This document shows positions 1 to 64,000 of a stretch of DNA of 64,000 nucleotides, piece after piece. Each line of letters opens with the position of its first letter. The stretch's first letter is position 1. This DNA is from an uncultured virus (IMG/VR IMGVR_UViG_3300025030_000069) (Duplodnaviria > Heunggongvirae > Uroviricota > Caudoviricetes > Crassvirales), in IMG/VR virus record IMGVR_UViG_3300025030_000069. The stretch is one strand, 5' to 3'. The notes beneath the pieces are model-generated. The model had not been told where the DNA came from. It did no database searches and saw nothing but the letters and a program-made list of their open reading frames with translations. The translations under genes and the position numbers were made by a program.

Positions 1-1
1 G

Positions 2-1234
2 ATGAAAATGGGAGGTAAATTACCTAAATATGATGTTGGAGGACTTTTCAGTGGATTTTTAAATATGTTAAATCCAAATTGGGGAGAATCTGGAGTTGGT
101 AGCAGTCCCGAAACAACAACATCTTATACAGAAGATAAAAGTAAAGGAAAAGCATGGAATTGGAGTTTTCAACCACACGAAATAAGTGCAGATGTAGATG
201 TTTTAAAATGGTTTAGAAATATGAAAGAAAAAAGAAATCAAACTGCATTAGATATACCTAATATACCTCAAAATACAATGAATACAACTACTCCACAAAG
301 AACAGGTAGATTATCACCTGATAAAAATCCTACTTATTATAGAAAAGGCGGTAGTTTACCAAAATACGAATTTGGTACTAATACAAGTAATTTTGGACAA
401 TATCAATCTAATAATTTTGGAGGATTAAATTACGACACCCCTACTTCAGGAGTAGGTACAAACTATTCATTTGATCCTAATACAGGGGGTTATGATTTTA
501 GTGCAGGAAATGATTTAAGTTCTTCTTATGGACAATATGAAGGTTATGGTAGTGGATATGGAAACTATAATACTTCTGGGGGAGGAAATGGAACTGATTA
601 TAGTAAATATGCAAAATATGCAAAATATGCACCAGGATTATTTAATTTAGGTAAAGGATTATTTGATAAAAAAGATTATGGTAATATACAAACTACCAAT
701 CCTTTTGAAAATGATTTTTTAAATAGAATACATTCAAGTGAAGCGGGAATGACAGAATCTAAAAATCTATTAAGAGCAAGTGGTAAATATGACCCAAGAA
801 ATGAATTGAATGCAGTTGAAGAAAACTATAAATTAAATAAAGCAAATGCTCAAAACGCTACTGGTGCTGAAAGATTAGTAATGAATACAAGAGCAGGAGC
901 TAATAGATTGAGTGGTAAATCTAAAGTATTTACCAATGCTCAAAATTGGGAAAAGAATAGAGCTTATCAAATAGGGTTAGGTTTAAATCAAATAGATGAA
1001 AGACTTGCTTCTAATGCTGAAAGAATGGGTAATTTTGGTGCAGGAAAATTAAATCTTATGAATGTAAAAGAAGATAGAAGATTAGCAACAGATTCTGCTG
1101 CAAAAAATCAACAAATGGTAGGATTAAGTCAAATGTTTGATGCTTGGCAATTACAACAACAACAAGATGAACAAGCAAAAAGAGATGCTAAATATTATGA
1201 GTGGTTATATAATGCTTATCCTAAAGGTAAATAA
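2..1234 (+). CDS. Virion internal/cargo protein, probably 5'-truncated
   Basis: ORF starts at the window edge. It is Gly/Asn/Tyr-rich with repeated (K/M)GGxLPKY motifs and lies upstream of the virion RNAP, as crAss-like cargo genes do. Confidence 0.55.
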   Translation: MKMGGKLPKYDVGGLFSGFLNMLNPNWGESGVGSSPETTTSYTEDKSKGKAWNWSFQPHEISADVDVLKWFRNMKEKRNQTALDIPNIPQNTMNTTTPQRTGRLSPDKNPTYYRKGGSLPKYEFGTNTSNFGQYQSNNFGGLNYDTPTSGVGTNYSFDPNTGGYDFSAGNDLSSSYGQYEGYGSGYGNYNTSGGGNGTDYSKYAKYAKYAPGLFNLGKGLFDKKDYGNIQTTNPFENDFLNRIHSSEAGMTESKNLLRASGKYDPRNELNAVEENYKLNKANAQNATGAERLVMNTRAGANRLSGKSKVFTNAQNWEKNRAYQIGLGLNQIDERLASNAERMGNFGAGKLNLMNVKEDRRLATDSAAKNQQMVGLSQMFDAWQLQQQQDEQAKRDAKYYEWLYNAYPKGK

Positions 1235-1256
1235 TTAATTTCTTAAATAAAAAGAT

Positions 1257-3689
1257 ATGAGTATTTCTATATACGATAAACCATTAATGGTTAATTTTAG
1301 AGAACCTTTAGGTCCTGATAATGAAACCAAACAATTAATGCTTTATGCTGCTAAACAGAAACAACAAGAGTATGATACTAATATTGCTACTGGAGATAAA
1401 CTAAAAGAAAATTTTATACTTCAACCTGGACCTATTACTCAAGAAAAAGTAAAAGAAATTCATGGAAGATTTTCTCCTAAAATTGATGATGCAATAGCGC
1501 AATATAATAAAAATAACAATCCTGTTGAATTTAAAAATAATTTATTAAAAATAAAAAGTGAATTTGAACAGGATTCTGAAGTACAAGCTGTAAAAATTGA
1601 TCAGACAATGTGGAAACCTGCTGGAGATATAGCAGTTACACCAGGTTTAGAAGAATATGAACAATCTTTAATAAATCCTAACACTAAACAATTTAATCAG
1701 TTACAAGGAAAAATAACACCTGATTCTGTTATAAATTCTTATAAAACTATTAAACCATCTAATTATCAAGAAGGGTTAATGAAAACAGGTATTGAATCTA
1801 TAAAAGAACAAATAATTTCTGATGGAGCAACAAGATGGGAAGTAGATCCTCAAACAGGTAAAAATTATCAAGTATCTTCTGATGGAAAAAGAACAGAATT
1901 TACAAGAGAACATGCAGAAAACCTATTATTAAATAATGATGGAAGTATTTCTGAATTTGGTAAACAAGTAGTGGGTTCTGTTGCAGGTCAAGAATTTGCC
2001 CCTTATTACATGAGCAAAACAGCAAGAGAGAAAAAAGGAGTACATTCAGATACTCCAGAAGGAGTAATTCAAGATTTATTAAATTCAATGGAGGGCAAAT
2101 ACTATAAAACACCTCCAAGAGAAACTGTAAGTAATGTACCTCAAGATGGAAGAGGTTCTGGAAATGGTAATAAAAAGAATCCTGAAGAAACATTGCCTCC
2201 ATCATTTGAAAGTATAGGAGGAGGTACTTTAATACCAGATATTACATCACCTGATGAACAAGGGCTTAATAGAGGTATAGAAACTTTTCAAACAAATTAT
2301 ACTACTTATAAGAATAATGCTGTTAAAGTTTATCAGGAAGAACTTAATGCTATTGGTATCAAAGGTTCTATTTCAGTAGATGAAACTAATAAAACAGGAC
2401 CTAAATTTAAATTACCTGCAAGAGAAGATATAGGTTATAATAATTTAGATGCTAATAAAAAAGTAGCTTATGATAATTTAGAAAGTAAAACAAATGAAGC
2501 TAATCAATTACTACAAGTTAATCATAGTAAACTTACAGCATTAACTGATTTTAAAGAAAATTGGGATAAGAAATTAGAATCTGTTATTACTCCTGAAGAT
2601 CAAAAAAAACTTGAATTATATAAAAAAGCATACTCAACAGATATTAGTAATTGGGGAGAAGAGTATCAAAAAATGGTTAAAAAAGGCAATATGCCTTCAA
2701 CTGAAGACATACCTAATATAATTGAATATACTCTTAGAGAAAAAGCACAAAATAAATGGCTAAAAGAAAATAATCTTAAAGCAATTGAATTATTTAAACA
2801 AAGAGATGAAGAATTAAAACAATTATCTACAAATCAATCATTTCCTGGAGTATCTTATAGTTTATCAAGTATTGCCTCTAAAGAAAGTTCTAAACCTAAA
2901 GTAGAAGCACTTAAAAGTTTAGCTGAATCAGCACTAACTTTAGGAATGACAAAAAATATAAGATATGCTGCAACAGATGCTACTATAAATGACACAGATT
3001 TACAAATATTAAAAACATTAACTTCTGAAGAAAAAAAGAATTTAATAAATAACGCTGTAATTAGAAGAGATGATCATAATAATGAATGGGTAATAGACAT
3101 TAATATAGCATCTTTGACACAAGATGGTACAACTAAAGGAGACTCTAAAATACTTGAATTACACGGTATTGATTTAAAAAGCTCATTAATTGACTTAGGA
3201 TTATTAGATAATAATGGAATAGTAGAAGAAAAAACACAAGAATTAACAAGAAATTTTGATAAAAATGCTAAGTTAAAATCTAAATTAGAAGATAGTTTTG
3301 ACTTAGGTGGAGGAAATACTTTAGAAGTTGTAACTAATTTCAAAAGAAATATATACGGAACTCCAACTGATAAACCACAAACAATAACTGCTGATTATGA
3401 AGGTAATGAAGTTACAGTAGATACTTATAAAGAAGCTGTTAAATTACATCAAAGTATAGGATTAGCAAAACAAATATATAATTCATCTGATGAACAGTTT
3501 AAATATCTTGCTGGAGAAGGTATAACAAAAGACAAATATATAAATGATGTTCTTAAATCAGAAGGATTTTCAGAACAACAGATTAAAAATATTAAGGCCT
3601 CTTTTGAAAAAAATAAAATAAATATGCCTCAAGGAGAAGGAGGAACTAACACGGGTTTTCCAGTGGAGGGAACAAAACTGGGGTACTAA
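1257..3689 (+). CDS. Virion cargo/ejection protein (810 aa); likely also made as a -1 frameshift fusion with 3737..5260
   Basis: Long ORF in the cargo block. A slippery heptamer and stem sit just before its stop. Confidence 0.6.
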   Translation: MSISIYDKPLMVNFREPLGPDNETKQLMLYAAKQKQQEYDTNIATGDKLKENFILQPGPITQEKVKEIHGRFSPKIDDAIAQYNKNNNPVEFKNNLLKIKSEFEQDSEVQAVKIDQTMWKPAGDIAVTPGLEEYEQSLINPNTKQFNQLQGKITPDSVINSYKTIKPSNYQEGLMKTGIESIKEQIISDGATRWEVDPQTGKNYQVSSDGKRTEFTREHAENLLLNNDGSISEFGKQVVGSVAGQEFAPYYMSKTAREKKGVHSDTPEGVIQDLLNSMEGKYYKTPPRETVSNVPQDGRGSGNGNKKNPEETLPPSFESIGGGTLIPDITSPDEQGLNRGIETFQTNYTTYKNNAVKVYQEELNAIGIKGSISVDETNKTGPKFKLPAREDIGYNNLDANKKVAYDNLESKTNEANQLLQVNHSKLTALTDFKENWDKKLESVITPEDQKKLELYKKAYSTDISNWGEEYQKMVKKGNMPSTEDIPNIIEYTLREKAQNKWLKENNLKAIELFKQRDEELKQLSTNQSFPGVSYSLSSIASKESSKPKVEALKSLAESALTLGMTKNIRYAATDATINDTDLQILKTLTSEEKKNLINNAVIRRDDHNNEWVIDINIASLTQDGTTKGDSKILELHGIDLKSSLIDLGLLDNNGIVEEKTQELTRNFDKNAKLKSKLEDSFDLGGGNTLEVVTNFKRNIYGTPTDKPQTITADYEGNEVTVDTYKEAVKLHQSIGLAKQIYNSSDEQFKYLAGEGITKDKYINDVLKSEGFSEQQIKNIKASFEKNKINMPQGEGGTNTGFPVEGTKLGY

Positions 3690-3719
3690 CACCTGTTCCC
3701 TCCAGATTCATAGTTAGTA
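3653..3719 (+). promoter_or_regulatory. Programmed -1 ribosomal frameshift signal (slippery site plus H-type pseudoknot)
   Basis: G GGT TTT at 3653-3659 is in the 0 frame. Stem 1 is tggagggaaca 3664-3674 / tgttccctcca 3694-3704. Stem 2 is tactaac 3684-3690 / gttagta 3713-3719. The -1 frame is open into the downstream ORF. Confidence 0.8.
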
Positions 3720-3736
3720 AAAATGCAGAAAGTAAT

Positions 3737-5260
3737 TTGGTTAATCCTAGATTAGCAACAGCATTAGATAGTATTCCTACTGATATTAATCCCAATATCA
3801 ATTCAGCAATGAGAACTGCTGCAAATCCTGCTAAAAGTGAATATTCAGGTGAAAAAGGAACTTCTCCTCATTTAGATACAAATGGTGGAAGAGCTATTGA
3901 TGTGGCTAAAGATGCACAAGGATTAACATTTTGGAATTGGTTAAAAACATCGTCAGGAGAAGTATGGAGAAAAGAAAATAAAATTGAAGTATTGGTTGAA
4001 GATGACCATTTACATTTACAAATTGCAAGAAGTTCTTCTGATATTACTACAAAAACTCCTACAGAACCTATTGAAGAACCTTATACTCTAAAAGCTAAAG
4101 GAGAACAAATTGCTAATTTTAAAACACCTAAAAAAGAAGAACCTTATCAATTTAAAAATAAAATAGATTATATTCCTAATTTAACTAAAAATTTATTAGG
4201 AAATCCTAATACCCCATTAAAAGATAAAGAAATAATAACTAAACTTGATTCTATTCCCGCTAAAAAAGAATATAATGATACAGAATCTCAACCTTCTCTC
4301 TTACAAGAGGCAACAAATACTTTAAAAAATGAAGGTGTGGGTAATTTTATATCACAAGTAGGAAGTAAAATATCTAATGTAATAGCAGAAAACTTTGGAG
4401 GCAAAGAAGATATTGTAATAGAAACTAAAGAAGATAATAGTTTAGACCATTTAGGCACAATGTTAGGTTATAAAAAATTACAACAATATAATAAACCTGA
4501 TTCAGTTAAATTTACAATGCCTCAAATAACAATATTGGGAGATACTATACCAGATAAAGGAGATAAAGTATTTGTTCCTTTAGCGTTAAATACAGAAAAA
4601 AATACATTTGATTATAGAAACAGGGGGGAAGATAAGAATATAATTGGAAGTAAAGGAGCAATGTTATCTACTTATAACCCATTTTTTAAAACTTCTGAAT
4701 ATTTAACAGCAAAAAATTATAATTTTTATGCTAAAGCTACTAAAGATGATTCTGTAATTGCATTAGATACTAAAACAGGTAAGGTAACAGGAGGTAAATT
4801 TAAAGATTTTGAAAATAATCCTGATATGGTAGTAAGTCAAACCTTACCCGCAAAAAGAATTTCTGGTATAAAAATATCAAAAGATAATAGTTATTTTGAA
4901 GGAATTGCTCAAAGAGGTATTCATTTAAAAAGAAAAGACGGTTCAGAACAAAGTATTCCAATAGGTATAGGAGCAGATAATAGTGGAAAAAGATTAACTG
5001 GTTGGAGTGGGGGAAAAATGTTTATTACTCAATTAAACGGTAGTAATGGATTTTTTGTTTATGGAACAGCAGAACAATTAAAAAGACAACTGGAAGAATA
5101 TAAGAAGATAAATGAAGTGGACGAAGTTTTATGGTATGACTTAGATCAAAAAGCATTTAGTCAAGCTTATCAAACTAAATCAGGAAAAATAACAAAAGAA
5201 GAACTAAAGAGAATGGATAATACTAATTCTTCTGGGGGAAATGTTTTATATTTACAATAA
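3737..5260 (+). CDS. Peptidase M15-like (Zn cell-wall peptidase) domain protein, probably the C-terminal extension of the upstream cargo protein
   Basis: Motif SAMR...SPHLDTNGGRAIDV...DHLHLQI (H-x-D...HxH Zn ligands). The only start is a weak TTG, and the frame is open back to the slippery site. Confidence 0.65.
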   Translation: MVNPRLATALDSIPTDINPNINSAMRTAANPAKSEYSGEKGTSPHLDTNGGRAIDVAKDAQGLTFWNWLKTSSGEVWRKENKIEVLVEDDHLHLQIARSSSDITTKTPTEPIEEPYTLKAKGEQIANFKTPKKEEPYQFKNKIDYIPNLTKNLLGNPNTPLKDKEIITKLDSIPAKKEYNDTESQPSLLQEATNTLKNEGVGNFISQVGSKISNVIAENFGGKEDIVIETKEDNSLDHLGTMLGYKKLQQYNKPDSVKFTMPQITILGDTIPDKGDKVFVPLALNTEKNTFDYRNRGEDKNIIGSKGAMLSTYNPFFKTSEYLTAKNYNFYAKATKDDSVIALDTKTGKVTGGKFKDFENNPDMVVSQTLPAKRISGIKISKDNSYFEGIAQRGIHLKRKDGSEQSIPIGIGADNSGKRLTGWSGGKMFITQLNGSNGFFVYGTAEQLKRQLEEYKKINEVDEVLWYDLDQKAFSQAYQTKSGKITKEELKRMDNTNSSGGNVLYLQ

Positions 5261-5266
5261 TTTTAC

Positions 5267-5274
5267 TATCTTTG
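5267..5274 (+). promoter_or_regulatory. Bacteroidota sigma-A -7 box upstream of the vRNAP gene
   Basis: TATCTTTG matches TAnnTTTG, 19 nt before the ATG. No clear -33 TTTG box. Confidence 0.45.
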
Positions 5275-5293
5275 TAAAAACAAATAATAGATA

Positions 5294-8200
5294 ATGGCAA
5301 ATCATCAATTAGACCCTATTACAGGATTACCTGAAAAAAAGATTAATTCTAATACTATAGATCCTAAGACAGGACTATCTCAGGAAACTCTTGAATACTT
5401 TAATTTTACTCGTAAGCAAGAAAAACTTAGATTTAATCCTTATGATACAAGTTTAGGAGAAGCTGAATCATTTACTGATGAAGAATATAAAAGTTTTACT
5501 AAAAGAGGTATTGATCCTGGAAGAGCAGGTAAAGAATTAGCTACTGAATTTAGAGCAGAAAGACAAGGTTCAGGAGAATCAATATTTAATGGACTTGTAG
5601 GAGGTACTGCTATGACTGCTACAAGAATTGTAGGTGGTATAGGAGATATAGCAATAGCTGTACCTACATTAATAGCTGCTGCTGCAACACAAGATGCTTC
5701 TAAATTAGAAACTATATTTGATAATCCATTTTCTAATGGGATAAAAGATATAGAGAATAGTATTAGAGAAACATTGCCTATTTATAATACTAAAGGAGAT
5801 GAAGCTAAAAATTTCTTACATAGAGCTTTAACTGATTTAGATTACTGGACTGATGATTTAATTAGAGAAGGTGGTAGTTTCTTAGCGTCAGCTTATTTAA
5901 CTGGTATGGGAGCATCTAAACTTCTTAGTCCCTTAACTAAATCTTTATATGCAAGTAAATTAACTAAAGCTGCACAATTAGCAGAAGCTGAAGTTGCAGC
6001 ATCAGGATTAACAGGTGGAGCAGCAGATAAATTATATAAAACTGCATTAGCCCTACAAAAATCAGGATTATCTAAAAATATAGCAAATGCTCATCAATGG
6101 ACTATTGCAGGTACTGTAAGGAGTATTGAAAGTATTGCAGAAGGAGAACAAACTTATGATGCTGTTTATAAAGATTTAATTGATAAAGGTAGAGACCCCG
6201 AATATGCTAAATTAGAAGCTGCTAAAGCTGCTATGGCTACTACAGGTCTTAATATGTTATTAATGCCTTTAGAGTATATGCAAACTGGAGCATGGATGAA
6301 AACATTCTCTGGACTTAAAAGAGCATCAAGAACAGAATTACTTAAAGAAACTGCTAAAGGACTTGCTCCTAAAATGGGAGGAGCATTGAAAGAATTTGGT
6401 AAAACTGTAGGAGAACAAGCAATATCAGAAGGTATATTAGAAGAAGGATTACAAAAAGCATTTCAAGATTATACAACCAAAAAATATACTGGGAAATATG
6501 AAGATAATGAATTAAATCCTATTGCTAGTATAATGGAAGAATATATCAAAGGATTTGGCACTAAAGAAGGTTGGGATGCTATGGGTGCAGGTATGATATT
6601 AGGAGGATTATTTGGAGGAGGAGCTGGAATATATACTAATAAAACTAAAGAAGAAAAATTAAATACTTTAAAAAAAGCTATTGCTGATAATAAATTCTTG
6701 AAAAATGATTTATCAAGTTTTATTGATACTTCAACAGGTAAACCTTTAATTAACAAAGCAAAAGTAATTGAAACTATACAACAATCAGCTAACTTTCAAA
6801 ATTTAGAAAAAGGAAAACAACAAGCATTATTAAATAATTATGAAGAGGCATTTAAAGCAATAGATAATATTCAATTTGCTGATTGGGCATTTAGTCATTT
6901 TGAAGCAGGAATGGGAGAAAGGCTATTCAAGCAAATTGATGAGATGAAAGGGTATGATGATAAGAAATTAGAAGAATTAGGATTATCTGTAAAAGAGCTT
7001 AAAAACTCACAAGGTAAAGAAATTACAGCTTCTGAATTATCTGATAGATATAGACAAAAAGCTATTGAATTAGAAGAAATGTATAATGATATTGCTGATA
7101 GATTCGATGCTACACCTAAAGATAAAAGAGCAATATTAGACGAAGCTGTTATTCAACAGGAAACTATTAAGTCTATTGAAACTATAAACTCTAAAATAGA
7201 AAAAGGCATATCTAAAATAAATACTACAAAAAGAACAAGAAATACTGATTTCAAAGAAATAGAATCATTAGAAGATATAGTTAAAGATAAAGATAGTAAT
7301 TCTATAGTAAAAACATGGGCATCAGAAATGATTGCTAAAAGAAAAGATTTATTAAATACTCTTAAAGATTCTAATGATAGAACTGATAAATTAACTAATC
7401 CTGAAGCTCTTAAAAAAAATAAAAAAGCTACTACCTTAGAAGAAACAGAAACACCAAAAACCACAATAGAAGATATTGATACTTCAACTGATAAAGAAGA
7501 AGCAGCAAGGAAATATTATTTAGAAGCTACTGATATTGATGATTTAAATGAAAGAGTAAAAAAAATAAAAGCAAAATATCCTCAAGAGTTCTTAGCTAAA
7601 ATTCAAGGTACTTATGATCAGGTTTATAATCAGTTAAAGAATAGACCTACAGAACCAGAACCTCCTACTTCTATAGATATAAAAGCTAAAAAAGCTGATA
7701 TAGAAAGAAGAAGACAAGAATCAATAAATGGATATACAGATGAAGAAGGAGAATTTAATGGTATAAAACAATTTACTAAAGAACAAAAAGAAAATTTAGA
7801 TGAATTAGGTATATCCACTAAAAGTATAATTGGTGAATGGGAAGGATTTTATTTACAACCTGATATTACAGGAAAACTTGGAGAAGATTCTGAAAATGTT
7901 ATTGAATATATTAAAGGAAAAACAAAACAAGAAGTTAAAGATAAAATCAATGCTAAATATGATGCAGAATTAGATGCTTTAAAAACTAAACCTCCTACTC
8001 CACCTACACCTACTCCAGGACCAGTTGAAGATGAAGACCCTTTTAAATCAGATGAAGAAATAGAAGAAATAAAAAAAAGAGGTACTTCTTCAGAACCTGA
8101 AGAAGATGAAAGAGATACTGTAGAAGATAGTGATACTATTAATACTAATGAATTAACAAATACTCCAGGTAAAGGTTATAGTAGTGATAGATTAAAAATT

Positions 8201-11200
8201 ACTGAATATGGAGAGAATATGGGTGTTGATGATAAGCACAGCCCATTTATTCAAGCTAATTATGAATATAGAGATTTCTATGAAGAGATTCCAGCAGATG
8301 AAAGAGAAGGTCATAAGTTTTTAGTAGTTACAAAACAATCTCATCCTACAGTTGAAGGTAAAAAAGGATTATACGATCAAATATTAGATCAGGAAGCAAA
8401 CGATTTTGTAAAAATTGTTACTGAATTTGATGATGATCCAAAGTCTTCAAAAGAGTTTGAAGAACAATATAAAAGAGATAATAAAAAAGAATATGATAAA
8501 GGTATATGGTTAGTTCTTGTAGATGAAAAAGGCAAACCTATTACCCATAAAGGATATTTAATAGCAAGTACTCTTGAATCAGCTTATAGAATTGAAGAGA
8601 AAAAAATTATACCTGAAAAAGTATATGAACATCTTCAATCAAAAGGTAAAGGAGAAACTATAGACGCTACTACTGAAACTTTAATTGCTAATGCTAAAGT
8701 AGCATTAAATAACTTTAGAAATGAATTATTAAAACCATCTGATAAACCTAAATACTTACCTATTGCTTATTTAAGTAATGGATTAACTTCAGGATTGAAA
8801 GAAGACCCTGATTTTTCAGCATTTGAAAAAAGAGATGAAAATAATGAAAGAGTTGTTAAAAATGTAATTGGTAGAATAACTGAAAAAACTGATTTATCTG
8901 ATACAGATTTATATATACCTACTTCTAAAGAAGAAGGTAATACAGGTAAATTATATATAATAGAAAATGGTAAGAGAATAGATTTAATACAAAGAAAACT
9001 TAATGATACTGAAATAGATAAGATAATATCTCTTATAGATGAACATATTAATAGTGGAGGAAATACACAAGAATTTATTGTTGAGATAAAGAAGTTAATT
9101 TTTTTTAAAAGAGAGTCTAAAGCTCATATGAAGAAATACCAAATGTATTTTGATGGTATTACTCTTCATTATGGTGAGACCGGTATTATGCAAGGTGTAA
9201 ATCCTGAAATTCTTAAAAATTTCCTTCAAACTAAAAGAATTAATGCTAATACTAAATACTTAAATAAAAGATTTACTAATCCTCTTACAAGTAAACCTGA
9301 TTATTCTTACAATCAATTCTTACTTGAAGGTGAAAATCCTATGTTTGGTACTGATTTAAAGACTATGTATGAAGAATCAGGAGAAAGAAGAAGAAGATAT
9401 AAACAAAGATATTTTGTATATAAACCTGAAGCATTTCCTAATGCTCTTAGTGATAAAACTACTGATGTTAAAACAGAAGATGGTATTGCAGTACTTCCTG
9501 ATGAAGAATTTAAAGAAGGAGGGTTATTCAGATTAGTTTCTGTAGTAGATGAATCAACTCTTAAAACTCCTATATCTGAAGAAGAGAGAAAATGGCATGA
9601 AGAATACTTCCCTAATACTCCAATACAAACTTCAGTAGAAATAACAAGAAAATTAAAAGCAGAAGGTGCTTTTGCTAAAGTATTATCAAGTGCAAGAGTA
9701 ATTCAATTATCTGATGAAGCTCCTACAGGTACTTTATACCATGAAGGATTTCATGATGTAACTCAATATAGTTTAACTGAAAAAGAAACTAAATCATTAT
9801 ACAATGAAGCAAGACAGAGATTAGGATTACCTAAAGCATCTGATTTAGAAATAGAAGAGAAATTAGCTGAAGATTATGCTAATTATAGGAGAACAGGTAA
9901 AATACTTAGAAATGCTCCTAAAAGAAATGTATTCTTTAGAAGAATTGCTAATTTTATAAAAGATTTATTGGGATTATCTCCTACTAATATTCAACATTTA
10001 TACAAAAGATTAGATACAGGATTTTATAAAAATGCTAAAGTAATTGATAAACCAAGATTTAGTTCTTTACATAGAGATCAATTAGAAAAAGATATTACAG
10101 AAACAAAAGGAACTAAGTTTGTCAAAGAAGCATTAGATGGAATTCATGTAATGTTTTTTAAATTCTTATATGACAATCAAAAAACCCCTATAGCTGCTTT
10201 AAATAAAAAAAATGTTGATATTATATTACATAGCAAAGGAGGAGTTAAAAATCAAATTGATACTAAATATAGAGAAGCATTTGCTAAAAAAGACCCTATA
10301 GCAAATGAATATGCTTATATTTTAACTAATTGGAAAGGTTTTGTTAGTCTTTGGACTAAAAAAGCAAATACACTTGGATTAGCATTAGAAGTTAGAGAAA
10401 AAGAAAGTGATGAAAATAAAAGAGGAGGAGATGCTTTTCAGGAAGATTTCTCTGTAAGTCTTGAATCTCAAATGAGTAATCCTATAAGAATGTTAATTAG
10501 CTCTCTTAAATCAGGAGAAGTTAATGAATTAGGATTTCAAGAACCAGTAAACTTTAAATCAACTTACAGATTCCTTAGTGTTAATTTGCAAGGTGTAGGA
10601 AGTTCATTTAAAGATTTACACGCTAAACTTACAGAATTAGCTAAAAAATATCCTAATAAACCTGAATTAACAGATTTACTTACTATAATAGGAAAACCTG
10701 GAGAAGAAATACTAAGTAATGAAAAACAAAATTTCAAAACAGCATTTTTACAAGATTTTAATAAATACAAATACACTAATTGGAGAACTTTCTTCAAACC
10801 TAATGGAGTAATTGATATAGTTGATGCTACAAGACAAGTAGAAACTGAAACTTTAAGACAAAAATGGAGTGAAAATATAGTTGGATTATTTACACAAAAT
10901 GATCAAGGTAGAAATGTAATATCTAAAGAAGTATTAGATTCTTCTATTACTCATTCTATTGATAAACTTGCTTTAGATTTACAAATTAAATTCTTAGATA
11001 AAATTGGTATTACTTTATCTGAAGAAACAAAAGCCATTATAAGAGATTCAAGATTTAATAAATCAGAATTTACTCAATCAGTTGCTTGGATTAAAACTTA
11101 TTTAACAGAAACTGAAGGTGATATTACTAATCTTATTACTAAAGAGAAAAAACTAAGTAAAAAAGAAGAAGGAGAAAAAGGTAGTAAAATAAAATCCGAT

Positions 11201-14200
11201 GTTGCTGGAAGAATAGAATATCTTTTAGATTTAGAAGCTGAATATACTTCTAATATAGAATCTTTACAGTTTATAACTGCTGAGAATAAAACTCAGCATT
11301 CAATAGGAGATAATAATACTTTGACTGTACTTGCTAATGACATGAATAATAGTACAGATTTAGAAGATTTAAAAAGAAGATTACCTCATTTGAATAACGA
11401 TACTATTAAAGAATCTTTCTGGATTAATGAGATGTTTAATTCAGATGGTACAAGAAATAAAGAAGTATCTATTAAAATAGAGTTAGCTAATGGATTAAAT
11501 ACTTCTGCTGATATTAAAGAGCAAAGTCATAATATTATTACAAGAAGAGGTACTATTGGTGATTTATTAACTCAAAGTGCTAATACAATATTACAAAGAG
11601 GTAAATCAAGTTTGATAGTATCTGCTGATGGTACATCTGAATTCTTAATTTCATTGAATAAATATGCTAATGGAGAAAGAATACCTGTTTCTATTGACTT
11701 TTTTAAAGATAAGTTCTATAGTGAAGATAAAGTACCTTCTGAAAAATATAATAGATTAAAAGCAATATTTGGAAGATATTATGCTGCTGAAGTAAGAAGA
11801 TTAGTGAGATTTAAATTTGGAGAAGGTGAAAATACAGATATTTATAATAAGAATGGTAAAAACTGGACTATACTAAATGATTATGTTAGTGCTAATACTA
11901 AAGATATAGTAAAAAAGAAAATTGATAGTTTAACTTCTTATAATAAAGAAGAAGTTGAAAAACTTATTAAAGAAACTACTCCTGCATTTGAAGATTCATT
12001 AATGAAAGGATTAAGTGCATATGAACGTGAATTCACTAATAAGTTAGAAGAACATGGAATAGAAGACCCTTTTTCTACTGAATTAAATTCTAAATTTGAT
12101 AGAGACCAATTAATAAGAGCAGTTATATCTAATGATTTAATTAATCAAATAGAGCAAACTAATTTATTCTTAGGTAATTTAGCTTACTATAAAGACATTT
12201 ATAAAAGAGCTAAACTATTTGCTGGTACTAAGTTAATGCCAAGAGTAGATGAAGATATGAATGAGCATTTAAATAGTATGCACAAAAGATCAGATGGTAA
12301 ATTAGCTGATGGATTTGAAAATGCTACTATATTTGAAGATATTAAAGTAGAAAAAAAAGTTGGAGATAGATATGACGAATATACAGAATCTGATTCAGGT
12401 GGAGCAGGTACAACTGATTTCTTTATTGAATTCTTAAAAAGAACTACTGGATTAACTGATAGCCAACAAAAAGCATTAGAATTAGCAAGAGATGGTAAAT
12501 TAAGTACTAAATTAGTTTCTAAAGAAGATTTAGAATGGGTACATACTCTTAAATTACAATATAGTGGTCCTAAGTATGATAAAAATGGTGTATTACAACC
12601 AGGAACACATAAATATACTGTAATGCACATTTACCCTCAAATGATTGCAGGTAAGAATTTAGAGAAGATAGTTGCAAGAATGAAAGAAGCAAAATCTGGA
12701 TTATATCTTTTTAAATCTGCTGCTAAATTTGGTGCTACTGTAAATCCTGAAACAGGTAAAACTAATAAATTCTATGAAAATTATAATCATGGAAATATTA
12801 GTGAAGAACCTCTAATTACACAAAGAATTTCTTATAAATACTTAGGATTACAAGTACAATCTTCTAAACCTAAACATAATTATATATTCTCTACACAGTT
12901 TAGAAAAACTGCATTTATTAATAGTTTTATTAATGGTATTGCTTCTATTAAAGAAGCTACTGAATTATTTAAACAATTTAATGATGCTATAAATGAAACT
13001 GTAAAAAGAGCTAAAGAAAAGTTAATTAAAGAATTAGGATTTAATGATAAATTAAAATTAGAAGATGTTACTAAACTTGTGGAATTACTTCAAAAAGAAG
13101 CTGAAGATAGAAGTTTGCCTAATAATCTTATAGATGCTTTAGACCAAGAAATTATTAATGGAGAGAAGATAAAAGACCAATTAAGATTTAAAATTGATTC
13201 TTTTGTTAATAAAGCTAAAGTAGATTCTATGATAATGGCAATTACAGAATCAAGACTTATTAAACAGAAATTTAATGGAGATGCTTATGTACTTGCTCCT
13301 GTAACTGGATTTGAATCAGGATATAGAGAAATAGGAACTAATAAAGCACTTAATGTATATGGTATAGATCCTAAAACAGGTAAAACTACACCTGCTGGTT
13401 GCATGATTCCTATGAGTGAAGCATATTACCCTTTACTTAGAAAATATGGAACTGTAGAAGGAGTTAATCAAGCAATAAAAGAAGATAAAATAAAAGATGA
13501 AATACTTCAATTGGTAGGTTGTCGTATTCCTGGTCAAGGTATGAATTCAAATGAATTCTTACAAATTGCAGAATTCTTACCTGAATTATCAAGTACTACA
13601 ATGGTAATACATCCTGAACTTGTTCCTAAATCAGGTGCTGACTACGATAATGATAAATTATATACTTATAGACCTAATATTGCATTGTTAAATGGAGAAG
13701 TAGTTATTGTTACTAAAAATAACTATAAACAAATAGCACAAGAACAGTCATTAGAAGATAAAACTAAAACTATAGAAGAATTAGAAGATAAGTTACTATC
13801 AGGTGCATTAGAAAATCAAGCTACAAATTCAATTAAAGAAATATTAAGACATAAAGATAATCATAAAGCTTTAATTACACCTAACTCTACTGACTTATAT
13901 GATGATATTGTAAATGAATTAATGTATGATGAATATGTAGAAGAAAAACTTAAAGAAGGTAAAAAAACTAAAGATATTCTTCCTTTAACATCTAAGGATA
14001 AAGAAGAATTAACTTGGTTAAAAGAACAAAAAAATGTAACTCCTGTTATTAATTATTCAAAATTAACTAAGTTACATAATAAAATAGAAGCAAGGTTTAA
14101 ACTATGGTTAGCTAAAGATGAAGTAGCTATTTCAGCTAATATGAATGCTTTTATTCCTCTTAGTCAAATTGCAGGATTAACTGCTAATGCAAGTTATAAT

Positions 14201-17200
14201 ACTTATGATTCTATTGGAAGAAAAATTGAAAATATTGCAAGAGTAGGATTACCTACTAATATGTTAAATGGTAAAATTAATTTAGGAGCACAAACACATA
14301 CAGGTAAAGAAACCACTATATCTGATGCAGAAAGCCAAAGATTAAACTTAGAATTAGATGCTGCTAAAAAAGATACTCCTGAGATTTATTATTTGAATAT
14401 GACAGATGCTACATTGTCTGTTTATTCATGGTTAAATATTACAGGTACTCCTATTGATGTACAAGCTGCTTTTATGACTCAACCTATCCTTAAAAAGATG
14501 AGTGAGATAAGAAATAAGAGAAATACTATTAAGAATAAATTAGAAGGTAAATACACATTTGATTCAGCTAAAGAAGATTATAAAAAAATAATAGCAGATA
14601 TTTTAAAAATACCTTTTGCTACTAAAAATGATAGAATAAAAAATGGTACAAAAATAAATAAGTATATTGCAAATAAATTAGAAACAGAAACATATAAAGA
14701 TAAAGTATATTCTTTAGAAGAACTAAAAGCTTTTAAAAATCCTAATGTTGTAAAAGATGAAGCTTTTGCACTTGCTCAATTACAAATATTAAACGACTTT
14801 AATGCTTATAAAACTCAATCAAGATTTCTTAGTGATATTATTTCTTATGTAGGTATAGATTCATCAGGATTAGGTAAAGACCTTAATCAATCAAGATTAA
14901 GATTAGAATTAAGAAAGAAAATTGATAAAGCAGGATTTATAAATGGTTTAGATAATCTTATTAATAGTACGTTTATTAAATCATTTATGCAAGATCAATT
15001 TGTAATTGATACTTTTAGTCAATTATATAACATTCAATCTAATGAGGAACTTATTAATAATCTTATTAATTTATTTAATATAATAGAAATTAATGCTAAT
15101 AATGCTGTAAAAGTAGAAGAAGGCTATGGTGAAGAACCAAAAGTTACAAAAGAACCTGTATTCTTAAATGCAGATGATAAAGATAAAATCTTAACATTAT
15201 TGGAAAATGATTTTATTGATTATGTAGTACAGAATTATGGTTACATAGACAATCAAAGATTAAGCAACATTGATGTAGTAAGAAAGAAATTACTTACTTC
15301 TGATAAAACAATAGGTAAACAATCAATAGCAGATAAACTAATTGCATTAAAAGTTAAAGCTAAAGAAGGTACTCTTACTGATAATGAGAAGCAATTAACA
15401 GATAATTTATTTATTCAAAAATTATATGCAGTTAAAGGTAAAGCTGAAGAAGGTTGGGATAATTTAAGAATATTTGCTAAAAGAATAGATAAATTTGAAT
15501 CTGACCAATTAACTGAATCTCTTAGAGAATTAAAATCAATTAATAAAGAATGGTATTCTGAAATAACTCATACAGGAATAATACAATCAGGATTAAATAA
15601 TTCAGCTATTACTTATTTAGGTTTAATTCCTTATGAAGATTATAATAATTTAGTTAAAAAAGCATTTGAAAGATTTGAAAAAGCAAATGATGAAACTGAT
15701 TTTAATAAGTTTGAACAATTATTTATAAAAAATAACAAAGAAAGTAATAAATTTATTAAAATAACTGCTAATAAATTAGGGTTAAGTAAATTAGGCCACA
15801 ATCAATATGGTAAAGATTATAGTAAAATTAATGTTAAACAATCTCAAACTACAACATCTACTCAACAATCTAAACCAGAAACTAAATATCAAACTGAAAC
15901 TACAGCTTCAGAATCATTAGAAGAAGGTATTGAATGGGCTAAAGAAGCAATGCCTAATGCTCCTATTGAGTTAATTAATGGTTTAGTAGATAATATAGCT
16001 ACTGGTAGTTATAATTCAGCTGAAGACTTAATACAAGCATCTATTGAATTTGCTAATAAAGGTACTATTAAACATGAAATAGGACACAGAGCATTTGCTA
16101 TGTTATCTAAAGATGAACAAAATAAGTTATTAGATGAAGGTAGTAAGAAATATGATATTACAGGTGATTTAGCAATAGAAGAAAGAATAATGGAAGATAT
16201 GGCTAAATCTAAAGATGAAATTAAACCTACTACTGCTATTGGTAAATTCTTTAAAATGGTTAAAAATTTTCTTAGAGATTTATTTAAAGTAAGAGATAAA
16301 GTTGAAAAGTTTATTGAAGATATTAATGCAGGTAAATTTGCAGGTATGAAACCTGTTAAAGGGGAAGGTGTTAAATATGAAACTAACCAAAAAACAGAAA
16401 AATCAAAAGAAACTATACCTGAAACTGAAGAAACGATTGTATTTAAAAATCTTATTAAAAAAATAAGTGAAGTATTACATAAACAAAAATCTATTTATAA
16501 ACAAAGGAAATCTTCTAAAAAACTTATTGAAGATATAGAAGCAATAGAAAAACTTATATCTGAAAATAAGAATGAATTAGATGCTATAAATAAATTTATA
16601 GATGATGCTGATATATATACAACAAAATCTGAAATAAGGCTCAATAAACTTAAAAAATTACTTTCATCTAAAGAATTAACTGAAAAAGAAAGCGCTGAAG
16701 CATTAGCAAGTATTGATGAAATTAAAGAATTTGTATCAGCTTATAGTATTCTTAATGACATAAGAAAAGTAATGCACATAGAAGGTGCTTCTGGCATAGA
16801 TATTTATTCAAAAGAAATTAATGCTGCTATAGTAAGAAGAGATATAATATTAGAAGATTATAAAACATTAGGACAAGATTTAATTGTTGATTGGTTATAT
16901 CAACAAGCAGAATCTACTAATGAAAATTTAAAAAGACAAGGTAAAGATAAATTCATATTAACAAAAGAAAAATTAAAAGAAGAACTTAAAATGGCTTCTT
17001 CTGATATTGGGTTGTTAAATAGTTTACTTGGTAGCGTTATTAATTCAAAAGATCCTGTATCTGCATTAGTAGCTAAAGCAATTAAAGAATTACTGGAGGA
17101 AGCTAGAGTAAAAGATATAGAAACTAAAGAGACATTATTAACAGAATATGATAAAGTAGAAGGTAATAAAAATAATGTTAAAGCTTTTAATGCTAAATAC

Positions 17201-19498
17201 ATACATACTATTCTAAATTATGAAAAAACAGGAGAAGATGCTGATGGTAATGAAATTTGGAAAGAAGTAGAAAGAGATGCTTTTGTAACAGAATTTTATA
17301 CTGATAAATTTAAAAAAGCTAAAAGAGAATTTTATAATAGTATAGGTAAAAGACCTAATGAAGATGATAAAAAAGCTTATGAATTATGGAATAAAAAAGT
17401 TGCTACATGGTTCAATGAAAATACTCAAGTAGATGAATTAAAAGTACAAAGATTAATTAAAGAAAAACAAGCAAAATTAAGTCCTGAAGAATTTGAAAAT
17501 TGGTTGAATAGTAATCTAAAAGAAGTAGAAAATACTCAATATTATAGTAGTGAAAAAATTGATTATATTGATAAATCTAAAGTATTTTCTACAAGTACAA
17601 ATAAAAAAATTATATACCTTTATTCAGGTGAATTTTTATCTCCCGCTGAAAAATATAGAAATAAAAAATATGATGAACTTAGTAAATCTTCTTATTATCA
17701 GGAATTATTAAGAACTTATAATGAAGCCAATGCTTTAAGACCTGAAAAATCAAGATTAAAACATGGAATAATACCTCAAGCAAGAAAAAATGGTAGAGAT
17801 AGAATATATGAAGCTGGATTTGATATAAGTAATCAAACAGAAGCATTAAAATCAGGAATAAAAGATGCTACTACTTTTCAAGTAACAGATAAAGAATATG
17901 GATTAGGAAGATTAAGTGGTGAAGAATTTAAAAGAATACCTCTATACTATAATACTTTAATTAATAAAGAAGATTTAAGTTATGATTTACTTGAAAGTGT
18001 TTTGAAGTTTAGTCAGGAAAGTAATAAATATGATGCTTTACACAAAATAGAACCTAATATAAGAGTTCTTAAAGATTTAATTAAAGAAAGAGATGTAACA
18101 AAAACAAATGCTACAGGTAAACAGTTATTAGATTTAGTAAATAAAAACCCATTATCTAAAACAGATGCTAAAAGAGTAAATGAAAGATTAATTGAATTTA
18201 TAGATTCTGTATATTATGGTGAAGAAATAGTAAAAGAATCTTTTGCTTTTATGGGCAAAGAATACTCTATAGATAAAATTGCTAATAAGTTACAATTCTT
18301 CAATGCTATTTCATTAATGGCAGGTAACTTTACTTCAGCTATAAATAATACATTGTGGGGTAATTTACAAGCATTTAATGAATCTGCTGGAGGAAAATAT
18401 TATAATAAATCTGATTGGGGAAATGCTCTTATAGAATACAGTAAAAATCTTCCTCAATTTATGAATGATTTATCTATTAGATTTGGAAAAAGTAAAGTTA
18501 CTCAACTTATAGAATTATACGATGCTATTCAAGGAGAATATAGAGATCAATATGGTAATAACATAAGTGGAACTAATGCTAAGAGATTATTTTCAACTGA
18601 TAGTTTATTTTTTACATCTAATGGGACAGAACATCAAATTCAAGTAACTGGTTTAATTGCTATGATGAAGGCTAAGAAACTAACTAAAAAAAATGGGGAA
18701 ACTATTAGTTTATTTGATGCTTATGAAGTTAAAGATAATAAATTAAAATTAAAGGATGATGTAAAATGGTCAGAAAAAGATAGATTTGAATTTATGAATC
18801 AACTTCATAAAATTAATAAAGAATTACATGGTAACTATAATACATTTGACAAATCATCTATTCAAAGAAAGTGGTATGGACAATTAGCTCTTGGATTCAG
18901 AAAATACATATATACAAGTTTTGTAAGAAGATATGGCTCAGAACAAATAGATTATGAAGTAATGGATGTAACTGAGGGTTACTATAGAGTATTTGCTAAA
19001 AAATTTATAAACGATTTGCAAAAATATAAATTTAATATTCTTCTTTATGCTCAAAATATGACTCCTGAACAAAAAGTAGCTTTTAGAAAAACTATGGTTG
19101 ACATAGTAGCTTTAACTGCAATAGTAATGATTACTGGAGCAATGGCTGGTGGAGATGATGATGATAGAAAAAAGAACTCTTGGTTCTATAATCAATCTTT
19201 ATTACAATTAAGAAGATTAGAAGCTGACTTTAAATTCTATCTTCCTATACCAAATTCAGATCAGTGGAGAATATTAAAAACTCCTGCTGTATCAATGAGT
19301 ACTATTGAAAGAACTGTTGGTTTTTTTGATCAAGCATTACCTTGGAATATAACAGAAGTATATGAAAGAAGAAGCGGCTTAAATGAGAAAGGAGATAATA
19401 AAGCATATGCTAAATTTAAAAAATTAATTCCTATTTATAGACAAATAGAAAATTTTGTAACTCCAGAAGAACAAATAAAGATTTATTCTAAGAAATAA
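5294..19498 (+). CDS. Giant virion-packaged DNA-dependent RNA polymerase polyprotein (crAss-like, double-psi beta-barrel type) with zincin-like domains
   Basis: 4,734 aa. CRIPGQG is followed by the catalytic GADYDND (DxDxD, about 13640-13654). HExxH motifs HEGFH (about 9740) and HEIGH (about 16073). Last gene of the late block. Confidence 0.85.
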   Translation: MANHQLDPITGLPEKKINSNTIDPKTGLSQETLEYFNFTRKQEKLRFNPYDTSLGEAESFTDEEYKSFTKRGIDPGRAGKELATEFRAERQGSGESIFNGLVGGTAMTATRIVGGIGDIAIAVPTLIAAAATQDASKLETIFDNPFSNGIKDIENSIRETLPIYNTKGDEAKNFLHRALTDLDYWTDDLIREGGSFLASAYLTGMGASKLLSPLTKSLYASKLTKAAQLAEAEVAASGLTGGAADKLYKTALALQKSGLSKNIANAHQWTIAGTVRSIESIAEGEQTYDAVYKDLIDKGRDPEYAKLEAAKAAMATTGLNMLLMPLEYMQTGAWMKTFSGLKRASRTELLKETAKGLAPKMGGALKEFGKTVGEQAISEGILEEGLQKAFQDYTTKKYTGKYEDNELNPIASIMEEYIKGFGTKEGWDAMGAGMILGGLFGGGAGIYTNKTKEEKLNTLKKAIADNKFLKNDLSSFIDTSTGKPLINKAKVIETIQQSANFQNLEKGKQQALLNNYEEAFKAIDNIQFADWAFSHFEAGMGERLFKQIDEMKGYDDKKLEELGLSVKELKNSQGKEITASELSDRYRQKAIELEEMYNDIADRFDATPKDKRAILDEAVIQQETIKSIETINSKIEKGISKINTTKRTRNTDFKEIESLEDIVKDKDSNSIVKTWASEMIAKRKDLLNTLKDSNDRTDKLTNPEALKKNKKATTLEETETPKTTIEDIDTSTDKEEAARKYYLEATDIDDLNERVKKIKAKYPQEFLAKIQGTYDQVYNQLKNRPTEPEPPTSIDIKAKKADIERRRQESINGYTDEEGEFNGIKQFTKEQKENLDELGISTKSIIGEWEGFYLQPDITGKLGEDSENVIEYIKGKTKQEVKDKINAKYDAELDALKTKPPTPPTPTPGPVEDEDPFKSDEEIEEIKKRGTSSEPEEDERDTVEDSDTINTNELTNTPGKGYSSDRLKITEYGENMGVDDKHSPFIQANYEYRDFYEEIPADEREGHKFLVVTKQSHPTVEGKKGLYDQILDQEANDFVKIVTEFDDDPKSSKEFEEQYKRDNKKEYDKGIWLVLVDEKGKPITHKGYLIASTLESAYRIEEKKIIPEKVYEHLQSKGKGETIDATTETLIANAKVALNNFRNELLKPSDKPKYLPIAYLSNGLTSGLKEDPDFSAFEKRDENNERVVKNVIGRITEKTDLSDTDLYIPTSKEEGNTGKLYIIENGKRIDLIQRKLNDTEIDKIISLIDEHINSGGNTQEFIVEIKKLIFFKRESKAHMKKYQMYFDGITLHYGETGIMQGVNPEILKNFLQTKRINANTKYLNKRFTNPLTSKPDYSYNQFLLEGENPMFGTDLKTMYEESGERRRRYKQRYFVYKPEAFPNALSDKTTDVKTEDGIAVLPDEEFKEGGLFRLVSVVDESTLKTPISEEERKWHEEYFPNTPIQTSVEITRKLKAEGAFAKVLSSARVIQLSDEAPTGTLYHEGFHDVTQYSLTEKETKSLYNEARQRLGLPKASDLEIEEKLAEDYANYRRTGKILRNAPKRNVFFRRIANFIKDLLGLSPTNIQHLYKRLDTGFYKNAKVIDKPRFSSLHRDQLEKDITETKGTKFVKEALDGIHVMFFKFLYDNQKTPIAALNKKNVDIILHSKGGVKNQIDTKYREAFAKKDPIANEYAYILTNWKGFVSLWTKKANTLGLALEVREKESDENKRGGDAFQEDFSVSLESQMSNPIRMLISSLKSGEVNELGFQEPVNFKSTYRFLSVNLQGVGSSFKDLHAKLTELAKKYPNKPELTDLLTIIGKPGEEILSNEKQNFKTAFLQDFNKYKYTNWRTFFKPNGVIDIVDATRQVETETLRQKWSENIVGLFTQNDQGRNVISKEVLDSSITHSIDKLALDLQIKFLDKIGITLSEETKAIIRDSRFNKSEFTQSVAWIKTYLTETEGDITNLITKEKKLSKKEEGEKGSKIKSDVAGRIEYLLDLEAEYTSNIESLQFITAENKTQHSIGDNNTLTVLANDMNNSTDLEDLKRRLPHLNNDTIKESFWINEMFNSDGTRNKEVSIKIELANGLNTSADIKEQSHNIITRRGTIGDLLTQSANTILQRGKSSLIVSADGTSEFLISLNKYANGERIPVSIDFFKDKFYSEDKVPSEKYNRLKAIFGRYYAAEVRRLVRFKFGEGENTDIYNKNGKNWTILNDYVSANTKDIVKKKIDSLTSYNKEEVEKLIKETTPAFEDSLMKGLSAYEREFTNKLEEHGIEDPFSTELNSKFDRDQLIRAVISNDLINQIEQTNLFLGNLAYYKDIYKRAKLFAGTKLMPRVDEDMNEHLNSMHKRSDGKLADGFENATIFEDIKVEKKVGDRYDEYTESDSGGAGTTDFFIEFLKRTTGLTDSQQKALELARDGKLSTKLVSKEDLEWVHTLKLQYSGPKYDKNGVLQPGTHKYTVMHIYPQMIAGKNLEKIVARMKEAKSGLYLFKSAAKFGATVNPETGKTNKFYENYNHGNISEEPLITQRISYKYLGLQVQSSKPKHNYIFSTQFRKTAFINSFINGIASIKEATELFKQFNDAINETVKRAKEKLIKELGFNDKLKLEDVTKLVELLQKEAEDRSLPNNLIDALDQEIINGEKIKDQLRFKIDSFVNKAKVDSMIMAITESRLIKQKFNGDAYVLAPVTGFESGYREIGTNKALNVYGIDPKTGKTTPAGCMIPMSEAYYPLLRKYGTVEGVNQAIKEDKIKDEILQLVGCRIPGQGMNSNEFLQIAEFLPELSSTTMVIHPELVPKSGADYDNDKLYTYRPNIALLNGEVVIVTKNNYKQIAQEQSLEDKTKTIEELEDKLLSGALENQATNSIKEILRHKDNHKALITPNSTDLYDDIVNELMYDEYVEEKLKEGKKTKDILPLTSKDKEELTWLKEQKNVTPVINYSKLTKLHNKIEARFKLWLAKDEVAISANMNAFIPLSQIAGLTANASYNTYDSIGRKIENIARVGLPTNMLNGKINLGAQTHTGKETTISDAESQRLNLELDAAKKDTPEIYYLNMTDATLSVYSWLNITGTPIDVQAAFMTQPILKKMSEIRNKRNTIKNKLEGKYTFDSAKEDYKKIIADILKIPFATKNDRIKNGTKINKYIANKLETETYKDKVYSLEELKAFKNPNVVKDEAFALAQLQILNDFNAYKTQSRFLSDIISYVGIDSSGLGKDLNQSRLRLELRKKIDKAGFINGLDNLINSTFIKSFMQDQFVIDTFSQLYNIQSNEELINNLINLFNIIEINANNAVKVEEGYGEEPKVTKEPVFLNADDKDKILTLLENDFIDYVVQNYGYIDNQRLSNIDVVRKKLLTSDKTIGKQSIADKLIALKVKAKEGTLTDNEKQLTDNLFIQKLYAVKGKAEEGWDNLRIFAKRIDKFESDQLTESLRELKSINKEWYSEITHTGIIQSGLNNSAITYLGLIPYEDYNNLVKKAFERFEKANDETDFNKFEQLFIKNNKESNKFIKITANKLGLSKLGHNQYGKDYSKINVKQSQTTTSTQQSKPETKYQTETTASESLEEGIEWAKEAMPNAPIELINGLVDNIATGSYNSAEDLIQASIEFANKGTIKHEIGHRAFAMLSKDEQNKLLDEGSKKYDITGDLAIEERIMEDMAKSKDEIKPTTAIGKFFKMVKNFLRDLFKVRDKVEKFIEDINAGKFAGMKPVKGEGVKYETNQKTEKSKETIPETEETIVFKNLIKKISEVLHKQKSIYKQRKSSKKLIEDIEAIEKLISENKNELDAINKFIDDADIYTTKSEIRLNKLKKLLSSKELTEKESAEALASIDEIKEFVSAYSILNDIRKVMHIEGASGIDIYSKEINAAIVRRDIILEDYKTLGQDLIVDWLYQQAESTNENLKRQGKDKFILTKEKLKEELKMASSDIGLLNSLLGSVINSKDPVSALVAKAIKELLEEARVKDIETKETLLTEYDKVEGNKNNVKAFNAKYIHTILNYEKTGEDADGNEIWKEVERDAFVTEFYTDKFKKAKREFYNSIGKRPNEDDKKAYELWNKKVATWFNENTQVDELKVQRLIKEKQAKLSPEEFENWLNSNLKEVENTQYYSSEKIDYIDKSKVFSTSTNKKIIYLYSGEFLSPAEKYRNKKYDELSKSSYYQELLRTYNEANALRPEKSRLKHGIIPQARKNGRDRIYEAGFDISNQTEALKSGIKDATTFQVTDKEYGLGRLSGEEFKRIPLYYNTLINKEDLSYDLLESVLKFSQESNKYDALHKIEPNIRVLKDLIKERDVTKTNATGKQLLDLVNKNPLSKTDAKRVNERLIEFIDSVYYGEEIVKESFAFMGKEYSIDKIANKLQFFNAISLMAGNFTSAINNTLWGNLQAFNESAGGKYYNKSDWGNALIEYSKNLPQFMNDLSIRFGKSKVTQLIELYDAIQGEYRDQYGNNISGTNAKRLFSTDSLFFTSNGTEHQIQVTGLIAMMKAKKLTKKNGETISLFDAYEVKDNKLKLKDDVKWSEKDRFEFMNQLHKINKELHGNYNTFDKSSIQRKWYGQLALGFRKYIYTSFVRRYGSEQIDYEVMDVTEGYYRVFAKKFINDLQKYKFNILLYAQNMTPEQKVAFRKTMVDIVALTAIVMITGAMAGGDDDDRKKNSWFYNQSLLQLRRLEADFKFYLPIPNSDQWRILKTPAVSMSTIERTVGFFDQALPWNITEVYERRSGLNEKGDNKAYAKFKKLIPIYRQIENFVTPEEQIKIYSKK

Positions 19499-19502
19499 AA
19501 AA

Positions 19503-19557
19503 AATGGGGCAAGAATTTACAAATATGTAACTTACATACTTGTAACTTGCCCCATTA
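19503..19557. terminator. Long hairpin / bidirectional terminator between convergent gene blocks
   Basis: aatggggcaag...cttgccccatt encloses a further inverted repeat (ttacaa-tatgtaa / ttacata-ttgtaa). An A-tract lies on the left. Confidence 0.8.
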
Positions 19558-19568
19558 AACTATGAAAA

Positions 19569-19805
19569 TTATTTTAATTTCTCTTTACATTTATCAATAA
19601 TTGTTTCTATTACATCTTGTGCAACCTCATTTATTAGTTCAAATACTTCAAATCCTTTATAGTAGATATTAGTTATCTCTAATTCCTTAATTCCACCTTC
19701 AGCAGGTTGCCATCTTGTATCTGGAGTATATTCAGGTATAAATACTTTACAATCAAGTTTAATTTTACCTATTTGTATTTCTACTAATTTATGTTTTCCT
19801 TTCAT
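19569..19805 (-). CDS. Hypothetical protein
   Basis: ORF in a tightly packed minus-strand block. Confidence 0.6.
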   Translation of the reverse strand: MKGKHKLVEIQIGKIKLDCKVFIPEYTPDTRWQPAEGGIKELEITNIYYKGFEVFELINEVAQDVIETIIDKCKEKLK

Positions 19806-19978
19806 TGTCCTATATTTAATATTTCATATCTAAAAGTGCCTTTTGGTTCAAATTTATTATCATCAAATAAAGGATGATATTGCATATTCACAGTATAAAT
19901 ATCAGTTCTTGGATTTTCAATAGTACCAAACCCTTTATATTTAATAAATCCATTTTTATTATATACCCCTACCTAAAA

Positions 19979-20293
19979 TCATTTTCTAAAAAACCCTAAT
20001 TCTTTACCTTTATTAAGCACTTCAAAAACTATCCTAAACTCATCCAATGAAATATCTTTTAAAATTTCTACGAAATCATCAGTAATTTTTTTATAAATAA
20101 GATATTGTTTAAGTGTATTATAAAGATTATTTTTAATATAATCTCCACTATCCCAAGAAGTATTTCCAATATCTAAGATAGGTAAAGGTTTATTTTCTTG
20201 TTCTATAAGATAAAGTTTGTATTTTCCATCTTTACTTTCTATAATTTGTCTAACAACTACATTAATTACTTTCTTCTTACTTCTTTTTTTCAT
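19979..20293 (-). CDS. Hypothetical protein
   Basis: ORF, operon packing. Confidence 0.6.
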   Translation of the reverse strand: MKKRSKKKVINVVVRQIIESKDGKYKLYLIEQENKPLPILDIGNTSWDSGDYIKNNLYNTLKQYLIYKKITDDFVEILKDISLDEFRIVFEVLNKGKELGFFRK

Positions 20294-20311
20294 AGTTTAA
20301 GTATTAAGTGT

Positions 20312-20719
20312 TTAACAGTGGAAATCTAAATCATGTGTTTCTTTTATAACACGTTTATTTGAAATTTTTGTTTTTCTATAAGTTTCCCAAGGTTTAGTTT
20401 GCACAAATCCATTTATAGTATTCTTCCCCCAAGGCCAAGTTGCCATAGCTTCATCTATATCATTATTATGATATTTATTTACCCAAAGCCACCATTCCCA
20501 TTCTTGGTCCGTACCTCTTACAAATGAAAGTTCAAACCATGCCCAATAAAATAATAATTTAGGTAAAATTTCAACTCTTGGAGTATCATATTTATCTTTC
20601 CAACATAATTTTTTTACAAAATAATAACTTGGTAGGAAATTACTTATCGAATATAATTTATTTAATCTAAAATTTATATACCATCTAGGTTTTCTCATTT
20701 GTTCCATAATTGTTTTCAT
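20312..20719 (-). CDS. Hypothetical Trp-rich protein
   Basis: ORF overlapping its neighbours. Confidence 0.6.
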   Translation of the reverse strand: MKTIMEQMRKPRWYINFRLNKLYSISNFLPSYYFVKKLCWKDKYDTPRVEILPKLLFYWAWFELSFVRGTDQEWEWWLWVNKYHNNDIDEAMATWPWGKNTINGFVQTKPWETYRKTKISNKRVIKETHDLDFHC

Positions 20720-20903
20720 TTAACCAGTGTTTAGCTGATTGATAAGCCATTGATAAAAGAAACATTCTACTGGGATTATCAGGAGGGTTAATCTTAACCT
20801 TTTGTTGTTTCCTGATAAAAATATACTCCTCGACAATTTCTGCTTGTTGAATAGTATGAGGAGTAATATTTTCAAGAATTTCTTTTATTTGCTCTTTGGT
20901 CAT
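20685..20903 (-). CDS. Hypothetical protein
   Basis: ORF overlapping its neighbours. Confidence 0.55.
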   Translation of the reverse strand: MTKEQIKEILENITPHTIQQAEIVEEYIFIRKQQKVKINPPDNPSRMFLLSMAYQSAKHWLNENNYGTNEKT

Positions 20904-21189
20904 AATCTTGCTTTAAACCACAATATAAATCAATCCATAAAAATTCTTTTTCAGCTCGTTTTTTACTAAATTTAGGTGTCACTTGTGTCATTAAGAATTT
21001 AATAGTAAACTTCTTCCAGCTTTCATATTCTTTCTTAGTTTTAAAAGTACAAGCTTCATACCATTCTATTTTAGGATCATCCCAAGCACCCGATTTAACA
21101 TCTTCGTAACACAATCCTAAATGCTTTAATTCAGCATTAACTATTATTTTAATAATTTCTGAAGTATTCGTTCTATTATATTTTTTCAT
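20872..21189 (-). CDS. Hypothetical protein
   Basis: ORF with ATGA-type coupling to the upstream gene. Confidence 0.6.
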   Translation of the reverse strand: MKKYNRTNTSEIIKIIVNAELKHLGLCYEDVKSGAWDDPKIEWYEACTFKTKKEYESWKKFTIKFLMTQVTPKFSKKRAEKEFLWIDLYCGLKQDYDQRANKRNS

Positions 21190-21443
21190 CTTTTTTTAAC
21201 GAATTTATTATACCAATATTTTTTAGCTTCTTTAGATCTAGCACCATTAATAAATGCCCATCTAACTGCTTCTGCGGTATAAACATACGACGGAGAACTA
21301 ACAGTACGATTAAAAACATTCATTTCCTCTTCAATATAATCTTGAGAAGCTTTTTCTATCATTACTTCCATTCTTTTTTCTACAGATCCATGTAATCTCA
21401 TTCTTTTTTCCATGTTAAAGTCCAAAACAAAAATGCGATACAT
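21186..21443 (-). CDS. Hypothetical protein
   Basis: ORF, operon packing. Confidence 0.5.
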   Translation of the reverse strand: MYRIFVLDFNMEKRMRLHGSVEKRMEVMIEKASQDYIEEEMNVFNRTVSSPSYVYTAEAVRWAFINGARSKEAKKYWYNKFVKKR

Positions 21444-21556
21444 ATACTATAATAACCATCCGTTTGATAAACAACATTTATAAAAGGTAAACTAAAAGCA
21501 TACATTTTTAATTCACTATCACATTTTCTATTAAACCAGTTTTCAATTTCCATATT

Positions 21557-21814
21557 TTATATTTGATTTATACAGTAATAATCTACCCATACAGTAACTT
21601 TATAAGGTTTATTATTATGGTCTAATACTTCAAAAATTTTTAGCCATAAATTATTTTCATCTCCAACAGTAGAAGTTAATTCTTTCTGCAATCCTCCATA
21701 ATACTCATTAATCATTTGTTCAACAAATTTGGAAGATTCTGCAATACCAATAACACATCTTTCTTTATCAGAATGATCAAATTCTTGGATTAACAGTAAC
21801 ATATTATTTTTCAT
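21557..21814 (-). CDS. Hypothetical protein
   Basis: ORF, operon packing. Confidence 0.55.
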   Translation of the reverse strand: MKNNMLLLIQEFDHSDKERCVIGIAESSKFVEQMINEYYGGLQKELTSTVGDENNLWLKIFEVLDHNNKPYKVTVWVDYYCINQI

Positions 21815-21985
21815 TTTCTATATTTATTATTTGATTTTGAGAATCATATATTATATTTTTAAATTTTAAATCATATAATTCTTGTTCAGATTCATATATA
21901 AACTGCATAAAATCTGCAACATCTTCTTTAGTTTCAAATGTAATTAATAGTGTTGTGTTGTCTTTTTCTGACATTATTTTTATTA

Positions 21986-22549
21986 TTATATATAATTAAG
22001 TTTTTTTTCTTCTATAGCGTCTCTTATTTTCATTGATTCATTAAAAATTTCATAATCTGAATTCCAAACACTGCTTGCTTCTAATTCTCTTGAAACATTA
22101 CATCCTAATCTTTCTTCTAAAGCCAAATAAACTTTTTCTTGTTTAAAAAGAACACCGCATAAAGGAGAATTTGGAGTTAATTTAAATGTTGTAATAATAG
22201 TTTGTTTATATAAATCACTAAATGTTGAATATTTACTTTTAAGAAATCTATTGTAATCCTTTTGCCATTTTTCTGGCACGTGAAATACAAACATTACAGT
22301 ATATTTATCAGGATCATAAGTTTTTACAAATAAATTACTATTTTTTAATTTTTCTTCGAGTTTTAAAAACTCAGTACCATTAAATTTATATTGTAAAAAT
22401 ATATGATTATTAAATTCAGGATAATCTTTATCTCCTATATAAACACCAATCAAATTAGTCATAATATCACTCGTCACATCAACTATCATAGGAAAGACAT
22501 ATGTCAAACTTTTGTTAGTTCTCATACTTATTGCTTTTACATCACTCAT
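21986..22549 (-). CDS. Hypothetical phage protein
   Basis: 187-aa ORF with its own promoter at 22572-22603. Confidence 0.7.
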   Translation of the reverse strand: MSDVKAISMRTNKSLTYVFPMIVDVTSDIMTNLIGVYIGDKDYPEFNNHIFLQYKFNGTEFLKLEEKLKNSNLFVKTYDPDKYTVMFVFHVPEKWQKDYNRFLKSKYSTFSDLYKQTIITTFKLTPNSPLCGVLFKQEKVYLALEERLGCNVSRELEASSVWNSDYEIFNESMKIRDAIEEKKLNYI

Positions 22550-22571
22550 CGTTTAAAACTTATTAATTTTA

Positions 22572-22603
22572 CAAAATTAATAAAAATAATTTGATTATAC
22601 AAA
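22572..22603 (-). promoter_or_regulatory. Bacteroidota-type sigma-A promoter
   Basis: Minus strand reads TTTG-N20-TAATTTTG. Confidence 0.6.
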
Positions 22604-23580
22604 TATATTTAAGTTAAATTCATTATTATAATATTCATAAGGATAACACCAATTATCAGTTTGGATATGCCATTTTAAATCTTTTATCAGTTCTGCAAAT
22701 CCTTTGATTCTATCTCCATTTTTATTTTTTCCACCAAATTCACCTCTAATTAGATCAAATGAACTAACATTAAATAGATAAGGAGGATGAATATTAGCCA
22801 TTTCAGCTACTAAGAATTGAAAAGGCAAAATAGTATAATTGCTGCAATCTCTAAATATAGAATTGGCTTTAGCCCAATATAAAGATTTTGAATAGAAAGA
22901 AGCTTGTAAATAGTATTTCCAGTATTCATAAGATTGAGAAAACTCTAATATTGATTTACTTGTTGTTTTAATGTCTATTGGTTGAATTGTTTTAGTATTA
23001 TGATTTACTTCTATAATATCCAATAAAGATTTACAATCAGTATTTTCGTATTTCCAAAGTATAGCAACTTGATAATAAATATCAATATTTTCTTCTTTAT
23101 TAAAATATTGAGGGAATTTATTTTTAATAGCACTAACCACCTCTTTGCACTGTGAAAATTCATTAAATGTCAAAATTATTTTATCTTTGCTTAAAGTAAG
23201 TGCCTCGTGATAATTGCTACCTTCTTTTAGATACTTTTCCTTCACTTTATCAGCAGATAACTTATAACCTGATACTATATATGCTTCTTCGTGATTATTG
23301 GTTCCTACTAAAGTTTCTATATATTTACACATCATCTCTGAATCAGGTTTATGTGCAGTCATTATATAAAAATTATCATAGAAACTATTTTCATCTGTAA
23401 GAAGTATATAACACAACTTCCAAGATTCATTGCAGATGTACTTTTTTTATCTTCAGGATTATCTAAGTTTTTCTTATATAATAAAGGTGAATAAGCAAGT
23501 TTTGATAATCCACTATAATTTATTCCAGGTGCTTGTCTGTATGTCTCTACACTTGTTTTTATTTTTTCTTTAATTTCCAC
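22595..23580 (-). pseudogene. PD-(D/E)xK exonuclease (RecE/ExoVIII, DUF3799-like) split by a 1-nt frameshift
   Basis: N-terminal part: INYSGLSKL...AMNLGSCV. C-terminal part: ILLTD...KSLLDI...IDIKTT...YYLQASFY. Adding one G at about 23409 (gtt[g]atata) gives GSCVDILLTD. Confidence 0.7.
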
Positions 23581-23767
23581 TTATAAAAATTTTTAAAGTT
23601 CTACCGCTATCTTGAAAATCTAATTTAATAGTTTCAAAACTACATCCCTCTACTTTTTTATAGAGAGTTACTACTCTTCCAACAGAATAATTATTTTTTG
23701 CATGATTAATTACTTCAAATCTTGTAATTTTATCAAGTTTTTCTTGAATTGTTTCTTTAATTTCCAT
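23570..23767 (-). CDS. Hypothetical protein
   Basis: Short ORF (ITRFEVINH...QDSGRTLKIF). Confidence 0.6.
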   Translation of the reverse strand: MEIKETIQEKLDKITRFEVINHAKNNYSVGRVVTLYKKVEGCSFETIKLDFQDSGRTLKIFISGN

Positions 23768-23898
23768 TTAATTAATTTAAATTAAAAATTAAGGGCTTCG
23801 CACCCTATTGTGGGTTGAACTTTTTTATCTAGAATGTAGGATTCTACAACTGATTCGTCATCAATATCCCCATAACCAACCTACAGGTTTTAAATATT

Positions 23899-24222
23899 TT
23901 AGAACTGTGGTGTTAAATCAAAATCTTCTACTCTGGGAGTAGTAACTATCACTATAGGTACATCTGTTACTGTAGGTGTAGCTATAGTTTTAGTAACATC
24001 ATCTACTAATTGAAAAGGAAAATCTGCTTTATGAGTAGTTCTTTTACCTTTAAGTACAGGAGTATTAAAAAGAGTTTTTAATTGTCCCGGAGTTAATTGA
24101 TATTTCTCACTAATTGATTGTCCTGTACCTTTATATCTTTTAGATTTAGGTGTACGAGTATAACCTGCATTAAGGTCATTAATAATTGAACTTGTTGTTA
24201 CTACTAGTTTTTCTGTTGTCAT
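23899..24222 (-). CDS. Hypothetical protein at the end of the Ubl operon
   Basis: ORF 10 nt downstream of the 279-aa gene. Confidence 0.65.
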   Translation of the reverse strand: MTTEKLVVTTSSIINDLNAGYTRTPKSKRYKGTGQSISEKYQLTPGQLKTLFNTPVLKGKRTTHKADFPFQLVDDVTKTIATPTVTDVPIVIVTTPRVEDFDLTPQF

Positions 24223-24232
24223 TTTTATTTTT

Positions 24233-25072
24233 TTAAGTTGTTAATAAAGATTCTTTTTGTTTACTCTGTATAAATTCCCTACCTATCTTATTAAACCATT
24301 CTTTATGCTCTTTTATATCTTCAAAGATAGGAATTTGATTATGTAGTATTAATTCGTTTATAAAATTACCTGATTTAGAAACAATATTAATACCATGTTC
24401 TTGTATAGGTTTTTTAATAAATTTTCTATATCTCGATCTTAACTTATTATATAATGAATTCGTAATATCAAAATTATCATTTACCCATAATTCAATAGTA
24501 TCAGGATTAACAGGCTTTTGTAATATGCAACTTAGTTTTAAATAAGGTACATATTTAGGTCTTGTTACCATACATACTAAAGGAGTTAGTACACGAGTAC
24601 TATTATCATAAACCCCTATAAAATAAGAACCTATAATATAACGTAATATTCCATCGGAAGAAAATCCATGAAAATATGAAGATAAGAAAAAATTATTAAT
24701 TGCATCAGAATAAGTAAGTGTACTTCTTCTAATAAATGAATCAGGAAAATAATAAATAAATGGTTGAGTTATCCATTGTCTTATTGATTCTTTTATTTCT
24801 GAATTAGTACATGTAGATTTATAACTAATATAATTTTTAATACATTCGGGTATTCCTTCTTTAAATAACTGATAGTTAGTAAAATCAAATATTTTAAATT
24901 CATGGGGAATATTTAAGGCAAATAATGGAATAAATTCTTTATTATTAGAACCTAATAAAGATACCTCATTATTTTTCATTAACAATTGTCTATCTCCCCA
25001 ACGACGTAAATGATATTTTTCAATATCAAATAAAAGAAAAGGTTTTTTAATAATTTCTTTTTTCTTTTTCAT
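24233..25072 (-). CDS. Hypothetical protein immediately downstream of E1 (possible accessory or specificity factor)
   Basis: Starts 3 nt after the E1 stop. Confidence 0.65.
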   Translation of the reverse strand: MKKKKEIIKKPFLLFDIEKYHLRRWGDRQLLMKNNEVSLLGSNNKEFIPLFALNIPHEFKIFDFTNYQLFKEGIPECIKNYISYKSTCTNSEIKESIRQWITQPFIYYFPDSFIRRSTLTYSDAINNFFLSSYFHGFSSDGILRYIIGSYFIGVYDNSTRVLTPLVCMVTRPKYVPYLKLSCILQKPVNPDTIELWVNDNFDITNSLYNKLRSRYRKFIKKPIQEHGINIVSKSGNFINELILHNQIPIFEDIKEHKEWFNKIGREFIQSKQKESLLTT

Positions 25073-25075
25073 AAA

Positions 25076-25789
25076 TTAATTTTTTGTTTCCCAAGACATT
25101 GAAGCATATTCTTTAATAATTCTAAAAGGAATTACTCTTATATTTTCTTTAGTTATTTTATTTGCCATATAATTATTAAATAAACCAACCATATCAGAAG
25201 CTATACCTGCTGCACAAAAAGTAGTAGATTTAAAACCACAAGGAGCTTCAGGAATCTCAGAATCATCATACAATTCTTTTCTATAATCTTCTATTCTGTC
25301 TGGAGTTACTGCATAAATTGCATAGCATTCACTTAATAAACGTCCGTCAATAAATAATTCTTTGTTTTTATAATTACACCATTTTTCAAACATAACTTTT
25401 CTTGCTTTCATGTTATCAAAACAAGAAAAAACTATAGGATTTGAAGGTGAAGAGTCGTTGTATTCTAAAAAAGTATTGACATTTAAATCACTCTTACAAA
25501 ATTGATCGAGAATAAGTAATTGACGCATAGCTAAAGCTTTATTAACACCAAAAGAGGCAGTATTACAAAATTGTGCTCCGGCATTATGTTCTTCATACAT
25601 ATCCATATCAAATAGATAAAGATTACATTCTTGTCTTCCTAGGAATAATGACACCCACGATCCAATACCTCCAATACCTCCTATTATAACATCAATACCA
25701 GGTATAAACCAAGGAGCTGTTTTAAATCTTGATGATCTTGCATTAACAGTTGCTAAATCAATTGGTTCTACATTTATTATTTCTTCCAT
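25076..25789 (-). CDS. ThiF/E1-like ubiquitin-like-protein activating enzyme
   Basis: Nucleotide-binding GGIGGIGS, FDMD...HN...Q, NKA, CFDNMKAR, FIDGR, and a candidate catalytic Cys in EAPCGFK. Confidence 0.9.
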   Translation of the reverse strand: MEEIINVEPIDLATVNARSSRFKTAPWFIPGIDVIIGGIGGIGSWVSLFLGRQECNLYLFDMDMYEEHNAGAQFCNTASFGVNKALAMRQLLILDQFCKSDLNVNTFLEYNDSSPSNPIVFSCFDNMKARKVMFEKWCNYKNKELFIDGRLLSECYAIYAVTPDRIEDYRKELYDDSEIPEAPCGFKSTTFCAAGIASDMVGLFNNYMANKITKENIRVIPFRIIKEYASMSWETKN

Positions 25790-25790
25790 A

Positions 25791-27394
25791 TTAGTAATTT
25801 ATAAGTGAAACATCAATATAATTATCAAACACTATTAACAAATCTATTTTAAATTCGTTATCGTCTTTACTTGAATCTGCAAAAGATAAAACTTTATCTT
25901 TTAGTAAAAGAGAAAACTGCTCAACATTTTCTGGCCTATCTTTAAATTTACTTTCATATAAGTCTAAATAGTTTTCATTTAAGTGATCAATATAGTCTTG
26001 TTTTTTCAAAACAGTTAATTTAGAATAATTTTCTGTTACAAAATTTATAATTTCTTTTACAGTTTTTGCATTAGATTTTTTAGAAAAAAGAAATTCTTTT
26101 AGAAAATCTTCCACTTCTATATCTGAAAATTCAACAATAGATTTAGTAGCAGAATATTGTGAAAACATTGAAGTTTGCTGACCAGCAGAATACTGTTCAT
26201 CATATTCATTATTAAAACCATGATAATCACGATTGTATGTATAAGTATCTACTTTTTTCTTTTTTCTTTCAGTAAGATTTTCTAATTGTATTTGAAATGG
26301 AGATTTAGAAATACCAATAGGTTTAACAATATTTAAATCTATTACATAAATAACATCTTCTTCTTTTTCAACATTATTAGATATAATATTTTCAAATAAT
26401 TGTTTAATACCTTTAACACTTAAAGATACAGTTCCGCTACTTTTTCTTTTACCCATTACACATAGTCTTGCTACATATTCTCCACTAAAATTAACTATAA
26501 GAGATAGATAGTACGCATGATGTTTAGTAAACTCTCTAAGATTATTTTCATCTGTTCCACTCCAAAAAGCTTTCATAGAATGATGCGTCAATTTTATTAT
26601 CGTAGTTTTTTTAATTACTACATCTTAATTTTGTATTCTTTCTAAAAATTTATTATATTTACGTTTAAGATAAAACCTTTGATTTTTATAAATAGAAAAG
26701 AATTTGTTACATAAATTTTTTAAGTTATATATTAAGTTTAGACTATATCATCTACCTAATTAGGTAGTTGGATGCTCTTGGAAATATTATATTCTAATAA
26801 TAAAAATAGGATTGGTTTTTCATCTCCCAATTTGGTGAATTTTGCGTTCTTTTGTATACAAAGTTTCCACCTATTTTATTATTAGTTTCAATTTCTAGTC
26901 GTTGAACCTTCAAAGAAATTTTATTTTCTAAGCTAGGCTGCTGATTGTCCTCTTCAGGAGTTTCCAGCAATTCTTCCAATTATTCATCTATAGATTACTC
27001 TATAGAGCCACTAACATCAATGGATTAATCCCATCCTCCAATTTTCTTCAAGTATTTGCGGATAAATATCAAATACATCCGTAATAGTTTTTTCTAATTC
27101 ATATTCGGTATATGTTTCAGAACCAATATCCATTGGATATAACGCTTTAGCAGATATTTTTAATTCTTCATTGCCAAATGTATCTCCTTCATCAATAGTA
27201 AATAAAAGTATTCCTGACCATTCTTTATTTCCAACATATTGATGAAAATCATCAATTTGTTGTTGAAGATTTTCAGTTAATGTTAATGTACCTTTTTTTT
27301 CAGCTAATATTAACGGGCAAAATTTGAAATCTTTTGTTACACTATTTATTTCGGCTCCACTTTTTACAAGTTTAAGTTTTTTTTTATTTGCCAT
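25791..27394 (-). CDS. JAB/MPN+ (JAMM) metalloprotease, two exons (27020-27394 and 25791-26588)
   Basis: Exon 1 contains EWSGIL and ends GLIH. Exon 2 begins THHSMKAFWSGTD. Splicing gives E...HTH-x7-S-x2-D. Confidence 0.88.
26589..27019 (-). ncRNA. Group I self-splicing intron (431 nt) in the JAB gene
   Basis: 5' splice after U (ccaU/Gtgg P1). Core elements aattgctggaaa...aatcagcagcc...ggttcaacgacta...gatatagtct. Terminal G before acg cat cat. Confidence 0.9.
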
Positions 27395-28472
27395 ATTTTA
27401 ATTTAAAATAGTAATTTATATCATTTGTTAATTTATCTACAATAAAGTTAGTTATTTGAGGATGAACAACCCTAATAGAGTTATCTTTAATGTCTTTAGT
27501 ATATTCTTCTATTACTAAACAAGTATCTTTTCCTTTAAATTTAAATGAAAAAGGCACATCAGAATTAAGTAAAGCGATTTCTTTATTAATAGTGTCTTTA
27601 TCTAAAATATTAGAAAAATACTTTCCTGACGAAGACTTATATACCATTGGAAAAGAAGGATGATAGAAAGTTATTAATTTTTCAAGTTCATCAAATGAAA
27701 CCGTTATTATATCTTTTACTTGATTATAAAAACAATTAAAAGTACTTGTATTACAAATAAAATCTATATAATAAATATCTAATATATTATTATCTATATC
27801 AAAGTTTATATCCTTCTGAGAAAAACAAATATTTTCCATCTTAATATGAGGTACTCCTTCAAGACTTTCCCATCTAACATAAACTTCAAGCATATATAAA
27901 AACTGTTCAAGTCTTTCTTGTATAAATGGAATACTATTATCTATTAAATCTGCTCTAAGAATATCTATTTCGGTACCTATACCCAAACAAAAATTTGAAA
28001 AAGAATCAAAACTAAATGAAGGTAAATGACTATGAGAATAACCACTTTTAAATTCATTATATGTTAATTTACCTCTAAATCCTTCAATTTTAAACATTTT
28101 AGAAAATTTCATATCAGTATCACAACATATTCTTACATATAAGTCCTTTATAGTATGAGATAAATCATTACTATTTACAATGGTTATTAAAGGAAATTTA
28201 ACGTAAATAATTACTAAGTTGTCAATATCATTATATTGTAACTCCCAATTATCAGGAAAAATAACTTGTAAAGATTCTTTTACCAATTTAATATTTTCTA
28301 AATTAAATTTAGAGTTTTCGATTGAAGGTTCTTCAATTGAAACAGGTAAAACTTCACTTACAGATTCAAAAGCAAGAACTGGACTAATAGTACTAAAAGA
28401 AGAAATATCAACATAAGAACTTATAGTAGAAGAAAAATCTTCACGTAAACCCGTAATTTCAAGGTGATTCAT
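27384..28472 (-). CDS. Putative prokaryotic E2-like conjugating enzyme
   Basis: YSHSHLP...NFCLG resembles the E2 HP..-C-L active-site segment. The gene lies between Ubl and JAB/E1. Confidence 0.6.
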   Translation of the reverse strand: MNHLEITGLREDFSSTISSYVDISSFSTISPVLAFESVSEVLPVSIEEPSIENSKFNLENIKLVKESLQVIFPDNWELQYNDIDNLVIIYVKFPLITIVNSNDLSHTIKDLYVRICCDTDMKFSKMFKIEGFRGKLTYNEFKSGYSHSHLPSFSFDSFSNFCLGIGTEIDILRADLIDNSIPFIQERLEQFLYMLEVYVRWESLEGVPHIKMENICFSQKDINFDIDNNILDIYYIDFICNTSTFNCFYNQVKDIITVSFDELEKLITFYHPSFPMVYKSSSGKYFSNILDKDTINKEIALLNSDVPFSFKFKGKDTCLVIEEYTKDIKDNSIRVVHPQITNFIVDKLTNDINYYFKLKYGK

Positions 28473-28493
28473 ATTTAAATTAGATTATAAAAT

Positions 28494-28518
28494 AAAAAAA
28501 GGGGGTATTGCTACCCCC
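28494..28518 (-). terminator. Intrinsic terminator after the Ubl gene
   Basis: gggggta-gcaa-taccccc followed by T7 on the minus strand. Confidence 0.85.
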
Positions 28519-28538
28519 TATTCTTTATTTTAGATTAA

Positions 28539-28937
28539 TTAAAAACCCAGACTTTTTGCTTCATCAGCAAAACCTCCTTCAACAACATCATCATCTTCAT
28601 CATCTTCATCATCTACTGACGCTACTACATCTTCAATTGTTTCATTAAAAATTTCATTAATAGCATCTCTCATTCCAATTAAAGTTTCAGCAAAATCAAA
28701 ATTGTCAGATAATCCTGAACCAATTTTACCATTAGGCCCTATAAATAGAGTAAGCAAATCAAACCCTGTAGGAAAAGGAGTATCTAAACTTTCAAGTACT
28801 GTTTGATTTTCTCTAATTACTATTCTTTTACCTTGAAAATCTATTCCAATTTCTTTAGAGAAGTCTCTTAAATTAACTGAAGATGTTTCATAGGTAATAA
28901 TATCTGATGTTGCTGTGTTATAAGTTTTAATACGCAT
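28539..28937 (-). CDS. Putative ubiquitin-like (beta-grasp) protein with an acidic C-terminal extension
   Basis: About 75 aa with a beta-beta-alpha-beta pattern ending ...LTLFIGPNGKIGSG, then an acidic tail. First gene before E2/JAB/E1. Confidence 0.6.
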   Translation of the reverse strand: MRIKTYNTATSDIITYETSSVNLRDFSKEIGIDFQGKRIVIRENQTVLESLDTPFPTGFDLLTLFIGPNGKIGSGLSDNFDFAETLIGMRDAINEIFNETIEDVVASVDDEDDEDDDVVEGGFADEAKSLGF

Positions 28938-28950
28938 AATTTTTTATTGT

Positions 28951-29214
28951 TTAATTAGTTAATATGTTTAATTGATTTTCATATTCTTCGAGAAATTCAC
29001 TGTAAATTTCACGAATTTTGTTTAAAATGTACAACTCTTCTTTTATTATAATGAAATCCTGAACTGGTGTATGAATATTAAATTCTAATACATTTATTTC
29101 AGTTTCATCTAATTTATCAAAGAGTAATTGTCTTATGTAATCTGGTGAACCTTTTAGTTCATCCTCTGTTAAAATTGTTTTAAGTTTTTCTTTTAATTTA
29201 TCATTAATTTGCAT
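28951..29214 (-). CDS. Hypothetical protein
   Basis: ORF between the resolvase and Ubl. Confidence 0.6.
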   Translation of the reverse strand: MQINDKLKEKLKTILTEDELKGSPDYIRQLLFDKLDETEINVLEFNIHTPVQDFIIIKEELYILNKIREIYSEFLEEYENQLNILTN

Positions 29215-29224
29215 TTTTTTAAAG

Positions 29225-29683
29225 TTAATAAATTAATTCTATATAAACACCTGGATTATTTTTATCCACGTTATAATACTTATCTTTCATTTTTAAAGGA
29301 AATGGTAAAACATATTTCATGGAATCATTTACTATTAAATTATGAGCAGTCATTAAGTCTAATAAAATTTGATTAGCATTATTGAAATCAAATTCTGCTT
29401 TAGTTTTTCTAATAAAATGAAATTGCAAAATAATAGGATATTCACTTATTGTTATTTTAGGAAAATCGTTTAGATTATGTAAAAATAAATTAGGCTTATT
29501 TATATCTTTATATCCTTTAACAAATTTTTTAGATGCGTTATAACCTTGAATATTTAACGATCTTAAATAATTAACTACTGTCTTAGATGGAAATATTCCT
29601 CTTGAAGTTTTAATTTTACTATTTTTTAACGAAGGTACATTACCAGGAATCCACCAAATTGCTTCATTATTTGTAACTCTCAT
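29225..29683 (-). CDS. RusA-like Holliday junction resolvase
   Basis: IPGNVPSLKN...FDFNNANQILLDLM...NDS pattern, next to primase. Confidence 0.6.
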   Translation of the reverse strand: MRVTNNEAIWWIPGNVPSLKNSKIKTSRGIFPSKTVVNYLRSLNIQGYNASKKFVKGYKDINKPNLFLHNLNDFPKITISEYPIILQFHFIRKTKAEFDFNNANQILLDLMTAHNLIVNDSMKYVLPFPLKMKDKYYNVDKNNPGVYIELIY

Positions 29684-30684
29684 CTTACATTTGTTATTAA
29701 TTTAGCTATCATTATTAGTAATTCTTCTTTACTTTTTAATTTACAGTAATCAGATGGATCTTTAGGACAATCTAATGGAAAATAAATATATGGTATTTTA
29801 TACAAATTTGATTGATATTCAGCAGCTCTTAAACCAGGTAAATCATTATTAAGAAACAGTATTAATTTTTTAAATCTCTTTTTTAATTTAATTATAAGCT
29901 TTTCACTGATTGTAGTATTCTCTGATTGACTAGCTGTTGCCATATATCCAATTGAACGTAAACTCATTACATCTTTCAAAGAACTCGTAAGAAATAACAA
30001 ATCTCCATTATCATGTAATTGGTCGTATCCTTGTAAGATATTAGAATTGCAATTTGAAAGCCATTTCCAATTAGCATTTGCAGGTCTTAGTATCTTATAT
30101 TTATATCTACCAATTTCAGTATTACCAAAACAATAAGTAAAACACAACTCTTTCTTTGGTATTGCTATTACTTTTCCATTTAAATAATAATGACTTATTT
30201 CTTTAACTCTATATCTATTTAATAGCTCTTCATTAATACCATATTCATTCCAATAGTCTATACCTTTTTGTGTGAATTTAACAGGAACTATCCTTATTAT
30301 AGAAGAACTATTGATTTCTGAAGCAGTATTATTAGTTAATAAAGGTACTGAAACTTTCTTGATTTTTTCATTACCGTTTAATTCTAATTTAAAATCATCT
30401 GCTATTAATCTTAATGTGGAGTAGAAATCTAATCCGTATTTAGTTTGAATATAGTCAAAGCAAGTATAACAATCTCCTGTACCGAAGTCTTTATAGATAT
30501 ACCTACCACTTTCCATTTTCTTAATTGAACAAGTGGGATTTTTATCAGTCCTCAACTCACTACAAAACTTATTCTTACTTCCATCATATCCTTTAATATA
30601 GAATTTAAATATATCTTCTTCAGATACTCTTTTAAGAATATTTTCTACATTTAATATCCAATGTCCATTTGTAGTAAATCCCAT
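29680..30684 (-). CDS. dnaG: DNA primase (DnaG-like, TOPRIM)
   Basis: N-terminal Zn-binding-like region (CSELRTDKNPTC...YKDFG) and TOPRIM-like TSSLKDVM...SQSE...NNDLPG. Confidence 0.8.
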   Translation of the reverse strand: MGFTTNGHWILNVENILKRVSEEDIFKFYIKGYDGSKNKFCSELRTDKNPTCSIKKMESGRYIYKDFGTGDCYTCFDYIQTKYGLDFYSTLRLIADDFKLELNGNEKIKKVSVPLLTNNTASEINSSSIIRIVPVKFTQKGIDYWNEYGINEELLNRYRVKEISHYYLNGKVIAIPKKELCFTYCFGNTEIGRYKYKILRPANANWKWLSNCNSNILQGYDQLHDNGDLLFLTSSLKDVMSLRSIGYMATASQSENTTISEKLIIKLKKRFKKLILFLNNDLPGLRAAEYQSNLYKIPYIYFPLDCPKDPSDYCKLKSKEELLIMIAKLITNVR

Positions 30685-30780
30685 ATAATTTAATTTAAAT
30701 AAATAATAATCAGTATGCTTAGCAACTTAATCTAATTACACCAGACCTCTGATATATTATTTATACCATCTGCCTTTCAA

Positions 30781-31347
30781 TTACCAATTGGCAACTGCTT
30801 CACCATTAGAAGATGGAGTTTCTACTTCTGCAACAGGTAATTTTATCATATGCCATTTGTTATTAGGATCAAATTTCAATTTAGAAGGATTGGTATCAAG
30901 AGTTTCCATAAATCCAAAACTAGCAAGTTTGGCTTTAAACCAGTTTTGCTTTCCTTCTTTTCCTTTAATTTCTTCTCCAATAAACATCCAACGAGCTACT
31001 TTACCCGCAAATAATTTATTAACAGCAATTGCATATTCTTCTGCTGTCGGAGTATCAATAGCATTAAGTTGGTCTGTTACACCCCACTTTTCAGCCATAA
31101 TTGCTAATTTATTCTTTGTAGCGGGCCAAGCAGCTTCTGACATCCAAAATGTAGTTTCAGTTATTTTTCCTTCTCCATTCAAATCTGTTTCAGGTTTACC
31201 TTCATGAGTAATTATAATTCCCTCTGTACCTGAATTAGCTTTAATATATTCAATCTTTTTAATTTTTGCTTCTGCAATTCCTGGAGAAAGATATTTGTTT
31301 ACAAATTCTTTTTCTTCTGCCTTATGGCCATTAGTGCTAAATCCCAT
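30781..31347 (-). CDS. Putative single-stranded DNA-binding protein
   Basis: Between the Sak4-like ATPase and primase. Beta-rich, with a flexible tail ending in Trp. Confidence 0.45.
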   Translation of the reverse strand: MGFSTNGHKAEEKEFVNKYLSPGIAEAKIKKIEYIKANSGTEGIIITHEGKPETDLNGEGKITETTFWMSEAAWPATKNKLAIMAEKWGVTDQLNAIDTPTAEEYAIAVNKLFAGKVARWMFIGEEIKGKEGKQNWFKAKLASFGFMETLDTNPSKLKFDPNNKWHMIKLPVAEVETPSSNGEAVANW

Positions 31348-31375
31348 ATATTATTTTATTTTTTAATTAGTTATA

Positions 31376-31600
31376 TTATTTATTTCTTTTATGTTTCAAT
31401 GCACTTTTTAATTTACTATGAAAATAAGTCTTCTTATCTGTAAAAAACGTACTGCTTTTACAAGTTGTTGTTACTTTTTTAGCTAAATTGGTAACGTGTT
31501 TTATAAGAGCAGGATTGTTTTTAAGTAAAGTCTGCCTGTATTGTTTATTCGCTTTTTTATAAGTTGTAATTAACTGACTAATTGTTTTTTTACTTTTCAT
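31376..31600 (-). CDS. Small basic hypothetical protein
   Basis: ORF. Confidence 0.45.
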   Translation of the reverse strand: MKSKKTISQLITTYKKANKQYRQTLLKNNPALIKHVTNLAKKVTTTCKSSTFFTDKKTYFHSKLKSALKHKRNK

Positions 31601-31644
31601 AAAATTTAATTAAGTTATTATTTATTTATTATTTTGGAAATGAC

Positions 31645-32391
31645 TTAATCTACAAAAACTTTATCCCAGAATGTCTTGAGATTTCCTTTCTCATCTGATT
31701 CTGCTATTACTATTTCTTGTCCTTTTAAATGATTAGGTCTTGCGCCACAAATTACTGAATTTGAAGTAACAAAATTAATGATAGTTTGATTATCTTTTCT
31801 GTAAAGAAATCCTATAGCATCTGCATCTGCACATACTATAGAAGATAACTTACCTGATAAATCAAGTGCTTTAGCTTCTATCTCTTTTCCTTTAATTTCA
31901 ACATACTTATCCTTAACATGGCCTAATAGAATAAATCTAGCAGCTAATGAAGATACACTTTCAATTACCATTTGATAAGCTTGACGAAGATATAAATATC
32001 CTCCGCCATTAGTTAATGTAAGAACATTATCTCCTTCAAAATTCTTTCCTTGTGGAACAGCTTTATAAAGTTTAAGAGCTAATGGCAGTACCATTTCTTC
32101 TAATTTAGTAGCTGTATCTAAAGTAATATACTTGTAAGGTTTGCCCGCCTCTTTAATAGCGTTAGTAATCTCTCTTAATTCAGTAAGATTATTAGCTTTA
32201 ATTTTAATACCATCTACAAAATCAGAACCATTCTCAAGATCAATAATTAAGTTATTTTCTAATTGAGCTACTATACTTGTTTTACCTGCTTTAGGAGGAG
32301 AGAATATAATAAGCCTCTTCGGTGATTTTCTTAAAGCTTTAACCGGCTTTAAAGGTAATACAAATTTTTTTGCTTCTGTTGTATCTGTCAT
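31645..32391 (-). CDS. AAA ATPase (Sak4/AAA_24-like recombination protein)
   Basis: Walker A SPPKAGKT, IIDLENGS, Walker B ITLDT, LLGH, ADAIGFL. Confidence 0.8.
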   Translation of the reverse strand: MTDTTEAKKFVLPLKPVKALRKSPKRLIIFSPPKAGKTSIVAQLENNLIIDLENGSDFVDGIKIKANNLTELREITNAIKEAGKPYKYITLDTATKLEEMVLPLALKLYKAVPQGKNFEGDNVLTLTNGGGYLYLRQAYQMVIESVSSLAARFILLGHVKDKYVEIKGKEIEAKALDLSGKLSSIVCADADAIGFLYRKDNQTIINFVTSNSVICGARPNHLKGQEIVIAESDEKGNLKTFWDKVFVD

Positions 32392-32555
32392 ATTTACTGT
32401 TTAATTGTATTAATTATTGGTGTATCTATTGGTACATTTGCTATTGTAGTATCTACACTAATTACTATATTAGGTTGTGTACTTGTAGTACATGAACTAA
32501 TAAAAATTACACTTAAAATCACTAATAGTTTTTTCATTTTTTATTTATTTAATTG

Positions 32556-32900
32556 TTAAAATAATTCAATTTGTATTGATTTTGATCGTTGATAAACTTT
32601 ATTTCTATCGTCTATTCCTATATTTGTTTTGATATTATCTAATAACATCATAAGAGATGCAATTGCATTTCCTATATGATTAGTACCGATTTCATCTAAA
32701 TTTTCTCCCATAAGCCAAGTATTAAGATGTCTATGACAAGCGGCAACATATCTACTGTAATCAGTACCTAAACTGTAATTAAATTTACCATATTTTGTAG
32801 CACCATGTGAAAACACCTTTGCTACTTCCAATAATGCTTCTTGAGGAATTAAAGTAAAATCGGGTTTTCCTATATCATCCTTCTTTGTTTTTTCTGTCAT
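32556..32900 (-). CDS. dATP/dGTP diphosphohydrolase-like (DUF5664) protein
   Basis: KDDIGKPDFTLIP...VFSHGATKYG.FNY...AACHRHL..W..GE..D...HIGNA. Confidence 0.8.
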   Translation of the reverse strand: MTEKTKKDDIGKPDFTLIPQEALLEVAKVFSHGATKYGKFNYSLGTDYSRYVAACHRHLNTWLMGENLDEIGTNHIGNAIASLMMLLDNIKTNIGIDDRNKVYQRSKSIQIELF

Positions 32901-33121
32901 GTTTTTTTAAATGTTTTATGTCCTCTAATATATTCATTCGCTAATTCCTTATACTCTTCACTATTTTTATTTGGTAATTTTTTACCCAAAGAACAATCTT
33001 GTTGTCCAAAATAAAATGCTATAGGATCATAAGAGTTTATTTCATTAAAATCTACAAAATCAACTTCAGTTTCTACTAAATTATCATTTTGTAAAGACAA
33101 ATTTGCTATTTTAGTTTTCAT
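32897..33121 (-). CDS. Hypothetical protein
   Basis: ORF, translationally coupled. Confidence 0.5.
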   Translation of the reverse strand: MKTKIANLSLQNDNLVETEVDFVDFNEINSYDPIAFYFGQQDCSLGKKLPNKNSEEYKELANEYIRGHKTFKKT

Positions 33122-33293
33122 TTTTATATGTAATTGTTATCCAAGTATGATTTATATCATCATTAAATTTATCATTGCTATTAAAAGTACACCTATAGAT
33201 AGAAATTCTCCACCATCTAAATAACAATACTTCGAGGTAATTATTACCATATCCTCTAATAGAATACTCAAATGTATTTTTTCTAAATTTCAT
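33111..33293 (-). CDS. Hypothetical protein
   Basis: ORF, translationally coupled. Confidence 0.45.
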   Translation of the reverse strand: MKFRKNTFEYSIRGYGNNYLEVLLFRWWRISIYRCTFNSNDKFNDDINHTWITITYKNEN

Positions 33294-33295
33294 AA

Positions 33296-34378
33296 TTAGT
33301 CATAATTTATAACTTTGTTATAATACTCAGGATGTTTAACAAATTCTTCTGCTATAGGCATTTCTCTGAAATTTCCGTTTTCACCTAAGAAATTAAGACC
33401 TACTATAATATCATCAGCACCATAAGTATTTTTAATAATACTCACCGATCTAAATCTATTTTCTCCTTTAGAAGAAACCATTTTATCAATATTATACCCT
33501 AAAAAATCTTTAATTTTTAACTTATAGGGATTAAATAAACCAATACACACATCACAGTTTTCATAAGGATCCCCAGAAGATTTAAAATCATCAGGTTCAG
33601 GACTTACAGCTTTAGTTTTCATTCGTTCTATATTACCCAATGATCTATTAAATTGACTAATATCAACAATAATAAAACCATATCTATCTCTAATAGAAGT
33701 CATCATTTCTGAATGTTTGTCTATTAATGATTTCTCTAATAATCTAACTCCGCCATTAACTTCAGAAGTTAGTCGGCCAATATGATCATTTACTATAATT
33801 ACATATAAATTTTCGTCATTAGGAATATATCTTTTGGTAAATTCATTAACTTGAATTACCTTACCGTTTTTAAGAGCAAACTCTGTAGCTCTCTTAAAAA
33901 TTCCAGTTGGATTTTGTGGCCCATCTACTAAAGTAATAACTCCTGAAGAAAACATTTCATCAAAATATCTGCCTGCTTTGAATATTTGTTGTTTAATATG
34001 TTCAGTAACTTCATATTTTTTACCTGACCATCCTAACATTGTAGGTACATCCATTATAATTTTATCAGTTTGAAACAATCTTAAACAGGTCCATTTAGCT
34101 AATTTATATTTAGTATTTCTTTCCATTGAATTATAAATCCAATGTATTTTAATTTTAGTAGTTTCTTTATTTTCCATCCAAAAATTATAAGGATTTAAAA
34201 CATAAGCCAGGTCCACATAACTTGTTTTTCCAGAACCTGCAAAACCACCCACTAATGTATAAATACTCTTCTGAATACCATTAATGTTAGCATCAATAGT
34301 TTTAAAACCTGTAGGAATTCCTTTATTTTCTCCTCTAATCCCTTTCTCTATATCTTCTTCAAGTAATTCTTTAAACAT
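33296..34378 (-). CDS. dnaB: DnaB-like (SF4) replicative helicase
   Basis: GIPTGF, Walker A GFAGSGKT, SMER, VNDHIG, ISQFNR, DFKSSG, IIKNTYG. Confidence 0.85.
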   Translation of the reverse strand: MFKELLEEDIEKGIRGENKGIPTGFKTIDANINGIQKSIYTLVGGFAGSGKTSYVDLAYVLNPYNFWMENKETTKIKIHWIYNSMERNTKYKLAKWTCLRLFQTDKIIMDVPTMLGWSGKKYEVTEHIKQQIFKAGRYFDEMFSSGVITLVDGPQNPTGIFKRATEFALKNGKVIQVNEFTKRYIPNDENLYVIIVNDHIGRLTSEVNGGVRLLEKSLIDKHSEMMTSIRDRYGFIIVDISQFNRSLGNIERMKTKAVSPEPDDFKSSGDPYENCDVCIGLFNPYKLKIKDFLGYNIDKMVSSKGENRFRSVSIIKNTYGADDIIVGLNFLGENGNFREMPIAEEFVKHPEYYNKVINYD

Positions 34379-34559
34379 CGTATAATCCTTCGTATTTTTC
34401 TAATTCCTCTTGCTGTTCTACATGAGATAATTGATGCATTTTTTCTTTTATTTCATAAGTAATTATACCTTTTTCATATAATTCTGTCCAACAATCTTTA
34501 ATAGTTTTTAATCCATCCCAATTGTTTCCTTCATATATTTCAAATCCATCTCTTTGCAT
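34371..34559 (-). CDS. Hypothetical protein
   Basis: ORF overlapping the helicase start. Confidence 0.5.
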   Translation of the reverse strand: MQRDGFEIYEGNNWDGLKTIKDCWTELYEKGIITYEIKEKMHQLSHVEQQEELEKYEGLYDV

Positions 34560-34571
34560 ATTTAATTATAT

Positions 34572-35183
34572 TTAAAATTCTTTATTACCAATTCTTGTTT
34601 TACCTTCTTCTTCTTTAATCTCATGTTTATTATTTCTATTAGCTTCACATATACTTGCTAATACACTATTACCGTCTTTTTTTATAAAATAAGCAGCAGT
34701 AGTCATATAAGTATATCCTTTTCTTTTAAAAGAATCTACAAAATTTTTAGTAGCAGTAAATATTTCATATATACTATATTCAGGATAAACTTTAATAAAT
34801 TGGTGCATTTTAAGAATACAACCTTGTTTATCACCTCTGTAAGCATATCCTGAATCATTTTTACCTAAAGGAAATATGCTTCTCCATTCATCTATCCAAG
34901 AACTAACTGAATTTAAATTAGTTATTTCATTTTGTATAATAGGAATAGTTAATTCTTTTTTTTTAATAGTAAACAAATCAATACATTTTTGTCTTTCAAT
35001 TACTTCATTACAAGTACTATTAATTATTTTAATATAACCGTCATTTTCTAATTCTTCAAGACTTGATCTCCATAACTTCCATTTAGGAAAATCTATTTTA
35101 TTATGTAATAAATATAAATATATATATTTGTCTGATTGCAACCCGGAATTATAAAGCGCCTCTAAATCAATCTCACATTTCAT
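34572..35183 (-). CDS. Putative replication initiator / helicase-loader-like protein
   Basis: Upstream of DnaB. wHTH-like N-terminus and a WRSIFP...YFIKK C-terminal domain. Confidence 0.4.
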   Translation of the reverse strand: MKCEIDLEALYNSGLQSDKYIYLYLLHNKIDFPKWKLWRSSLEELENDGYIKIINSTCNEVIERQKCIDLFTIKKKELTIPIIQNEITNLNSVSSWIDEWRSIFPLGKNDSGYAYRGDKQGCILKMHQFIKVYPEYSIYEIFTATKNFVDSFKRKGYTYMTTAAYFIKKDGNSVLASICEANRNNKHEIKEEEGKTRIGNKEF

Positions 35184-35193
35184 TTGTTAGTTA

Positions 35194-35679
35194 TTAAGGT
35201 AAGAGAGCAAATATATAAAAATATAATGCATTTACCAAGTTAATTTTATTAATTTCTTTTATTAGATTAACTAATTCTTTCTTTTTATTAAAAATGTCTT
35301 CTTTAATGTATTTAATTTTTAATTCATTTAAATCATTTTTAATAACTATATTATCTTCATTGGCTAATAATGATAAAATAAAATCATATTGTTGTTTTAA
35401 ATTAGAATCAGAATTTACTAAAATAGTAAAGTTACCTAATAAATTAATAATAGAAGTATGATTGGCATAATTCATATATTTAGCCAATGTCATTAATGAA
35501 ATAGTATCTGAAGAGGGAGTTAATCCACTCCCCAGTTTACCCCAGGCTATATTAGCAAATAACCTCTTAGCATTAACTATATCATTAGTTTGTTTTCCTT
35601 TAGAATCAATCTTAAATCCAGTAACACTTTCAGTAATTTTCTTAATTAAATTTAATTTAGCTTTTATTTCATATTTCAT
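35194..35679 (-). CDS. HTH protein resembling the DnaA C-terminal domain
   Basis: IVNAKRLF...SLMTLAKYMNYANHTSII pattern. Confidence 0.5.
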   Translation of the reverse strand: MKYEIKAKLNLIKKITESVTGFKIDSKGKQTNDIVNAKRLFANIAWGKLGSGLTPSSDTISLMTLAKYMNYANHTSIINLLGNFTILVNSDSNLKQQYDFILSLLANEDNIVIKNDLNELKIKYIKEDIFNKKKELVNLIKEINKINLVNALYFYIFALLP

Positions 35680-35933
35680 TTAATTTTGTTAAAACAATCG
35701 TTAATATCATTACAATAATTTCTATTATTTTCTATATGTTATCCTACATATTTATATTCAAATTTTGAACATTTTTCTTCAACAACTTCTAATAAATAAA
35801 TATAACCATCTATCATAAATAAATACCCATTAAACAATATAAAGGCTATCCAGTCTTCTGATTAATTCAGAATAGAGGCAATATATTGAATGATGGGATT
35901 TTTTGTAGTTCTTTTCATAATTGAATAGCACTA

Positions 35934-35965
35934 CAAATATAAGCATAATTTATATACTTACCAAA
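35934..35965 (-). promoter_or_regulatory. Bacteroidota-type promoter
   Basis: TTTG-N20-TATATTTG. Confidence 0.7.
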
Positions 35966-35984
35966 TTTATTATTATGATATTCA

Positions 35985-37139
35985 TCATATAATTTCTTCT
36001 ATACTTTGAATCCATTTAATATTGATCTGTCCTTCAATTTTCTTTTTAAGCCAATTTACTTCTTGTGTATTTGGTGTTACTAAATTAATTACTTTAGCTT
36101 GTTTACTTTCAATAGGTCTGATTACTCTACCAATTGTTTGTGTATTAGTTAGTCTACTACTATTAAAAGAAGCAATAATACCTAAAGATAATTTTGGTAA
36201 ATCTAAACCAACAGTAAGTGCTTTACAACTACTGATTACTCTTTTATTAGTTCTACCATCTTTAAATAATCTAAATGCTTCTTTCTGTTCTTTAGCAGAC
36301 ATTTTACTATGTACTGATACACAAATATCAGATAACTGTTCTTTAATACTATCAGCAAATGCTATAGATTCAGAGAATACAAGAGTATAATCTTCAGGAA
36401 ACTTATTAATAATATCAATAGTAACTTTTGCTTTGTTACTATTATTAGTAATACAATTTTTCCTTTTTCTTATACTGTTGTAATAAATAATAGCTTTAGC
36501 TTTTTGATCACTTGAACCACTTGTTAACCATTGTTTAGCTGTAGTAAAAGAACTAAATCCTAATAAAGAAGCATAATACCTAAACACATTATCAGCTTTT
36601 CTATACTCAGCTAATTCTTCAAGTGTAAAAGGTACTGCTAAATTATAAACCATAAAATCAGATACCCATTTATTATCTAAGCATTCCTGTAAAGTAATAG
36701 CATCACATACAGGAGCTTCAGCTAATAATAAATCATGTCTATTATCAGTTCTGACAATTGTAGCTGTTAACCACAAAAGATAGTTATGTTCCACGTTAGC
36801 AAATACATTAATAAATGTATTAGCTAATGAAGAATGAGCTTCATCTATAATTAAAAGGGAACACTTATAATTATTAGATAACTTACTTGCTGTATTGATA
36901 ACCATAACATTGGCGTTAACTTTAAACTTAGCAAGTTCTTTTAACCATTGTTCTTTTAGAACAATAGTAGGGACTATTACTATAATACCATACTCAAGCA
37001 AATTATCTTGTTTTAACCTCAAGACAGTTTGAATTGCAGTATAAGTCTTTCCAAATCCTGTAGGAAATAGAAAACCTCCGTATTTAGCAACATACCATTT
37101 ACTTACAGCTTCAAGCTGTCTTTCAGTTTTTGTTTTCAT
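35985..37139 (-). CDS. Superfamily 2 (DEAH) helicase
   Basis: PTGFGKT, IIDEAH, LTAT, GLDLP, QTIGRVIR. Confidence 0.92.
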   Translation of the reverse strand: MKTKTERQLEAVSKWYVAKYGGFLFPTGFGKTYTAIQTVLRLKQDNLLEYGIIVIVPTIVLKEQWLKELAKFKVNANVMVINTASKLSNNYKCSLLIIDEAHSSLANTFINVFANVEHNYLLWLTATIVRTDNRHDLLLAEAPVCDAITLQECLDNKWVSDFMVYNLAVPFTLEELAEYRKADNVFRYYASLLGFSSFTTAKQWLTSGSSDQKAKAIIYYNSIRKRKNCITNNSNKAKVTIDIINKFPEDYTLVFSESIAFADSIKEQLSDICVSVHSKMSAKEQKEAFRLFKDGRTNKRVISSCKALTVGLDLPKLSLGIIASFNSSRLTNTQTIGRVIRPIESKQAKVINLVTPNTQEVNWLKKKIEGQINIKWIQSIEEII

Positions 37140-37365
37140 AGTTTTTTGTTTTATTAAGTTTACTATTTTAGTAAAGTTTAATTAATATTATTCCCATGTA
37201 AAACTATCTCCATCTTCGTTTTCAATTCTAAAATCTTCAAAATTATCTGTACCTATTAAATTAACCACTTCAATTTTGGCATCTTCAAGATTATTTTCTG
37301 ATAATGTAATAGTAACAGAACCATTTTTTTGTACAAATGTAAATGTTTTCATTTCTTTTTAGTTT

Positions 37366-37986
37366 TTAATCTTTCAAGATAATTTTATCGCTTTTTTTAT
37401 AATTGTCTTTAGCCCAAAGAGGTTGAAGATTTGTATATTTACATAATTCAATTAATTCGTTTTTATTTTTAGCTGAAGCTAATGGAATTACATGATCTAT
37501 ATGCCATAATCCATAATTCTCCCAAGTCATACCTATAGTAAATTTATTTTCAATATAGATTTTAACATTTTCAAAAGTATTGTTTAATAATTTTTTAGAT
37601 ATTTTATTTTTTCTGTATCTTTTAATTTTGAAAATATCCCAAATTCTTTTTCTTAAATTATTTCTTAATTTAAATAAAGAATCAATATTACTTCTTTCTT
37701 TAAAATGTTTTCTGCGATTTTTTAATATTTTTTCTCTATTATTTTTATAATATAATTTTGAAACTATTCGTCTTTTATTAATAGTTTTTCTATTATATTC
37801 TTTTATTTTTTCTTTATTTAATAAAGAATATTTTTTACTGTATATAGAAATTTTCTTTTTATTTCTTTTTATATATTCACGATTATCTTTATTTCTACAT
37901 TCTTTACAATAGGAAGTAACTTTATCAGCTCTTTTATGAAATTGATTTAATTCTTTGTCTATTTTACATTTAGGACAAGTTTTCAT
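37366..37986 (-). CDS. HNH homing endonuclease
   Basis: N-terminal CxxC pair; WHIDHVIPL...NLQPLWAKDN..K. Confidence 0.88.
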   Translation of the reverse strand: MKTCPKCKIDKELNQFHKRADKVTSYCKECRNKDNREYIKRNKKKISIYSKKYSLLNKEKIKEYNRKTINKRRIVSKLYYKNNREKILKNRRKHFKERSNIDSLFKLRNNLRKRIWDIFKIKRYRKNKISKKLLNNTFENVKIYIENKFTIGMTWENYGLWHIDHVIPLASAKNKNELIELCKYTNLQPLWAKDNYKKSDKIILKD

Positions 37987-37990
37987 ATAA

Positions 37991-38121
37991 ATAAAAACCC
38001 CTTTGTAGTGCTAATAATCACCAGAGAGGCAATATCTACAAAGGGGTTCTAAAGTTTCTGTTAAGAAACTCTGGAGACTATTAGCACTACAAATGTAATA
38101 CTAATATTTATAAATAACAAA
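37991..38121 (-). promoter_or_regulatory. Promoter plus structured leader/terminator before the HNH gene
   Basis: TTTG-N20-TACATTTG (38090-38121). Terminator aacccctttgtag / ctacaaaggggtt plus a T-tract. Competing helix gtagtgctaata / tattagcactac. Confidence 0.7.
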
Positions 38122-38140
38122 TTTATTTATATGATATTTA

Positions 38141-38479
38141 TCATATTTTTTTCTTAATTTCTTCTAAATAAGTATCAATTCCATAATCACCTGCCAAAAG
38201 CCAATCAAGAGTTTTAACTCTAAATGCACAACTTTTTAAATCTTTAATTAATTGTTTAATTTCTTTAAGTATTAATTTTCTTTCTGCTAGTGTAGCATCT
38301 CCTATTCTATCAGCTTCAATCATAGGTCTTTCATAATGATCAAATCTCTTATTTAATTCTTCTTGTGATATAGACCAGTCTTCTGTCATGTATTTACCAT
38401 CTTTAATAAACATTGCTTCTATATCATCAGCTAAATTATATATATGACCATGAGAATGGTCCCAAGTTCCTCCACTCAT
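38141..38479 (-). CDS. Hypothetical protein (MSGG..DH/Y type)
   Basis: ORF. Confidence 0.65.
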   Translation of the reverse strand: MSGGTWDHSHGHIYNLADDIEAMFIKDGKYMTEDWSISQEELNKRFDHYERPMIEADRIGDATLAERKLILKEIKQLIKDLKSCAFRVKTLDWLLAGDYGIDTYLEEIKKKI

Positions 38480-38877
38480 ATTATTGTATTTGTGATTGTA
38501 TAATCAAACCTGACATATCTAAATTAGTAGATATCCATTGTTGATTTCTAATCTGTTTAACTTTTTCTCTTTTAGTATTCCACTCTTTTACTGTAATTGA
38601 AGATAATATATCTTCAATTATTTGTTCATCTATTATTTTATCTTCCATTTTATTTCATTTTTTAAATTTGTAAAATTACTATCGGCAATTTTCCTTACCG
38701 CAGATAAAACATTTATCATAAAAGTCAGCATTAGCCCAGCATAAATGTTCTTTTTCATTTCTAAAATCGCTTATTACCTTTTCCCACATCCTTTTTTATC
38801 CATTCATCTTTTGTCATTCTTTTTATTTTTGTAAAATTACGTATATATCCTTGTCAGTGGCAATAAAAACCAAAAAC

Positions 38878-39063
38878 CTACCGCATGTATTTCTTAATGC
38901 CATCAAATACCTTTTGCATTTCATTAATTCGCTCTTGTAACTTGTCTGCATATTTTTTATTTTCTGCTACATAATATCGTATCAGTTCTCCTTGTGGTGT
39001 GTCCAATTTTTCAAGAGCTTCTTTGCCATTGATGTATTGGTAATCGGGTGTATATAATGCCAT
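38878..39063 (-). CDS. Hypothetical protein flanked by inverted repeats
   Basis: ORF bounded by aaaaaccaaaaa / tttttggttttt. Confidence 0.55.
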   Translation of the reverse strand: MALYTPDYQYINGKEALEKLDTPQGELIRYYVAENKKYADKLQERINEMQKVFDGIKKYMR

Positions 39064-39410
39064 CGCTTTTTTGGTTTTTACAGACCACTAACAAATGCTT
39101 GTAGGCAAGTGGCGATCTGCGGTTAATATTAAATTCTGTTTTTCAATTTTACTTTATCAGTTAATTTACATTTGTGCTTCTAATGCCACCTGTTCACAAG
39201 CCGCAATTGAATTTTTAAAGTTTAAATTTTCCAACCACACAATTACTTAATGGTAGCATCCATCAAAACTTTTAATTTTGCTTCTACAATTCGCTTTATG
39301 TTCATCTTGCGTAACCCAGCCGCAACTCTTTCAATGATTTCTCTTTTGTCCATTTTGTTTTGTTTTTAGTTGTTTAAATTATCTACAATTTTCCTTCCCA
39401 GCATCTTTTG

Positions 39411-39818
39411 TCATTCTTTTAAAAGGTCAGGATTTTCGTATTTATTTCCAACAACTTCACAATAGTTTGCCTCAAATGCTTCACCGAAAAAATGCTGATA
39501 AGCCCATTCATCCTTTTCAATACAAAATGAGGCGAATCTTTCACTCCACCCTATCACCATTAATTTATCCGTTTCGGTTTTTATTATATCGCCCTCATAA
39601 ATTTCTTTTTCGTTTTTATCCTTCAATGCTGTGCATTGCATCAGTTCAATACATATTTCATCTGCATTCATCCACCCTATACTTTTACTATCACTGTAAT
39701 CAACCCAAATGCTATTGCAGGTATAATTTTGGTCTGAGTAGTCAGTATTGCCAACCTGTACCTTGTAATTCATTCGCTTGTATGTTTTATCCCAAGCCCT
39801 AAATTTCATTTGTCTCAT
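39411..39818 (-). CDS. YopX family protein
   Basis: KFRAWDK...LMQCTALKDKNEKEIYEGDI...EVVGNKYENPDLL. Confidence 0.9.
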   Translation of the reverse strand: MRQMKFRAWDKTYKRMNYKVQVGNTDYSDQNYTCNSIWVDYSDSKSIGWMNADEICIELMQCTALKDKNEKEIYEGDIIKTETDKLMVIGWSERFASFCIEKDEWAYQHFFGEAFEANYCEVVGNKYENPDLLKE

Positions 39819-40160
39819 ATATTTAGTTTAAAAAAGTTTCCCTGCAAAAAGTTTAATTAAATAAAAACAACTGGCTCACATACTTCCATCCCACATTATT
39901 ATCTACAATCTTAAATGTTCTAATATTTGCCGTGTAATAAATAAATCATCCTATGTGCGGTAAGATATAAACTCCCCCAATCGTTGCGGCTCATGACATT
40001 TTTTACCCACCAGTCCATATCATTTTGCTTTTCTAAAAATTCTGTTATCCAATTATGCGATATAATTCTACTCCCATCCAGTTATCTATGCCATCTTCCT
40101 ACACATTATGGCTTTCGTTGATTGAATATTTTTTAAATAATTGTTTTTTTGTCATATAGT

Positions 40161-40403
40161 TTAGTGTTTGACTTTGTAAACGTGCCATTCTCCAAATGTT
40201 ATTTCTCTTTTCGCTGTATTCGTAAAATACGAATAAGGCTGGTCGGTTGCTTTTCCTATTTTTATCAGCATTTCATGGTCGGGAATAACCTTACCTGTTT
40301 CATAATTATGAAGGGCCTGTTTGCTAATTCTGCCTATTTTCCCTGCTAATTCCCGCAATGAAAATCCTGCCATTATTCTTGCTGCTTTTATCCTTTCTTT
40401 CAT
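40161..40403 (-). CDS. XRE-family helix-turn-helix regulator
   Basis: RIKAARIMAGFSLRELAGKIG.ISKQALHNYETGK..P. Confidence 0.9.
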   Translation of the reverse strand: MKERIKAARIMAGFSLRELAGKIGRISKQALHNYETGKVIPDHEMLIKIGKATDQPYSYFTNTAKREITFGEWHVYKVKH

Positions 40404-40638
40404 AATTATTTGGATTTTAAATTTTTAAAAGCAATTCTAATCATTTTACAATACCATAATGCCTCTCTTTTTGTTTCTACATCACAAACCTTAAATGTCT
40501 GAACGCCTATTGTAAAATTAGCATGATAACATCCTTTATTTCCTGTTACAAATATTTTTGCTTTCATAATAAATTATTTTTATTAATTTTATTGTGTAGA
40601 TAGTTGGCATTGATTTATATCCATTTATATATTTAGTT

Positions 40639-40821
40639 TTAAAAGGTTAGAGAATACATTTTTTTAATTGGTGAAATTTTTTTCTTTGTGAATGGCTTGA
40701 CTTTTTTAATAGCTTCATTCCCGCATCTTTTGCAAAGAGGTTTTGTGTGTAATATGCTATCGTAAAGGTCCCCTCCATCAGTGCAATAGGGGCAATAATA
40801 CTTATATTTTAACACTCCCAT
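40639..40821 (-). CDS. Small zinc-finger protein
   Basis: CPYC...CKRC. Confidence 0.5.
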   Translation of the reverse strand: MGVLKYKYYCPYCTDGGDLYDSILHTKPLCKRCGNEAIKKVKPFTKKKISPIKKMYSLTF

Positions 40822-40852
40822 AAATTTTTTATCTTATGTGTTTTTTATTTCT

Positions 40853-43800
40853 TTAATAATTTAGAGTTAATTGTTCTTTTTGTTGTATAGCTGAAATCCA
40901 TTCTTTTGCTTTAATTTCATAGTAACTATAATTAATATCATAGTCTTTGAAATCTTTAGGATAAAATGCTTTATTAAAGTAATTTACTTTCCATTCTTTA
41001 AACATGTGTCCATTTTTTAATGGGGCTTCTACTTGAGATTTATCTCCATTTTCATACATTTTAATAAGATATTCTCCTTTATTAGAAATATAATACCTAA
41101 CTGTTTTAGATAATTTAGTTCTTTTAAGATTACTACCTTCTATAGAATGTAATTCAAACCATGATTTACCTTTCTTTTCAGCTTTTTTAGCTCTAACACC
41201 TGCACAAAAATCAAATATATTAGTATGATTTCTAATAGTTTTTTCTACTGGTATATTATTAACCCAATATTCATATACTGCTATTGGTATAATATTATGA
41301 GATTTGTTTTTATGTAAAGGAATATCTTTATATTCATATTTGCCTTTACATTTAGATTTGCCTTTAATATCAATGCTTATGTAATTATTGCTTTATTAAC
41401 TTGTATTTTCATACAAGATTAGACTATATCTTTAATTATTAATCTTTCTATTATATAAGATTTAAATTTTATTTTATTTAATTTTTTTCTAAAAAATTCT
41501 CCTTGAACATTTTGGATATTCAAATTTTTTAATTTATTAAAATAACATTGTTCAATAAAATTTTCATTTAAATCATAAAGTTTATAAATATATTTTGTTA
41601 AATTCTTAGTCATTATTTGAGATTGAATTTTATTTCTTTCAGGGGTTAATTTCCAATTATCAGATAATTTTTTACCATGATCTTTTCTAATTCCACTATC
41701 CCATTCTTTTTTAAGTCTTTTAGAAACTAATTCACGAGTTTCTTCATGTACAATCATTTTTGTAGATGAATCTAATCTTAAATTATAACCAAATTTTCTA
41801 TTATTTACATTATATTTTTCTTGCCAATATAATTCTCTTTGACTTAATAACTCTTCATTTAACATTAAATACTCTAATACAAAATAATCAAAATTATTTC
41901 TCCCATATTTATGCCACGAATTAATAAGATGTCTATTTTCATCACTACTTTTGTGATTTAATTGAGAAATATGTTGTTTTAGTCTTGAATGTATATCTAT
42001 AGCTTTACCAATATACATTTTGTTATTTACTTTATTTATTATACAATAAATACCTGATTTATTTTTATCATTAATATTTGCTTTCATATATGTAGATTTT
42101 TAATTTCTACAAATATAAATATAATTATTAACAAAAACAAATTTATTTTAATAATTATCTTGCTTTTCCCAGTTTTACCCAGTACTCCCCGAAGGGATAG
42201 TCGTTGAACCTTCATCCTATAAGGACGCTTGGCTGCTGATTGCCCAATCTTTATCTCTTTCACTATACTTATATCATTACTGTATAAGAGAGTGTATAAA
42301 GCTCTAAGGGTATTCCAGTCAATTAACAAGATTACGATGCCAATAATTAACATCGGTTATAATCATTTTTTGATAATCAACAAATTCTAATTCAAGTTTA
42401 GTTATCTCACACCATTTTTTACAAATAGAACAATATTGTTTTTCATATTGTCTTGGTATTTTAATTTCTGAACCATCTGTATTAGCCATTATTAATTGAC
42501 TATCTGGTATTTGTTCTAATATAGATTCAATTAATTGAGCTAATAACAACTGTCCATTAATACAAATAGATAGAGTTACTTTTCTATCTCTTAGAAAACT
42601 AAATTTATCATTTGAAAGTCCATAACTTGCGTTTAATAAAATTTTAAGAATATAATTTCTTGGATCTGATTTAGGAATAGATTTTCTTTCATTAAAAAAT
42701 CCTTCATATAAATCTAAGAATATCCATTTAGGTAAATGTTCAGCACAAATACCATTTTTAATAGCAAGATTTGGATAATATGATGCTACATCAAATGATT
42801 TAATAATATAATCATTATTACTTTCTGCAATAGTATTATTTGGAGCTGCATGTCATTTTGTTATCTTAGAAGTTTTTTATCTTCTAATTCTTATACTTAT
42901 GAAATCATATAAGTTCGGCATATATTTTCATCCCATAAGGATGTCGGGTACTCGTGGCAGAATTATATTTATTCATCTGCTATGCTCTACATTGTTAATT
43001 AGCCTTTCGTAATCTAATTAATTAACACGGTATTGTCAATATTAAATTTAGATTTTTTTCTTTGAAGATAATAATTAGAATTTTCATAAAACAATTTATA
43101 AATTTTTTCTTTAATACCATGTCCTGTATTAAAATATAAATTATAATAATCAACTGTTTTTCCTTTACATTTTCTCATTCTATATGTTATTTCAGGAATT
43201 TCTTCTAAAAAATAACTAAGAATTTGTTCTAAAAAATATTTAGAAGTTGAAATAAATTGCAATGTATATCTATTAAAAGAGCCATCACCATCAAAAAACC
43301 CTCTAATAAAATGTCTGATTAGATTTCTATTTAATTTATTAAAATTAAATTTAAAATTTATATCATACGTTTTATTTGGTAAAATATTATAACTAATTAA
43401 ATCATCAATTAATTTTGAAGAAGAAATTCTTAAACTTAATGAATTTTTTCTATTAATTGCACCTATAGAATTATGATATTCTTTTATTATAGATGTTGGA
43501 GAAATTTCTTTTTGTATTAAATTAATAATTTCTCTATCATCTATTGATACACAAAAAGATAATCTTTTTGAGTATGAATAAATTAATTCATTTCTTTTTT
43601 TAGGTTCAATAATTAATGATCCATCAGCTAAAGTATAGCCTAATATATAAGCTTTTATTTCAGAATCAACATTTTCAAAATAACTATGATCTTTAATTAT
43701 AGTTTGTCTTTTTGAATTTAATAGCAAATTTGATTTTTTAATAAGATATTGTAAACTTTTATAAGAAATTTCCATTATCTTAGCTATATCTTTAATATTT

Positions 43801-44875
43801 TTACCTTCTTTATCTAAACTTAATACTTTATTAATATCAAATTTTATTTTCCATTTTTTATTTTTATGTTTTTCCATATAGTTTATATTTTCTATAAATA
43901 TACAACTATATTCCACCAAAACCAAAAATATCATGTTAAATTTTTTTTTATTTTATATTAATAATTCTATAATTTTTACCGTTTTTGCCCAATTTATTAC
44001 TTTATAATTACTTATAAAGAGACCACATATTTTAGTCCTCCTAATCCAAAATGTATATCAATACCATAATGATTAATGGTATATTCTGCTTTTTCATTCT
44101 CTCTTAATTGTAATTTTTCAAAGGATTCTTTAACTAATTTAAATTTATCAGTACTAAATTGAATATAAGGAAATATAATATCTTTTATATTAACTATATC
44201 TCTATTAGTACTCATAGCTTTTAAATCATTTAAAGGTATATTCATTGCTTTAGAAAGATATTTACCAAATAATCTTTTAGCTAAATCAGGTTCAGTACAA
44301 TTAATTAAACTAATATCTTCTCTTTGAGTTAAAGTCTTTCTTAAATCAATTTCATAATGATATTTTTCATATAGTTTTTTAGTAGCTATAACATCATTAA
44401 GATTATATGAAAGTACTTGTTCTTCCCAATTATTACCATCACCTTGAGATGGCATATCTTCTATATTATCTAAATCAAGCATATATTCACACCATTTTAA
44501 TGATGTTCTTTTAGCAGATGAAGATAAACTTAAAGCTTTAAATAAATCTAAATGAGGTATTTTTAATTTCCACTCAGGAACATCAGGTCTTCTATTTTCT
44601 TGTTCAGATATAATAACATCTGAATATTGTCTTAAATCTAAACAAGTAGCTTGTGGATGTCTATAAAGATATTCTATGATTTGAGAATCATAGTTAAGAT
44701 TATTGAAACCCACAAGCCCTTGTACTTCAGTATTTAAGAAATTAAATAACTCTTGTCTTTCATCTTTAGTATTACTAATAATAAAAACTCTTTTCTCTTT
44801 ACTATCTTTGTCTAAAAATGTTCCACAAAATATTTGAGGAAACACCTCTAAATCAAAAATCCAAATTCTTTTCAT
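40853..44875 (-). CDS. polB: Family B DNA polymerase, three exons (44034-44875, 42350-42853, 40853-41390; 627 aa spliced)
   Basis: Exonuclease motifs FDLE, FNNLNYD and YNLND. Polymerase motifs DVASYYP, KILLNASYG and ANTDG. Splicing restores GGLHAAP and TDVNNY in frame. Confidence 0.92.
41391..42349 (-). ncRNA. Group I intron 2 of polB (959 nt)
   Basis: P1 gatgU/Gcatc; aatcagcagccaag...ggttcaacgacta; P7 gatatagtct; terminal G before c aat aat tac. Confidence 0.92.
41419..42087 (-). CDS. Intron-encoded GIY-YIG homing endonuclease
   Basis: SGIYCIINKVNNKMYIG...RL..H...YNL. Its stop overlaps P7. It has its own promoter at 42110-42141 (TTTG-N20-TATATTTG). Confidence 0.92.
   Translation of the reverse strand: MKANINDKNKSGIYCIINKVNNKMYIGKAIDIHSRLKQHISQLNHKSSDENRHLINSWHKYGRNNFDYFVLEYLMLNEELLSQRELYWQEKYNVNNRKFGYNLRLDSSTKMIVHEETRELVSKRLKKEWDSGIRKDHGKKLSDNWKLTPERNKIQSQIMTKNLTKYIYKLYDLNENFIEQCYFNKLKNLNIQNVQGEFFRKKLNKIKFKSYIIERLIIKDIV
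42854..44033 (-). ncRNA. Group I intron 1 of polB (1,180 nt)
   Basis: P1 ggacU/Ggtct; P4 acggt/accgt; P7 variant gcata/tatgc; terminal G before a cat gca. Confidence 0.88.
43014..43934 (-). CDS. Intron-encoded LAGLIDADG homing endonuclease (true start probably MEKHK, about 43877)
   Basis: Two motifs, AYILGYTLADGS and HFIRGFFDGDGS. Confidence 0.92.
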   Translation of the reverse strand: MIFLVLVEYSCIFIENINYMEKHKNKKWKIKFDINKVLSLDKEGKNIKDIAKIMEISYKSLQYLIKKSNLLLNSKRQTIIKDHSYFENVDSEIKAYILGYTLADGSLIIEPKKRNELIYSYSKRLSFCVSIDDREIINLIQKEISPTSIIKEYHNSIGAINRKNSLSLRISSSKLIDDLISYNILPNKTYDINFKFNFNKLNRNLIRHFIRGFFDGDGSFNRYTLQFISTSKYFLEQILSYFLEEIPEITYRMRKCKGKTVDYYNLYFNTGHGIKEKIYKLFYENSNYYLQRKKSKFNIDNTVLIN

Positions 44876-45129
44876 TTTTTATTTAATTTATATTCTTGTA
44901 ATTCTTTATCATGTTCTTCTTTATAAGTATCATCTAATTGCATTTTAAAATAATTTTTAACTATATGATTGCTTAAAAAATAAGTTAAATAGAATAAAGA
45001 AGGTATAACTATAATAAATTTAAAATAATTATTCCATTCACTACTTATTTGTAATCCTCCACCTATTGTAAATACAGCTATTCCCACATTAAATAAATAT
45101 TGTTCTAAATATATTTTTAATATTTTCAT
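44872..45129 (-). CDS. Small membrane protein
   Basis: Two hydrophobic segments. Confidence 0.55.
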   Translation of the reverse strand: MKILKIYLEQYLFNVGIAVFTIGGGLQISSEWNNYFKFIIVIPSLFYLTYFLSNHIVKNYFKMQLDDTYKEEHDKELQEYKLNKK

Positions 45130-45222
45130 AATTTATCCTTTAATTACAGCTATTGGTTTAAGTTCAACTAATATTTTAACTAAATCCTTTTGATTATTTA
45201 TTACTTCATCAATATTTTTAAT

Positions 45223-45480
45223 TTAAAATATAGGAATAAGATATTCTTTTTTTAGTTCTTGTTTATTTTGTATATAGTCTTTATCATAATCTACATTATT
45301 AAGTAAATATTCTTCTTTAGTTGTAGGGCTTATATCTGCTTCCCAAATAAAATCTTGATGTGGAACTATACAAGCTAACAACCTATTTCTTGCACCTTCT
45401 TCTGATTTACAAATTGCAACACAATTCCAATCTTTATCTTGTGTGTGTATTTTAAAATAGTATTCTTTATTCATATACAT
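45223..45480 (-). CDS. Hypothetical protein
   Basis: ORF. Confidence 0.55.
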   Translation of the reverse strand: MYMNKEYYFKIHTQDKDWNCVAICKSEEGARNRLLACIVPHQDFIWEADISPTTKEEYLLNNVDYDKDYIQNKQELKKEYLIPIF

Positions 45481-45487
45481 TAACTAT

Positions 45488-45673
45488 TTAAGTTTTAGGT
45501 TTAATAAAAAATATACTAAATGGAACTCCAATTAGTAACCATATTTGTTTGTTTGTTAGTTGATTATTTGTCATAAATAAATGTCCATTTATATTAATAC
45601 CGTATTCTAACCAAAATATTAATAATAAAAATATCCATTGTATTATTAAACTTAAAAGTATGAATTCTAACAT
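45488..45673 (-). CDS. Small membrane protein
   Basis: Two hydrophobic segments. Confidence 0.5.
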   Translation of the reverse strand: MLEFILLSLIIQWIFLLLIFWLEYGININGHLFMTNNQLTNKQIWLLIGVPFSIFFIKPKT

Positions 45674-45679
45674 AGTTAT

Positions 45680-45946
45680 TTAAATTTTGAGTTTATCAAA
45701 TCCGAATAAATGAGTTATTTTACAACAAGGAGATACTAAATAATATATTTTATTTTTAATTCTAAGTGATTTAACCATATTAATACCCCCAAAAGATATA
45801 TTGTTATTTTCTTCCATTAAAGCTTTAATTTCTTTAAATGATTTTTTACAGTTATCACAAATAAATTTATTTTTCATATCTTCTAACATACTTGTTGCTG
45901 TAATTAAATCAATAACTTTATGATATTTTTTTATTTTAGTTTTCAT
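45680..45946 (-). CDS. Small Cys-containing protein
   Basis: CDNC...PCC. Confidence 0.5.
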   Translation of the reverse strand: MKTKIKKYHKVIDLITATSMLEDMKNKFICDNCKKSFKEIKALMEENNNISFGGINMVKSLRIKNKIYYLVSPCCKITHLFGFDKLKI

Positions 45947-46079
45947 AGTTATTTAAGTTTTAAAAGAAAGAAAAGAGAGTTAATAAATGTTATAGTCCAT
46001 GTCTCCTATTTAATATAATTGTTTACTTGTGTCCAAAAATATTATTATTTATTAACTCTCTAATCTTTTTATTATAAAA

Positions 46080-46502
46080 TTATACTACTAATTGAAGTTT
46101 TTCAATTGTAGAGCTTGTTTTTACACCTGAAATTAATATATCTTGTGCATTTGGATTTTCAGTGTAATAATCTTTAAAGTAAATAGGAGCACCATCTACC
46201 AAATGAACTTCTTTAGTAGTTGGATTGATTTTAGGATTTTGTCCTTCAAATAATGGTGTTCTACTTTCAGTACGATAAATAGTACCTGTTAGAATCTGAC
46301 CCGCTTTATAATTTTCAGATTTTAAATCTTCAAGTTTACCTGTAATGAAAGCTGACCTTTTAGTTTTATTTAAAAAACCATTTTCTTTTGACACTCTTAT
46401 CTGATCTACTCTAATAGTACCAAATTCAAGATTATTTTTATTAATTGTAATTACTTCCTTTGTTTCAGGATGTACTGCTACTATAACTGCTGATTTTGAC
46501 AT
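46080..46502 (-). CDS. Beta-rich hypothetical protein (possibly nucleic-acid binding)
   Basis: 140-aa ORF with an AT-rich leader and a downstream inverted repeat (45975-46060). Confidence 0.65.
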   Translation of the reverse strand: MSKSAVIVAVHPETKEVITINKNNLEFGTIRVDQIRVSKENGFLNKTKRSAFITGKLEDLKSENYKAGQILTGTIYRTESRTPLFEGQNPKINPTTKEVHLVDGAPIYFKDYYTENPNAQDILISGVKTSSTIEKLQLVV

Positions 46503-46613
46503 AAAATTTAATTTAAATTAGTTTAATTGGTTAATAATTAATTGGTTTGTTCCATCTGTATTTATAGAGACTTTGGACTCTTATTGGGTGCACTCCAATA
46601 GTTACATTAAAAC

Positions 46614-46641
46614 AAATAGCAGGAATTTCACCTGTTATTTG
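46614..46641 (-). terminator. Intrinsic terminator
   Basis: caaataacagg-tgaaatt-cctgctatttg followed by tttt on the minus strand. Confidence 0.6.
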
Positions 46642-46698
46642 AAACCTAAAACTAAGAGAGCTATGAATCTCTCTAACTATGAAAACAAGCATAGTATT

Positions 46699-46896
46699 TT
46701 AAAAATGATTATCAAGCCATTCAAATAATAATATCATTGGGCCTAAAAACATAAAAATAAAAAATGTTAATAATACTTCAAGTTTATTTTCATATAAATT
46801 TTTTATTCTTTTAAGTTTTGGTTCTTTAAACCATGTATAAAAGAAAACAGTTAGTCCAAATAATAACCACGATATAACAAAAATATAAATTAACAT
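46699..46896 (-). CDS. Small membrane protein
   Basis: Two hydrophobic segments. Confidence 0.55.
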   Translation of the reverse strand: MLIYIFVISWLLFGLTVFFYTWFKEPKLKRIKNLYENKLEVLLTFFIFMFLGPMILLFEWLDNHF

Positions 46897-47013
46897 AGTG
46901 TTGCAAGTATTAAATAGATTAATATTACAATAATTCCAAGAAAACTTACAAATGTCATTTTAGTTGCAAATGATTCTTTAGAATTACCTTGAATTTTTAT
47001 TTGGTGATATTTT

Positions 47014-47226
47014 TTATGCATATTTTTGAGAATTTAAAACAGCTTCATCATTTGTATTAAGAAGAATTGGATTATGAGCAAATGGAAAACTTTGTTTTAA
47101 TACTTTTTTACTATGAGAATAATCATTAGCAAATATTCGACAATCTCTTAAATATTTGTTATTATTATCATGTAATTTATATATGTAAAATAAAGTCGAT
47201 GTTTTTTTGGTATATGTTTTTTTCAT
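47014..47226 (-). CDS. Hypothetical protein
   Basis: ORF. Confidence 0.45.
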   Translation of the reverse strand: MKKTYTKKTSTLFYIYKLHDNNNKYLRDCRIFANDYSHSKKVLKQSFPFAHNPILLNTNDEAVLNSQKYA

Positions 47227-47388
47227 ATTATTTAATTTTTATAATCATCTCTACTACCATAAGTTTAACCTTATGCAAAATTAATGATAATAGTAAGCTC
47301 TACTAAATAGTAAAGATGATTAAAGGTTTATTTAATAATGATTTTACAATTAAAGTTATTAAGTTTTAGTATTATATTAATATTAGGT

Positions 47389-47601
47389 TTAATTGTTTTT
47401 AATTTGTTGTTGTTCTTCTTTATCTTTTATATATGCTAAAATAACACTAGTAATTTTTGCTATTTGCATTATTTCAATTATATTAGTAGTTGTTTTAGTA
47501 TCTATTGTATTAATTGTAATAGATTTTGTTAACGGAAGCATTTGTATTATTTCTTGTTCCATTGTATCATCTACATTTAATGTAATTATGTATGTTTTCA
47601 T
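47389..47601 (-). CDS. Hypothetical protein
   Basis: ORF coupled to the upstream gene. Confidence 0.5.
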   Translation of the reverse strand: MKTYIITLNVDDTMEQEIIQMLPLTKSITINTIDTKTTTNIIEIMQIAKITSVILAYIKDKEEQQQIKNN

Positions 47602-47810
47602 ACTTTAGTTTTAATAATAGATTTATAATTAGAATTATTAAATTTAATTTTAAAAAATGAGTAATAGTTTTTATATCCTTTAGTTTTACAATCGGGATAA
47701 TTTTTAGCTATTATTGTGTTTCTTATTCCACAAATTAAAGGCATTTGTTGATTTTGTACTATAATGGTATTATGAAAATATAAATCAAATAATACTGTCG
47801 AAGTCTTCAT
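47598..47810 (-). CDS. Hypothetical protein
   Basis: ORF. Confidence 0.5.
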   Translation of the reverse strand: MKTSTVLFDLYFHNTIIVQNQQMPLICGIRNTIIAKNYPDCKTKGYKNYYSFFKIKFNNSNYKSIIKTKV

Positions 47811-47834
47811 AATTAATAAAAAATTTGTGTAAAA

Positions 47835-48053
47835 TTATTTAATATTTTCTTTCAATTGTGAACGCAATTGTGAATACAATTGTGAATCCAATTGTGAATA
47901 CAATTGTGAATCCAATTGTGAATACAATTGTGAATCCAATTGTGAATACAATTGTGAATCCAATTGTGAATACAATTGTGAATGCAATTGTGAATCCAAT
48001 TGTGAACGCAATTGTGAATTTAGTTTATCTTTTATATTTTTCATAGTTGTCAT
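47835..48053 (-). CDS. xSQL tetrapeptide-repeat protein 1 (14 units)
   Basis: MKNIKDKL followed by 12-bp tandem repeats. Confidence 0.65.
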   Translation of the reverse strand: MTTMKNIKDKLNSQLRSQLDSQLHSQLYSQLDSQLYSQLDSQLYSQLDSQLYSQLDSQLYSQLRSQLKENIK

Positions 48054-48116
48054 AGTTTTAAATTAGTTCCTATTTGTAATTAAATACCACAGTTATACTG
48101 AATAGGAATTTATTAA

Positions 48117-48488
48117 TTAATCAATAACTTTATTTTTAATATCTAAATAAGGATCATAAACCTGATGAATACCTATTTTATAAACTTTATTTGGTAATAA
48201 TTTTGCAGGTTTATGATCAGCTTGTTGAAGTAATTCTTGTGTATCATATCCAGCGATATTTTTATCCCAAATTGTCTGATGTACATGTTGAGAAAATGCT
48301 CCTTTTGGCCCTACTTTAACATATTTAAAAGAGCCATCTTCTAACATTTCATAATCACCTGTAATTACATGAATATGTCCTGATTTTTCTCCATAAGCAA
48401 TAGGTTGTTTATTAATTATTTTAGCTGTTTCAGGAAGAATTGTTTCAATAACTTGAACATCCCCTGTCATAATAAATTGTTTTTTCAT
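48117..48488 (-). CDS. His-rich small protein of the type found beside DUF6745 genes
   Basis: TGDV...IAYGEKSGHIH...QHVH...DH...GIHQVYDP. Confidence 0.7.
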   Translation of the reverse strand: MKKQFIMTGDVQVIETILPETAKIINKQPIAYGEKSGHIHVITGDYEMLEDGSFKYVKVGPKGAFSQHVHQTIWDKNIAGYDTQELLQQADHKPAKLLPNKVYKIGIHQVYDPYLDIKNKVID

Positions 48489-48499
48489 TTTTTTTATTT

Positions 48500-48967
48500 T
48501 TAAATTGTTTTTATTAATAATTTTAATTGTGAATCCAATTGTGAATCCAATTGTGAATCCAATTGTGAATACAATTGTGAATACAATTGTGAATGCAATT
48601 GTGAATACAATTGTAAATCCAATTGTGAACGCAATTGTGAATCCAATTGTGAATACAATTGTGAATACAATTGTGAATCCAATTGTGAATGCAATTGTGA
48701 ATACAATTGTGAATACAATTGTGAACCCAATTGTGAATACAATTGTGAATTCAATTGTGAACGCAATTGTGAATCCAATTGTGAATACAATTGTGAATAC
48801 AATTGTAAATCCAATTGTGAACGCAATTGTGAATCCAATTGTGAATACAATTGTGAATACAATTGTAAATCCAATTGTGAACGCAATTGTGAATCCAATT
48901 GTGAATTCAATTGTGAATCCAATTGTGAATTCAATTGTGAATTTAATTTATTTTTTATATTTTTCAT
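48500..48967 (-). CDS. xSQL tetrapeptide-repeat protein 2 (35 units, 155 aa)
   Basis: ATG at 48967, 1 nt after the upstream stop. MKNIKNKL start shared with the paralogs. Confidence 0.7.
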   Translation of the reverse strand: MKNIKNKLNSQLNSQLDSQLNSQLDSQLRSQLDLQLYSQLYSQLDSQLRSQLDLQLYSQLYSQLDSQLRSQLNSQLYSQLGSQLYSQLYSQLHSQLDSQLYSQLYSQLDSQLRSQLDLQLYSQLHSQLYSQLYSQLDSQLDSQLDSQLKLLIKTI

Positions 48968-48968
48968 A

Positions 48969-49952
48969 TTATCCTCTTTCGTCAAAATAATAATCTTTTT
49001 CTGATTTAATTTCTTGACCGTAAAAAGGACAGGTATCAAGAACGGCATCCATAACTTTATTGTGTTTAGGATTGACAGATATAAGATAGTTACTTCCTGT
49101 TGAAGGGCATATAAATTTAACCCAAGCTAAAGGATTATTTAATTCTGGAACATTAAATGGCGTTTTATAAAGTCTTAAATCATCTAAAGATCCATCAGAA
49201 TGAATTCTCATTTCAGAATCAATTTCTACAGCTTCAAGAATATTCATTACTTTTTCGGAACCAAGAATTTCAAACCATCCGGCTTTAATATCTTCGTTCT
49301 TTTCTTTTAACCAATCTTTCTTTGTAATTTGGTTATTTAAAGCTTTTTCATAATCGGCTTTAGATAAATTTCTTCCATTAATATAATAACATTCAAATTT
49401 AGATTTTTCAGATGAATATCCCCATTCTATCGCATAACCATTAATATTATGAAGATTGTTTTGAGCATTTCTATATATTTTTTTAGGATATTTTGAAACA
49501 ATGCAAATTTTGTCTAAAAATAAAGCACAATAAATTCCAGATTCTCGTTGTAATTTAAAACATTCTTCAAAATCTTTTTCAATAGTTAATGGTAATTTAA
49601 ATTCTTCTTTTAGAAATTTATACCATTGATAATAAGCATTACTATAAATGTTCATTGTAAATAAATACATATTATAATAATTTATTTTTTTGAGAATTTC
49701 TTTTATATTTTCTGTTTTATTTAAATTAAGAAGTTCTTTGTACATTAATAATGTTTCATATGGATTTTCTGCCACTAAAACTAGTGGCTCTTTAAAACCT
49801 GCTTTTTCATAATTCCATTTGACACATGCTTTTGCTTTATTGAAATCAAAAGAATTATATTTTTTGCCATCAAATATTCCTTCTAACCCATTTTCAATAT
49901 ATTTAGGAATTTTTGCTTGAATTTCTGGAGTAAAATCTTTTAAAGTTTTCAT
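48969..49952 (-). CDS. DUF6745-like domain protein
   Basis: CIVSKYPKKI...LHNINGYAIEW...YYINGR...KFICPSTGSNYLISV. Confidence 0.65.
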   Translation of the reverse strand: MKTLKDFTPEIQAKIPKYIENGLEGIFDGKKYNSFDFNKAKACVKWNYEKAGFKEPLVLVAENPYETLLMYKELLNLNKTENIKEILKKINYYNMYLFTMNIYSNAYYQWYKFLKEEFKLPLTIEKDFEECFKLQRESGIYCALFLDKICIVSKYPKKIYRNAQNNLHNINGYAIEWGYSSEKSKFECYYINGRNLSKADYEKALNNQITKKDWLKEKNEDIKAGWFEILGSEKVMNILEAVEIDSEMRIHSDGSLDDLRLYKTPFNVPELNNPLAWVKFICPSTGSNYLISVNPKHNKVMDAVLDTCPFYGQEIKSEKDYYFDERG

Positions 49953-49990
49953 AATTTATTGTTTTAAGTTTTATTAATTAATAATTTTAA

Positions 49991-50635
49991 TTATGAATCG
50001 AATTGTGAATACAATTGTGAATACAATTGTGAATTCAATTGTGAATTCAATTGTGAATTCAATTGTGAACCCAATTGTGAATACAATTGTGAACCCAATT
50101 GTGAATACAATTGTGAACCCAATGGTGAATTCAATTGTGAACCCAATTGTGAATTCAATTGTGAATGCAATTGTGAATTCAATTGTGAATGCAATTGTGA
50201 ATCCAATTGTGAACGTAATTCTAAATCCAATTCTGAATCCAATTGTGAATACAATTTTAAATTCAATTGTGAATACAATTCTAAATCCAATTGTGAATAC
50301 AATTGTGAATCCAATTCTAAATCCAATTGTGAATCCAATTGTGAATACAATTTTAAATTCAATTGTGAATACAATTCTAAATCCAATTGTGAATCCAATT
50401 GTGAATCCAATTGTGAACGCAATTGTGAATCCAATTGTGAACGCAATTGTGAATCCAATTGTGAATGCAATTGTGAATCCAATTGTGAATGCAATTGTGA
50501 ATACAATTGTGAATACAATTGTGAATGCAATTGTGAATACAATTGTAAATCCAATTGTGAACGCAATTGTGAATGCAATTGTGAATACAATTGTAAATCC
50601 AATTGTGAATACAATTTATTTTTTATATTTTTCAT
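49991..50635 (-). CDS. xSQL tetrapeptide-repeat protein 3 (about 51 units)
   Basis: MKNIKNKL followed by repeats, with an internal DLEL/NLKL variant block. Confidence 0.7.
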   Translation of the reverse strand: MKNIKNKLYSQLDLQLYSQLHSQLRSQLDLQLYSQLHSQLYSQLYSQLHSQLDSQLHSQLDSQLRSQLDSQLRSQLDSQLDSQLDLELYSQLNLKLYSQLDSQLDLELDSQLYSQLDLELYSQLNLKLYSQLDSELDLELRSQLDSQLHSQLNSQLHSQLNSQLGSQLNSPLGSQLYSQLGSQLYSQLGSQLNSQLNSQLNSQLYSQLYSQFDS

Positions 50636-50690
50636 ATTAGTATTTAAAAAGAAAAATTTAATTTTTTGAACTATACTTTAAATATATAGT

Positions 50691-50957
50691 TATTTAGTAA
50701 CAGAGTATATAGACAAATACAAAATCAAAGATAAAAACAAAGACCTGTTTCTACAGCAATGACAAAGACAAGAACTAAGATCTGGTCTAATATACTAATA
50801 GCTAACTGATAGTATATTTAAAAGATATATAGTTTGTAGAAACAGCGGTGTATTAATTATTATCGTCATTATTGATAATGAGGACGAATCCTCATTGATA
50901 ATGAGGACGAATCCTCTGATTTTTATAATATTTGAATATGAACTCTGTTACTAAATA
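50691..50957 (-). ncRNA. Candidate structured ncRNA downstream of the 300-aa gene
   Basis: 16-bp closing helix tatttagtaacagagt / actctgttactaaata. Internal helix ctgtttctaca / tgtagaaacag. U-rich hexamer runs. Confidence 0.5.
50871..50916. repeat. Perfect 23-bp tandem duplication
   Basis: attgataatgaggacgaatcctc occurs twice. Confidence 0.95.
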
Positions 50958-51217
50958 TAAATAATGTAAGTATATCTCTCATGAGAATACTCACACCAAC
51001 CTATATATATATAAAGTATAAACTGTAATAATAGAAGATTGTTTTCTCAGGACAACCGTTCTATTTCTTTTTGTAATAAGGTTATATACTAAAGTTTCCT
51101 TATATATTTGAGAATATATATTTGTGTGTCTTTATATCATTAAAGAAAGTATATACACGCAACAACCCTTATTCTGACCCTTGTCCTACTTTTCGATAGT
51201 AACTTACATATTACAGT

Positions 51218-52120
51218 TTATTCTTTAGGCATTATTTCATCAACAATGTTTTTAAATCTTTCAGGAATAGCAATTCTAAGTTTAACAATTTTACTTATCT
51301 TTTCTTGAATAACTTGTTGTAAATCCTGATTAATTTTAGCACATTCTTCCTGCCACTTAATATAAGAATTATGATGTTCTAATTTGAGGGTTTCATTAAT
51401 AGCTGATACACGTTGAATTTCTAAAGAGTTTTCTTTAGCTATTCTTGCATTTTCTTCAGTTATTAAATTCTTAATTTTGGCTTTGAAGTAATTAACACGC
51501 ATTTCATGTTTTCTGTGTAATGCAGAAAGTTCTTCATAAATGTTAATTAATTCATCAGTAGTTGTATTCCTGGTAATCTTAACAGGAGATTTCTCTCCAT
51601 CTTTAATTACCATCCATTCAATAGCTGGTAAATTACTAATCTCATGTCTTAATTGAGATAATTTACCATCTTTATGAATGAATTGTCCAATATGAGCAGC
51701 TAATGCTTCAACTTCAATGTATTCCTCAATTTCTTCTTTAGAGAGTTGGTTCCAACTCCATTCATTTGTAACATTATCTTGTAAAATAAGATTATGAAAT
51801 TCAGGAGAATTAGGTTTATTAGGAAATACAGGTTGTTTAGCTTTAATCTCTTTTAAAAGATTATCTTTAGCTTTAATGTTCTCCATTAAAAATGCTTGAG
51901 TAGCATGATATTTACCTTTAAGTTGTATTAATTCTACAACTTTATTCATAGGCATTGATTCTTGAAGAATGTGAGTTTCTTCATTTACTTTAATACTCTT
52001 TTGATGAGTATTGTAATTGGATATTTCTCTTGCAATTTCAACACATCTTTGATATAAGATATTGCTGATTGATGATGCTTGAGATAATGATAGTCCTGAT
52101 GTTGATAATGAGTTTTTCAT
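51218..52120 (-). CDS. Helical/coiled-coil hypothetical protein (300 aa)
   Basis: Long ORF (MKNSLSTSGLSLSQASSISN...AAHIGQFIHKDG...VNYFKAK). Confidence 0.8.
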   Translation of the reverse strand: MKNSLSTSGLSLSQASSISNILYQRCVEIAREISNYNTHQKSIKVNEETHILQESMPMNKVVELIQLKGKYHATQAFLMENIKAKDNLLKEIKAKQPVFPNKPNSPEFHNLILQDNVTNEWSWNQLSKEEIEEYIEVEALAAHIGQFIHKDGKLSQLRHEISNLPAIEWMVIKDGEKSPVKITRNTTTDELINIYEELSALHRKHEMRVNYFKAKIKNLITEENARIAKENSLEIQRVSAINETLKLEHHNSYIKWQEECAKINQDLQQVIQEKISKIVKLRIAIPERFKNIVDEIMPKE

Positions 52121-53201
52121 GGTTGTTTGAATTAGGTTTAATTAATAAATGAATTTCTAAATTAGTAGCTGATTATATCAGCTTAACGCATACACCGTGA
52201 GTATTTAAACTCTGAAGGTTTTAGTATTTGCATGCTTAGTCTGTAGTTAATTATCTTATTCAAGGATAATTAATACAGAGGTTAAACTTTGTAGTTAGTT
52301 TCCAATACATTCAGTGTTTTAGCTGTTTCACAACAATTAGGTTACTGCAACCTGAATATTATAATTCCTTACTTATAATGATAAGAATATTAGTTATTGT
52401 TCTGATGATTGATTTTCTAAAGAATTCAATTCACACTCATTTTTTAAATCTTTAAGAAGAGATATTTCTTTGGTATGTTCGAGATTAAGAATTTTAACTA
52501 AATCACAAGCCATTGCATATATTTGTGTACTTGATTGGTTATTTCAATTAGATCCAAACCAAAAATTTAAATGTTGTTCTACATCAAATATTTTCATAGT
52601 TTCTAGGTTTTAAAGTTTCTGTTTCGATGTTCAATTACATCATCATCAGTAAGAACAATAGTTCTTAGACAGAATGTTGGATTGACTAATTTGGCTATTA
52701 AAAATGAAGAAATAGGTGAGATTATTGAGAAAATTGAATGATTGAAAAAGAGGAAATATTGAAAAAGGTGACAAATATCATATTTTATCACTCTAAAATA
52801 TGATTTAAATCATACTATTTAATTCTAAAACATGATTTAAATCATAAAAACTACTATCATCACATCAAATAGTATGATGTGATGATGAATAGTAGTAAGC
52901 TTCTTTGTTCATAAGGTACAAAGATAAACCAAATAACAGCGATTTAACATTGGTAGTTTCTTCTACCTACTATAAAGATACATAAACTCTTACTTATGAC
53001 TGCCTTGTAACATAAAGCCAACCTAGACAAGGATATAGTTGGATAAGAGTTATGATGCATTAAACCAACAAATCTCCTATCCTTATATATATGAACAAGA
53101 TTTATTGATTTATAATTAGATTAAAAAGAATAAAAGAAAGTCTACAATGGAAGACAAATGTCCTCCACTGTAAACTCTTGTACTGCTGGCCGAAGGCCAG
53201 G

Positions 53202-53462
53202 TTAAAACCGTGCTTCAGTAAGCTCGCATTTGAGCACCAAATCAAGATACTTAACTGCAATACCTGCATCATTGACAGAGTCCCTGACAAGCACAGAGAC
53301 AGGCTCTGTAATCTCAAGGACATTGTTATCAACTTTAATGAATTCTGCTGGAATACGCATAGTATTAACGCCAAATACTCTGCCTTGGAAAGCGGCAGAA
53401 TAATGAATATGCTTTTCAGAGTTTACAGTGAACTCTTTTTGTTTAATCACTTTGAGTTTCAT
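53202..53462 (-). CDS. Hypothetical protein, first gene of the leftward block
   Basis: 86-aa ORF, locally higher GC. Confidence 0.55.
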   Translation of the reverse strand: MKLKVIKQKEFTVNSEKHIHYSAAFQGRVFGVNTMRIPAEFIKVDNNVLEITEPVSVLVRDSVNDAGIAVKYLDLVLKCELTEARF

Positions 53463-53646
53463 AGGACAGTAGTTTTAATGACGGGAGACATTTCCCGCTG
53501 AAACTTAGTGGGGGTGGTTGATCGGAGGAGGATCACGCTTACAATCAAGGACTTAACTCTAAAAATTTTTAGAAAAAAAATTAAAAATAATGTAACTAAT
53601 TATCGACTGCTTCGTATAACAGTATGTAACTAATAAATATATAAAA

Positions 53647-54183
53647 ATGAAAAAATGTAATAAATGTAATCAAGAAAAACCTTTTGAATGTTTTAGAAAA
53701 GACTCAAGAGAAAAAGACGGGTATAGATATACCTGTACAGAATGTCTATTAGGAAGACTTCCACATGAAAAAGCTACAATAGAAAAGCTTTGTAAGAAAT
53801 GTAACACCATTAAACCATTAGATTCTTTTGGATTTGTGAATAAAAAAAAGAATCTGAAAAATTCAGATTGTAAACAATGTAAAAATAAAACTAAAACAGA
53901 AAAATTAAAAAATACAGGTGTAAATAAAATAAAATGTCATAAAAAAAGACTAAATAAATATCATATTACTCAAATAGAATTTAATTTATTATTAACTAAT
54001 CAAAATAATAAATGTAAAATATGTGCAACTCCTTTTATAAAAACTCCACATATAGATCATTGTCATATTACTGGAGTAGTAAGGGGGTTACTATGTCACG
54101 GATGTAATATTGCTTTAGGAGGCTTCAGAAACAATATAGAATCTCTTAAATCAGCAATTTTATATCTCGAACAATCTACCTGA
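53647..54183 (+). CDS. Endonuclease VII-like HNH nuclease
   Basis: CxxC repeats; QNNKCKIC...HIDHCHITGVVRGLLCHGCNIALG. Confidence 0.9.
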   Translation: MKKCNKCNQEKPFECFRKDSREKDGYRYTCTECLLGRLPHEKATIEKLCKKCNTIKPLDSFGFVNKKKNLKNSDCKQCKNKTKTEKLKNTGVNKIKCHKKRLNKYHITQIEFNLLLTNQNNKCKICATPFIKTPHIDHCHITGVVRGLLCHGCNIALGGFRNNIESLKSAILYLEQST

Positions 54184-54273
54184 CTAAAATACCATTTTAC
54201 CTCAAATTAACCCTCTAAACTACAAAAATTTGACAGATTTGGCTATAGGGCAGCTCACTTTTATTAAAATAAA

Positions 54274-54305
54274 TTTGGTTTATAACTATTTTTTACATAT
54301 ATTTG
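54274..54305 (+). promoter_or_regulatory. Bacteroidota-type promoter for the ncRNA/tRNA region
   Basis: TTTG-N20-TATATTTG. Confidence 0.7.
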
Positions 54306-54695
54306 CATCATAGTTACAGTTTCTCTACTGTATGTGTAAGCAGAAGCATTGATAAACTCAAGAATTAAAATAGAGTTGAAGTTATGTTTTACTATAAAAA
54401 AGGTGTACAAAAAGTATAATAAGACCTGGAATAAGACTAAGGGTTGACAGAGAAGTCCCAGGATGGGTGGAAGTGTACCGCTTATTAGAAATGAATACAT
54501 TTAAAGAAGTTAAACCTTCAATCCCAATACCTTGTATAAAATCAGGGCAGGGACTTGTGTTTCTTCTAAAGAAAGTAAAAAGAGAATCAATTAAATGTAA
54601 AATAAATTAGTAAATAAATATACTACTAATTAATCATAAAATTGTGAAATAGAGAAAAGGTATCTCATAAGTCTCAATTATATATAAAACTATAG

Positions 54696-54767
54696 GCTTT
54701 CTAAGCTTTGCTGATGAAGCCCTTACTTGTAATAAGGAAGAAGGGAGTTTGAATCTCTCAGAAAGCC
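54696..54767 (+). tRNA. tRNA-Thr(UGU)-like, degenerate
   Basis: Acceptor gctttct/agaaagc, D stem gctt/aagc, anticodon arm cctta-cttgtaa-taagg, T arm gggag-tttgaat-ctctc. U8, D-loop and T-loop are non-canonical. Confidence 0.55.
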
Positions 54768-54877
54768 CAACGGCAATGATAATTTTTGTTTTCAATGTGG
54801 TAGAGAAATAGAATTTGTAGATGTAAAATATGTAAAATAACAAAATCTAAACAAAATAAAAAAAGAAAAACAACAAT

Positions 54878-54943
54878 ATGAAATTAAATAACCATCTTCC
54901 ACAACAACAGCACCAACCCAACAATAAAGCATTGAGTGGTTAG
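54878..54943 (+). CDS. Leader peptide MKLNNHLPQQQHQPNNKALSG
   Basis: A-rich Bacteroidota-style translation initiation region. Codon run CCA CAA CAA CAG CAC CAA CCC. Overlaps the antiterminator strand. Confidence 0.75.
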   Translation: MKLNNHLPQQQHQPNNKALSG

Positions 54944-54967
54944 AAGATTATTTTCTATTTTGATATT

Positions 54968-55000
54968 AACCCTCAATCGTAAGATTAGAGGGTTTTTATT
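54968..55000 (+). terminator. Attenuator terminator immediately before tRNA-Pro
   Basis: aaccctc-aatc-GTAA-gatt-a-gagggtt-tttatt. Its 5' arm can alternatively pair with 54931-54942. Confidence 0.85.
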
Positions 55001-55002
55001 AT

Positions 55003-55075
55003 CTTACAATAGGACAATTGGTAGTCTACTACATTTGGGATGTAGAGGTTGATAGTTCGAGTCTATCTTGTAAGA
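55003..55075 (+). tRNA. tRNA-Pro(UGG)
   Basis: Acceptor cttacaa/ttgtaag, D-loop with tggta, anticodon arm ctaca-tttggga-tgtag, T arm gatag-ttcgagt-ctatc. CCA is not encoded. Confidence 0.9.
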
Positions 55076-55151
55076 CGATAGTTTTCTGATACTAATCTTA
55101 TCAAATGTGCACTATAAAGAAAGTATGACAAGCAGGGACAGACCTGTACAT

Positions 55152-55222
55152 TGCCCTTTAGTAAAATGGTATTACGTCTCCCTTTGGAGGAGAAGTTTCT
55201 TGTCCAACTCAAGAAAGGGCAT
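55152..55222 (+). tRNA. tRNA-Gln(UUG)
   Basis: Acceptor tgccctt/aagggca, anticodon arm tctcc-ctttgga-ggaga, T arm tcttg-tccaact-caaga (atypical T-loop). Confidence 0.8.
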
Positions 55223-55230
55223 CTACAAAT

Positions 55231-55262
55231 AAAAAACCATATAGAGAATTACCTCTATATGG
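55231..55262 (-). terminator. Intrinsic terminator between the tRNAs and convergent genes
   Basis: ccatatagag-gtaatt-ctctatatgg followed by T6 on the minus strand. Confidence 0.8.
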
Positions 55263-55285
55263 CCTAACCAATTAATCAATTAAAC

Positions 55286-55708
55286 TTATACTAACTTTAA
55301 CAAATTATTTAATATTTCATTTTTAATTGTCAATCTCATTTCATCTAAAGTAACTTTTCTCATTACTTCAGGATGCCTATCAATTAAATCAACTTTAATA
55401 GGATAATATTGCTCTATTTCAACACTATTCTTGTCTATTTGCGCAAGTATAGTTTTTATCCCATCAATTACTTCATCAGTAGGGTGTTTAAATTGCTTGT
55501 ATTTAAAGTTTCTATTCCACCAATGTCTGAACTTACATTTAAACTTAGTCCAATCTGATTTTAAGTTATTATACCTTATAATCATATTAATAGGTAGTTT
55601 ATATTCCAGATAAAATGATTCTGGAATACTAAACATTAATTCATTAAATGTATAATAATAAAAATATTCTTCATATTTTGAACTATACAGTTTTTCTAAA
55701 TTTCTCAT
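55286..55708 (-). CDS. Hypothetical protein
   Basis: ORF in a small leftward operon. Confidence 0.6.
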   Translation of the reverse strand: MRNLEKLYSSKYEEYFYYYTFNELMFSIPESFYLEYKLPINMIIRYNNLKSDWTKFKCKFRHWWNRNFKYKQFKHPTDEVIDGIKTILAQIDKNSVEIEQYYPIKVDLIDRHPEVMRKVTLDEMRLTIKNEILNNLLKLV

Positions 55709-55986
55709 AATGTATTTGTTAATTCAATTAATCGTTTACAATTAATATAATAAGGTTCTGTCATTTCATCAGAATTAGGGCAAAAAGATAAAGGTCTTAT
55801 ATATTTAATTACATCTTTAGTAGTAATTTTATATTCTTCTATATTATCTCCTTTTGCATGGTTGTCTATAAACTTCTGTAAATTTATACTAAATTCTTTA
55901 ATGGACATCTCTTTTGCAGGAGAAACTGTTTTTTTATCTTTCTGAATCCATATTACAGGTTCTTCTAATTTTTTAATCTTTTTCAT
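55705..55986 (-). CDS. Hypothetical protein
   Basis: ORF, translationally coupled. Confidence 0.55.
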   Translation of the reverse strand: MKKIKKLEEPVIWIQKDKKTVSPAKEMSIKEFSINLQKFIDNHAKGDNIEEYKITTKDVIKYIRPLSFCPNSDEMTEPYYINCKRLIELTNTL

Positions 55987-55990
55987 AATT

Positions 55991-56383
55991 TTATCTATTT
56001 AAAGTTTTAACAAATTCTTCATATCTTTTATCAAATGCTTTACCAGCAAGTTTCTCTTTTTCATCATCAGGATTATAAGGAGTACGAAATTCTAAATTCT
56101 GTACTCTTTCACAATGCTTAGAAGCCCTGTCTTGAGTTTCTTTATCTGTAATTGACCACATCCAATCATAATGAATATCCTTAGTTTTTGAATTTGGATA
56201 TTTGAAAACTGGCTTTTCATATTTTACTTTTTCTCCACACCAAGGTTTAACTATTCTTTCTCTTTTACTTCTATCTACAAATACAGAAGTTCCATCAACA
56301 TCTTCATAGAAGTAAGTATCTTTCTTACCTTCTATAATTTCTAATGCTTTAACTAAAGATTCAACTTCATTTTCTTCTTTCAT
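55991..56383 (-). CDS. Hypothetical protein
   Basis: ORF. Confidence 0.6.
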   Translation of the reverse strand: MKEENEVESLVKALEIIEGKKDTYFYEDVDGTSVFVDRSKRERIVKPWCGEKVKYEKPVFKYPNSKTKDIHYDWMWSITDKETQDRASKHCERVQNLEFRTPYNPDDEKEKLAGKAFDKRYEEFVKTLNR

Positions 56384-56615
56384 ATTATTTCTTTTTAATT
56401 ATAATTCTATTTTTCCATAAACTACTTGCTATTTCCCCATTAATTTTTGCTTGTTGTTTAATTTCATCTATTAAATCATTAATCTTATTATTTAATTTCT
56501 TTTCTTCTTCTTCAGTCATTTTAAATTAATATCTTTAATAATTAATACAACTCCTATTCCTATTACAACTAATACCCATAATATTTCCAAAAAATAAAAT
56601 ATATCATTTATCATA

Positions 56616-56819
56616 TTATTTCTTTTTAATTTCTTTATTTAACCAATTAACTGTAAATCTTCTACAAGTATCACAAGTTACTTTACCTAAATTACCACCT
56701 ATCTCTCTCGATGCTATCTTAATTAGATATCTGAAAGCAGGTCTTGTAACTGCACTATAACCTGATTCACAAACTTTTAGTTGTTTTTTTATTTCTTTTA
56801 TTTCTGATTCACTTAACAT
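56616..56819 (-). CDS. Small Cys-containing protein
   Basis: First gene after the minus-strand promoter; CDTC. Confidence 0.55.
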   Translation of the reverse strand: MLSESEIKEIKKQLKVCESGYSAVTRPAFRYLIKIASREIGGNLGKVTCDTCRRFTVNWLNKEIKKK

Positions 56820-56823
56820 TTTA

Positions 56824-56886
56824 CAAAGATAAAAATAATTTTCTTAAAAACAAATTTGGTAGGAAGAAATATTTTATTTATATTTG
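56824..56886. promoter_or_regulatory. Back-to-back divergent Bacteroidota-type promoters
   Basis: Minus strand: TTTG (56851-54) N19 TATCTTTG (56824-31). Plus strand: TTTG (56855-58) N20 TATATTTG (56879-86). Confidence 0.75.
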
Positions 56887-56901
56887 CCGTTTTTAACAGA
56901 T

Positions 56902-57207
56902 ATGAACTTTACAACCAAAGATAAATCAATAGTTATTTACAAAGACAAAGAAGTCATTGGACTTAAACTTAACTGTGGGCCAGGATTAGTAGGAGAAAAA
57001 GATTTTAAAGAATTTCTTGGAGAATGTTCTTGTAATCTTAATGTTATCTTAATGGCTGAAGATAACCAACTTACTTGTAAATTTTATGATGAAGAAACCG
57101 GAGAAATATACTTCCACTTCGACAAACCCATTTCTTATAATACTATAAGTATGTGGTTTAAAGATGAAGATTTAATATTTCCTTTAAAAGATTTGGTAGA
57201 TACCTAA
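56902..57207 (+). CDS. Hypothetical protein
   Basis: ATG at 56902 is preferred, because the track's TTG start lies inside the -7 box. Confidence 0.6.
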   Translation: MNFTTKDKSIVIYKDKEVIGLKLNCGPGLVGEKDFKEFLGECSCNLNVILMAEDNQLTCKFYDEETGEIYFHFDKPISYNTISMWFKDEDLIFPLKDLVDT

Positions 57208-57223
57208 ATTATAATTATCTTTG
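57192..57223 (+). promoter_or_regulatory. Bacteroidota-type promoter
   Basis: TTTG-N20-TATCTTTG, 16 nt before the ATG at 57240. Confidence 0.7.
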
Positions 57224-57239
57224 TCAAAATTATTAGCAA

Positions 57240-57593
57240 ATGGAGAAAAAAATTAATATAAAAACTACAAAAGAGAAGATATTCAGACAATATTTGGCTG
57301 TGCTTTCACCAATCATAAAACTCAGGGAGAAGGAATTAGATGTTCTTGGTCAATTATTATATTCCAACAATGAACTCAAACATATTGAAGAAGAAAATAG
57401 ATGGATTATCATAATGAGTTATGAAAATAAGAAAAAGATGCAGGATATAATTGGATTATCTTCAGCATATTGGGATAATTGCTGTACAGAATTAAGAAAA
57501 AAAGGAATATTAAAGAATAATAAGGTAGAGAAGAACTTTCTATTTTATCCTGATAAAAATATTAAAGTAATTTTTGATTTTATAATAGAATGA
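57240..57593 (+). CDS. Putative winged-helix DNA-binding protein
   Basis: LREKELDVL...IGLSSAYWDNCCTELRKKGIL. Confidence 0.5.
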   Translation: MEKKINIKTTKEKIFRQYLAVLSPIIKLREKELDVLGQLLYSNNELKHIEEENRWIIIMSYENKKKMQDIIGLSSAYWDNCCTELRKKGILKNNKVEKNFLFYPDKNIKVIFDFIIE

Positions 57594-57841
57594 GATATCC
57601 TATATCCAATTTAGAAAAAGTTTATTGGGATTTAGCAACGAAATATAAATTGAGAAAAGAACAAATAGAAGAAGTAATTTTATCTCAATTTAGATTTGTA
57701 GATTTTACTATTAGAAATACAGATATAACAAAAGATGTTAAAGGAATTAATTTAACTCATATAGGTAAATTCTTACCACGATTTAAAACAATTGAATACC
57801 ATAAGAAATTACGTGAAAAAAGAAATTCAAATAATAACTGA
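57590..57841 (+). CDS. HU/IHF-like DNA-binding protein
   Basis: LATKYKLRKEQIEEVI...INLTHIGKF. Confidence 0.5.
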   Translation: MRYPISNLEKVYWDLATKYKLRKEQIEEVILSQFRFVDFTIRNTDITKDVKGINLTHIGKFLPRFKTIEYHKKLREKRNSNNN

Positions 57842-58112
57842 TATTTATACAGATATAGAAAGAAAAGTGAAAAATAAAACAATAATTGAAGAAATACTTG
57901 TAAAAAAAGAAGCACTGAGTAAGAAACTGATAAATGTAGAAGATATAATATCATTATCAGAAGTATTTGGTGCTAATGGAAAAGTGATTAAAAATCAATG
58001 TAAGATAAACATTAAGAATGAAGGAGAATTTTTATTAAATTCTTCTTATACTAAGGCGAAAGAACATATATTTCCAAATAAAAATAATATAGGCTTCTAT
58101 GTTAATAAATGA
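57792..58112 (+). CDS. Hypothetical protein
   Basis: ORF; start codon uncertain. Confidence 0.55.
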   Translation: MNTIRNYVKKEIQIITDIYTDIERKVKNKTIIEEILVKKEALSKKLINVEDIISLSEVFGANGKVIKNQCKINIKNEGEFLLNSSYTKAKEHIFPNKNNIGFYVNK

Positions 58113-58244
58113 AGATTTAGCAGGATTAACTCAATTTTTAATTGATAGTGATTCAGAATACACTATAGAAGATTTTTTACAGCTTTTGTTAAATAAAGGA
58201 ATAATAACATTAAAAGAGATATTAATATTTTATATAAAAAATAA

Positions 58245-58607
58245 ATGAATGAAGAAGTAGAAATTACAGAAGAATCAAAAGAACCTAAAGAAAACCCTAT
58301 TAAAATATTAAATGGGGTAGAGTATTTTGAAATACCTCTTAAAGCAAGTACAGGAGAAACAATGACTTTGAGATTATTTAATTCTCAACAACCAGAAAGA
58401 CTTGAATTTGAAGAACACAATGAATATAAAGTAAGGCGTTCTTGGAATTATAAAAATACTAAATCTCATCTAAAAGGTAAATTCGCTTGGTTATCTAAAA
58501 ATATAACTGATATAAAAAAGAAAAATTATGATACCAGTTGGGGAACTCTGACTAAAGAAAAGGCGGCATATTTATTAAATCATTTAAAAAATAATAAAGA
58601 AGAATGA
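58245..58607 (+). CDS. Hypothetical protein
   Basis: ORF. Confidence 0.6.
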   Translation: MNEEVEITEESKEPKENPIKILNGVEYFEIPLKASTGETMTLRLFNSQQPERLEFEEHNEYKVRRSWNYKNTKSHLKGKFAWLSKNITDIKKKNYDTSWGTLTKEKAAYLLNHLKNNKEE

Positions 58608-58903
58608 AAATTCCTAAAACATTTCAAATCTTCGGACAAACTATTAAAGTTATTTTTAAAAAAAATTTAATAGATAAGGAAGAATCATTTGGAATATGGG
58701 ATTATAATAAGAATATAATTTATTTACAACCTTCTACAAGAAAACACAGATTGACTAAAGAACAAATAGAAAGTACTTTTGTTCATGAATATTTACATAC
58801 ATCGTTAGATTTATTAGGTTATGAAGAATTATCAAAAGATGAAAAATTTGTGAATCAATTAAGCCTTTGTATTCATCAAATTGTTAAAAATATCAAACTA
58901 TGA
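58604..58903 (+). CDS. Small zincin-like metallopeptidase
   Basis: TFVHEYLH...DEKFV. Confidence 0.75.
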   Translation: MKIPKTFQIFGQTIKVIFKKNLIDKEESFGIWDYNKNIIYLQPSTRKHRLTKEQIESTFVHEYLHTSLDLLGYEELSKDEKFVNQLSLCIHQIVKNIKL

Positions 58904-59074
58904 AAATTTATAAAGTAACTAATTTAATTTTCATTGGAAGGAATTTTTATTAAAGAATTTAAATCTTTAACCGAAGCAGGAAAGCAAACTAATTTAAATT
59001 TTAAAAACATATCATTTGCTGCTCAAAAAGAAAATAGAATTTGTGGGCGTTTTAAATGGAAATATAAGATTTAA
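58900..59074 (+). pseudogene. Internally deleted homing endonuclease remnant (GIY-YIG-like start joined out of frame to a NUMOD1-like end)
   Basis: MKIYKVTNLI, then in another frame FSLEGIFIKEFKSLTEAG...ICGRFKWKY*. Confidence 0.6.
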
Positions 59075-59236
59075 ATTTACTACATCAATTTTTAAACAAT
59101 GAAAAAATTAAAGAAATTTAAACTTCATCAGGAAGATGAATATAAACTAAAAGGAAAAAAAAATTTAAAAAAATAAAAAGAGTTAATGAATATGAAGAAA
59201 ATAAACAAGAATTAATTAATAATATTTTTAAATAAA

Positions 59237-59635
59237 ATGGAATTTAAAGAATTTGTAAAATGGTGTTTTGAAAAATTTCCAAAAGGAGAAGAATTTAGAG
59301 ATTATAAACATTCTCCCGATTATGCAGAATTTTATAATAAAGATATTTATAAAATAACTATTGATCATGGATTACAACGATGGCAGGCAAGTTATAGTTC
59401 TCCCTGGATGGATTCATATGAATATTCAACTATTATAGTTGCTGTAGAGGCAGATACAAATATTGAAGAATGGTTGGATTCAGTTAAAAAACTACAAAAA
59501 AATTATATGCCGATATTACAAAAACTATCTTACAAAAAAATGTATAGTGGATTTTCATCAGAAACAAAATTAAAAATAGAAAAAATAACTAAATTAAACA
59601 ATAAACTAAAAGAATATGATTACAGTGAATTTTAA
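59237..59635 (+). CDS. Hypothetical protein
   Basis: ORF. Confidence 0.6.
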   Translation: MEFKEFVKWCFEKFPKGEEFRDYKHSPDYAEFYNKDIYKITIDHGLQRWQASYSSPWMDSYEYSTIIVAVEADTNIEEWLDSVKKLQKNYMPILQKLSYKKMYSGFSSETKLKIEKITKLNNKLKEYDYSEF

Positions 59636-59674
59636 ACCAACAGGAGCAAAAGTGTTAGTTAATAATATAACAAA

Positions 59675-59851
59675 ATGAATTTTTCAGGTATATATTCTAT
59701 TAGAAATAGTGTAAATAATAAAATTTATATAGGATCTTCTTGTAATTTAAAACGTAGAATTTTAAGACACAAAACAGAATTAAAACATAATAAACATTAT
59801 AATAAACATTTACAAAGAGCATATAATAAATATAATAACAACAATAATTAA
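59675..59851 (+). pseudogene. Truncated GIY-YIG endonuclease (58 aa)
   Basis: MNFSGIYSIRNSVNNKIYIGSS.NLKRR..RH...HYNKHLQRAYNKY, then poly-N and a stop. Confidence 0.75.
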
Positions 59852-59856
59852 ATATT

Positions 59857-60237
59857 ATGAAAAAAGAAATTAAATTTATTCCTACAAGAGACGGTGTACT
59901 TGTAAATTGGAAAGCATCCGATAGTAAATTAATGCTATCCCCTGAATTAAAAAAAGAAATAGAAATGGCAGAAAATGGAATTGTAGAAGTAGTTGAAATT
60001 GGACCAGATGTTAAAAATATTAAACCAGGACAATTTGTACTTCTTAATGCTGCTGGAAGACTTATCAATTTAAATAATAAAACGTATGGACTTATTAAAT
60101 CTTTTCAAATAGATGGTATTTATAGTGAAAAACCTGATTTTGTTAAATTAGAAGTATCAGAATCTGCACTTAATATTAACACTTCTAAAACAGAACAGAA
60201 AATAAGTCAACTTAATAAAAAATTCGATATTAATTAA
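59857..60237 (+). CDS. GroES/Cpn10-like co-chaperonin
   Basis: FIPTRDGVLV...VVEIGPDVKNIKPGQFVLL...YGLIKSFQIDG. Confidence 0.7.
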   Translation: MKKEIKFIPTRDGVLVNWKASDSKLMLSPELKKEIEMAENGIVEVVEIGPDVKNIKPGQFVLLNAAGRLINLNNKTYGLIKSFQIDGIYSEKPDFVKLEVSESALNINTSKTEQKISQLNKKFDIN

Positions 60238-60238
60238 T

Positions 60239-60493
60239 ATGAGACTTACAATAGACAACACTAAAAAAATAATTGAAGTTAAAGAATCAATTAATCTTGA
60301 GGAATTATACAAAGTATTGCAAGAAATACTACCTGAAATATGGAAAAAATATAACTTAGAAATTCCTACTTTAATTAATTTAGGTAATACTATATATATA
60401 AAAGAAGTTCAGCCTTATATTCAAACATATATTAGTCCAGATAATTCATATAATCCTCCTTTTCATACTACTTGTAATACAATGGAAAAATAA
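60239..60493 (+). CDS. Hypothetical protein
   Basis: ORF. Confidence 0.6.
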   Translation: MRLTIDNTKKIIEVKESINLEELYKVLQEILPEIWKKYNLEIPTLINLGNTIYIKEVQPYIQTYISPDNSYNPPFHTTCNTMEK

Positions 60494-60502
60494 CTTAGCA
60501 TT

Positions 60503-60760
60503 ATGCCAAAATTTAGATGTGAACATATAGAATGTCCTGATATAGGAAAAATACACGATATTAAAATAACAAACTACAGAATAAATTCTCAAGGAGATGT
60601 AGTTTGTTCTCAAGCTAAATGTCCTACTTGTAAAATGGACATGGAAGATATTAGTGTATTTGAAGGATTTCCAACAATTAAAAAACCATTTAAAGACAGA
60701 AGTCAAAATTATTATAAGAAATATAATAAATTACCAAATGAAAATTCTAAATATATATGA
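60503..60760 (+). CDS. Zinc-ribbon protein (FmdB-like)
   Basis: MPKFRCEHIEC...CPTC. Confidence 0.6.
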   Translation: MPKFRCEHIECPDIGKIHDIKITNYRINSQGDVVCSQAKCPTCKMDMEDISVFEGFPTIKKPFKDRSQNYYKKYNKLPNENSKYI

Positions 60761-61308
60761 GATTATTCGATTTAAAAAATGATATTGTAAGTTTTTCAGA
60801 AGAGGCACTGCTACTAAAACCATTTAGAATTCTTTGGGATAGAGATAAATCTAAGAATAAATCTCTTGCTGCAGCAGAACTTTCGGCAATTTATTTTTAT
60901 GCAGATTATAAATCTGATTTCTCTGATATAATGGAAGAAGAAGAGAAACTTAAATTAATTAAATCATATATAGTAGGTATGCCTGAAAATTGGCAACCTG
61001 ATGAAGTATTTAATAAAGCAGTAGAGTTTTATAAAGAAAGAAGTTGTACACAATCTATAAAACTATTAGAGAGTACAAGGCGTACTGTAAGTAAAATAAC
61101 AACTTATCTGGATAATGTAGATTTAAATGAAGTTGATAAACAAGGAAAACTTAAATTTAATGTTAAACAGATATTAGATACTATTTCAGATGCAGGAGAT
61201 TTGCCAACTGCTCTTAATAAACTTGAACAACAAGTTAAGAAAGAATTGATGGAGAAAAAAGAAAATATAGGGCAAAAAAAAATGAATTTATTTGAAAATG
61301 GAATATAG
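60757..61308 (+). CDS. Conserved-looking crAss-like protein upstream of TerL (possible small terminase)
   Basis: SEEALLLKPF..LWDRDKSK.K...ELSAIYF..DYKSD; helical; position before terL. Confidence 0.5.
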   Translation: MRLFDLKNDIVSFSEEALLLKPFRILWDRDKSKNKSLAAAELSAIYFYADYKSDFSDIMEEEEKLKLIKSYIVGMPENWQPDEVFNKAVEFYKERSCTQSIKLLESTRRTVSKITTYLDNVDLNEVDKQGKLKFNVKQILDTISDAGDLPTALNKLEQQVKKELMEKKENIGQKKMNLFENGI

Positions 61309-61924
61309 AAAAATAAGTAGAAGCGAATTATATTTTCAAAGAAGAAGAGAAGAGGCTTCAAAATTAAATATAGGAAAAATTATAGATAATTGTACTATAA
61401 TTAAACATTTAAGATTTGAAAAAGTTTCAACATTAAAAAACGGAAAAGAAAAAAAGACTTCTGTTTATTTATTTAAATGTCATTGTGGAAATACATTTGA
61501 AAAAAAACTTGGAATTAAACAAATTTATAGTTGCGGTTGTATTACAAAACAATTAATGTCTTTACCAAGACCAAAAAATATAAAAAAAGATTCTTCTTTT
61601 AATGAATTATACAGTTCTTATAAAAGTAGAGCATCTTATACATTAAAATTATTTACTTTGACTAAAGAAGAATTTAAAAAAATTACTTCTTCAAATTGTA
61701 TTTATTGTGGAATCAATCCTATTCAAAAACTTAATACTAAAATAAATAATCAAAGTAAAAATATTTATTATTACAATGGTATAGATAGAAAAGATTCTTC
61801 TAAAGGTTATATTCTTGATAATTGTCAACCTTGTTGTGAAATTTGTAATAAAGCAAAAAGAGATTTACCAGAAGATACTTTTATTATATGGTTAAAAAGA
61901 ATTGCTAATAAATGGAAAGAATAA
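61292..61924 (+). CDS. HNH homing endonuclease inserted before terL
   Basis: FKCHCG...SCGC...CIYCG...NGIDRKDSSKGY..DNCQPCCEICNKAK. Confidence 0.88.
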   Translation: MKMEYRKISRSELYFQRRREEASKLNIGKIIDNCTIIKHLRFEKVSTLKNGKEKKTSVYLFKCHCGNTFEKKLGIKQIYSCGCITKQLMSLPRPKNIKKDSSFNELYSSYKSRASYTLKLFTLTKEEFKKITSSNCIYCGINPIQKLNTKINNQSKNIYYYNGIDRKDSSKGYILDNCQPCCEICNKAKRDLPEDTFIIWLKRIANKWKE

Positions 61925-64000
61925 TGGTATTAAATAACTATCAAACACAACTTACTGAAGAATATTTAAAAACTATTCCTGCTGCTGTAAAAGCAGACTT
62001 ACTCGACTATATAGAAAATATAAAATTTATTCAAAATTTAACTTCTATTAATAGACCTCATCTTATAGATACTCCAAAAGATGAAACTGGAAAAGTAATA
62101 GTTGATTTAGTTAATCCACACAGATTAACTGATATGGATTACTTTAGGCAACCTGCTATTTATTTTGAAAGACATAATTGTTATACTAAAATTCCACCTA
62201 ATAAAAATCCTCAATCTGAATATGCTAAATTTTGGAGAGAAGAAAAAAGAAGATGGGCAGAAGGATTAACAAGACCTGATGGAGAATGGATTCCTGGACC
62301 ATATTATTTCTATCTTAACTATTCTCCTATATGGAGAGTGGATATGAATGAAGAAGATGTTAAAAAAGGTAAAAAGATTGCAAAAAGAATTAAAAATTTC
62401 GGAGATGTATATTTAGGTGATTATCTATTCTTTCATTATCTTCATCAAGCTCATAATGGAGGTAAGTATAATAACTTTCAAGGAGGTAGTCACGCAAAAC
62501 TTTTGAAGACAAGAGGTTGCGGATTTTCTTTCAAGATGGGGGCTATTTCTCCTTGTACTATGTATGTAGAAGAAGGACTTCCATGTTTTCATATAGCATC
62601 TGATAAATCATTTTTATTGGGAGAAAAAGGAGTATATGGCAAAGTAGTAGATACTCTTGATTGGATAGCAGAAAATACACCATTTTCTAAATTAAGAATT
62701 ATAGATACTCCTTTAGAAAAACAATTAGGATATAAAGATGAATATGGTATTAAACAAGGTTTAAAATCTACTGTATTTGGAATATCAATTAAAGATGATC
62801 CTGATAAAGCCAGAGGAGCAAGAGGACCACTTATTCATTATGAAGAAGATGGAGTAATGCCTAATTTGGAAAATGCCTGGAACGTAAATAGAGCAGCAGT
62901 TGAAGCAGGAGGTATTGTATTTGGATTAATGATTGCAGGTGGATGTGTTTGTGCAGGAACTAAAGTATGGAATAACAATGGAGATTTAATAAATATAGAA
63001 AATTTAAAACAAGAAGAAGGTATTTTAGGATTCGATGGAGAAAAAGTATCAAAAGAAAATATTTCTTATTGGCAAGAATCAAAAGATAAACCTTGTTATA
63101 AAATCACAACTAATACTTTTAGAACTTTAGAATGTAGTGAAGATCATCCTATTTTATGGAGTAAATTAGCTTTAAATTATACTCCAAGAATGAAAGATTC
63201 TGACGGAAAATATTTAGAAAAAAGAGTAATTACAAAAAAAGTTATTTTTAAACAAACTAAAGATATAAAAATAGGAGAACAAATAGCAATTATTGATGAA
63301 GTAAATATATTTGGAAATAAAAAAATGTGGGAACCACGAGTAGTAGGATGGTTAATTGGAGATGGTTCTTATGGTAAAGATAAAACTCCTGTATTATCTA
63401 ATTGTGAAATTGAAATTAATAATTACATTGAAAATAATTTAAATACTGTAATTGAAAAACAATATATTACAAAATCAGATAATACTAAATTATATAAAGA
63501 AACACGGATCAAAGATATTTGTCCCAAGCTAAGAGAATTGGGTATTTATGGGCAAACAAAATTAAAAAAAACTCTTCCATTAAATATTCATTCTTATTTA
63601 AAAGAAGATTTGCAAAATTTTATAGGAGGACTTTATGATACTGATGGACATATTTCAAAAGAAGGAAAAATAAGTTTATCTTCAATGTCTTTAACTCTAT
63701 TACAAGAAGTTCAACTTCTTTTGCAAAAATTTGGAATTCATAGTAATATTAATAGGCATAAGAAAAATATAAACAATCCTAAAGATAAAAATGATTATTT
63801 TGTTCTTGAAATTTCAAGGAAAAACAGTGTATTAAATTTCGTAAAAAATATAACATTATTTCCAAAAGAAAAACAAAAAAGATTAAATACATTTAATAAT
63901 TTATATTTAAATAGAAAAGATAGTCATAGCTTAAAAATAAAAGGAATTAATTTTGAAAGAGTAACAAATATTGAATATATTGGAATTAAACCAGTTTATA
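61924..64000 (+). CDS. terL: Terminase large subunit (crAss-like), 3'-truncated, contains an intein; absent from the ORF track
   Basis: ATG at 61924 overlaps the HNH stop, and the frame stays open to the window end. Motifs YYFYLNY, Walker A-like LKTRGCGFS, KARGARG, Walker B HYEEDG, and MIAGG. Confidence 0.9.
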   Translation, partial: MVLNNYQTQLTEEYLKTIPAAVKADLLDYIENIKFIQNLTSINRPHLIDTPKDETGKVIVDLVNPHRLTDMDYFRQPAIYFERHNCYTKIPPNKNPQSEYAKFWREEKRRWAEGLTRPDGEWIPGPYYFYLNYSPIWRVDMNEEDVKKGKKIAKRIKNFGDVYLGDYLFFHYLHQAHNGGKYNNFQGGSHAKLLKTRGCGFSFKMGAISPCTMYVEEGLPCFHIASDKSFLLGEKGVYGKVVDTLDWIAENTPFSKLRIIDTPLEKQLGYKDEYGIKQGLKSTVFGISIKDDPDKARGARGPLIHYEEDGVMPNLENAWNVNRAAVEAGGIVFGLMIAGGCVCAGTKVWNNNGDLINIENLKQEEGILGFDGEKVSKENISYWQESKDKPCYKITTNTFRTLECSEDHPILWSKLALNYTPRMKDSDGKYLEKRVITKKVIFKQTKDIKIGEQIAIIDEVNIFGNKKMWEPRVVGWLIGDGSYGKDKTPVLSNCEIEINNYIENNLNTVIEKQYITKSDNTKLYKETRIKDICPKLRELGIYGQTKLKKTLPLNIHSYLKEDLQNFIGGLYDTDGHISKEGKISLSSMSLTLLQEVQLLLQKFGIHSNINRHKKNINNPKDKNDYFVLEISRKNSVLNFVKNITLFPKEKQKRLNTFNNLYLNRKDSHSLKIKGINFERVTNIEYIGIKPVY
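62944..64000 (+). mobile_element. Intein with a LAGLIDADG endonuclease in TerL
   Basis: Block A CVCAGTKV after 340 extein codons; block B LECSEDHPIL; blocks C and E GWLIGDGS and GGLYDTDG; block F ...IEYIGIKPVY at the window edge. Confidence 0.9.

Follow-up and report, generated by a model that had tools for sequence, protein, structure and literature searches.

Why would a phage place a transcription terminator immediately in front of its own tRNA genes? The timing and dosing of phages' own tRNAs are largely unknown, and the window analysed here, a single stretch of 64,000 nucleotides (64 kb) of viral DNA, raises the question at a locus where a short ORF and an intrinsic terminator precede genes for tRNA-Pro(UGG) and tRNA-Gln(UUG). 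We consider it likely that this unit is a ribosome-mediated (leader-peptide) transcription attenuator regulating the two tRNA genes; the phage would then probably make tRNA-Pro and tRNA-Gln only when ribosomes read their codons slowly. What we observe directly is the architecture of the unit, how rare it is in the window, and that leader and tRNA content covary in relatives; the core reading, ribosome-mediated attenuation of tRNA genes, is supported at the level of sequence.

The leader ORF and its genomic setting

The window is AT-rich phage DNA (22-31% GC). Its terminase large subunit (TerL) contains a LAGLIDADG intein, and it also encodes a 4734-aa ORF and replication genes. Genetic code table 11 suits the genes: reading TGA or TAG as sense gave no meaningful gene lengthening and gene overlaps agree with table 11, so that an alternative code was rejected. 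Among 46 window genes the stop codons are TAA in 32, TGA in 12 and TAG in two. No Shine-Dalgarno sequence was found at the 47 listed gene starts, whose upstream regions are A/T-rich. TAnnTTTG boxes, which we take to be of the Bacteroidota promoter type, lie about 20 nt ahead of several gene starts; motifs of this type are not enriched across the window (114 seen versus 122 expected). Public sequencing runs with DNA of the window are four DNA runs from one groundwater study, and the search of public runs listed no RNA run. The leader is invariant in contigs from two sequencing runs, a single contig covering 51000-56268 with 0 differences.

The tRNA region (54696-55223, plus strand) is flanked by an endonuclease VII gene on one side and by a converging minus-strand operon on the other. 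Its features are as follows.

53647-54183: endonuclease VII gene
54274-54305, plus strand: candidate promoter of the tRNA unit (TTTG, 20 nt, TATATTTG), putative
54696-54768, plus strand: tRNA-Thr(UGU), called by ARAGORN; no Rfam match at E up to 10
54840-54877, plus strand: A-rich stretch before the leader ATG, unpaired in the fold, without a Shine-Dalgarno sequence
54878-54943, plus strand: leader ORF MKLNNHLPQQQHQPNNKALSG, 21 sense codons and TAG
54899-54919, plus strand: sensor codons (codons 8-14), six of seven for Pro or Gln
55003-55076, plus strand: tRNA-Pro(UGG), first regulated gene in the proposed unit; ARAGORN, Rfam 62.9 bits
55152-55223, plus strand: tRNA-Gln(UUG), second regulated gene in the proposed unit; ARAGORN, Rfam 56 bits
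55234-55265, no strand assigned: 14-bp hairpin closing the tRNA unit (-15.7 kcal/mol)
56819-55286, minus strand: converging operon

On the minus strand the closing hairpin is the terminator of the converging operon and is followed by TTTTTTATT. Between candidate promoter and tRNA-Thr, the stretch 54312-54695 (385 nt) showed no significant structure (z -1.45) and no Rfam match. The candidate promoter, with a layout that is presumably the Bacteroidota-type -33/-7, is the nearest good promoter box, 570 nt upstream of the leader. The gap of 2 nt between terminator and tRNA-Pro is too short for a promoter; no sigma-70-type promoter was found there, and promoter-like matches numbered 19 against 16.6 in shuffles. 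The tRNA-Thr gene lies upstream of the leader and is therefore outside its control.

The 21-codon uORF with a Pro/Gln run described in the first-pass annotation is indeed found at 54878-54943. It opens with ATG AAA TTA AAT AAC CAT CTT, passes through the sensor codons CCA CAA CAA CAG CAC CAA CCC and ends with AAC AAT AAA GCA TTG AGT GGT TAG. The Pro/Gln run, with six of its seven codons for these two amino acids, is the sole such window in the six frames of the 64 kb, and the underlying C+A tract is the sole one of its kind in the window. Pro and Gln account for six of 20 codons in the leader where 1.3 are expected (p 0.0012), and Thr codons number zero. Among ATG ORFs of 10-60 codons, the leader is the only one that stops 30-120 nt before tRNA-Pro. 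The A-rich, unpaired region 5' of its ATG resembles that of the phage's real genes, which suggests that the leader could be translated. The sensor codons number only six, and CAG and CCC need wobble; CCC, CAG, CAC and AAC are rare codons in the phage's genes. Proline codons are decoded slowly for reasons besides tRNA supply.

Codons of the three neighbouring tRNAs arise from the C+A tract in two of its three frames, and the reading frame thus adds little evidence; an ATG is present only in the Pro/Gln frame. The same triplets invite another, T-box-like reading, in which the anticodons of the neighbouring tRNAs pair with the tract itself and the terminator is set with no translation involved: CCA, CAA and ACA are complementary to the three neighbouring anticodons. 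Against this, the Rfam T-box covariance model gave no match at E up to 10, a lax search, and neither the conserved T-box sequence nor a specifier-loop fold is present. Such a device would moreover follow a feed-forward and not a homeostatic logic, and the leaders of relatives described below are ordinary mixed-codon ORFs and not triplet displays. We regard direct tRNA binding as very improbable indeed.

Terminator, antiterminator and the proposed mechanism

We designate the RNA segments regions 1 to 4 from 5' to 3'.

54886-54902, plus strand: region 1, 5' side of the 1:2 helix (-10.0 kcal/mol as a duplex)
54931-54954, plus strand: region 2; 54931-54942 pairs with region 3, 54936-54954 with region 1; spans the TAG
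54967-54978, plus strand: region 3, terminator 5' arm, from folding
54983-55002, plus strand: region 4, terminator 3' arm and U tract TTTTTATTAT, from folding

The terminator that had been claimed before tRNA-Pro(UGG), with tRNA-Gln(UUG) next, is present. Its stem of 11 bp with one bulged A (54968-54978 / 54983-54994) carries a GUAA loop and ends in the U tract at 55002, 1-2 nt before tRNA-Pro; its energy is -13.1 kcal/mol, or -17.0 kcal/mol with outer pairs. Because of the bulge in the stem, the built-in consensus scan missed it. No T tract follows the hairpin on the reverse strand. About 13 strong hairpin-plus-T-tract sites occur in the window, this one among them.

The proposed antiterminator also stood up: 54931-54942 pairs with 54967-54977 (2:3 pairing, 11 bp, -12.8 kcal/mol) and overlaps the TAG. 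A pairing as good or better was found in 1.4% of 4000 random 81-nt pieces of the phage (p 0.014) and in 0.13% of 4000 shuffles (p 0.0013). An equally good upstream complement exists for two of eight control terminators of the window. This last result fits an ordinary leaky terminator, or a 3'-end stabiliser of the tRNA-Thr unit, with a chance ORF ahead of it and with tRNA-Pro and tRNA-Gln made by constitutive read-through. Short ORFs are plentiful in AT-rich DNA, and by length the leader is ordinary (58 ORFs of at least 20 aa overlap the 4.5 kb from 53000 to 57500). Terminators directly before co-oriented genes also recur elsewhere in the phage (38030-37997 and 28519-28500), and leaky terminators may be a habit of this phage. 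What such a terminator leaves unexplained is a unique Pro/Gln run at exactly this site and, once the relatives examined below are included, both the covariation of leaders with tRNAs in seven units and the finding that in five of six leaders the terminator's partner sits at the stop codon. We therefore rate it as unlikely, while the best of the alternatives on this evidence.

The 1:2-type helix had a mixed outcome. It is part of the minimum-energy fold, as the annotation had supposed possible, but alone (-7.9 kcal/mol, z -1.06) it is not better than chance, 30 of 200 shuffles folding as well. It is weaker than the 2:3 pairing, which means that without translation the switch is not clearly 'off'. 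For the entire unit (54870-55003) the folding energy is -25.7 kcal/mol (z -4.08, none of 200 shuffles as good), and its minimum-energy fold consists of the 5' hairpin (1:2) and the terminator.

This fold resembles that of many small regulatory RNAs, in which a 5' hairpin is followed by a terminator. In such a reading 54830-55002 would be a small RNA with the C+A loop as its seed, the terminator as its own 3' end and the ORF untranslated; in the minimum-energy fold the open loop of the 5' hairpin holds the C+A tract, which is, as noted, unique in the window. Yet no convincing target was seen, the best plus-strand duplex in the window (-18.9 kcal/mol) not being distinctive, and there is no Rfam match. 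Nor would a small RNA explain why region 2 is placed at the stop codon, or why the units of relatives encode different, tRNA-matched sets of amino acids. Its chance of being correct is slim.

Folding under ribosome masks gave a divided answer for the attenuator. At equilibrium the terminator (-17.0 kcal/mol) persists under all six masks tried; with the RNA cut off at 54982 for folding, so that the 3' arm is not yet present, the 2:3 helix gives the lowest-energy structure (-12.4 kcal/mol). Since the terminator wins at equilibrium under every mask, any antitermination has to be kinetic, which is also how the classical model works. The geometry is compatible: with 54899-54916 (CCA through the CAA at 54914) in the A site, a ribosome covers region 1 but leaves region 2 exposed, and a ribosome at the TAG covers region 2.

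That the terminator always wins at equilibrium is also in keeping with a trans-acting factor, such as a phage antiterminator protein or a modified polymerase, that overrides it, with the ORF playing no part. Such an override would split early tRNA-Thr expression from later tRNA-Pro/Gln expression, and the several terminators directly before downstream genes fit a general antitermination programme. No antiterminator gene was recognized among the 20 proteins scanned, and the codon matching in the window and in six other leaders is left without explanation. We hold a factor acting in place of the leader to be quite improbable; factor-dependent antitermination may act as an extra layer.

We infer the mechanism of the attenuator throughout, from leader translation to in vivo termination and read-through, and with it the sign of the response and the cause of the shortage. 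RNA polymerase would transcribe the 21-codon leader with a ribosome behind it. If CCA, CAA, CAG and CCC were decoded fast, the ribosome would reach the TAG (54941) and cover region 2 (54931-54954); regions 3 and 4 would then form the terminator, and transcription would stop in the U tract before tRNA-Pro. With slow decoding, the ribosome would stall at 54899-54919, cover region 1 and free region 2, which would pair with region 3 before region 4 exists. No terminator would form, the polymerase would enter the two tRNA genes, and RNase P would remove the leader from the read-through transcript. The predicted outcome is a negative feedback that matches the supply of the two tRNAs to demand. As to the trigger, an anticodon nuclease or tRNA depletion is speculation. 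Phage tRNAs are described, in the parts of these papers available to us, as rescuing infection from tRNA-cleaving defences (PMC10264068, PMC11464382, PMC11555353); given that phage tRNAs act against defences that target tRNAs (PMC10264068, PMC11464382, same parts), the anticodon-nuclease scenario is a plausible one.

Leader units in TerL relatives

Several searches were made for close homologues of the leader. A blastn query with 54600-55300 against GenBank phages found no homologue of it, IMG/VR gave no exact match to leader or tRNA-Pro patterns, and a search of IMG/VR with neighbour proteins gave no close homologue of the leader. TerL alone, searched against JGI metagenomes and GTDB genomes, led to no leader homologue; a TerL alignment against JGI metagenomes gave 7 loci of at most 54% identity, none with tRNA-Pro or tRNA-Gln. 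No Rfam leader family (His_leader, Trp_leader, Thr_leader and others) reached its gathering threshold, the best match being His_leader with 17 bits against a threshold of 49 (E 0.9). With no close homologue in the searched collections, the leader offers no direct test of conservation or compensatory change, and we therefore surveyed TerL relatives.

An alignment of the window's TerL with two distant relatives served as query and retrieved 291 IMG/VR relatives, the best 80 of which (35-57% identity) made up the survey sample. Records bearing tRNA genes numbered 22 of 50 and 24 of 30 in its two parts, and 85 tRNA regions were examined. We dropped four sub-threshold Rfam matches, one tRNA at a contig start (no upstream DNA) and two matches in G004 that ARAGORN did not call. 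Heads of tRNA arrays, defined by ARAGORN and a gap rule, came to 48 and 54 in the relatives and two in the window.

The idea that uORF-terminator units stand before tRNA clusters in related phages was borne out in a few of them. Six further units of short ORF and terminator were found among these best 80 of 291 relatives, in three only, whose TerL is 40-52% identical to that of the window:

G018, locus L097: one unit
G025, locus L100: three units
G051, locus L115: two units

The arrangement looked for is a short ORF and a strong terminator with a U tract at a distance of 1-12 nt from the first tRNA; in these six units the distance is 4-12 nt and the terminators have -14 to -20 kcal/mol. Leaders are listed here with the tRNAs that follow them:

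MKIITQYQFICPMPFSAILGAVMCII: Pro Phe Met Ile Gln
MNTSLLHTRLELQPEQHSALGGILIV (in part ...LLHTRLELQPEQH...): Pro Glu Gln His Leu Leu Arg
MKTTCYLFSFWSLLTSVRD (in part ...CYLFSFWSLLTS...): Leu Leu Phe Ser Trp Cys Ser
MSNFNPNSNCYFWSYFDHRVIIV (in part ...NFNPNSNCYFWSYF...): Tyr Asn Trp Phe Cys
MRTMNNIHTVEQPKADTIRGRALAM: a block of 15 tRNAs; 22 of 24 leader residues belong to the set of the block

The tRNA-Tyr behind MSNFNPNSNCYFWSYFDHRVIIV was detected by Rfam only (31.3 bits) and its anticodon, GUA, was taken from the alignment. The sixth unit, L100a, is weak (enrichment p 0.37 under the strict rule described below, antiterminator placing p 0.48). The architecture is absent in 43 of the 46 tRNA-bearing relatives, including the nearest ones (53-57% TerL identity), and the 54 heads in the 30 more distant records showed no leader-terminator unit. 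One candidate was rejected: the terminator before tRNA-Met in L099 merely ends a long gene, a case that speaks for the ordinary leaky terminator. The seven units, from four phages, are to be compared as analogues and not as alignable homologues. Behind four of the seven leaders stand tRNA-Pro genes that share only 41-50 of 74 bases, so the units are not recent copies.

The position of the antiterminator recurs. In five of the six leaders tested, the best complement of the terminator 5' arm lies at most 25 nt before the stop codon or across it; this placing is seen in four of five analogous leaders and in the window (shuffle p 0.021, 0.007, below 0.001, 0.001 and 0.002). The stop codon itself is found 17-31 nt before the terminator in all six leaders tested.

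Leader content was then compared with tRNA content by scoring each leader against its own and swapped tRNA sets, with the pooled leader composition as background. With six units the true pairing of leaders and tRNAs topped all 720 permutations, its excess being 32.6 versus at most 8.7 in any full derangement; with seven units it topped all 5040. The expectation that enriched codons would track the anticodons downstream is thus borne out at the level of leader amino acids and tRNA sets. This test involved choices, an internal ATG in three leaders and a tRNA set extended across gaps in two, and it was therefore repeated under a strict rule: the uORF had to begin at the first ATG, run for 10-60 codons and stop 30-120 nt ahead of the tRNA, and only contiguous tRNAs counted. 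This rule left 88 usable heads, of which 41 offered a candidate uORF. Heads bearing a terminator, each with exactly one candidate uORF, ranked 1, 2, 3, 5, 6 and 12 of the 41 (Mann-Whitney p 1.5e-4), the window being second. Taken individually under the strict rule, L115a (p 0.076), L100b (p 0.12) and L100a (p 0.37) are weak.

A broader role for such units can be put forward tentatively, as a possibility that we judge less probable than attenuation itself. Codon-matched 'test' ORFs would gauge decoding speed, detect the loss of host tRNAs and trigger exact replacement tRNAs block by block. The loss so sensed may come from a mismatch in codon usage or from anticodon nucleases and other tRNA-targeting defences. 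If true, this block-by-block counter-defence sensor would be of a kind not described for any tRNA gene.

Comparison with known systems

No leader-peptide attenuator of tRNA genes was found in the openly accessible, text-searchable literature covered by the searches, in agreement with the earlier statement that no described attenuator was known to control tRNA genes in this way. If the proposed reading is true, the unit would be a direct feedback loop on tRNA supply, in which the sensor codons are read by the controlled tRNAs, and a textbook mechanism would be extended to a new class of target. It would also provide a simple sequence signature predicting which codons are limiting for a phage in its host, and compact, codon-specific parts for synthetic circuits. 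The two-tRNA unit of the window is the simplest among those found and hence the easiest to test.

Leader-peptide attenuators of amino-acid operons include enterobacterial trpL, hisL, leuL and pheL and the multivalent thrL and ilvGMEDA. In these, a short leader with many sensor codons is translated, a terminator stands immediately ahead of the regulated genes, and an antiterminator excludes that terminator, its upstream arm being hidden when a ribosome sits at the stop codon. The unit of the window is like the trp, his, thr and ilv attenuators in presenting leader, terminator and exclusive antiterminator in the classical order; compared with those of trp, its energies are of similar order and 3:4 is likewise more stable than 2:3. 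The leaders of the relatives are multivalent, like those of thr and ilv. Unlike the amino-acid attenuators, the unit would regulate tRNAs and not biosynthetic enzymes, and would sense the very molecules that it controls; it is also phage-borne, lacks a Shine-Dalgarno sequence and has a weak 1:2 hairpin. In contrast to the enterobacterial leaders, it is a member of no Rfam leader family.

Two further systems come close through their targets or their signal. In the pheST operon of E. coli, the attenuator with its pheM leader controls an aminoacyl-tRNA synthetase, and thus leader-peptide attenuation acts, as proposed here, on a part of the translation machinery that is needed for the very codons being sensed; the target there is the enzyme that charges the tRNA, whereas in the window it would be the tRNA gene itself. 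T-box riboswitches likewise sense a particular tRNA, whose state they report through its codon by switching between terminator and antiterminator. However, they bind the tRNA directly without a ribosome, respond to uncharged tRNA and control synthetase and amino-acid genes, whereas the unit of the window would control tRNA genes.

Stalling of a ribosome on a short ORF also relieves a terminator in the antibiotic-sensing leader peptides of the mef/mel and msrD attenuators, according to the available parts of the reports (PMC4335068, PMC10314930). There the stall comes from the ribosome-bound drug, while in the window it would come from slow decoding of particular codons.

The nearest published concept that we found, judged from the accessible portions of the papers, is the trn operon of Anabaena sp. 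PCC 7120, whose spare tRNA genes are silent and are turned on when translation is impaired (PMC8421152, PMC10272220). Its control, as set out in those portions, is exerted by TrcR, a ribbon-helix-helix repressor that binds direct repeats covering both the -10 box and the start site (PMC8421152, PMC10272220), and the accessible text of PMC8421152 contains none of the words 'attenuat', 'leader' and 'terminator'. As far as these sources go, the Anabaena operon is thus governed by promoter repression as a global response, whereas for the unit of the window we propose an attenuation that is codon-specific.

A second leader-like 5′ UTR in the window

Apart from the leader preceding tRNA-Pro(UGG), the window holds a 5′ UTR that looks like a second terminator/antiterminator leader. 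The gene behind it (37366-37986) encodes a Cys-rich, nuclease-like product of 206 aa.

38097-37987, minus strand: 5′ UTR of gene 37366-37986, with a terminator and a competing inverted repeat

The terminator is formed by AACCCCTTTGTAG / CTACAAAGGGGTT with a U tract and ends 3 nt upstream of the ATG; the inverted repeat in competition with it is 22 nt long. A promoter-like TTTG...TACATTTG lies within this UTR on the minus strand, and no ORF of at least 20 aa was found there.

tRNA genes and their upstream hairpins

The first gene behind four of the seven leader-terminator units found in the window and its relatives is tRNA-Pro(UGG). Identity among these four tRNA genes is only 41-50 of 74 bases.

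tRNA-Pro(UGG) directly behind a unit:
window, 55003
L097 (locus of relative G018), head
L100 (locus of relative G025), 3446
L115 (locus of relative G051), head, 764

In the window, tRNA-Thr(UGU) (54696-54768) was called by ARAGORN, is absent from the Rfam listing at E up to 10 and carries a D loop without the usual GG. It is separated from the candidate promoter by a 385-nt stretch of higher GC (54312-54695), which contains a possible 39-aa ORF (ATG at 54491) and neither matches an Rfam family nor folds significantly.

A hairpin motif is common to three of the window's nearest relatives, where it lies 8-10 nt upstream of tRNAs.

Shared pre-tRNA hairpin:
L091, 690-740
L092, minus strand
L093, 720-770

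It takes the form ...AAGCCTCTTGC...GCAACGTAAC... within a 7-bp outer stem, and neither a U tract nor a leader ORF is present at these three sites. Many suppressor and Met tRNAs of more distant relatives are also preceded by a CGTAAC-containing hairpin. A locus of G025 may carry a further small unit, made up of a 12-codon ORF and, behind it and 5 nt upstream of tRNA-Lys, a hairpin (-9.5 kcal/mol) devoid of a U tract.

L100, 687-728: 12-codon ORF MITSIKHKKKNY, with tRNA-Ala on one side and the tRNA-Lys/Ile/Gly group on the other

At the end of relative G002, a tmRNA-like sequence adjoins a tRNA (L006 1620-1800, minus strand); ARAGORN made no call for it.

TerL and the reading of TAG

The terminase large subunit (TerL) of the window carries an intein-like insert, whose flanking Cys and His-Asn motifs are kept in relatives.

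Window, 61912-63999: TerL with intein-like insert (LAGLIDADG domain, Pfam 63.3 bits)

No in-frame TAG occurs in this gene, and the window has no suppressor tRNA. TAG is a sense codon in two distant relatives, where it occurs in frame 13-14 times in TerL and a tRNA of anticodon CUA lies about 120 nt upstream of the TerL gene.

L001, 9238-12420: TerL with in-frame TAG
L002, 9989-13204: TerL with in-frame TAG
L002, 9801-9873: tRNA with anticodon CUA

The window leader ends in TAG; if this were read through, its frame (54941-54982) would end at a TAA (54980-54982) in the terminator loop. A ribosome reading through it, as in the TAG-recoding relatives, would unwind the terminator's 5′ arm.
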